Positions 1 to 4,277 of a stretch of DNA of 4,277 nucleotides are shown one piece after another. This stretch comes from a virus (Duplodnaviria > Heunggongvirae > Uroviricota > Caudoviricetes). Positions within the stretch are counted from its first letter, which is position 1, and each line of letters opens with the position of its first letter. Position numbers and translations under genes: made by a program. Location: IMG/VR virus record IMGVR_UViG_2585427792_000010, positions 1 to 4,277 of that record. One strand, written 5' to 3'. The notes beneath the pieces are model-generated. The model had not been told where the DNA came from, did no database searches, and saw only the letters and a list, made by a program, of their open reading frames with translations.

Positions 1-25
1 ACCTCGGTTTACAGGAAACGGTAAA
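1..25. repeat. Left inverted repeat / crossover site of the invertible segment, truncated by the window edge
   Basis: Positions 1-25 (acctcggtttacaggaaacggtaaa) are the exact reverse complement of 3055-3079; the first mismatch is at position 26. Position 1-17 corresponds to the inner half-site plus centre of the 26-bp site at 3063-3088. Confidence 0.7.
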
Positions 26-962
26 TCAGGCTTCTGGCGCATTACAGAAAAACCAGAACGGCGCAGATATTCCGGGAAAAGATACCTTCACCAAAAATAT
101 TGGGGCCTGCCGCGCATATAGCGCATGGCTGAATATTGGTGGCGATAGTCAGGTCTGGACAACCGCGCAATTTATTTCGTGGCTGGAGAGTCAGGGAGCA
201 TTTAACCATCCTTACTGGATGTGCAAAGGCTCATGGACTTATGCAAATAATAAGGTCATTACAGATACAGGTTGCGGAAATATTTGTCTTGCAGGTGCTG
301 TGGTGGAAGTTATTGGCACTCGCGGCGCAATGACCATACGCGTTACCACGCCGAGCACGTCCAGCGGTGGCGGAATTACTAACGCTCAATTCACTTATAT
401 TAATCATGGTGATGCTTATGCTCCTGGCTGGCGACGAGACTACAACACGAAAAATCAACAACCTGCATTTGCTTTAGGGCAAACAGGAAGCACTGTCGGA
501 AATGATAAAGCTGTTGGCTGGAACTGGAATAGCGGGGTCTATAACGCAAACATTGGTGGCGCATCGACATTAATCCTCCACTTCAATATGAATACGGGGA
601 GCTGCCCTGCTGTACAGTTCCGCGTGAATTACAGGAACGGCGGTATTTTTTATCGTTCAGCGCGTGATGGTTATGGATTTGAGGCTGACTGGTCAGAGTT
701 TTACACCACGACCCGCAAACCCTCTGCGAGAGATGTTGGTGCATACACGCAGGCAGAATGTAACTCAAGGTTTATTACAGGTATTCGCCTTGGCGGTCTG
801 TCATCTGTTCAGACATGGAATGGCCCCGGCTGGTCTGACAGGTCAGGTTATGTCGTTACGGGTTCAGTTAACGGAAACCGTGATGAATTAATTGATACAA
901 CTCAGGCAAGGCCAATTCAGTATTGCATTAATGGGACGTGGTATAACGCGGGGAGTATTTAA
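3..962 (+). CDS. Start-less alternative tail-fibre C-terminal (receptor-binding) cassette (S'v / Hv'-like); silent in this orientation, expressed only after inversion fuses it to the constant part of the fibre gene
   Basis: My own translation shows the frame of track ORF 219..962 is open from position 3 with no stop. It begins LGLQETVN, identical to residues 391-398 of the minus-strand fibre. It ends ...RPIQYCINGTWYNAGSI, resembling the fibre C-terminus ...RPIQKYINGTWYNVAQV. No convincing SD precedes the Met at 219. Confidence 0.8.
   Translation, partial: LGLQETVNQASGALQKNQNGADIPGKDTFTKNIGACRAYSAWLNIGGDSQVWTTAQFISWLESQGAFNHPYWMCKGSWTYANNKVITDTGCGNICLAGAVVEVIGTRGAMTIRVTTPSTSSGGGITNAQFTYINHGDAYAPGWRRDYNTKNQQPAFALGQTGSTVGNDKAVGWNWNSGVYNANIGGASTLILHFNMNTGSCPAVQFRVNYRNGGIFYRSARDGYGFEADWSEFYTTTRKPSARDVGAYTQAECNSRFITGIRLGGLSSVQTWNGPGWSDRSGYVVTGSVNGNRDELIDTTQARPIQYCINGTWYNAGSI
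950..955 (+). promoter_or_regulatory. Shine-Dalgarno-like GGGGAG for the plus-strand chaperone gene, embedded in the last codons of the alternative fibre cassette
   Basis: GGGGAG at 950-955, 9 nt upstream of the ATG at 965 (12 nt from the ATG at 968). Confidence 0.4.
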
Positions 963-964
963 CG

Positions 965-1498
965 ATGATGCACTTAAAAAACATTACTGCTGGCAACCCT
1001 AAAACAAAAGAGCAATACCAGCTAACAAAGCAATTTAACATCAAATGGCTTTATTCAGATGATGGAAAAAACTGGTATGAGGAACAAAAGAATTTCCAGC
1101 CAGACACTTTGAAAATGGTCTATGACCATAACGGCGTTATTATTTGTATTGAAAAGGATGTTTCAGCAATTAATCCAGAAGGCGCAAGCGTCGTTGAATT
1201 ACCTGATATTACAGCAAATCGCCGGGCTGATATTTCGGGTAAATGGATGTTCAAAGATGGCGTAGTGATAAAGCGAACTTATACCGAGGAAGAACAGAGG
1301 CAGCAGGCAGAGAATGAAAAACAAAGCCTGTTGCAACTTGTCAGGGATAAAACCCAGCTATGGGACTCACAGCTACGGCTGGGCATCATTTCCGACGAGA
1401 ATAAACAAAAATTAACAGAGTGGATGCTCTTTGCGCAGAAAGTCGAATCGACAGACACTTCCAGCCTGCCAGTAACGTTTCCCGAACAACCAGAATGA
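965..1498 (+). CDS. Alternative tail fibre assembly chaperone (U'/Tfa'-like paralog), partner of the silent alternative fibre tip
   Basis: 177-aa [27 protein letters not shown].... Roughly 70% identical by eye to the minus-strand chaperone over the first ~110 aa, then a divergent C-terminal ~60 aa. Starts 2 nt after the stop of the upstream cassette (960-962). GGGGAG at 950-955 is a plausible SD. The homologous start may be the second ATG at 968. Confidence 0.87.
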   Translation: MMHLKNITAGNPKTKEQYQLTKQFNIKWLYSDDGKNWYEEQKNFQPDTLKMVYDHNGVIICIEKDVSAINPEGASVVELPDITANRRADISGKWMFKDGVVIKRTYTEEEQRQQAENEKQSLLQLVRDKTQLWDSQLRLGIISDENKQKLTEWMLFAQKVESTDTSSLPVTFPEQPE

Positions 1499-1501
1499 GA
1501 G

Positions 1502-1529
1502 AAGGCCCGCAATCGGGCCTTAATTTTTA
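1502..1529. terminator. Putative intrinsic terminator hairpin between the convergent chaperone genes
   Basis: Perfect 8-bp GC-rich stem (aaggcccg 1502-1509 and cgggcctt 1514-1521) with a 4-nt loop (caat), followed on the plus strand by aattttta. It lies in the 28-bp gap between the stops of the two convergent genes (1498 and 1527). The U-tract is weaker for the minus-strand transcript. Confidence 0.5.
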
Positions 1530-2054
1530 CTCTGGTTTTTGTGGCCATTCAGGCTTTGCCGTATCCACACGGCTGACCAGAACGCTGTAGCGTTCCCATG
1601 ACTCCAGTCGTGCGCGCTCCTCATCCGTCGCCATATTCAGCCTGACAGCGCGTTCCAGCGGCTGGATGACTGATTCAGCTTCGGAAAGCAATGCGGCCTT
1701 TTGTGATTCGGCTTGTTGTTGCTGTTCGTCTGCCGTATAAATCCGTTTAACTACAGCTCCATCCTTAAACATCCACTTTCCTGAATCATCAGCGCGGCGA
1801 TTGGCTGTAATATCGGGAACCTCAACGACGCTAAAACCTTCAGGGTTAAGCGTGGATGCATCTTTGGTGATGGCGACAATAATATTATTTTCATCGTAAA
1901 CAATCTTTATTGTATCTGGTTGAAAGTTTTTCACTTCCTCATACCAGTTTTTACCGTCTTCGGACCATAACCAGATAACATCAAAATTCTTTGTTAGCTG
2001 ATATTGTTCTTTCGTTTTAGGATTACCAGACTTAATATTTTTTAAATGCTGCAT
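1527..2054 (-). CDS. G: Tail fibre assembly chaperone (P2 gpG / Mu U / lambda Tfa family), partner of the currently expressed fibre tip
   Basis: 175-aa ORF starting [24 protein letters not shown]..., which I recall as matching P2 G. ATG at 2054-2052 lies 3 nt after the fibre stop (2058-2060). An AGGTG Shine-Dalgarno (2061-2065, minus strand) sits 6 nt upstream of the ATG, inside the 3' end of the fibre gene. Stop TAA at 1527-1529. Confidence 0.88.
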
Positions 2055-2057
2055 AAT

Positions 2058-4277
2058 TTACACCTGTGCTACGTTATACCATGTGCCATTGATGTATTTT
2101 TGTATTGGTCTGAAGATGGCTTCATCATCGCCATCTACTTCACCAATGATTCTTAATCCGGTAATTGCGTGTCCGGCTTTTTCATAACGACCACCACGCG
2201 CCATCAATTGAACAACACGTGTGCCAAGTCGGACATCTCTCACATAGCGTGAGTCAAAATTGCCATAATTTCCGGGAATAATTTGCGCACCGCAAAGCCA
2301 GTTGCCATTGTTGTCCATGTACGCCTGACCATCGGTGCCATTGGCTGTCCTTGAATTATTAATCATGTAAAAACCAAACTGGTAGTTACCAAGTCCACCG
2401 ACAAAAAATTTGCGTTCTGCATGGTCTTGTCTTAACAAAGCCTGCGCAGAACTTGTTGATACTGCGTTTCTACCAAAAATGACATTCTGGTTTCGCATAT
2501 CAATCCATGAGGTTGAGCCACTATTAATAGCAAACCTGTTTGCATACACCCAGGCGTTAGTTGTTATATCTCCTGTAACATCCAGACCATGCCCCATAGT
2601 TATGCGGCCAGTTCTGAGATTAAGCGTAAAGGGACGTAGTGGCCCTATATCACCATTTTCCCCCTCATTCTCTCGTGTAGGGATGATATGCAGGCATTCT
2701 TCAGAACGGCGAAAAATGGCACCAAAAGATGAATTAAATATCCTCAGTGCATTGACTGTCGATATTTTTACTTCACTGCTGAAAAGGGCTTTAACAAGAA
2801 CAGACAAAGCACCCCATTTAAGATTCATCAGGTCTTTTGTTGTGGTGCTTTGTTTGCTTCTCCATTTGAAATATTCATTGCCGTTGTCGCCTGTTTCAAA
2901 CCACATGTATGAATCAGTGTCGCTGTCGGCATCATTTTTAAATCCAATCTTTGCCCAGTCAGTATTTCGAATCCAGGCAAGGATTGAGTCGTTTTCAAAA
3001 GTAAGCCCACCGGATAAGGTATCGCCTGTCTTTTGAACGGCGTTACCAGCCCTGTTTACCGTTTCCTGTAAACCGAGGTATTCGATAACGGCGGCAACGG
3101 TCGATTTCGCAAGAATATCCCGCCCGACTTTTGTCAGGGTTGCCAGGCTGGCGACATCATTCCCCGTAAAATACGGAAACCTGTCTGCCGCAGTAGCAAG
3201 CCCGGCCAGCGCCGTCAGGGTGGCATCTTTCGGTTGCTTACCCGCAAGCGCGTTAGTCATGGTGGTCGCAAAATTCGGGTCGTTGCCCAGCGCCGCCGCT
3301 AACTCGTTCAGCGTATTCAGTGCGTCAGGCGACGAGTCTACAAGGGCGGCAATCGCGGCCATCACATAAGCCGTACTTGCGATCTGAGTATTATTAGTAC
3401 CTTTTGGCGCAGTTGGCGTTGTTGGCGTTCCGGTCAGTGCAGGACTATTTAAGGGCGCTTTCTTGTTCGTTTCATCCATTACCGCCTTAACCGCTTTCGA
3501 TGTCGCGGCCAGTGTTTCAGACGTGCTGTTGGTGGCACTACTGAGCTGGACTATCCCTTTTTGTGCCGTCGTGGCGTCCTGAGCGGTATATTTTGCGTTA
3601 GCAAGGTCATACGCGGCCTTTACTGCTTTCGGCGTTGCAGCCTGCGTTTCAGACGTGCTGTTGGTGGCGCTACTGAGCTGGACAAGGCCTTTTCGCGTCG
3701 TGCTGGCATCCTGCGCAGTATATTTACCGTTAGCAAGATCATACGCGGCCTTTACTGCTTTCGGCGTTGCAGCCTGCGTTTCAGACACGCTGTTAGTGGC
3801 GCTACTGAGTTGAACAAAGCCTTTTGCGGTCAGCGAGGCGTCCGGGTGACGTCGTGACTGTTCATGCTCTTTCAGTTTGTCATCCACGTAATCCACTGTG
3901 GCCATCACCATGGTGTTATCCACGGTAAGCGCCACGGTGGCAGTGCTGGATACGGTCAGAATGGTGCGAAATGTTTGTGCACGACCGGACCCTTCGGCAA
4001 CGGCTGGCTTGTAACTTTCGGCAGTATTTCCCACCGCGATTAAATCGCCGTGCTCATCAAATACACCAATTTCCCGGATCCAGAATCCGCCCGTTTCAGG
4101 AGGAATAACCAGCTCCGCAATAATGCGGTTCTGATGTGTTGCGTCCAGGATGACGCGATTAACAGTATGTCGCCACACCTCATGCACCAGACGGGTCTGC
4201 TTACTGTTTGGTGTGGGCAACGTGCCGCCACCGTCGCCCACGGCCATATGAGTCAGGCGGACAGGCTTACCATCTGG
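2058..4277 (-). CDS. H: Phage tail fibre protein, P2 gpH-like; 5' end runs off the window. Constant N-terminal shaft about 3077-4277, currently joined variable receptor-binding C-terminus 2058-3076
   Basis: 729-aa ORF on the track (2058..4247). My translation of 4248-4277 in the same frame (PDGKPVRLTH) has no stop, so the Met at 4247 is internal. From memory, the N-terminal region (MAVGDGGG..., IAELVIPPE..GGFW, ESYKPA.AEGSGR) and the C-terminal end (GNFDSRYV.DVRLGTRVVQLMARGGRYEKAGH.ITGLRIIGEVDGDDEAIFRPIQKYINGTWYNVAQV) match P2 tail fibre H. Contains 44-aa tandem repeats with the QLSSATNSTSET.AATPKAVK motif typical of phage fibres. Stop TAA at 2058-2060. Confidence 0.9.
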   Translation of the reverse strand, partial: PDGKPVRLTHMAVGDGGGTLPTPNSKQTRLVHEVWRHTVNRVILDATHQNRIIAELVIPPETGGFWIREIGVFDEHGDLIAVGNTAESYKPAVAEGSGRAQTFRTILTVSSTATVALTVDNTMVMATVDYVDDKLKEHEQSRRHPDASLTAKGFVQLSSATNSVSETQAATPKAVKAAYDLANGKYTAQDASTTRKGLVQLSSATNSTSETQAATPKAVKAAYDLANAKYTAQDATTAQKGIVQLSSATNSTSETLAATSKAVKAVMDETNKKAPLNSPALTGTPTTPTAPKGTNNTQIASTAYVMAAIAALVDSSPDALNTLNELAAALGNDPNFATTMTNALAGKQPKDATLTALAGLATAADRFPYFTGNDVASLATLTKVGRDILAKSTVAAVIEYLGLQETVNRAGNAVQKTGDTLSGGLTFENDSILAWIRNTDWAKIGFKNDADSDTDSYMWFETGDNGNEYFKWRSKQSTTTKDLMNLKWGALSVLVKALFSSEVKISTVNALRIFNSSFGAIFRRSEECLHIIPTRENEGENGDIGPLRPFTLNLRTGRITMGHGLDVTGDITTNAWVYANRFAINSGSTSWIDMRNQNVIFGRNAVSTSSAQALLRQDHAERKFFVGGLGNYQFGFYMINNSRTANGTDGQAYMDNNGNWLCGAQIIPGNYGNFDSRYVRDVRLGTRVVQLMARGGRYEKAGHAITGLRIIGEVDGDDEAIFRPIQKYINGTWYNVAQV
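2061..2065 (-). promoter_or_regulatory. Shine-Dalgarno (AGGTG) for the minus-strand chaperone gene, embedded in the last codons of the fibre gene (translational coupling)
   Basis: The minus-strand sequence upstream of the ATG at 2054 reads agcacAGGTGtaaattATG, giving a 6-nt spacer. Confidence 0.5.
3055..3079. repeat. Right inverted repeat, inside the fibre coding sequence at the constant/variable junction
   Basis: Exact 25-bp reverse-complement match to window positions 1-25. Encodes LGLQETVN of the fibre protein. Confidence 0.7.
3063..3088. other. Candidate 26-bp serine-invertase crossover site (gix/cix/pix/hix-like): TTCCTGTAAACC-GA-GGTATTCGATAA
   Basis: Imperfect palindrome of two 12-bp half-sites (TTCCTGTAAACC, and TTATCGAATACC on the other strand) around a central GA dinucleotide. 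The left half and centre are the part duplicated at the window start. From memory it closely resembles the Mu gix site; this was not verified by alignment. Confidence 0.6.
3477..3845 (-). repeat. In-frame tandem repeat, 132-bp period (44 aa), about 2.7 copies, in the constant shaft of the fibre gene
   Basis: The motif gtttcagacgtgctgttggtggc recurs at 3514, 3646 and 3778 (with variants), a spacing of exactly 132 bp. The protein shows KGFVQLSSATNSVSETQAATPKAVKAAYDLANGKYTAQDASTTR, then KGLVQLSSATNSTSETQAATPKAVKAAYDLANAKYTAQDATTAQ, then KGIVQLSSATNSTSETLAATSKAVKAV.... Confidence 0.85.

Follow-up and report, generated by a model that had tools for sequence, protein, structure and literature searches.

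A Mu G / P7 C-type segment, flanked by a Gin-family invertase gene, at the tail-fibre end of a P2-like Escherichia coli prophage

By about 1980, DNA inversion of the kind described for the G segment of phage Mu was already textbook material. The G segment of Mu, inverted by Gin, and the C segment of P7 serve below as references for the locus analysed here. In the P2-like prophages of EPEC E2348/69, coexisting orientations of a tail-fibre segment have been detected in clonal cultures by whole-genome sequencing and PCR, and one of these loci is a two-variant switch (Goldberg et al. 2014, PMC4272514). P88 (KP063541, Peduoviridae, P2-like) is the nearest named phage to our locus; the paper describing it ties residue 730 of the tail fibre to plating on K-12 strains, and nowhere mentions inversion.

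The window studied here, a stretch of 4277 nucleotides, is the tail-fibre end of an E. coli P2-like (P88-type, Xuanwuvirus) prophage next to serS. It is found at 100% identity over all 4277 nt in a public E. coli contig (L007), which we used to read the sequence beyond the left edge of the window. Phages Mu and P7 have segments (G and C, respectively) that were described long ago and to which the locus is nearly identical, and as such it is ordinary and already known. We consider it very probable that it is a Mu G-type invertible segment, in which a Gin-family invertase swaps the tip of the tail fibre together with its cognate chaperone. The features of the window are as follows.

1..17, minus strand: left crossover site, of which these inner 17 nt fall within the window
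3..962, plus strand: fibre tip B, silent; 319 codons and a stop, without a start codon of its own
965..1498, plus strand: tail-fibre assembly chaperone B, silent, of the U' type; 177 aa
1502..1531, plus strand: G+C-rich hairpin between the convergent chaperone genes, followed by a T run on the plus strand only
1527..2054, minus strand: tail-fibre assembly chaperone A, expressed, of the U / P2 gpG type; 175 aa
2058..3077, minus strand: fibre tip A, expressed, the variable C-terminal part of the fibre; 339 aa and a stop
3063..3088, plus strand: right crossover site, gix-type, TTCCTGTAAACC GA GGTATTCGATAA, with the core GA at 3075-3076
3078..4277, minus strand: constant fibre shaft, P2 gpH-like; Pfam Phage_tail_fib and three Phage_fiber_2 repeats

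The locus shares with Mu the order of fibre, chaperone, reversed chaperone', reversed tip' and invertase, the crossover sites (alike at 24-25 of 26 positions, their cores coinciding with the G boundaries in the Mu annotation) and the DNA of the segment itself, which is 90-95.5% identical in blocks; the G segment of one Mu-like prophage is 98.5% identical to that of the window. The interior is likewise 95.9% identical to the P7 C segment over window positions 36-3045. The earlier note had assigned the window to the Mu G / P1 C architecture, and these values, while bearing that out, show at the sequence level that the segment is homologous to Mu G and P7 C, beyond mere resemblance. There are nevertheless clear differences from Mu. 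The constant N-terminal part of the fibre is of the P2 gpH type rather than Mu Sc, the DNA homology breaks off at 3095, 7 nt beyond the right site, tip A shares no more than 66% identity with Mu S (over 2448-2783 the DNA does not align to Mu at all), the DNA-binding domain of the invertase diverges from that of Gin, and com and mom genes are lacking downstream. Genes for a P2-type gpU and a tape measure lie downstream of the segment. From P7 the locus differs in that the C segment is about 4 kb long, with a longer Sv part and a U gene split into Ua and Ub, in that the homology ends at 36 and 3045, short of the sites, and in that the cix sites and Cin of P7 / P1 are different, the invertase here being 74% identical to P7 Cin.

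Among P2-like phages, P88 matches the whole window in one piece at 96.3% identity, with the same gene order and orientation and an invertase protein that is 100% identical, but its 764-aa fibre differs by 25 substitutions concentrated in the tip, and residue 730 is Ile here and Leu in P88. In the case of P2 itself, the fibre is collinear with gpH, a 25/26 copy of the site lies at the same codon position, and G is 95.4% identical to chaperone A. P2 however lacks the second cassette, the second chaperone and the invertase, and fun(Z) follows G; its H has two 44-aa shaft repeats instead of the three found here, and differs in the middle of the tip. The earlier note had taken the constant part of the fibre to be P2 gpH-like. 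This proved correct, since the fibre aligns end to end with P2 gpH, has a near-identical shaft and sits among P2-type neighbours, whose Pfam domains are Tail_P2_I, Baseplate_J, GPW_gp25, Phage_base_V, P2_Phage_GpR, Phage_P2_GpU and Phage_P2_GpE. The gpH-homologous fibre thus lies among genes for gpI, gpJ, gpW, gpV, gpU and gpE, as in a P2-type tail module. Given that the segment is 96-98% identical to ones already described, and that earlier work has measured such inversion in P2-like prophages of E. coli, the discovery value is small: mechanism, segment and P2-like inversion were all previously known.

Bases 1-25 and 3055-3079 form an inverted repeat that agrees at 25 of 25 positions, where about 8e-9 such 25-nt inverted pairs would be expected by chance in 4277 bases, and it extends imperfectly to 49 nt at 78% identity. 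These two intervals had been proposed as the crossover sites themselves. As an exact repeat they hold, but the functional 26-bp sites are offset from them, lying at -8 to 17 and at 3063-3088. The left site, which reads TTCCTGTAAACCGAGGTTTTAGATAA on the minus strand and has its 2-bp core, TC, at 4-5, is cut by the start of the window, so that its outer half-site was read in L007; 25 of its 26 positions are the same in the Mu site that lies at the annotated boundary of the G segment. The right site matches Mu gix at 24 of 26 positions and also aligns with an annotated G-segment boundary of Mu. The architecture is one of two inverted 26-bp sites, each with a 2-bp core between half-sites of 12 bp, and the extent of about 5..3075 first estimated for the inversion is within a base of the cores at 4-5 and 3075-3076. 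A search at up to 7 mismatches found no third site in 17 kb. With only two sites in these 17 kb, a shufflon-like multi-inversion system of the sort seen in p15B Min and at one EPEC P2-like locus was rejected; the EPEC E2348/69 locus in question has three repeats and four variants.

The right site sits in frame inside the fibre gene. In the orientation of the window, tip A and chaperone A are expressed and the fibre is 764 aa long; the shaft in the window corresponds to residues 26-425, the first 25 residues lying past the window's right end. When inversion was simulated, a single open frame resulted, with tip B joined in frame to the shaft, and the junction changed from ...VIEYLGLQETVN|RAGNAV... 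as observed to ...VIEYLGLQETVN|QASGAL.... The same fusion exists in nature as a 744-aa fibre in three other isolates carrying this prophage (L005, L006 and L008). The 764-aa and 744-aa forms are identical over their first 433 residues, more than the 425 residues of the shaft, as both cassettes begin with amino acids that are encoded by the 25-nt repeat and hence the same. Tip A shows 96.8% identity to P7 Sv', matches PDB 5YVQ (E 1.4e-139), and is nearly identical to P2 gpH over its last ~45-100 residues. Tip B, whose frame (frame 3) is open from base 3 to the stop at 960-962, is 98.7% identical to Mu S' over the full length and 95% identical to P7 Sv, matches PDB 8JU3 at E 1.7e-219 and carries the Pfam domain gp37_C. 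The two tips are significantly similar to one another only in their first ~80 residues (35%) and last ~70 (38%). The chaperones both belong to Pfam Caudo_TAP: chaperone A (E 3e-37) is 96.6% identical to Mu U and 97.1% to P7 U', and chaperone B (E 4.8e-36) is 97.2% identical to Mu U'. The layout read from the letters alone, with two tips and two chaperones in mirror orientation between inverted sites, one of them in frame within the fibre, is thus confirmed. From its sequence, the hairpin between the convergent chaperone genes appears terminator-like and may act as such.

No recombinase gene was found inside the 4277-nt window. For the earlier note, the absence of such a gene near the left boundary would have refuted a switch; in L007, however, an intact gene for a Gin-family invertase of 195 aa starts 63 nt to the left of window base 1. 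The protein has Resolvase (E 1.3e-50) and HTH_7 domains with the catalytic Ser9, is 85.6% identical to Gin, and has as its top PDB matches, at about E 1e-100, the DNA-invertase entries 4M6F and 3UJ3, the latter of which we take to be the structure of Gin in PMC3575834. Over nucleotides 19-86 the gene does not differ from Mu gin (100% identity), and the corresponding stretch is labelled a putative inversion enhancer in the P7 record. Identity to gin is 88-100% over the first 360 nt, enhancer stretch included, but falls to 47-57% after nt 360, in the last third of the gene, which encodes the DNA-binding domain. The enzyme presumably recognises these gix-type sites despite the divergence of this domain. 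By analogy with the literature on Gin, Hin and Cin, inversion would be catalysed by the flanking invertase and would depend on Fis and the enhancer.

This suggests the following mechanism. The Gin-family serine invertase would pair the two inverted 26-bp gix-type sites and cut at the 2-bp cores, 4-5 and 3075-3076, after which rotation of the DNA and religation would flip the interior of ~3.07 kb. Since the right site is in frame within the fibre gene, the shaft would be joined to one of two tips. In one state, the 425-residue shaft would be fused to tip A (P7 Sv' / P2 H type) and followed by chaperone A, giving the 764-aa fibre; in the flipped state, it would be fused to tip B (Mu S' type) and followed by chaperone B, giving the 744-aa fibre. 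With tip and chaperone switched by inversion, each virion that a lysogen population releases would have one or the other of two receptor specificities. That host range probably differs between the orientations is suggested by the identity of the tips to Mu S' and to P7 Sv' / P2 H and by their being unrelated; the specificities themselves are extrapolated from Mu, P7, P2 and P88.

Both orientations occur in nature, as the earlier note had anticipated, and they were seen among isolates of the same prophage as well as within one strain lineage. In L005, L006 and L008, the segment interior is 100% identical to that of L007 but reversed. In these flipped isolates the outer half-site (3080, 3083, 3089) is unmoved and the interior is reversed exactly at the sites. 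In L005 and L006, flanks of 8.5 kb and 5.9 kb are free of mismatches and contain a single 1-nt gap, and the left flank of L008 shows one mismatch and one gap over 5.7 kb. Similarly, between the clinical E. coli strain 2020N21-110 and its lab derivative -15, a homologous prophage is flipped while its flanks are 100.000% identical. Across complete E. coli genomes, the junction type observed in the window was present in 165 and the flipped type in 126. Assembly artefacts can be ruled out as the source of the two orientations, since complete genomes from long reads contain each of them and the reversal is exact to the base. Lysogen assemblies may contain consensus errors in the segment when reads mix the orientations.

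It could be argued that the switch is a fossil, an inherited architecture that no longer inverts, and that the orientations found in databases are old alleles that have become fixed. P2 has only a vestigial 25/26 site inside H, without an invertase or a second cassette, and the decay of such systems therefore does occur. Against this, the 14 kb of flank hardly differ between flipped and unflipped copies (0 mismatches and one 1-nt gap in each flank) and the 3-kb interior is free of any differences between them, which argues for very recent flips. In addition, the homologous element has flipped between 2020N21-110 and its lab derivative, and the invertase ORF is intact, with its catalytic Ser9. 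A fossil is for these reasons a highly improbable explanation of the locus.

Still less probable, in our view, is that the flips arise when the inverted repeats of 25-49 nt recombine by RecA-dependent homologous exchange, rather than by site-specific recombination. In its favour, the exchange point can be mapped only to the 25-nt identical interval. The repeats are however gix-type sites (24-25/26) with a Gin-family invertase 63 nt away, and a stretch of 25 identical nt is about as short as RecA exchange can use. Moreover, a longer inverted homology within the segment, which covers about 390 nt at 70% and joins tip ends and chaperone genes (909-1297 versus 1722-2111), was without rearrangement in any locus examined.

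Finally, the plus-strand cassette might be a small tail-fibre gene in its own right, running from 219 to 962 (247 aa) or called shorter still. This idea draws on the ATG at 219 that opens a 247-aa ORF, and on P88 and RefSeq records that annotate a separate 'tail fiber protein' CDS, but is barely credible and was rejected, given that 72 codons are open upstream of this ATG up to the crossover site, that the cassette continues the shaft frame after simulated inversion and is naturally fused to the shaft in L005, that its full-length counterpart Mu S' is, per the Mu record, expressed only as a fusion, and that upstream of 219 the plus strand has no promoter-like site. The promoter scan gave four hits in the window, at 1035 and 3131 (plus) and at 2899 and 1166 (minus), fewer than in shuffled sequence, and so says little in itself. 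The cassette, which is promoterless, is routinely annotated by pipelines as a separate 'tail fiber protein'. Studies of host range in P88-type phages, such as those that engineer them for therapy, should consider the second tip, which is absent from the P88 paper.

Turning from the switch itself to its wider distribution, the Mu-homologous block has sharp limits, at 3095 on the right and on the left at about nt 360 of the invertase gene, just beyond the part that contains the enhancer and encodes the catalytic domain. Such limits would fit a self-contained module, and it is conceivable, though we think it unlikely, that segment, sites, enhancer and catalytic domain travel together as a portable unit among Mu-, P1- and P2-type phages and phage-plasmids, with the invertase sites perhaps serving as exchange points. 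Were this so, exchange might take place via intermolecular site-specific recombination, and not via homologous recombination in conserved fibre sequence.

The window holds two fibre tips in opposite orientation, each with its own chaperone gene, between inverted crossover sites of the Mu gix type:

-8 to 17, minus strand: left crossover site, TTCCTGTAAACC GA GGTTTTAGATAA, its sequence taken from an identical E. coli contig (L007, GCA_031722595.1)
3-962, plus strand: tip B, silent, open in frame 3, the mirror image of tip A (98.7% identity to Mu S′, 95% to P7 Sv; PDB 8JU3, E 1.7e-219)
965-1498, plus strand: chaperone B, following tip B (97.2% to Mu U′)
1502-1521: G+C-rich hairpin between the convergent chaperone genes
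1527-2054, minus strand: chaperone A, directly after tip A (96.6% to Mu U, 97.1% to P7 U′, 95.4% to P2 gpG)
2058-3077, minus strand: tip A, the C-terminal part of the expressed fibre gene (96.8% to P7 Sv′, 66% to Mu S; PDB 5YVQ, E 1.4e-139)
3063-3088: right crossover site, TTCCTGTAAACC GA GGTATTCGATAA, identical to Mu gix at 24 of 26 positions
3078-4277, minus strand: constant fibre shaft, with Pfam Phage_tail_fib and three Phage_fiber_2 repeats

The earlier note had proposed that inverted crossover sites bound the cassettes, and this was borne out by an exact 25-nt inverted repeat (1-25 versus 3055-3079; chance expectation for such pairs in the window ~8e-9), which extends imperfectly to 49 nt and contains both 26-bp sites, the left one truncated by the start of the window. 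The 2-bp cores, at 4-5 and 3075-3076, fall at the positions where the Mu record places the ends of its G segment. Since a search of 17 kb revealed no third gix-type site, the system is a two-state switch.

The fibre gene comes in on the minus strand from past 4277 and stops at 2058, entering tip A through LGLQETVN codons encoded by the right site itself. When inversion was simulated, tip B was joined in frame to the shaft, as expected from the proposal that one site lies in frame inside the fibre gene; because it does, each flip swaps the receptor-binding tip together with its cognate chaperone. The first start codon of tip B is an internal ATG at 219, and public records annotate 219-962 (6219-6962 in locus L001, 6303-6962 in L002) as a separate 'tail fiber protein'. 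This call, on a promoterless silent cassette, is an artefact to which invertible fibre genes give rise in annotation. The window also has another, longer stretch of inverted homology (909-1297 versus 1722-2111, ~390 nt at ~70%), which takes in the final residues of each tip (…INGTWYN…) together with the N-terminal half of each chaperone and reflects a conserved tip-end/chaperone interface. None of the loci examined was rearranged there.

No recombinase gene lies inside the window. Its presence near the left boundary, on which the proposed switch depended, was established using L007, which matches the window at each of the 4277 nt. There, a gene for a 195-aa invertase begins 63 nt to the left of base 1 and, like gin in Mu, points away from the segment. 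The protein, with Resolvase and HTH_7 domains and Ser9, is 100% identical to the invertase of P88 and shares 85.6% identity with Gin and 74% with P7 Cin. Among solved structures it comes closest to the DNA-invertase entries 4M6F and 3UJ3, the latter of which we take to be the Gin tetramer structure of PMC3575834. Gin-family serine invertases bind two sites as dimers, bring them into synapsis and cut the 2-bp cores, after which one half of the tetramer rotates by 180 degrees before religation (PMC3575834). Such an enzyme would pair the window's two sites, cut their cores, rotate by 180 degrees and religate. For Gin, Hin and Cin it is established, reportedly through Kahmann et al. in 1985 and Johnson's work, that Fis activates the reaction from an enhancer near the 5′ end of the gene for the invertase. 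Nucleotides 1-360 of the invertase gene are 88-100% identical to Mu gin, and fully identical over the stretch annotated in P7 as a putative inversion enhancer, from which we infer that Fis may act here too. The gene (L007 9036-9623) is a mosaic: its last third, encoding the DNA-binding domain, is divergent, with only 47-57% identity to Mu gin from nt 361 to the end, and this domain is therefore of different origin from the catalytic one. The crossover sites are almost pure gix despite this divergence.

Both orientations, which the earlier note had anticipated, occur among isolates. Three isolates (L005, L006, L008) carry the same serS-adjacent E. coli prophage (serS flank 99.7% identical to E. 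coli) with a segment interior that matches the window at 100% in reverse orientation. The L005 and L006 flanks (8.5 kb and 5.9 kb) are free of mismatches, with a single 1-nt gap, and 5.7 kb of left flank in L008 contains one mismatch and one gap. Apparent mismatches (3080, 3083, 3089) are confined to the outer half-site, which stays put, as predicted for exchange at the core. The flipped form encodes a 744-aa fibre in which residues 1-433 are the same as in the 764-aa form. In the clinical strain 2020N21-110, whose homologous prophage is 94.2% identical to the window over 97% coverage (junction 93.7%), and its derivative -15, the flanks are 100.000% identical and the segment lies in opposite orientation. 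Among complete E. coli genomes, 165 have the junction type of the window and 126 the flipped one. In P2-like prophages of EPEC E2348/69, orientations coexist in clonal cultures, by sequencing and PCR (Goldberg et al. 2014, PMC4272514). Aligned with its parent, another derivative, 2020N21-110-24 (L012 6717-9881), shows 33 gap openings and 18 mismatches, all of them within the invertible segment, whose genes carry frameshift annotation; its flanks are gap-free, with two mismatches at most. This looks like consensus error from mixed-orientation reads and, if so, would indirectly point to a mixed-orientation culture.

Significant similarity between the two tips is confined to ~80 residues at the N-terminal end (35%) and ~70 at the C-terminal end (38%). 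The full 764-aa fibre aligns end to end with P2 gpH and the shafts are near-identical, so the earlier note was correct in calling the constant part P2 gpH-like. P2 gpH has two 44-aa shaft repeats, whereas the window fibre has three, and P2 H retains a vestigial copy of the crossover site (25/26) at the same position. The three repeats are tandem 132-bp units at 3484-3879 (mutual DNA identity 75-83%). In junction searches some E. coli relatives were 132 nt longer, which suggests four repeats; shaft length thus varies with the number of repeats.

We infer the receptors of both tips from relatives only. Mu with S′ and U′ plates on E. coli C, Citrobacter, Shigella sonnei and Enterobacter. Tip A belongs to the P7 Sv′/P2 H/P88 type. 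The host range of P88, a P2-like Escherichia phage, maps to fibre residues 716-746, and Leu to Ile at 730 permits plating on K-12 strains, in a paper that mentions neither an invertase nor a second tip (PMC5285337). Residue 730 of the window fibre is Ile (2058-2200 region).

The system belongs to the Din family of invertible tail-fibre systems, and its segment is DNA homologous to the G segment of Mu and the C segment of P7, joined to a P2-type shaft. Identity reaches 95.9% with the P7 C segment (36-3045), 98.5% with a Mu-like prophage's G segment (L003; 1-3095) and 96.3% with P88 over the whole window. That P2, Mu and P1 exchange fibre parts horizontally has reportedly been described for a long time (Haggard-Ljungquist et al. 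1992, Sandmeier 1994). Given this family membership and exchange, the P88 deposit with the same arrangement and an annotated 'DNA invertase', its occurrence in hundreds of E. coli genomes, and surveys of P2-like hotspots and programmed inversions that note it, the system is already known. Only mildly unusual are the sharp limits of the Mu-homologous block, 7 nt beyond the right site and ~360 nt into the invertase gene, which hint that the invertible module may travel as a unit.

The same segment, 96% identical, was found in GCA_044906855.1 (L004 8348-13405), on a backbone that looks like a phage-plasmid, where IncFII RepA and ParA lie beside P2-type baseplate genes and the invertase is only 57% identical; a 49-kb plasmid (H54, NZ_CP151070.1) has the segment as well. 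Backbones that carry it therefore number four or more: Mu-like, P1/P7, P2-like prophage and plasmid. At the prophage border, serS and the prophage gene ogr are separated by a hok/gef-family toxin gene (L005 814-954, L007 16994-17134).

Follow-up and report, generated by a model that had tools for sequence, protein, structure and literature searches.

Positions 5-3075 of this viral sequence almost certainly form an invertible segment of the Mu G-segment or P1/P7 C-segment type, carried by a P2-like (P88-like) prophage. The whole stretch analysed here, referred to as the window, comprises 4,277 nt (positions 1-4,277 of IMG/VR record IMGVR_UViG_2585427792_000010), and its left end holds Sv', a tail-fibre tip that is expressed only after inversion, when it is fused to the constant part of the fibre (Table 1). 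The element exemplifies a type of programmed DNA rearrangement that is among the oldest known, and its sequence is near-identical to the Mu and P7 prototypes. It carries the features of the Din family: inverted, matching 26-bp sites, an adjacent serine recombinase with Ser9 and a helix-turn-helix (HTH) domain, a crossover within an ORF, convergent tip-chaperone sets, and both orientations, the latter seen in relatives.

Table 1. Features of the window, with amino-acid identity to Mu and P7 counterparts where compared
Feature	Position (nt)	Strand	Evidence and remarks	Identity to counterpart (aa)
Left inverted-repeat arm, exact part	1-25		Inner half-site 6-17; central dinucleotide TC 4-5	
Sv' cassette, silent start-less alternative C-terminal (receptor-binding) tip	3-962	+	319 codons plus stop	Mu S', 98.7% (315/319, no gaps); C-terminus of P7 S, 95%
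Mis-started gene model, internal Met, 247 aa	219-962	+	ORF list; CDS in P88; five public contigs	
U', tail-fibre assembly chaperone paired with Sv'	965-1498	+	Pfam Caudo_TAP, 4.8e-36; silent in this orientation	Mu U', 97.2%
GC-rich hairpin between U' and U	1502-1521		Terminator-like, T-run on + strand; consensus scan only	
U, chaperone for the currently expressed tip	1527-2054	-	Pfam Caudo_TAP, 3e-37	Mu U, 96.6%
Sv, currently expressed variable tip	2058-3077	-	In frame with constant part; P7 Sv', Mu S, PDB 5YVQ	P7 Sv', 96.8%; Mu S, 66%
Right arm and complete right 26-bp gix-type site	3055-3088		Exact arm 3055-3079; site 3063-3088	
Sc, constant fibre part	3078-4277	-	Pfam Phage_tail_fib and Phage_fiber_2; runs off the window	

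The segment is bounded by inverted repeats that are read in frame on both sides. The 25 nt at positions 1-25 are the exact reverse complement of 3055-3079, and the match extends imperfectly to 49 nt at 78% identity; by our own arithmetic, about 1e-8 exact inverted matches of 25 nt would be expected by chance in 4.3 kb. Each arm overlaps a 26-bp gix-type site. The outer half of the left site lies beyond the window edge, and the full site, TTATCTAAAACC-TC-GGTTTACAGGAA, is present at 5774-5799 of a public contig (L005) that is 100% identical over the overlap; it differs by 1 nt from the Mu site, TTATCCAAAACC-TC-GGTTTACAGGAA. The right site, TTCCTGTAAACC-GA-GGTATTCGATAA, is centred on 3075-3076 within the fibre coding sequence and differs from Mu at 4 nt. 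The central dinucleotides of the two sites are identical (TC/GA).

Translation of the third forward frame revealed, as the preliminary description had stated, a reading frame open from base 3; it ends at a TAA at 960-962, and the other two forward frames contain 2 and 3 stops within 1-218. A profile search matched the product to Pfam gp37_C. Its first eight codons, supplied by the repeat, read LGLQETVN, the same eight residues as in the minus-strand fibre. The ORF finder listed a single piece of this cassette, the 247-aa ORF beginning at ATG219. The proposal that the true N-terminal boundary is the crossover point and not this ATG is borne out by the Mu tail-fibre structure PDB 8JU3 ('Tail fiber protein S, Tail fiber protein S''; E 1.7e-219), in which residues 170-488 align to cassette residues 1-319; since the alignment of chain 8JU3_A starts at residue 170, the experimentally studied protein is a fusion starting at the crossover. 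The full-length collinear identity that begins at this same point marks the cassette as the orthologue of Mu S'. The active tip Sv in turn matches PDB 5YVQ (Mu S; E 1.4e-139).

ATG219 likewise lacks a visible ribosome-binding site, as had been noted: the sole GGAG-like motif in the preceding 30 nt (AGTCAGGGAGCATTTAACCATCCTTACTGG) lies about 20 nt upstream, too distant for a Shine-Dalgarno sequence. In contrast, the ATG of U' at 965, 2 nt past the Sv' stop, is preceded at 9 nt by GGGGAG. Codons 1-72 of the cassette, upstream of ATG219, show few differences from Mu, P7 and four prophages, mostly synonymous and at third positions (synonymous to nonsynonymous 4:1, 1:0, 3:1, 2:0 and 4:0; Mu 4:1, Escherichia coli C2 4:0, E. 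coli E110019 3:1). Small as these numbers are, the pattern is compatible with translation of the whole frame.

Reverse-complementing 5-3075, or cutting at any point inside the identical arms, joined the fibre N-terminus to the cassette in a single ORF with no stop and no frameshift, the outcome that the preliminary description had predicted. Counted from Met4247, the fusion comprises 709 aa, namely residues 1-398 followed by 311 cassette residues; from the window edge it is stop-free over 719 aa. The predicted Sc-Sv' junction reads ...GTTATCGAATACCTCGGTTTACAGGAAACGGTAAATCAGG..., and fusion peptides would span ...VIEYLGLQETVNQASG...; the predicted junction peptide is YLGLQETVNQASGALQK, as against the N-terminal peptide MCKGSWTYANNK (MCKGSW...) for a start at ATG219.

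The residue numbers given earlier require correction. The minus-strand fibre ORF listed within the window has 729 codons (2058-4247), and its frame is still open at the right edge (PDGKPVRLTHM...); the homologues in P88 and E. coli relatives have 35 additional codons at the 5' end, beyond the window (MSTTTRKFKTVITD...), so that all numbers counted from Met4247 are 35 too low. The shared residues, described as fibre residues 391-398, are indeed identical and are properly 426-433; the active fibre has 764 aa. The forecast fusion of residues 1-398 with about 312 further residues was right in being clean, and it has a tip of 311 residues and a full length of 744 aa rather than about 710. Such a fusion also exists in nature: the 2130-nt in-silico fusion gene aligns as a single block to individual genes annotated 'tail fiber protein', with nucleotide identity of up to 98.8%, and E. 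coli PEC399 carries an annotated 744-aa fibre that is 99.0% identical to the predicted product.

The left 3.08 kb of the window is collinear, at 90-96% nucleotide identity, with the annotated invertible segments of Mu, D108, SfMu, P1 and P7. Over its full length, the window matches the P2-like Xuanwuvirus Escherichia phage P88 at 96.3% identity. In the Mu record, the annotated 'G-segment boundary' falls 1 nt away from the centre of the left repeat, and the matching 958 nt are labelled 'carboxyl terminal end of tail fiber protein (S') in G(-) phage; N-terminus encoded by Mu_49'; with 315 of 319 residues identical to this protein, the earlier reading of the cassette as a start-less C-terminal module is upheld. 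In the P7 record, cixL/cixR, the crossover sites, Sv, Sv', U and U' are annotated in a corresponding arrangement. The preliminary description had called the cassette an alternative exon-like module, which is supported; what it lacked was the long-known identity of the segment with Mu G and P1 C.

The Mu G segment shares with the window element its gene order (S, U, U', S'), its orientation and a crossover inside the fibre ORF at LGLQETVN. The constant part of Mu, however, is a 169-aa Sc, whereas here it is of the P2 gpH type with 433 aa before the crossover; the Mu repeats are quoted as 34 bp (PMC4406740) against 25 nt exact here, and Mu is a transposable phage whereas the window derives from a P2-like prophage. 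The P1/P7 C segment (Cin, cix) follows the same switch logic, but the P7 segment measures 4.0 kb, its cassettes extend further in the upstream direction (P7 Sv' has 1345 nt, its counterpart here about 1020 nt) and its counterpart of U' is split into Ua and Ub. P88 (Peduoviridae, Xuanwuvirus) carries the same element type, with an identical invertase, an identical left site and the same P2-type neighbours, and diverges from the window by about 4% at the nucleotide level. The e14 Pin/P-segment and other Din-family fibre segments of prophages, among them lambdoid ones with Stf-type fibres and P2-like prophages of EPEC, likewise combine an invertase with inverted repeats that fuse alternative C-termini to one fibre gene; they differ in their N-terminal fibre parts and backbones, and some have three repeats and more than two tips (PMC4272514).

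The invertase itself is encoded outside the window, and was identified in two contigs, L004 and L005, that are 100% identical to the window over positions 1-3399 and 1-3594, respectively. About 55 nt left of the left site, both contain a divergently oriented gene for a 195-aa protein with PF00239 (Resolvase) and PF02796 (HTH_7) domains. This protein starts VLIGYVRVS (Ser9), is identical to that of P88, and shares 86% of its residues with Gin and 74% with Cin. Over its first 120 nt, the gene matches gin at 118 positions, in the region that contains the enhancer in cin and gin; the P7 record annotates the enhancer in the same part of cin. The other contig neighbours are P2-type tail genes encoding gpU, tape measure, gpE, tube and sheath. 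Both contigs belong to the five public contigs that encode exactly the 247-aa product. The exact window sequence was matched only in draft contigs (GCA_013073845.1 and GCA_053881915.1), and the best complete E. coli genome reaches 94.9% identity.

Natural copies occur in both orientations. A near-identical prophage is present in E. coli 2020N21-110 and in 2020N21-110-15, a strain derived from it; the invertase, the two chaperones, tape measure and gpI share accession numbers between the two assemblies, and the segment lies in opposite orientations. On either side, 2.9 and 5.2 kb of flanking sequence agree at 100%; the ~3.1-kb segment in between runs in reverse, with 100% identity in its interior, and the 8 mismatches of this block all fall in the outer half-sites, which stay with the flanks. 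The exchange is thereby located within the gix-type site, between the outer half and the end of the identical arm, a position that is consistent with the central dinucleotide. In this relative, the fusion gene is 97.8% identical to that of the window at the nucleotide level, and the right site is slightly less perfect than the window's (GAT instead of GGT). The segment is also found in opposite orientations in PEC399 as compared with P88 and E110019; in PEC399 the Sv tip that has been displaced is annotated as a pseudogene 'missing N-terminus' and stands next to a full-length recombinase.

A lambdoid prophage of E. coli C2 has the same cassettes attached to another type of fibre N-terminus; Sv' occupies the expressed position there, and identity across the junction is 99%. 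The presence of these cassettes on a lambdoid fibre makes the set a mobile module across phage families, and the distal shaft together with the invertible cassette set appears, from these comparisons, to be swapped as a unit among P2-like, Mu-like, P1-like and lambdoid phages. In addition, 400 nt of the constant part upstream of the crossover (window 3080-3475) are 99% identical to a lambdoid Stf-type fibre gene of 945 aa, found in E. coli C2 (L009 4501-4900) and many other genomes.

In the proposed mechanism, late transcription would enter from the right, on the minus strand, through Sc. In the sequenced orientation, Sc would run in frame into Sv and then into the chaperone gene U, with Sv' and U' antisense to the fibre transcript on the opposite strand; lacking a start codon context or promoter of their own, these two would be silent. 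The Gin-family serine invertase encoded just left of the window would recombine the two inverted 26-bp sites at their central 2 bp (4-5 and 3075-3076). Because the crossover site lies inside the fibre coding sequence, inversion would swap everything after codon 433 (398 in window numbering), and the inverted product would be Sc-Sv' (744 aa), with the coupled U' behind it. The cassette that happens to face the constant part would thus be translated as the C-terminus, along with its chaperone, and a phage population would possess two fibre tips and two host ranges.

This copy is probably active, and transcription presumably originates only outside the segment, with no internal promoter. Weakly in line with the latter, a promoter scan of the window detected no excess of sigma-70-like sites (4 against 5.9 expected from shuffles). 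A terminator scan remained at or below shuffle expectation, and an Rfam scan of the window returned nothing. The mechanism itself is textbook knowledge, the G and C segments having been known to switch host range since 1980. In Mu, Gin-driven inversion of G selects S/U or S'/U' and hence host range (PMC4406740; PMC3575834), the change on inversion being credited to van de Putte et al. 1980 as cited in PMC4406740; Mu G(+) infects E. coli K-12. Inversion has been detected by sequencing in Mu and in P2-like prophages of E. coli (PMC4272514). The hosts and receptors of the two tips here may be extrapolated from Mu, in the case of Sv' by way of its 98.7% identity to Mu S', bearing in mind that the constant part is P2-like and not Mu-like.

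Could the 247-aa ORF be a real, independent gene, such as a stand-alone fibre or receptor-binding protein? It has an ATG, ends at a proper stop, is a CDS in P88 and is called on five public contigs. We nevertheless rejected ATG219 as the true start and consider an independent gene very improbable. No Shine-Dalgarno sequence stands at a usable spacing and promoter-like sites are not in excess; the conserved frame continues without a stop through another 72 codons as far as the crossover, a stretch in which the other frames have stops, and these codons vary mainly synonymously, albeit in small numbers. Annotators are themselves inconsistent, with PGAP taking a different internal start (219 aa) in relatives, which indicates that the choice of start is arbitrary. 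A free product of 27 kDa would be without the baseplate-attachment part, and the solved Mu S' protein is a fusion from the crossover. The tips might also be mere paralogues that have undergone no recombination, with the repeat and the eight shared codons a coincidence. Their common C-terminal motif (RPIQ..INGTWYN) does speak for some common descent, but the 25-nt exact repeat lies in an otherwise diverged N-terminal cassette region, coincides with the gix consensus common to Mu, P88 and several prophages, and is exactly where natural recombinants break. A chance repeat was rejected on these grounds and chance similarity is excluded; we assign this explanation as a whole a negligible probability.

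Somewhat less remote, though still improbable, is a segment frozen as a relic that no longer flips, with the cassette a decaying pseudogene. Decay of this kind does occur, as the E. coli C2 lambdoid prophage retains a recombinase remnant of only 64 aa beside the same cassettes; SfMu may not invert owing to a 1-bp change in a repeat (PMC4406740); and the invertase lies outside the window. Here, however, Sv' (319 codons) and U' (177 codons) are intact, as are both 26-bp sites with their matching centres, and the contigs that are 100% identical to the window encode, adjacent to it, a full-length Ser9 invertase, the same as that of the inducible phage P88. Moreover, a prophage with a less perfect right site has flipped within one strain lineage. 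These features count against a frozen relic.

The silent cassette has been recorded in the ways that the preliminary description foresaw, as a truncated 247-aa protein or a pseudogene. In the GenBank record of P88, 219-962 appears as a 'tail fiber protein' of 247 aa, and the same product is encoded on the five contigs; PGAP calls a 219-aa version in E110019 and 2020N21-110, and flags the silent tip as a pseudogene 'missing N-terminus' where the segment has the other orientation (E. coli C2 and PEC399). A systematic annotation error is thereby documented, in which start-less cassettes are called truncated 'tail fiber protein' genes or pseudogenes. The published P88 host-range study, which located determinants in the C-terminus of the expressed fibre, never mentions inversion. 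On balance, we favour the view that P88-type phages, including the one used in host-range engineering, carry a functional G segment overlooked by records and paper alike, that their lysates should also hold virions of another type, whose host range resembles that of Mu G(-) (E. coli C, Enterobacter, Serratia and others), and that the silent cassette is wrongly called a free gene or a pseudogene in hundreds of E. coli prophage records. P88-like phages should accordingly have two host ranges, and the host range of such a phage or prophage is not readable from the single fibre gene listed in its record. This bears on host-range prediction and on phage engineering with P2-like backbones, with modest practical value; the angle is only mildly new and concerns annotation and applied use rather than mechanism.

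The two tips are unrelated except for the crossover motif and a conserved C-terminal region of ~65 residues ending INGTWYN. At the nucleotide level, their 3' ends share a stretch at 909-948 and 2072-2111 (RPIQYCINGTWYNAGSI and RPIQKYINGTWYNVAQV), which appears as an inverted repeat of 40 nt (78%) immediately before each chaperone gene; this shared stretch may be the part contacted by the U and U' chaperones. U' (177 codons) and U are convergent, both belong to Caudo_TAP and are 58% identical to each other, with their N-terminal halves the more similar parts. The 28-nt gap between their stops (1499-1526) contains an 8-bp hairpin, AAGGCCCG-CAAT-CGGGCCTT, followed by a T-run on the + strand, and this hairpin could terminate whichever cassette pair is transcribed.

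The constant part Sc consists of a P2 gpH-like collar domain and three 44-aa fibre repeats. The latter are encoded by three tandem 132-nt units at 3484-3879, 75-83% identical, with the Phage_fiber_2 pattern ...GxVQLSSATNSxSET.AATPKAVKAAYDLA...; these units are a likely substrate for variation in repeat number. Several E. coli relatives, with fibres of 764-771 aa, align in two to three pieces at the tandem repeats. In the closest complete genome, E. coli E110019 (94.9%; L010 3558-5851), the expressed fibre gene is annotated as frameshifted, and this prophage copy may be decaying though its invertase and silent cassette look intact.

Two contigs end or diverge at positions worth recording. The identity of L004 (WERE01000041.1) to the window stops at window 3399, from about 9182 of the contig, where a fibre gene called at 342 aa adjoins tail-completion genes of the P2 gpS/gpR type where the remainder of the fibre and the baseplate genes would be expected; the break reflects either a prophage deletion or rearrangement or an assembly join. 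A Logan contig of 3084 nt from SRR36349674 (L006) covers window -4 to 3079 and thus ends exactly at the right repeat end. Although the exact 25-nt repeat is shorter than the k-mer size of the Logan assembly (31), the right end of the contig would fit a branch from both junctions, hinting at both orientations in the sample. Its left end at -4 fits such a branch poorly and other prophage copies could give the same breaks, so that this contig counts as no more than a hint of mixed orientation.

Follow-up and report, generated by a model that had tools for sequence, protein, structure and literature searches.

Organization of the locus

The window, i.e. the whole stretch of 4,277 nucleotides of viral DNA analyzed here (positions 1 to 4,277 of the IMG/VR record IMGVR_UViG_2585427792_000010), contains two convergent genes for chaperones of the Tfa family, each of which is preceded on its own strand by the coding region of a phage fibre tip. 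At the left edge lies a crossover site of the gix/cix type (1..17), which is represented by its inner half and the central TC dinucleotide (window 4-5), with the outer half situated beyond the window edge. From this site an open frame runs along the plus strand as a silent alternative fibre tip cassette of the S'v type (3..962); it is without a start of its own, is open from base 3 at the crossover site to a TAA at 960-962, and its product begins with LGLQETVN, as does the corresponding part of the expressed fibre. The chaperone gene U' (965..1498, plus strand) starts 2 nt past the S'v stop codon. The stop codon of U' is separated from that of the second chaperone gene, U (1527..2054, minus strand), by a 28-nt spacer (1499-1526), within which lies a GC-rich, terminator-like hairpin of 8 bp (1502..1521, plus strand) followed by a T-run on the plus strand only. 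U in turn starts 3 nt past the stop codon of the presently expressed fibre, whose variable C-terminal part, Sv (2058..3075, minus strand), is contained in the invertible segment described below. The coordinates given for the two chaperone ORFs in an earlier note on this DNA, namely 965-1498 on the plus strand and 2054-1527 on the minus strand, are exact, and the products are 177 and 175 aa long, respectively. Beyond Sv a complete 26-bp right crossover site (TTCCTGTAAACCGAGGTATTCGATAA; 3063..3088) matches the boundary of the Mu G segment inside gene S, and from there the constant N-terminal part of the fibre (3076..4277, minus strand) extends to the right window edge.

The long minus-strand fibre ORF displays, in Pfam comparisons, a P2-type collar, three Phage_fiber_2 repeats, a Gp34_trimer domain and a Phage_tail_fib match. 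Its frame is open to base 4277; as the P88 homologue has 765 aa and the Pfam collar match begins at profile position 32, the ATG listed at 4247 probably lies within the reading frame. We also observed that the constant fibre shaft includes three tandem repeats of 132 nt (44 aa) at 3484-3879 on the minus strand, which are 75-83% identical to each other and correspond to the Phage_fiber_2 repeats. The alignment of the S'v cassette with residues 170-488 of the Mu S/S' fibre structure (PDB 8JU3_A; E = 1.7e-219) runs almost residue for residue, and Sv matches residues 170-503 of 5YVQ_A (E = 1.2e-139). Homology between S'v and Sv is confined to their last ~70 aa, which are 38% identical and end in RPIQ..INGTWYN; at the DNA level this shared tip end is discernible as a 40-nt inverted repeat of 78% identity (909-948 versus 2072-2111). 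A tip end common to both cassettes is probably what enables related chaperones to act on either tip. Over its last 45 aa Sv departs from the end of P2 H at a single position. From Mu S it departs in the middle (68% identity over 340 aa), and the region 2058-3080 is a mosaic relative to Mu S, with near-identical flanks around a divergent middle block of ~100 aa and an end as in P2 H.

An invertible segment in a P2-like prophage

The entire window is 96.3% identical in DNA to phage P88, a P2-like Xuanwuvirus, and positions 39-3028 share 96.2% identity with the P7 C segment; D108 matches ~63% of the window at 95.3% identity. Both tips and both chaperones are flanked by an inverted repeat (1-49 versus 3031-3079). 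The left 26-bp site is complete in P88 (TTATCTAAAACCTCGGTTTACAGGAA), and an equivalent site occurs at the annotated boundary of the Mu G segment (gix). Both crossover sites match those of Mu; they are in inverted orientation and one of them is inside the fibre gene. Both tip cassettes begin with LGLQETVN at the crossover site and diverge in sequence after it. In P88 a DNA invertase adjoins, to the left, what is the first base of the window, placing the enzyme outside the window itself, and a serine invertase is also found in related loci. The genes S, U, U', S' and gin/cin are annotated with the same layout in Mu and P7. Furthermore, both orientations are present among the relatives of the window: the arm of one chaperone protein (P0014) is joined to the full fibre in L175, L177 and L178, and lies beside the invertase in L173, L174 and L176. 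The contention of the earlier note that inversion switches tip and chaperone together is accordingly supported by the anatomy of the locus, by the annotation of Mu and P7 and by the occurrence of the two orientations in relatives. With the constant fibre N-terminus outside the segment, inversion would attach one of two C-terminal tip cassettes to it, each followed after 2-3 nt by its own Tfa chaperone, i.e. Sv-U in the present orientation and S'v-U' once the segment is inverted.

Taken together, the window very probably represents an invertible segment of the Gin/Cin/Pin type in a P2-like (P88-like) prophage, whose two chaperones are orthologues of Mu U (and also of P2 G) and of Mu U', and whose C-terminal chaperone divergence is real and has a basis other than matching of the tips. 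The U/U' pair is already known from Mu, from P1/P7 and, as G, from P2, and the arrangement is the textbook host-range switch of Mu and P1; to this extent the window adds no new biology. Among the closest systems, the Mu G segment (S-U / S'-U', with Gin) is like the window in layout, in its 26-bp crossover sites and in both chaperones (97% each). Unlike in Mu, however, the invariant fibre portion and the genes around the segment are P2-like. The C segment of P1/P7, inverted by Cin, has a central convergent chaperone pair as in the window, but in P7 this segment, at about 4 kb, exceeds that of the window in length, its crossover sites lie further upstream in S and its gene names are swapped relative to Mu. 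The annotation of P7 splits the counterpart of the window U' (L001:3427-3960) into two ORFs, Ua and Ub, implying a frameshift or stop in that copy. P88 resembles the window and has an adjacent invertase. In contrast, the H/G region of P2 is non-invertible: H is succeeded by one chaperone gene, G, and then by a terminator and fun(Z), and the second arm is absent from the P2 region that was retrieved. Among the related loci the same central chaperone pair recurs in P2-like, Mu-like, P1-like and lambdoid contexts. In three of the lambdoid loci (L180, L181, L184) the convergent pair lies behind a lambda-type side tail fibre with a phage_tail_N domain, and the invertase is a fragment of 60 aa, suggesting that the switch is probably frozen there.

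The two chaperones differ mainly in one domain

Both chaperones belong to the Tfa family, as the earlier note had surmised, with PF02413 (Caudo_TAP) matching residues 40-177 of U' at 124.2 bits and residues 40-175 of U at 128.1 bits, against a cut-off of 22.1. The plus-strand copy and Mu U' share 97% identity; for the minus-strand copy the values are 97% against Mu U (gp50; PDB 5YVQ chain B; E = 3.5e-110) and 95% against P2 G, and the match to each Mu protein extends over the full length. U' and 5YVQ_B are 58% identical. Between themselves the two window proteins share 102 of 177 residues (58%; BLASTP, E = 7e-77), including in both the motifs quoted in the earlier note. These identities are distributed very unequally. 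Pairwise alignment yields 81/110 identical residues (73.6%) for positions 1-110 and 21/65 (32%) from position 111 to the end, and with a sliding frame of 20 aa identity stays at 50-90% up to residue 110, is 60% at 101-120 and then drops to 22-40%. An even spread of the divergence is thereby ruled out, and the division into a similar N-terminal and a divergent C-terminal part, as first noticed, holds. The same split is seen between Mu U and Mu U' (71% in the N-terminal and 33% in the C-terminal part). At the DNA level codons 1-110 of U and U' are 70% identical, and their differences, which number 20 at the first, 14 at the second and 65 at the third codon position, bear out the reported divergence at wobble positions; the DNA of the C-terminal parts is ~37% identical, which is close to no similarity. 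By the NG86 method dN between U and U' is 0.18 in the N-terminal and 0.95 in the C-terminal part, and dS is saturated in both, so that the two domains cannot be dated separately.

An AlphaFold2 model of U' shows a helical hairpin at residues 108-139 and 144-162 with a pLDDT of about 90, alongside an N-terminal domain of low confidence (pLDDT 30-67). Given this confident placement of the hairpin, the divergent part of the protein can be equated with one structural domain, and the step in identity sits just before the predicted domain boundary at which the hairpin starts. For U a build of two domains rests on its 97% identity to 5YVQ_B. By analogy with Mu U and Pam3 gp25, the C-terminal hairpin (about residues 108-162) would serve in oligomerization, and trimerization of the fibre would thereby start at its C-terminus.

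Linkage of tips and chaperones

The ATG of each chaperone lies directly downstream of a tip ORF on the same strand (gap of 2 nt in the plus arm and 3 nt in the minus arm), and motifs resembling Shine-Dalgarno sequences (GGAG and AGGTG) occur within the final codons of the tip ORFs. We collected every chaperone along with whichever ORF terminates directly before it in 190 sequences, comprising the window and 189 loci; this yielded 330 pairs, in 327 of which the gap is 1-3 nt. Judging from this spacing and these motifs, translational coupling of tip and chaperone, as claimed in the earlier note, is plausible.

The earlier note had further proposed that the wobble divergence limits homologous recombination between the paralogs. 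RecA-dependent exchange in E. coli needs roughly 23-27 bp, and the longest in-register exact match between U and U' over codons 1-110 is 18 nt; as this falls short of the required length, limited recombination fits the window, with the effect on recombination itself being an inferred one. The proposal does not extend to such segments in general, because locus L168 carries an inverted repeat of 572 nt and 96% identity that includes parts of both chaperone genes, and because chimeras of U and U' exist.

In chimeras of this kind a U-type N-terminal domain (86-94% identity) is joined to a U'-type C-terminal domain (97-100%), as seen in the protein clusters P0016, P0018, P0050, P0063, P0082, P0095 and P0102, as well as in L168, L169 and L185, with the switch point inside a conserved stretch of 19 residues. 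In L168 (L168:3786-5305; E. coli CP098219.1, a P2-like prophage) the 572-nt repeat comprises both tip ends and codons 1 to ~97 of both chaperones, such that the tip ends are identical and the N-terminal domains near-identical. The 376 nt between the repeat arms consist of the two dissimilar C-terminal halves, a U/U' pair, and the 28-nt spacer. From its sequence, this looks like a recent homogenization of the two arms that halted at the C-terminal domains. We assume that such chimeric chaperones are functional, as they are encoded by intact ORFs in intact-looking prophages.

The C-terminal domain is probably not the counterpart of the tip

According to passages in three papers, all citing North et al. 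2019 (PMC9608196, PMC7291167, PMC7882524), it is the N-terminal domain of Tfa proteins that varies and binds the fibre, trimerization being driven by a conserved helical domain at the C-terminus, and in the Mu complex 5YVQ the resolved part is the N-terminal domain alone, sitting on the tip. The full-length Pam3 gp24-gp25 complex (PDB 7YPX) divides the roles likewise: the N-terminal beta domain of a two-domain chaperone grips the fibre, and trimerization falls to the helical domain at the C-terminus (PMC9608196). This complex, a distant relative, is the sole full-length structural picture of the chaperone mechanism; it differs from Mu in that the Pam3 chaperone is released and absent from virions, whereas Mu U stays bound. 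The published domain roles and the Pam3 complex together indicate a family-wide trend opposite to the assumption of the earlier note, which had assigned tip specificity to the C-terminal ~60 residues as fitting the family.

We compared chaperone type with tip in 140 distinct tip-chaperone pairs from the window and the first 165 loci (IMG/VR). Among these, U-type chaperones occur behind tips whose bodies are 16-100% identical to the window Sv and which have in common the terminal motif RP[IV]QK.I[ND]G.WYNV, and 56 of the 59 U'-type chaperones in the IMG/VR sample occur behind tips ending in ...YCINGTWYNAGSI. Yet the U' C-terminal domain, at 97-100% identity, is found behind four classes of tip end. 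In L168 and L185 it is fused to a U-type N-terminal domain and serves a tip that matches the window Sv in every one of its last 45 aa; in L169 the same kind of chimera stands behind another, unrelated tip end; in L178 and L104 the domain follows an Sv-like end on an S'-like body, and in L156 an Sv-like body with another end. In L171 a U'-like N-terminal domain combined with a third C-terminal type follows an S'v tip, and in L168 both C-terminal types stand behind one and the same tip end (last 45 aa identical). Adjusted mutual information with the class of tip end amounts to 0.77 for the N-terminal class and 0.54 for the C-terminal class, in a similarity-biased and partly chimera-enriched sample of physically linked features; in the same biased sample the identity of tip ends correlates with that of N-terminal domains at 0.77 within one C-terminal class, and with that of C-terminal domains at 0.25 within one N-terminal class. 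The bias arises from the sampling, as the best-80 lists from IMG/VR were mostly composed of near-identical copies and diversity was taken from protein clusters and their contigs; a profile search of genome contigs with the U/U' alignment recovered 5 loci, too few for a species-wide sample. We accordingly treat the association statistics as indications, and it is the existence of the combinations that matters.

It is against these combinations that the model of the earlier note, in which the divergent C-terminal domain matches a chaperone to its own tip and the shared N-terminal domain is generic, has to be judged. This model would be in agreement with the concentration of the divergence in the C-terminal domain, with the high conservation of that domain within each type and its great dissimilarity between types, and with the strong association of C-terminal type and terminal tip motif in the commonest loci. 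Of 5426 complete E. coli genomes, 645 contain the S'v-end and U' junction and 25 the junction of an Sv-like end with the U' C-terminal domain (as in L178); the canonical pairing being so much commoner, a C-terminal preference for certain tips is conceivable, and the domain may have a quantitative preference for some of them. As an explanation of the divergence we nonetheless hold the model to be very unlikely: it is contradicted by the placement of the N-terminal domain on the tip in the solved Mu complex, as described in the passages cited above, by the pairing of the U' C-terminal domain with four classes of tip end and of one tip end with both C-terminal types in L168, and by the closer agreement of the tip end with the N-terminal than with the C-terminal domain. 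It also conflicts with an experiment of Sakai et al. in 2019, in which Mu gp50 and gp51 were reportedly interchangeable in co-expression, each solubilizing both fibres. The natural mosaics instead suggest, at the level of sequence comparison, that tip end and N-terminal domain move jointly and that the C-terminal domain is interchangeable. This is of some practical value for the engineering of chimeric fibres, as it bears on which chaperone domain must travel with the tip.

The dissimilar pair at the segment centre

The C-terminal divergence is asymmetric, with the U type being mainstream and the U' type narrow. The U-type C-terminal domain occurs in 301 phage records, among them P2 G (88%), 186, lambda-like phages, APSE-1 and Ralstonia phages. 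The U' type occurs in 57 phage records, of which the annotated ones at an identity of at least 88% are Mu-, P1/P7- and P88-type phages; below that, identity is at most 61%. Of the 120 clusters listed as homologous to U', most have a C-terminal domain 95-100% identical to that of U'; their N-terminal domains, 70-83% identical to U', fall into 17 clusters at 90% identity. Within the U' type dN/dS is 0.03 in the C-terminal and 0.10 in the N-terminal domain. In the reading we favour, U has retained the canonical C-terminal domain of the family and U' possesses a distinct and strongly constrained variant found almost only in invertible segments, which travels with the segment centre, tip ends and N-terminal domains being swapped on either side of it. 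A notion that the DNA of the central core is itself unusually conserved was rejected, since its median identity to the window is 93%, versus 95% for the N-terminal coding part of the U' arm.

Across 76 distinct convergent pairs, identity between the two C-terminal domains never leaves the range of 9-34%, whatever the tips, and 73 of the 76 combine U with U'; across the same 76 pairs N-terminal identity ranges over 43-95% and tip-end identity over 29-100%. The spacer from stop to stop is 28 nt in 72 of them. The simplest account of this ever-present heterotypic C-terminal pair at the segment centre would be descent, with the centre being inherited as a block and conversion tracts unable to cross it for want of homology on the far side. 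Another possibility is that a dissimilar pair of U-type and U'-type C-terminal domains is an obligatory design feature of convergent pairs in invertible segments, independent of the tips and kept by palindrome instability or by a need for orthogonal trimerization modules, two alternatives that are non-exclusive. We regard such an obligatory pairing as unlikely; were it true, U' would be a specialized, strongly constrained C-terminal variant that owes its existence to the invertible architecture.

One form of constraint would act on the DNA, as two alike 3' halves set 28 nt apart would form a long near-palindrome, requiring the C-terminal coding halves to stay dissimilar, and the gradient of similarity, which is nil near the centre and high towards the outside, would then reflect palindrome avoidance and not protein function. 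The heterotypic centre in 76 of 76 pairs with the 28-nt spacer in 72, the ~37% DNA identity of the U and U' C-terminal halves, and the termination of the homogenized arms of L168 (572 nt, 96%) at 188 nt from the centre on each side all point in this direction. However, the pairs share descent and so are not 76 independent trials, heterotypy could persist without selection when a conversion tract over the C-terminal half finds no homology on the far side, and the dN/dS of 0.03 in the U' C-terminal domain is left unexplained; on balance palindrome avoidance appears decidedly improbable. Another form of constraint would act on the proteins, the C-terminal domains being orthogonal oligomerization modules, or differing in host-surface binding, and thus keeping apart two assembly lines or host ranges when both orientations share a cell. 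Strong purifying selection within each C-terminal type coupled with the large distance between types would be consistent with this, as would the proposed role of the domain in trimerization (PMC9608196) and the retention of Mu Tfa on the virion with a suggested binding of LPS (PMC8174754, PMC10579305). But only one arm is transcribed per genome copy, and the canonical U/G-type C-terminal domain is common to many co-resident prophages, which argues against such insulation being general; we give it little probability, on a par with the matching of tips. Relaxed constraint, under which the last third of the silent copy would just be in decay, could appeal to the plus arm being unexpressed in the present orientation. 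It has next to no probability, in view of the 95-100% conservation of the U' C-terminal domain across the majority of the 120 listed clusters with 17 N-terminal variants, its dN/dS of 0.03, the intact ORF and the existence of loci in both orientations, and we reject decay of the silent copy on the basis of this conservation within the type.

Follow-up and report, generated by a model that had tools for sequence, protein, structure and literature searches.

The closest described relatives of the locus studied here are the invertible tail-fiber modules of phages Mu, P1, P7, and e14. In Mu, the genes lie in the same order as that found here: Sc, a recombination site, Sv, and U, then U' and S'v on the opposite strand, a second site, and the invertase gene, which reads away from the segment. 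Pin of e14 and Hin of Salmonella are small serine invertases of the same class, likewise with sites of 26 bp. Hin flips a promoter of flagellin genes, not the coding cassettes of tail fibers, and an alignment of the Fis/enhancer-dependent invertases (Hin, Gin, and Cin) identified as uniquely conserved the basic helix-B residues K47, R48, and K51 and the Fis-contact patch Q151, R154, and L155, in Hin numbering (PMC3798978).

The window analyzed in this study is a stretch of viral DNA of 4277 nucleotides (positions 1 to 4277 of the IMG/VR record IMGVR_UViG_2585427792_000010). The first-pass annotation, which was made from its letters alone, had interpreted it as part of an invertible switch by analogy with Mu gin, P1 cin, and e14 pin, and the sequence past the left edge of the window supported this interpretation. 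The window very probably contains nearly the whole of an invertase-flipped tail-fiber module of the Mu G-segment type, residing in a P88-like prophage (P2-type, Xuanwuvirus). The module itself is of an already known kind, namely the G-segment/Gin kind, a host-range switch of the phage Mu type.

Crossover site in the tail-fiber gene S

The tail-fiber gene S, on the minus strand, contains the 26-mer TTCCTGTAAACCGAGGTATTCGATAA at 3063–3088, which was read directly in the window and was exactly the sequence given in the first-pass annotation. It forms a complete gixL-like site composed of the inner half TTCCTGTAAACC, the center GA, and the outer half GGTATTCGATAA. The site had been described as a palindrome, but the symmetry of its two 12-bp half-sites around GA is imperfect, with 7 of 12 positions matching; Mu gix likewise matches at 7 of 12. 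Translation of 3104–3042 gave STVAAVIEYLGLQETVNRAGN, in which V-I-E-Y-L-G-L-Q-E is the product of the 26-mer and EYLGLQETVN is encoded by 3083–3054. The translated minus-strand ORF thus agreed with the earlier claim that EYLGLQETVN is partly encoded by the site and that the crossover lies inside a coding sequence. The central dinucleotide GA (3075–3076; TC on the coding strand) matches the center of Mu gix and falls within a CTC Leu codon. Staggered cleavage and strand exchange probably occur at this dinucleotide.

Inverted second site at the window start

The first 17 nucleotides of the window (1–17; ACCTCGGTTTACAGGAA) are the exact reverse complement of 3063–3079. This 17-mer occurred at these two positions only in the window and was found in 0 of 200 shuffles, a result far beyond chance that establishes both the site and its inverted counterpart as real. 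The inverted repeat between 1–25 and 3055–3079 is perfect over 25 nt and continues more weakly out to 49 nt. Positions 1–17 represent a truncated gixR-like second site comprising 3 nt of the outer half, the center TC (4–5), and the inner half GGTTTACAGGAA (6–17). It had been noted that the left copy is cut by the window edge, with only the inner half-site and center visible; the cut was confirmed, but 3 nt of the outer half are also present and only 9 nt are lost.

The left flank was read in contigs 100% identical to the window, chiefly L019, and not in the window's own record. An exact 83-nt query taken from a variable region of the window (2430–2512) found no match in genome contigs and six viral-contig loci, the best of which were 94–96% identical. 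With the 177-aa tail-fiber assembly chaperone of the module, 8 loci were obtained, and the 100% matching contig was reached through the 175-aa chaperone, the rarer of the two. L019 was identical to the window over all 4277 bases and extends leftward, and L022, L024, and L025 were 100% identical over the parts of the window that they cover. The 9 nt of the left site beyond the window, directly left of position 1, are TTATCTAAA. The complete left site across the window start, as read directly in L019 and P88, is TTATCTAAAACCTCGGTTTACAGGAA; in L019 it divides into TTATCTAAAACC-TC-GGTTTACAGGAA, or TTCCTGTAAACC-GA-GGTTTTAGATAA when read as the reverse complement. A full left site was likewise read in E. 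coli E110019. The locus therefore has two inverted 26-bp sites with imperfectly symmetric 12-bp half-sites and an identical 2-bp center, the second of which spans the window start as anticipated. Scans for a third site with the core AAACC-NN-GGTWT gave just these two sites, by which a Min-type or shufflon-type multi-site system was ruled out.

Invertible segment and its genes

The segment between the two central dinucleotides (5–3075) is 3071 bp long and is the equivalent of the Mu G segment. At its left end, on the plus strand, lies S'v (3–962), a silent cassette of 319 codons for the alternative C-terminal part of the tail fiber, with a gp37_C domain and no start codon of its own; it opens with LGLQETVN in frame with the site, and the frame is open from 3 to 962. 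U' (965–1498, plus strand) encodes the 177-aa tail-fiber assembly chaperone paired with S'v (Caudo_TAP, E = 4.8e-36). On the minus strand, Sv (2058–3074; 339 codons; Gp34_trimer) is the variable C-terminal part of the tail fiber that is currently expressed, and U (1527–2054) encodes its paired chaperone of 175 aa (Caudo_TAP, E = 3e-37). U is expressed in the present orientation of the segment. The two Caudo_TAP genes lie tail to tail, and the GC-rich hairpin between them (1502–1521), which has an 8-bp stem with 6 G-C pairs and is followed by AATTTTTACT, is likely a terminator. None of the four ORFs in the segment is interrupted. A second inverted repeat, 909–948 versus 2072–2111, corresponds to the C-terminal motif INGTWYN common to both cassettes.

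Outside the segment, Sc (3077–4277, minus strand), the constant N-terminal part of S, carries Phage_tail_fib and three Phage_fiber_2 repeats and is truncated by the right window edge. The true start of S lies 75 nt past this edge, and S is 764 aa long in L019 and P88. Because the crossover falls in codon 426 of S and LGLQETVN is encoded in frame by both arms, the 425-aa constant part can be joined to either of two C-terminal cassettes, Sv with U downstream or S'v with U' downstream, so that each cassette comes with its own chaperone. The gene calls matched the predicted fusions: the 764-aa form was found in L019, and in another contig, L020, S'v is fused to the constant part in a gene of 744 aa (425 + 319).

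Invertase gene and its enhancer

By analogy with known systems, the first-pass annotation had predicted a serine-invertase gene of about 190 aa with a Fis-dependent enhancer immediately left of the window, next to the S'v-like cassette, and had proposed a search for a Hin/Gin-family ORF within 1 kb. Such a gene was found at this place, and neither of the two outcomes that would have spoken against the prediction, the lack of a recombinase within 1–2 kb and the lack of a second full site, was observed. In L019, a spacer of 63 nt, which contains the ribosome-binding site GGGAG, separates the full left site from an ORF of 195 aa that starts with GTG. This ORF is located 64–651 nt left of position 1, beyond the site adjoining S'v, and is transcribed away from the segment. 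Its product contains a Resolvase catalytic domain at residues 3–135 (E = 1.3e-50) with the nucleophilic serine, Ser9, and a C-terminal helix-turn-helix, HTH_7, at 138–181 (E = 9.2e-14). The 195-aa Resolvase/HTH_7 gene was also present past the left site in L022, L024, L025, and P88. A Resolvase/HTH_7 gene adjoined the cassette in 17 of 18 related loci, and the contig of the 18th stops inside the repeat.

The invertase matched the solved Gin structures 4m6f and 3uj3 at E = 1e-100 and was 81% and 72% identical to Gin and Cin, respectively, with the motif YVRVS9T invariant among the three. As counted by eye from the alignment, the first 130 residues differ from those of Mu Gin at 3 positions. The DNA similarity to the Mu gene stops at about codon 130, and the C-terminal DNA-binding domain is not Gin-like: it is about 54% identical to that of Gin, and its recognition helix is Hin-like. 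The recognition-helix region, GIGTSTIYRY, is closest to GIGVSTLYRY of Hin (52.5 bits versus 1hcr and 48.7 bits versus Gin). On the strength of the known cross-reactivity of the family, we assume that the enzyme is specific for these gix-like sites. A crude promoter scan upstream of the gene found no sigma-70 consensus promoter; in Mu, the gin promoter is said to overlap gixR.

Coding nt 1–108 of the invertase gene are identical to Mu gin, including all 72 of 72 positions in nt 19–90. Two 15-mers conforming to the Fis consensus lie at coding nt 23–37 and 71–85, with their centers 48 bp apart, and a spacing of 48 bp between the Fis sites is the rule for the Hin, Gin, and Cin enhancers. Their offsets are the same as those in the annotated enhancer of P1, which occupies cin coding nt 19–90. 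The center of the nearer 15-mer is about 97 bp from the center of the left site, and the distance from enhancer to site in hin is about 100 bp (PMC3798978). All six residues uniquely conserved among the Fis/enhancer-dependent invertases are present as K46, R47, K50, Q150, R153, and L154. As judged from these sequence features, a cis-acting enhancer with two candidate Fis sites lies near the 5′ end of the invertase gene, in line with the prediction of an enhancer inside the gene. Inversion by members of this class depends on Fis, negative supercoiling, and the catalytic serine, and here too it is presumably Fis-dependent.

Both orientations of the segment and the proposed switch

L019 and L020, which come from different assemblies, are identical over 12.5 kb save that the 3071-bp segment between the central dinucleotides is inverted, with 0 mismatches in the segment and 0 in the 4478 nt of each flank. 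That the two differ in orientation only implies a very recent inversion. Among complete E. coli genomes, the Sc-Sv junction was found in 359 and the Sc-S'v junction, whose query sequence was assembled in silico, in 126. The segment thus occurs in nature in either orientation.

These observations are consistent with a switch operating as follows. Dimers of the small serine invertase would occupy the two inverted 26-bp sites and, so bound, would meet on the enhancer with its two Fis sites in the first 90 nt of the gene. The resulting active tetramer would cleave each site at its central dinucleotide; after rotation of one subunit pair by 180 degrees, the ends would be rejoined with the 3071-bp segment flipped. 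The fibers produced in the two states would be 764 aa and 744 aa long and would differ in their receptor-binding tips. Because the tips differ, the two orientations would be expected, by analogy with Mu and P1, to give the phage different host ranges. The switch is probably active.

The make-up of the module may also bear on its history. Cassettes nearly identical to Sv/U/U'/S'v are carried by elements of the P2, Mu, and P1/P7 types and by other prophages borne on plasmids. The invertase might be a natural domain chimera, with essentially the catalytic domain and enhancer of Gin and with a DNA-binding domain whose recognition helix is Hin-like, that would nonetheless act on nearly pure gix sites. 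The segment between the sites might itself be a unit of horizontal exchange, its host-range cassettes being moved between different co-resident prophages, across unrelated phage families, by invertase-mediated or otherwise site-directed recombination. We regard this scenario as a rather unlikely one.

An inactive switch was considered in comparison with decayed cryptic prophages, in which the sites and the invertase gene would remain as a fossil with the orientation frozen. The S gene of the homologous prophage in E. coli E110019 is frameshifted, stfE of e14 is a pseudogene, and the promoter scan for the invertase gene gave no consensus match, all of which would suit such decay. This possibility is nevertheless very improbable: the invertase ORF is intact and lies in a 681-nt stretch 100% identical to that of P88, a phage described as chemically inducible and lytic (PMC6456863); its catalytic and Fis-contact residues are all conserved; the four ORFs of the segment are open; and the very recent inversion separating the L019 and L020 prophages speaks against a frozen orientation.

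Even less probable is that the inversions between genomes arose by RecA-dependent homologous recombination over the 25–49-nt inverted repeat instead of by the invertase. The natural exchange cannot be placed more narrowly than the 25-nt block identical in both sites, and within it the two routes are inseparable by sequence alone. However, a perfectly identical stretch of 25 nt is barely long enough for exchange by RecA, and the repeat falls exactly on a gix-type site, next to which lies an invertase gene that is intact and whose enhancer is conserved. In Mu and P1, according to their annotations, inversion in this same arrangement has been proven to be the work of the invertase. That the repeat merely reflects common ancestry of the N-terminal ends of the cassettes (both LGLQETVN), which are homologous at their C-terminal INGTWYN ends as well, can be practically dismissed, because the nucleotide match ends exactly at the site edge and on inversion the outer half-sites remain attached to their flanks, a pattern that coding homology alone would not give and that the comparison of L019 with L020 contradicts.

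An invertase-driven switch at this locus matters chiefly for annotation. The 5′ end of S'v (3–218) and the recombination sites are easily missed, and P88 and RefSeq annotate only a 247-aa or 219-aa 'tail fiber protein' at S'v. The S gene is better described as having two alternative C-termini. Prophages with tail-fiber genes of unlike length (764 versus 744 aa) can be one element in two states, and the switch accounts for the frequent breaks of draft assemblies at this locus. With regard to the mechanism of serine invertases, the module adds no new knowledge.

Comparison with known systems

The proposed alignment of the site covered gix, cix, and pix, and Hin was compared through its protein domain only. 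The inner half-sites and GA center of Mu gix are identical to those here; of the 26 positions, 1 distinguishes the left site from Mu gixR, and 2 distinguish 3063–3088 from the gix site in Mu S. The Mu G segment and the present segment are both about 3 kb long. On the other hand, the Mu module lies at the right end of the genome near com and mom, whereas the present one lies inside a P2-type prophage, flanked by the baseplate genes gpV, W, J, and I on one side and by gpU and the tape-measure gene on the other. Mu Sc has about 170 aa, whereas Sc here is a long P2 H-like shaft of 425 aa.

The P1 cix sites are also 26 bp long and share the AAACC-NN-GGT core, with the center AA/TT in place of GA/TC; the outer half of P1 cixR differs from that of 3063–3088 at 1 of 12 positions. 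In P1, cin reads toward the segment and cixL overlaps its 3′ end, unlike the Mu-like arrangement found here. With its sites placed further upstream in S, the P1 segment reaches 4.2 kb and is longer than the present one. The Sv/U/U'/S'v cassettes of P1 and P7 are homologs of those here, and over most of the segment the identity was 96.2% with P7 and 90.7% with P1. The e14 pix sites, as read in MG1655, have the core AAACC-NN-GGTTT or CGTTT in common with the present sites, with AA centers, and the segment of e14, a decayed prophage, is shorter.

P88 (KP063541, Xuanwuvirus) has the same flanking genes and was 96.3% identical to the window without gaps. Its 681-nt site-plus-invertase region is 100% identical to that of L019, and the gene is annotated as 'DNA invertase'. 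The 157 substitutions between P88 and the window are clustered in 1291–2652, which takes in the end of U', the whole of U, and the tip of Sv, and in this interval the window is nearer to the C segment of P7 than to P88.

Crossover sites and coding layout

The 26-bp site at 3063-3088 was read directly as TTCCTGTAAACC-GA-GGTATTCGATAA, in exact agreement with the first-pass annotation. Minus-strand translation across it gave ...AAVIEYLGLQETVNRAGN...; therefore, the site is within the coding sequence, as had been proposed, and its central dinucleotide is part of the EYLGLQ Leu codon. The site had also been called palindromic, but the half-sites are symmetric at only 7 of 12 positions, the same as in Mu gix, and the palindrome is partial. 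Positions 1-17 were the exact reverse complement of 3063-3079; this 17-mer occurred nowhere else in the window and in none of 200 shuffles. The inverted repeat was perfect for 25 nt (1-25 versus 3055-3079), with weaker similarity out to 49 nt. The plus-strand frame from position 3, starting LGLQETVNQASG..., was open through 962, and therefore both arms hold the same reading frame.

ORF and domain analysis revealed four coding units. The tail-fibre gene S, on the minus strand, begins past 4277 and ends at 2058; it contains Phage_tail_fib, three Phage_fiber_2 repeats, and Gp34_trimer, and is followed by the gene for chaperone U (175 aa, 2054-1527, Caudo_TAP). Convergent with these on the plus strand are the alternative C-terminal cassette S'v, an open frame that lacks a start codon (3-962, gp37_C), and chaperone U' (177 aa, 965-1498, Caudo_TAP). 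The Mu G segment has this same gene order, Sc-Sv-U / U'-S'v, in which Sc and Sv are the constant and variable parts of S, and the segments of Mu, D108, SfMu, P1, P7, and D6 each showed 90-96% nucleotide identity to the window across about 3 kb. The chaperone genes are separated by 28 nt, and a GC-rich hairpin there (1502-1521; AAGGCCCGCAATCGGGCCTT, then a T-run) is probably a terminator for either expressed orientation.

Mechanical ORF calls mislead at two places. In Escherichia phage P88 (KP063541), the annotation of a 247-aa "tail fiber protein" (219-962) begins at an ATG inside the S'v cassette, although the cassette itself opens at 3, and a 729-aa ORF from 4247 starts at an internal Met of the 764-aa S gene, whose true start is 75 nt past the right window edge. 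Within Sc, a 132-bp unit is repeated three times in tandem (3484-3879, 75-83% identical), encoding 44-aa Phage_fiber_2 repeats (…QLSSATNSTSETQAATPKAVKAAYDLA…). Their copy number appears to vary among related prophages, because the S genes of these span 661-792 aa; two public contigs, L024 and L025, end inside the array, at 3636 and 3594. A second inverted repeat (909-948 versus 2072-2111; 40 nt, 78%), where S'v and Sv end (3′), reflects a common C-terminal peptide (…I(Q/N)…INGTWYN…) just ahead of each chaperone gene and is not a recombination site.

Invertase gene and second site to the left of the window

A look-up of the 175-aa chaperone retrieved a 100.6-kb contig (L019; GCA_031722595.1, ABMRZV010000017.1) identical to the window at all 4277 bases; three others (L022, L024, and L025) were 100% identical over 3399-3636 bases. 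Read leftwards in L019, the nine bases cut off at the window start are TTATCTAAA, which complete the left site as TTATCTAAAACC-TC-GGTTTACAGGAA. Beyond a 63-nt spacer ending in GGGAGATTCAGC lies a 195-aa ORF with a GTG start, directed away from the segment (L019 8118-8705, 64-651 nt left of position 1). The same arrangement was present in P88 (96.3% identical to the window, ungapped) and E. coli E110019 (94.9%), in which the annotations read "DNA invertase" and "recombinase family protein", respectively; the 681-nt site-plus-invertase stretch was 100% identical between L019 and P88. The leftward extension in L019 thus recovered both the truncated site and the serine-invertase gene of about 190 aa that had been predicted.

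The protein contains Resolvase and HTH_7 domains, both above Pfam cut-offs, matched solved Gin structures at E = 1e-100, and was 81% and 72% identical to Mu Gin and P1 Cin, with which it shares an invariant catalytic YVRVS9T motif. Among aligned invertases that depend on Fis and an enhancer (Hin, Gin, and Cin), unique conservation is reported for Hin K47, R48, K51, Q151, R154, and L155 (PMC3798978), and all of these residues have counterparts here. The 91% DNA identity to Mu gin ends abruptly at about codon 130; the C-terminal domain scored slightly higher against Hin than against Gin, and the recognition helix is Hin-like (GIGTSTIYRY). The invertase is a domain mosaic, Gin-like over its first ~130 codons, with a Hin-like recognition helix in its DNA-binding domain.

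The enhancer expected in the gene is likewise supported at the sequence level. Over coding nt 19-90, where the Cin enhancer is annotated in P1, the gene was identical to Mu gin at 72/72 positions, within an identity spanning nt 1-108. The invertase gene, Mu, and P1 all have Fis-consensus 15-mers at nt 23-37 and 71-85, their centres separated by the canonical 48 bp. The nearer 15-mer and the left-site centre are ~97 bp apart, and the hin enhancer is ~100 bp from hixL (PMC3798978).

Evidence for inversion

L020, from a separate assembly (GCA_049564215.1), matched L019 without a mismatch through the 3071-bp segment (5..3075) and for 4478 nt on each side of it; the sole difference was the opposite orientation of the segment. 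The outer half-sites remained with the flanks. The reading frames predict fusions of 425 + 319 and 425 + 339 aa, equal to the S genes called in L020 (744 aa) and L019 (764 aa). With a 300-nt probe, the Sc-Sv junction was covered at least 80% in 359 complete E. coli genomes, and the Sc-S'v junction, assembled in silico, was covered in 126. The exchange point is resolvable only to the 25-nt block common to both sites; by analogy with the family, exchange would occur at the central dinucleotide. Site scanning detected no further crossover site in the window or in 12.5 kb of L019, and the element is therefore a simple two-site switch.

RecA-mediated exchange across the 25 nt could also invert the segment, and sequence alone does not separate it from the invertase route, but it is not needed as an explanation. 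The switch is unlikely to be a frozen fossil, because its ORFs are intact, the inducible phage P88 has an identical invertase region, and the L019 and L020 prophages differ in nothing but orientation. Simple coding homology does not account for the retention of outer half-sites by the flanks.

Possible cassette exchange and assembly breaks

P88 differs from the window at 157 positions, nearly all of them within 1291-2652, an interval that takes in the end (3′) of U', the whole of U, and the distal Sv tip; only two lie in 1-1176. This clustering suggests en bloc replacement of the receptor-binding tip together with its chaperone. The P7 C segment was 96.2% identical to 39-3028. At least three phage backbones that are unrelated to one another carry the invertible cassette, 95-98% identical over matched parts of 1-3095: a Mu-like one, beside com and mom (L005, L008, L009, and L017); a P88/P2-like one (L003, L004, and L019); and a plasmid-borne prophage (L018 and L021), with a shorter, 184-aa invertase in both copies and an IncFII RepA gene in L018.

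Look-ups with the two chaperones retrieved 18 related loci, and in 17 of them a Resolvase/HTH_7 gene (184-199 aa) adjoined the cassette. In the exception, RTJF01000076.1 (L026), the contig stops within the inverted repeat, at window 27. Breaks at the switch are common in draft assemblies, and the longest contig was just 2-5 kb in 14 of 34 index blocks with the 175-aa chaperone. Because the window begins within a site, its start may be another such break.

Comparison with known invertible segments

Sites were aligned with the inner half first, followed by the centre and outer half. The site in S (TTCCTGTAAACC, GA, GGTATTCGATAA) and the invertase-side site (TTCCTGTAAACC, GA, GGTTTTAGATAA) share inner half and centre with both Mu gix sites (TTCCTGTAAACC, GA, GGTTTTGGATAA) and differ from them in the outer half. 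P1 cixR (TTCTCTTAAACC, AA, GGTATTGGATAA) and cixL (TTCTCTTAAACC, AA, GGTTTAGGATTG) and the two e14 pix sites (TTCTCCCAAACC, AA, GGTTTTCGAGAG; TTCTCCCAAACC, AA, CGTTTATGAAAA) have the centre AA instead of GA. Agreement was closest with gix, and the sites are therefore gix-type. These almost pure gix sites go with a mosaic invertase whose recognition helix resembles that of Hin instead.

Overall, the site observation was confirmed, and the first-pass prediction was supported wherever it could be tested. The element belongs to a class of invertible segments (Gin/Cin/Pin/Hin) that has long been known; its invertase gene was already annotated in P88, and it is ordinary, with mechanistic parts nearly identical to those of Mu.

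Follow-up and report, generated by a model that had tools for sequence, protein, structure and literature searches.

The PF03406 family (Phage_fiber_2, phage tail fibre repeat) and its place in the gene architecture considered here have already been published. In gpH of phage P2 (NC_001895, 669 aa), a PF12571 N-terminal domain is followed by a PF03406 array that starts at about residue 170 and by a segment that begins ALTGTPTTPTA, and a gene for a tail fibre assembly protein (Tfa) lies downstream. P2 has two units, which are 59% identical to each other in DNA, and a fixed C-terminal region without an invertible cassette. Invertible tail-fibre regions have been described in prophages Phi1 and Phi4 of Escherichia coli EC958, in a study that treats inversion and contains no analysis of repeat copy number (PMC4134206). 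Pf2 (PF03406) units are also found in the collagen-like fibres EPclA/B of EHEC prophages and in lambda Stf, in which length differences between alleles are whole numbers of structural periods (collagen, 3 residues; coiled coil, 7 residues) (PMC3368898).

We analyzed 4,277 nucleotides of a caudoviricete record (IMG/VR IMGVR_UViG_2585427792_000010, positions 1–4,277; hereafter, the window). The features of the fibre locus are as follows.

1..17, + strand: partner crossover site (ACCTCGGTTTACAGGAA), cut by the window start and situated within the inverted repeat 1–49 / 3031–3079
3..962, + strand: silent alternative C-terminal fibre segment (Sv', Mu S' type), which matches 8ju3 and is open from the crossover site through to its stop
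965..1498, + strand: alternative tail fibre assembly gene (U'), PF02413
1527..2054, − strand: tail fibre assembly gene (U/G type, Caudo_TAP), PF02413 with E 3e-37, co-oriented with the active fibre gene
2058..4277, − strand: tail fibre gene (P2 H / Mu S type), comprising the constant part and the currently fused variable part, with its 5' end outside the window
3063..3088, − strand: crossover site of 26 bp for a DNA invertase (TTATCGAATACCTCGGTTTACAGGAA), which bounds the invertible segment
3089..3440, − strand: constant post-repeat shaft segment (ALTGTPTTPTAPKG...VAAVIEY)
3837..4277, − strand: baseplate-proximal N-terminal fibre domain, PF12571 with E 2.8e-44, profile positions 32–149

The P2-type gpH fibre of this P88-like prophage is confirmed to carry three PF03406 units, which follow immediately on its baseplate-attachment domain. 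The PF03406 profile matches three stretches with a combined 195.6 bits (family cut-off 22; E 7e-59), the best of which spans profile positions 1–42 of 42, and the protein has the tandem units of about 40 residues and the tail-fibre context that define the family. Like P2 gpH, it combines a PF12571 N-terminal domain, whose first ~25 codons lie outside the window (the P88 start is MSTTTRKFKTVITDTGAKKLAQAAAPDGKPVRLTHMAVGD), with a Tfa gene (PF02413) immediately downstream, and it shares the same post-repeat segment, in which a 9-bp mini-repeat at 3404–3429 encodes a linker rich in Thr and Pro. The region shared with P2 is ~83% identical in DNA, but there are three units here versus two in P2. Baseplate genes J and I are immediately upstream of the fibre gene in every homologous locus that we fetched; here, their place is outside the window. 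Escherichia phage P88 (Xuanwuvirus) is 96.3% identical over all 4277 nt, has three likewise arranged units and the same invertible cassette, and differs by point differences only; the two are in practice the same element.

The array is located in the constant, N-proximal part of the gene, upstream of an invertible host-range cassette of the Mu G / P1 C type, in which inverted 26-bp sites flank two opposed Sv + U sets. The crossover site at 3063..3088 is identical to the 5' site of EC958 Phi4 (PMC4134206, Table 3), and EC958 matches window positions 3080–4277 at 97.5% identity with no length difference. A DNA invertase gene adjoins the cassette in P88 and in Yersinia phage vB_YpM_39; in this locus, its place would be outside the window. 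DNA identity to the G segment of Mu and the C segments of P1 and P7 is 90–96% in the variable part and the assembly genes. Mu gpS (PDB 5yvq, 9ki1) has one PF03406-like unit ahead of the crossover point, compared to three here, and an unrelated N-terminal baseplate domain. EPclA/B and lambda Stf share with this fibre the principle of in-frame length variation, but their variable segments are collagen and coiled-coil tracts rather than Pf2 units, and their N-terminal domain is PF08400.

The initial annotation proposed in-frame 132-bp tandem repeats in the fibre shaft, and three measures agree with it. Tandem Repeats Finder (TRF) reports one array at 3484–3825 (period 132, 2.6 copies, 86% matches, no indels, score 481), a gapless repeat search yields three copies at 3484–3579, 3616–3711 and 3748–3843 with a spacing of 132 nt, and identity at a lag of 132 is 75% over 264 nt, compared to 27.6 ± 2.9% (maximum 33%) in other 396-nt windows. 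Positions 3441–3836 of the minus strand form three head-to-tail units of 44 aa, 132 nt being 44 codons. Each unit is delimited by its translation and a PF03406 stretch.

3705..3836, − strand: repeat unit 1 (U1), 44 aa, SLTAKGFVQLSSATNSVSETQAATPKAVKAAYDLANGKYTAQDA
3573..3704, − strand: repeat unit 2 (U2), STTRKGLVQLSSATNSTSETQAATPKAVKAAYDLANAKYTAQDA
3441..3572, − strand: repeat unit 3 (U3), TTAQKGIVQLSSATNSTSETLAATSKAVKAVMDETNKKAPLNSP
3739..3786, − strand: 48-nt stretch of U1 that is the same as 3607–3654 in U2, the longest exact run
3607..3654, − strand: partner 48-nt stretch in U2
3561..3857, + strand: antisense open reading frame (ORF) of 98 aa, a by-product of the repeat; in homologues, the antisense stop-free stretch grows with the number of units

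Between U1 and U2, identity is 85% at the DNA and 89% at the protein level, whereas U3 is 61–65% identical to them in DNA and 57–61% in protein. This lower identity is due to the last ~14 residues of U3: its core is conserved, and its tail goes specifically with the P2-type module downstream. The description of about 2.7 "nearly identical" units therefore suits U1 and U2 but not U3, and the extent originally given, 3477–3845, fits the stretch that is similar in DNA, although U3 extends ~40 nt past its start. The 48-nt run is bounded by U1/U2 differences at unit positions 50 and 99, with none between, and U2 and U3 share a 23-nt run. U1 and U2 differ in 14 codons, nine of them synonymously in the fibre frame. 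The synonymous differences spare the 17 central codons (permutation P = 0.023), a pattern that fits homogenization by conversion.

Copy number varies among relatives in steps of 132 bp, as had been suspected. P2 H has two units, fewer than here, as the initial annotation stated, and P88 has three; among complete E. coli chromosomes, T28R has two, GPEC389 and EC361 have four, and UID2309220033 has six. In fibres with at least 96%-identical N-terminal domains, 66 IMG/VR loci carry 1, 2, 3, 4, 7 or 8 units, and all sources together provide 1, 2, 3, 4, 5, 6, 7 or 8. Even proteins with 100% identical flanks (147 aa upstream and 120 aa downstream) vary, with three versus four units. Three units predominate among the best 120 protein matches (three in 107, four in 12, five in one and six in one), a ranking that favours more units. 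A DNA search over 5,426 complete E. coli genomes, with BLAST pieces merged, listed rows that are a spread sample and not the full distribution; of those spanning the array, 13 of 22 have three units and nine have two, and a further row indicates one, with alleles of more than three units being under-detected. Farther away, one unit is the norm. Among relatives that share the N-terminal domain, 150 cluster representatives carry 0 (n = 2), 1 (n = 95), 2 (n = 36), 3 (n = 13), 4 (n = 3) or 5 (n = 1) units, and a scan of species-representative genomes, which serves as an outgroup and is of no use for recent events, retrieved only distant relatives (53–61% identity, mostly Xenorhabdus and Photorhabdus), in which 61 of the 64 loci with a complete fibre ORF have one unit and three have none. 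All alleles with 1–8 units remain in frame, in line with the expectation that gain or loss of units would leave the frame intact.

The junctions within these alleles point to the way in which units are gained and lost. In locus L083 (four units), unit 2 is an exact DNA match to the head of U2 joined to the tail of U1 of the window, with the switch within the 48-nt run, and unit 2 of the complete EC361 chromosome is likewise a U2 head with a U1 tail. Locus L101 has the reciprocal product, a U1 head with a U2 tail followed by U3, and its chimeric unit is otherwise without differences. The exchange interval of the four-unit and two-unit recombinants falls within the 48-nt stretch shared by U1 and U2, as judged by the chimeric units of L083, L084 and L101. 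Locus L085 has a third unit made of a U3 head and a U2 tail, joined in the region of the 23-nt run. Loci L083 and L084 have the same sequence for 2000 nt on the upstream side of the array and for 1000 nt on its downstream side and differ solely by one unit, locus L095 has a duplication of two units (264 bp), and locus L103 contains three identical units.

We therefore consider it very likely that this is a PF03406 array whose copy number is altered by out-of-register exchange, and that relatives carry one to eight copies because their units recombine in this way. The long identical stretches (48 nt between U1 and U2, 23 nt between U2 and U3) would permit homologous exchange one unit out of register, either by replication slippage or by unequal crossover, whether between sister genomes or between co-infecting ones. 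Such exchange would gain or lose whole 132-bp units with the frame kept, and over evolutionary time it could lead to arrays of one to eight units between flanks that are otherwise nearly the same. Slippage or unequal recombination had been suggested from the window alone, and it has gained support from chimeric junctions in the longest identical runs and from the presence of both reciprocal products. The conserved core of the unit also acts as the joining point of unrelated distal (receptor-binding) modules.

That last role underlies an alternative in which copy-number differences come mainly from horizontal swaps of whole arrays and distal modules between the fibre genes of different phages, with the unit core as a homology patch and intragenic unequal exchange as a minor contributor. 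P2, Mu/P1 and 'NDNANGRVP' distal module classes do join at one point within the last unit, vB_YpM_39 combines an unrelated N-terminal domain with the same array and distal region, and the modal unit number differs between distal module classes. Swaps leave unexplained, however, both the runs of identical internal units and the alleles on identical flanks in which the additional or absent unit is exactly chimeric between units of the window's allele (L083, L084, L101 and EC361), and we regard the alternative as somewhat unlikely in this strong form. Horizontal and intragenic exchange are compatible and probably both operate, and part of the copy-number variation may stem from horizontally exchanged modules and not from intragenic events.

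How readily the array changes is a separate question, and here the initial annotation, which called it a possible hotspot, went too far. All 19 sampled full-coverage rows from complete E. coli genomes (at least 91.6% identity, several of them ST131) have exactly the length of the query, and no within-clone variation in copy number was seen among the rows sampled. Because close relatives mostly retain three units, the rate of copy change is probably low, 'hotspot' is a relative term, and the array does not appear to be hypermutable. We consider it very unlikely that the array is a high-frequency contingency locus that changes within cultures or clones in the manner of phase variation. Within clones, the sampled close genomes, ST131 included, have three units throughout, and a single short-read pair, L083 and L084, whose neighbouring accession numbers possibly denote one project, differs by one unit on identical flanks. 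Units are merely 61–85% identical, the best protein matches mostly have three units despite a ranking that favours more, and units of a whole number of codons leave no room for on/off switching. A contingency locus that switches by frame or promoter spacing was rejected, as 132 nt are 44 codons and the alleles are in frame. At the opposite extreme, the unit number could be fixed in this lineage and its apparent variation could be noise from assembly or annotation. Many of the proteins with four to six units are indeed 'partial' proteins from draft contigs, the contigs of L083 and L084, whose lengths differ by exactly 132 bp, come from short-read assemblies, and in the short-read assemblies of L084 (five units) and L103 (eight units), runs of identical units cannot be counted reliably. 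Yet alleles with two, four and six units are present in finished chromosomes, hundreds of complete genomes have the three-unit allele, among them that of EC958 (PacBio only), and the four-unit chimera is provable by ~50 nt of read because diagnostic SNPs flank the 48-nt run. Noise is thus an extremely unlikely explanation, and the array itself is not an assembly artefact. Least probable of all, with next to no chance of being correct, is the proposal that the + strand ORF at 3561..3857 is a real overlapping gene for whose sake the repeat is maintained. The frame is open for 98 aa, as the initial annotation described, and its product has a weak Pfam match to a holin, which at 20.1 bits is below the family cut-off of 25.4, with no Pfam match above cut-off. 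In every homologue examined, both the length and the limits of the antisense stop-free stretch change with unit number (P2, 74 aa; T28R, 90 aa; others, 134, 147, 178 and 311 aa), and the preponderance of synonymous U1/U2 differences in the fibre frame also speaks against such a gene. We therefore reject the ORF as a gene, in agreement with its earlier designation as spurious.

It is a reasonable inference that copy number alters shaft length, with each unit probably adding a fixed increment to a trimeric shaft and this increment probably mattering for reaching the receptor. Tail fibres are trimers, and an AlphaFold2 monomer run folds single chains; our monomer model of residues 88–350, based on a 19-row alignment, had a pLDDT of 36.8 and a pTM of 0.17 and was discarded as unusable. 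Sequence searches of the PDB retrieved Mu gpS as the sole unit-bearing protein, and in the cryo-EM structure of Mu, the N-terminus of the fibre alone is modelled and the unit-bearing region is unmodelled (PMC11915804).

The copy variation described here is essentially of a known kind, the expected variation of tail fibres, and it leaves the understanding of these proteins unchanged. Our literature searches found no paper that explicitly describes polymorphism of PF03406 copy number in the H genes of P2-like phages. In annotation, differences of a multiple of 132 bp between the fibre genes of P2-like prophages mark alleles of one gene and not separate genes, and short-read assemblies can miscount arrays with identical units. 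For evolutionary studies, the reciprocal two- and four-unit recombinants cleanly illustrate unequal homologous exchange within a structural gene of a phage. For the engineering of phages and tailocins, the units are natural in-frame sites at which shaft length could be altered or distal receptor-binding modules grafted.

A further-reaching proposal, which we regard as unlikely, is that the array is a 'length rheostat' under selection and at the same time a universal splice joint. Unequal exchange would then tune the unit number to the depth of O-antigen or capsule for a given receptor-binding module, and the ~90-nt core would be a homology patch for distal swaps among P2-like, Mu-like, P1-like and lambdoid phages. 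If the rheostat part were true, class-specific modal unit numbers would reflect co-adaptation; among the IMG/VR loci, the modal number is three with P2-type distal modules, four with the 'VNGK' type and two with the Mu/P1 type.

The window comes from the tail-fibre end of a P2-like prophage. Over its 4277 nt it aligns in a single piece, at 96.3 per cent identity, with Escherichia phage P88 (genus Xuanwuvirus), and its constant part is 97–98 per cent identical to many E. coli prophages, including ETEC4088 and the ST131 strain EC958. Pfam assigns to the fibre PF12571, the N-terminal domain of the P2 type (E = 2.8e-44), a Gp34_trimer-like segment and, in three stretches, the 'Phage tail fibre repeat' PF03406 (195.6 bits; cut-off 22); a Caudo_TAP assembly gene lies downstream.

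2058 to >4277, minus strand: tail fibre gene (first ~25 codons past the window end)
3705–3836, minus strand: repeat unit U1, fibre reading frame
3573–3704, minus strand: repeat unit U2, fibre reading frame
3441–3572, minus strand: repeat unit U3, fibre reading frame
3063–3088, minus strand: 26-bp crossover site TTATCGAATACCTCGGTTTACAGGAA, in agreement with PMC4134206, Table 3
2058–3062, minus strand: active variable fibre segment Sv
1527–2054, minus strand: active assembly gene U
965–1498, opposed to the active pair: silent U'
3–962, opposed to active Sv and U: silent Sv', open throughout
1–17, plus strand: partner crossover site, cut by the window start

The 132-bp tandem repeats described in the initial annotation are real and were correctly read there. 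TRF reports an array at 3484–3825 (period 132, 2.6 copies, 86 per cent matches, 0 indels), a gapless repeat finder gives three copies at 132-nt spacing, and identity at lag 132 is 75 per cent, compared with 27.6 ± 2.9 per cent elsewhere in the window. The units had been called nearly identical, which holds for two of the three: U1 and U2 are 85 per cent identical in DNA and 89 per cent in protein, with an exact common run of 48 nt (3739–3786 in U1, 3607–3654 in U2). It does not hold for U3 (61–65 per cent DNA identity), which has the ~30-residue core of U1 and U2 but a distinct tail, VMDETNKKAPLNSP, and shares an exact run of 23 nt with U2. Immediately after the array, a 9-bp mini-repeat (TTGGCGTTG, 2.9 copies, 3404–3429, plus strand) encodes the Thr/Pro-rich linker TPTTPTAPK; the linker at this place differs among homologues (TARQG, TAPKG and TAQQG).

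Copy number varies on all scales examined, from 0 to 8 units in the comparison of homologues that the initial annotation had proposed. Its statement that P2 H has fewer copies was accurate: direct translation gives two units in P2 H (669 aa) and three in P88. The array is 132 nt shorter than that of the window in phages P2, Wphi, R18C, HQ103, pro147 and Shae_phiSM, and of the same length in P88, 520873, 503458 and P884B11. E. coli chromosome assemblies from the RefSeq complete-genome set encode two (T28R), four (GPEC389, EC361) or six units (UID2309220033); the words 'complete genome' stand in the titles of T28R and EC361, and 'whole genome shotgun sequence' in those of GPEC389 and UID2309220033. 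Among the best 120 protein matches to an HMM made from the window's own units, 107 have three units, 12 have four, one has five and one has six; because this ranking favours higher unit numbers, alleles with more than three units are a minority. Cluster representatives with the N-terminal domain (n = 150, 50 per cent identity) carry no unit in two cases, one in 95, two in 36, three in 13, four in three and five in one. Distant species-representative loci (Xenorhabdus, Photorhabdus and others; 53–61 per cent identity) have a complete fibre ORF in 64 of 79 cases, with one unit in 61 of these 64 and none in three. IMG/VR contigs with an N-terminal domain at least 96 per cent identical (66 loci) have 1, 2, 3, 4, 7 or 8 units, the largest arrays being those of IMGVR_UViG_2579778952_000011 (L095; seven) and IMGVR_UViG_2609459857_000006 (L103; eight). 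In all cases compared, the array starts directly after ...EHEQSRRHPDA and has a period of 44 aa.

These gains and losses show the hallmarks of homologous exchange in register. In the four-unit draft-assembly locus L083, unit 2 matches U2 at positions 1–50 and U1 at positions 99–132, the switch falling within the 48-nt identical run; the remaining units are U1, U2 and U3, the first and last of them carrying single point changes. A U2 × U1 exchange would be expected to yield this duplication product, and the complete EC361 chromosome encodes the same arrangement, chimeric second unit included. The two-unit locus L101 is the reciprocal deletion product: a U1 head joined to a U2 tail with no other difference, then U3, behind an upstream flank 99.7 per cent identical to the window. 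Another locus (L085) has a U3-head/U2-tail chimera joined around the 23-nt run, L095 has a duplicated two-unit block (264 bp; units 3–4 equal units 5–6), L103 has three identical units in succession, and some protein pairs have three versus four units between 100 per cent identical flanks. Synonymous differences between U1 and U2 tend to keep clear of their 17 central codons (P = 0.023 by permutation), which suggests occasional conversion between them. The chimeric units and the reciprocal products (L083/EC361 versus L101) bear out the earlier proposal that unequal recombination or slippage alters copy number; the route could be either RecA-type unequal crossover or replication slippage, both compatible with the data. 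Neither this copy-number polymorphism nor its reciprocal recombinants were found described in the searchable literature, though both are what a specialist would expect.

An assembly artefact was ruled out for the window array: no run shared by its units exceeds 48 nt, so they are distinct enough for unambiguous assembly, and the three-unit allele is found again in hundreds of finished genomes, among them that of EC958, which rests on PacBio reads only. Caution applies only to draft alleles with consecutive identical units, namely L084 (five units) and L103 (eight). L084 equals L083 plus one extra copy of the chimeric unit, with flanks identical over 3 kb; either the array changed very recently or identical units were miscounted from short reads. 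The two assemblies have neighbouring accession numbers (L083, GCA_014529285.1; L084, GCA_014527595.1), and their contigs (44,593 and 44,725 bp) differ by exactly 132 bp.

The array does not appear to be hypermutable. Across spread samples drawn from complete E. coli genomes, every full-coverage match listed at 91.6 per cent identity or more, several ST131 strains among them, has exactly the query length, and three units strongly predominate among the closest proteins listed. The term length-variation hotspot is fair over evolutionary time, but it does not describe a contingency locus. Because 132 = 3 × 44, unit gain or loss cannot shift the frame. More units would lengthen the shaft; no solved structure has a modelled repeat unit, and an AF2 monomer model of the repeat region was unusable. 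The antisense ORF was rightly dismissed as spurious: no family match reaches the cut-off, and the stop-free stretch scales with unit number in the homologues examined (74 to 311 aa). The ORF is a side effect of the tandem repetition, since the unit happens to have no antisense stops.

The array lies within the constant part of the fibre and upstream of the inversion switch. Window 1–3088 is a complete invertible host-range cassette of the Mu G/P1-P7 C type inside the P2-like prophage, with 90–96 per cent DNA identity to the P7, D108, Mu and P1 segments. Many homologous fibre proteins (P0001–P0014 and others) are annotated 'partial', their draft contigs ending within the fibre gene; a likely cause is that both orientations of the invertible segment coexist in the sequenced population, which PMC4134206 reports for EC958.

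Several unrelated distal regions start at one point within the last unit, just after ...AATPKAVK, and each class is found with several unit numbers:

P2 type: ..VMDETNKKAPLNSP ALTGTP
Mu/P1 type: ..YDNAEKRLQKDQNG
third type: ..NDNANGRVPS.RKVNG

Yersinia phage vB_YpM_39 (OR545053.1, 4558–6912; a 49-kb phage) has the window-type array, post-repeat region and invertible cassette behind ~180 N-terminal residues without a PF12571 match in Pfam. Together with the shared joint, this argues that horizontal module exchange probably contributes to diversity alongside intragenic exchange. One vB_YpM_39 unit lies 56 rather than 44 aa from its neighbour, with an inserted linker, AGKAPSNHTHSWEQITNVPVASLTVRG. 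Among the IMG/VR loci (L090–L155), unit numbers are 1–3 (mode 3) for the P2 type, 3–7 (mode 4) for the 'VNGK' type and 1–8 (mode 2) for the Mu/P1-type 'G.DI.DK', and these class-specific numbers may mean that shaft length and receptor-binding module are adapted to each other, or simply that the members of a class share ancestry.

Follow-up and report, generated by a model that had tools for sequence, protein, structure and literature searches.

Tail-fibre cassettes of the Mu type, which can be inverted and which carry a mosaic joint, have reportedly been described since the early 1990s. The reference systems are the G segment of phage Mu, with its gix sites, the Gin invertase and the gene pairs S/U and S′/U′, and the C segment of P1 and P7, with cix and Cin; an enhancer is annotated in the cin gene of both P1 and P7. 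The proposal of a second role for inversion sites, as evolutionary joints, goes back to Sandmeier (1994), as that work is summarised in PMC3945230 and PMC8986868. Inversion of the tail-fibre locus in P2-like prophages has been demonstrated experimentally (PMC4272514), and the Phi4_5prime segment of E. coli EC958 has been found by long reads in both orientations within one culture (PMC4134206, Table 3). The paper on the P2-like phage P88 makes no mention of inversion (PMC5285337). Publications already cover the cassette, the site, the P2-like carriers and the idea of an evolutionary joint, and nothing in the locus described here is new as a discovery.

The window, i.e., the whole 4277-nt stretch of DNA that was analysed, very probably contains a host-range cassette that is invertible and of the Mu G-segment type, carried by a P2-like prophage or phage of P88/Xuanwuvirus type (Peduoviridae). 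The anatomy of the locus, the identity of its site, the two orientations found in nature, the differing lineage affinities and the clustering of homology endpoints are matters of observation. The features are collected in Table 1.

P88 (Peduoviridae, Xuanwuvirus P88; KP063541) aligns with the entire window without a gap at 96.3% identity. It has an identical right site and the same gene order, as follows: invertase, Sv′, U′, U, Sc::Sv, then P2-type baseplate genes. The window DNA is, however, not P88 itself. In the middle of the current tip (window ~2300–2650), it is P7-like instead, and there, as in parts of U and U′, its differences from P88 reach 25% per 100 nt. Among E. coli complete genomes, the best match to the window is 94.9%.

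Window 1–2447 and 2784–3095 match the Mu G segment at 90–95%. The alternative tip is 98.9% identical to that of D108, the gix site of Mu agrees with the right site at 24 of 26 positions and has the same central TC, and both tips correspond to the solved structures of Mu S and S′. Mu differs in the middle of the current tip (2447–2784) and in its constant part, which is unrelated: Mu Sc reads …NKPLFIQNLGLQETVN, and the homology reaches only to window 3095, where the site has its outer edge. P7 matches window 36–3045 at 95.9% and provides the best match of the current tip. At the cix site of P1 and P7, their S proteins also have a …VGRDILAK…YLGL motif. In P1 and P7, however, the Mu-like DNA lies within a larger, 4.2-kb segment, the crossover sites of which (central TT; 21/26 for the right site against P1 cixR) are located ~0.6 kb further out and are followed by LRELGTSGEK….

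P2 gpH/gpG has the same type of shaft, and its homology extends through the site (window 2787–3693, 89.5% ungapped) and recurs in the last part of the tip and the chaperone (window 1543–2264, 91%). The differences are the central ~520 nt of the tip and the lack in P2 of an invertase and an inverted second cassette; P2 has a lone 25/26 copy of the site. In lambda Stf (orf-401/orf-314), the ~325 nt upstream of the site, ending …VLEYLG, are 77% identical. Lambda differs in having the outer half-site only, an unrelated tip (AGENSAFP…) and no inversion system. A lambdoid prophage in E. coli C2 does carry the invertible cassette, in the flipped orientation.

Table 1. Features of the window, with coordinates, strand and the basis of each assignment.
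Feature	Position	Strand	Basis or remark
Left crossover site, cut by window edge	1..17	+	Inverted repeat and 17-mer match
Alternative variable tip (Sv′)	18..962	+	Open frame without its own start codon; would be fused to Sc once inverted
Tail-fibre assembly chaperone U′, cognate to alternative tip	965..1498	+	PF02413; silent in present orientation
G+C-rich hairpin followed by T-run, terminator-like	1502..1521	+	Consensus match only; between convergent chaperone genes
Tail-fibre assembly chaperone U, cognate to current tip	1527..2054	-	PF02413 Caudo_TAP
Current variable tip (Sv), in-frame fusion to Sc, Mu S / P7 Sv′ type	2058..3062	-	Structure and DNA matches
Right crossover site (gixR-like), complete 26 bp	3063..3088	-	Within tail-fibre reading frame
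Constant part (Sc), P2 gpH type	3089..4277	-	PF12571 N-terminal tail-collar fibre domain and PF03406 x3
Three tandem 132-nt units encoding Phage_fiber_2 repeats	3484..3879	-	Repeat analysis and Pfam

The 26-bp right site, TTATCGAATACCTCGGTTTACAGGAA (the reverse complement of window 3063–3088), is built on the minus strand as TTATCGAATACC-TC-GGTTTACAGGAA. Its central TC is at 3075–3076, and it encodes ...IEYLGLQE in the tail-fibre frame. The sequence-only reading had placed the joint at 3054–3088, and this interval proves accurate, comprising the 26-bp site plus 9 bp of adjoining inverted repeat. The LGLQETVN stretch that it described is likewise encoded in frame, at 3080–3057 (−) and at 3–26 (+). 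The right site and the Phi4_5prime crossover site of EC958 have the same sequence.

Window 1–25 repeats 3055–3079 perfectly in inverted orientation, a match of 25 nt that takes in the central TC and the inner half-sites. The window has exactly two copies of the 17-mer ACCTCGGTTTACAGGAA, at 1–17 (+) and 3063–3079 (−); the chance expectation is 0.01 matches, and two copies were found in 0/200 shuffles. The window's left edge falls 3 nt outside the central dinucleotide of the left site. Thus, the window includes the innermost 3 nt of the outer half-site, the central TC (4–5) and the whole inner half-site GGTTTACAGGAA, with TTATCTAAAACC the expected outer half-site beyond the edge. A full left site, TTATCTAAAACCTCGGTTTACAGGAA (24/26), is found at the same place in P88 (L001 3992–4017) and in E. 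coli E110019. The two sites are inverted and have identical central dinucleotides, the outer half of the left one being seen only in P88 and E110019. A search of the segment with the 17-mer, allowing up to 3 mismatches, found no extra crossover or quasi-sites, and a Min-type multiple-inversion system was rejected on this ground.

Between the sites lie mirror-image pairs of tip and chaperone, each of which can be fused in frame to a single constant 5′ part, as seen in the ORF map, a virtual inversion and Pfam searches. The flipped junction built in silico is an open frame with Sc in frame with Sv′. The current tip matches the Mu tail fibre S (PDB 5YVQ) with an E-value of 2.9e-147, and the alternative tip matches Mu S/S′ (PDB 8JU3) at 1.7e-219. 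The two tips had been described as unrelated beyond about 20 weakly similar residues. This is too strong, as they also have ~70 C-terminal residues in common (38% identity, E 5e-8); the common N-terminal stretch is ~16 residues long, and only the central ~200–250 residues are unrelated. The chaperones U and U′ are 58% identical. The DNA of U is 91% identical to P2 G plus the 3′ end of H, and the exact U′ protein is shared by P2-like and Mu-like prophages. The 8 loci that encode it are 92–96% identical, and none of them is the source of the window DNA.

It is proposed that a Gin-family serine invertase would act on the inverted pair of 26-bp sites, with crossover at the central TC of each. Recombination would flip the ~3.07-kb segment between window 4–5 and 3075–3076. 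In the present orientation, the P2 H-like shaft would be made as a fusion to Sv, together with chaperone U. In the inverted state, the shaft would be in frame with Sv′ and expressed with U′, and the phage would gain a different receptor specificity. Such an element explains how one prophage can make two kinds of tail fibre and hedge between hosts.

Both orientations were observed across genomes, not within the source sample. Among E. coli complete genomes, at a query coverage of at least 80%, the junction of Sc with the current tip is present in 355 and that of Sc with the alternative tip in 126. P2-like prophages with an identical U′ protein also differ in orientation: L008, L012 and L015 are flipped with respect to L009 and L011.

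No invertase gene lies within the window, which stops inside the left site. In P88 and E. coli E110019, a recombinase gene ends 64 bp beyond the window's left edge, and the P88 invertase has 195 aa and is 86% identical to Mu Gin. The cassette might be a frozen relic, having the anatomy of an invertible element without any switching, with the present tip the sole one expressed. The lack of an invertase gene in the window fits this idea, as does the fact that the recombinase is reduced to a fragment in some relatives (a 195-nt CDS in L006; EC958 Phi4); in P2, the site is a single copy and there is no switch. We nevertheless regard a relic as unlikely, since the site portions within the window match perfectly over 25 nt, the frames of the alternative tip and U′ are open and intact, and a full-length Gin-like invertase is encoded so near the window edge in the closest relatives. 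In addition, the identical EC958 site is inverted despite a truncated local invertase, presumably being acted on in trans. We infer that this particular copy of the cassette probably still inverts.

Upstream of the site, the protein had been said to follow the P2 H pattern, and it does. The PF12571 match has an E-value of 3.8e-48 (Pfam), the three PF03406 (Phage_fiber_2) repeats are 44 aa each, and blastn identity to P2 H is 76–92% by stretch. The P2 pattern does not end at the site, however, as P2 H continues ungapped for ~270 nt past it. The fibre gene homologous to this one follows Tail_P2_I, Baseplate_J, GPW_gp25 and Phage_base_V genes in P88, E110019 and L008–L015.

Separate searches with the three pieces, as the sequence-only reading had suggested, gave best matches in differing lineages. 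The constant part belongs with P88 (98.1%), other Xuanwuvirus phages (97.8%) and P2 H (85%). The alternative tip is closest to P88 (99.8%), then D108, then Mu and P7 (both 96.3%), and the current tip is closest to P7 (96.9%), with P88 at 91.8%. One could argue that there is no mosaic, that is, that the three pieces are of one lineage and diverged in place, and the gap-free alignment with P88, a P2-like phage, would agree with that. We find this exceedingly improbable. The identity to P88 is uneven rather than uniform, with a 300-nt patch of up to 25 mismatches per 100 nt, and a single lineage for all pieces was ruled out by this unevenness together with the P7 best match of the current tip. 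Moreover, the segment is 93–99% identical to Mu, D108 and P7, the constant parts of which are unrelated or only ~70% similar, and other Xuanwuvirus phages, whose constant part is 97.8% identical, differ over the first half of the alternative tip. The element shows that receptor-binding tips are traded among P2-like, Mu-like, P1-like and lambdoid phages.

Where homology stops is informative about the joint. Endpoints lie at or beside the site: 3088–3095 for Mu-like phages, 3068–3070 for P1/D6, 3045 for P7 and 3073, adjoining the central dinucleotide, for lambda Stf. In a sample of 60 evenly spaced E. coli records, which are not phylogenetically independent, 44 do not cross the site, and in 39 of these the endpoint is at most ~45 nt from the site centre; some endpoints are 30–45 nt off the site rather than on it. 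In a panel of peptides, YLG is followed by four different continuations. Two shaft types (P2/P1/lambda and Mu) are found upstream of YLG and at least four tip types downstream. As part of the coding sequence (…IEYLGLQETVN…), and conserved from one phage family to another, the site also marks a recurrent boundary of shaft and tip. The claim that one stretch serves as both inversion site and evolutionary joint is thus upheld by the EC958-identical site, the two junctions in genomes, the uneven affinities and the clustered endpoints.

The site is one joint among several. Further joints are found at about 2264–2787, about 503 and about 3562, the last of these being near the joint of a lambdoid prophage (L006) that shares the final ~490 nt of the constant part. 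Divergence from P88 is likewise patchy (1300–2200, 2300–2600 and 3300–3500), and none of the patches is bounded by the site.

These other joints bear on how the joint at the site arose. It may simply be a boundary between protein domains: ordinary or relaxed homologous recombination would act anywhere in conserved stretches, only chimeras joined between shaft and tip would fold and survive, and the invertase site would merely coincide. Joints elsewhere do fall at repeat or domain edges, namely at ~3562 in the fibre repeats and at 2264–2787 around the central receptor-binding core. Protein-level conservation across P2, P1, P7 and lambda extends over the ~45 residues that precede YLG, the 25/26 site of P2 is kept without an invertase, as a coding constraint would predict, and lambda stf/tfa mosaics arise by homologous recombination with prophages (De Paepe et al.). 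We take this to be a serious possibility, though short of an even one. Against it, lambda Stf has the outer half-site only, with homology that stops beside the central dinucleotide, and Mu-like homology begins within a few nt of the outer edge of the 26-bp site. Such precision is predicted by exchange at the site, yet selection on a domain boundary is still compatible with it. We infer that recombination at the site itself may have created the joints.

A more specific proposal is that the invertase drives the exchange, with Gin/Cin-type enzymes occasionally joining a true site to another phage's site or quasi-site. Joints would then be placed exactly at the central dinucleotide, and the outer half-site of lambda Stf, with its endpoint beside the centre, and the lone 25/26 site of P2 H would be footprints of such events. 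We hold this to be rather doubtful. As invertase-driven exchange was proposed in the 1990s (Sandmeier 1994), only its direct demonstration would be new.

The locus may be of practical use in predicting or engineering phage host range and in annotating start-less alternative tips. Lacking a start codon, such a tip is readily mistaken for a short tail-fibre gene, as happened in P88 and E110019. The left end of the window lies inside a repeat, and mixed orientations were considered as the cause of a possible assembly break there; the right repeat is read through uninterrupted. At the right end, the ATG at 4247 is an internal codon of the fibre gene. The gene runs off the window, and its P88 homologue encodes a tail-fibre protein of 764 aa.

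The crossover site is present in two inverted copies. Positions 3055-3079 and 1-25 are perfect inverted copies of each other, and the 17-mer ACCTCGGTTTACAGGAA occurs at two places only in the window, 1-17 (+) and 3063-3079 (−); two copies were found in 0/200 shuffles (expected by chance, 0.01). On the coding strand, 3088→3063 reads TTATCGAATACC-TC-GGTTTACAGGAA and is a Gin/Cin-type site of 26 bp. This right site matches both Mu gix sites at 24/26 positions, with the central TC in common, and P1 and P7 cixR at 21/26. In E. coli EC958, the Phi4_5prime crossover site has exactly these letters, and a 3106-bp tail-fibre segment is found there in both orientations in PacBio reads (PMC4134206, Table 3). 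The partner site is cut by the left edge of the window, 3 nt outside its central dinucleotide; the complete left site in P88 and E. coli E110019 is TTATCTAAAACCTCGGTTTACAGGAA. Both copies encode LGLQETVN in frame, and when the segment between 4-5 and 3075-3076 is inverted in silico, the constant part of the fibre (Sc) is joined in frame to the start-less tip. The sequence-only reading had thus placed and described the site correctly.

Of the complete relatives, the P2-like Escherichia phage P88 (Peduoviridae, Xuanwuvirus) is the closest, aligning without gaps over all 4277 nt at 96.3% identity. Its DNA invertase gene ends 64 bp past the left edge of the window and encodes a protein with 86% identity to Mu Gin; E110019 is arranged likewise. 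Sc and the current tip (Sv) adjoin without a break in 355 complete genomes of E. coli, as do Sc and the alternative tip (Sv′), the flipped junction, in 126, with identity up to 98.9%. These two junctions and the EC958 match bear out the claim of an inversion site. Among P2-like prophages encoding an identical U′ chaperone, L009 and L011 have the window orientation and L008, L012 and L015 the flipped one. Tail-fibre loci of P2-like prophages have been shown experimentally to invert in EPEC (PMC4272514). We infer that the window copy is an active switch, with the invertase and the left outer half-site lying beyond the window.

The earlier proposal was that the site is also an evolutionary joint. 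When the three pieces were compared separately, their best relatives differed: P88 for Sc and Sv′, P7 for Sv. Identity to P88 is likewise uneven (98.1, 99.8 and 91.8%). A single lineage with even identity throughout, which would have refuted the proposal, is not what the pieces show.

Features of the window and identities of the three pieces to their relatives
Feature	Position	Strand	Remarks
Constant part (Sc)	3089-4277	−	P88 98.1%; other Xuanwuvirus 96-98%; P2, Wphi and relatives ~85% over 87% of length
Current tip (Sv)	2058-3053	−	P7 96.9%; RCS47 (P1-like) 96.7%; P88 only 91.8%
Alternative tip (Sv′)	27-962	+	P88 99.8%; Yersinia phage vB_YpM_39 99.7%; D108 and PhiR68_1 98.9%; Mu and P7 96.3%
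Tail-fibre gene	4277→2058	−	Open frame to right end of window
Caudo_TAP chaperone gene (U)	2054→1527	−	Pfam; follows tail-fibre gene on its strand
Second chaperone gene (U′)	965-1498	+	Pfam; faces minus-strand genes
Start-less open frame (alternative tip)	First bases of window to 962	+	Upstream of U′; no start codon
Terminator-like hairpin	1502-1521		6 G-C pairs and T-run; between convergent U′ and U

Sc had no match in any Mu-like phage, and only ~70% identity, over parts, to P1/P7. Other Xuanwuvirus with a 97.8%-identical Sc match Sv′ in its second half only, at 87%. On a mismatch map, the window is nearly identical to P88 at 1-1300, 2700-3300 and 3500-4277. Patches of divergence occupy 1300-2200, 2300-2600 (with as many as 25 mismatches per 100 nt) and 3300-3500; over 2400-3000 the window barely differs from P7.

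Where homology stops was mapped with a query of 651 nt that has the site in its middle (window position = 3401 − q; site q313-338, centre q325-326). In the phage collection, matches to Mu, D108, SfMu, PhiR68_1 and Mu-like Yersinia phages start at 3088-3095, the outer site edge, those to P1 and D6 at 3068-3070, and those to P7 and RCS47 at 3045. Matches to lambda-type Stf genes come from upstream and end at 3073, beside the central dinucleotide. In 60 evenly spaced records of the 1356 matching E. coli ones, which are phylogenetically non-independent, the match crosses the site in 16, and 39 of the 44 others end within about 45 nt of its centre. A panel of peptides agrees: the window, P88, P2 H, P1 and P7 S, lambda Stf and a lambdoid prophage all have …TALAGLAT…PYF…VGRDILAK…V(I/L)(E/Q)YLG, after which come four unrelated continuations (LQETVNRAGNAVQK…, LQETVNQASGALQK…, LRELGTSGEK… and AGENSAFP…), the first two of which have another upstream shaft in Mu. 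Such joints could originate by invertase-mediated exchange, by recombination in a short conserved stretch, or by selection at a domain boundary.

P2 itself lacks an invertase and a second cassette. Its gene H (AF063097, 3858-3883 = window 3063-3088) holds a lone 25/26 copy, TTATCGAATATCTCGGTTTACAGGAA, which looks like a fossil or quasi-site. P2 and the window align without gaps straight across the site (2787-3693, 89.5%); then ~520 nt differ, and the match resumes at 1543-2264 (tip end and chaperone, 91%). The P2-type character therefore extends past the site, contrary to what had been proposed; in the shaft before it, it agrees with Pfam and with the identity to P2. The receptor-specific core of Sv is roughly 2264-2787. 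In lambda stf (J02459, ~1700-1725 = window ~3073-3100), 77% identity to Sc ends beside the central dinucleotide; the recognisable outer half-site TTCTTGAATACC-TT is kept, whereas the inner half-site is absent and an unrelated tip follows. A lambdoid prophage near bioA/ybhB in E. coli C2 (NZ_CP010117, locus 4446-9772) carries the window's cassette in flipped orientation, fused to a lambda-type Stf N-terminus. It shares the last ~490 nt of Sc (97.5%), has its own joint in the fibre repeats near window 3562, and retains a 195-nt remnant of its recombinase gene. Endpoints cluster at the site and lineages differ by piece, and other joints (about 3562, about 2264-2787) exist. The finding is real and its interpretation essentially correct.

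Haggard-Ljungquist et al. and Sandmeier et al. reportedly described in 1992 how P2, P1, Mu, lambda and T-even phages exchange tail-fibre segments horizontally, and Sandmeier is said to have discussed in 1994 the role of crossover sites in this process. A mosaic joint at an invertible cassette is textbook phage biology restated, and GenBank already holds a phage 96% identical across the whole window. A summary similar to that of De Paepe et al. is given in PMC8986868.

Pfam assigns to residues 1 to ~390 of the long protein an N-terminal tail-collar fibre domain of the P2 type and three Phage_fiber_2 repeats, to its tip a Gp34_trimer-like domain, and to the start-less frame a gp37_C-like domain. 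Sv corresponds to the solved Mu fibre S structures 5YVQ/9KI1, and Sv′ to the Mu S′ structure 8JU3. The tips had been called unrelated beyond about 20 residues; ~16 N-terminal residues are indeed shared, but so are ~70 C-terminal ones (38%, E 5e-8). U and U′ are 58% identical. The hairpin is likely a terminator for whichever cassette is transcribed. The ATG at 4247 is internal to the tail-fibre gene, because the P88 homologue has 764 aa.

Several further observations can be added. The current-tip core, 2300-2650, reaches 25 mismatches per 100 nt to P88 and is nearly identical to P7; here a small part within the receptor-binding core has been swapped, and the inversion site does not bound it. 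The exact 177-aa U′ is unchanged in P2-like and Mu-like prophages (the latter being L010, L013 and L014) and occurs in 1730 blocks of the collection index; therefore, its cassette appears very widespread. Three tandem 132-nt units at 3484-3879 each encode a 44-aa Phage_fiber_2 repeat. Fibres of relatives have 672, 716 and 764 aa, differences near multiples of one unit, so shaft length may vary through repeat copy number. Finally, Sv′ is annotated as a short "tail fiber protein" in its own right, starting at an internal ATG, in P88 (4219-4962 of locus L001 = window 219-962) and likewise in E110019 (3303-3962 of locus L007 = window 303-962); these calls are an annotation artefact of invertible cassettes.
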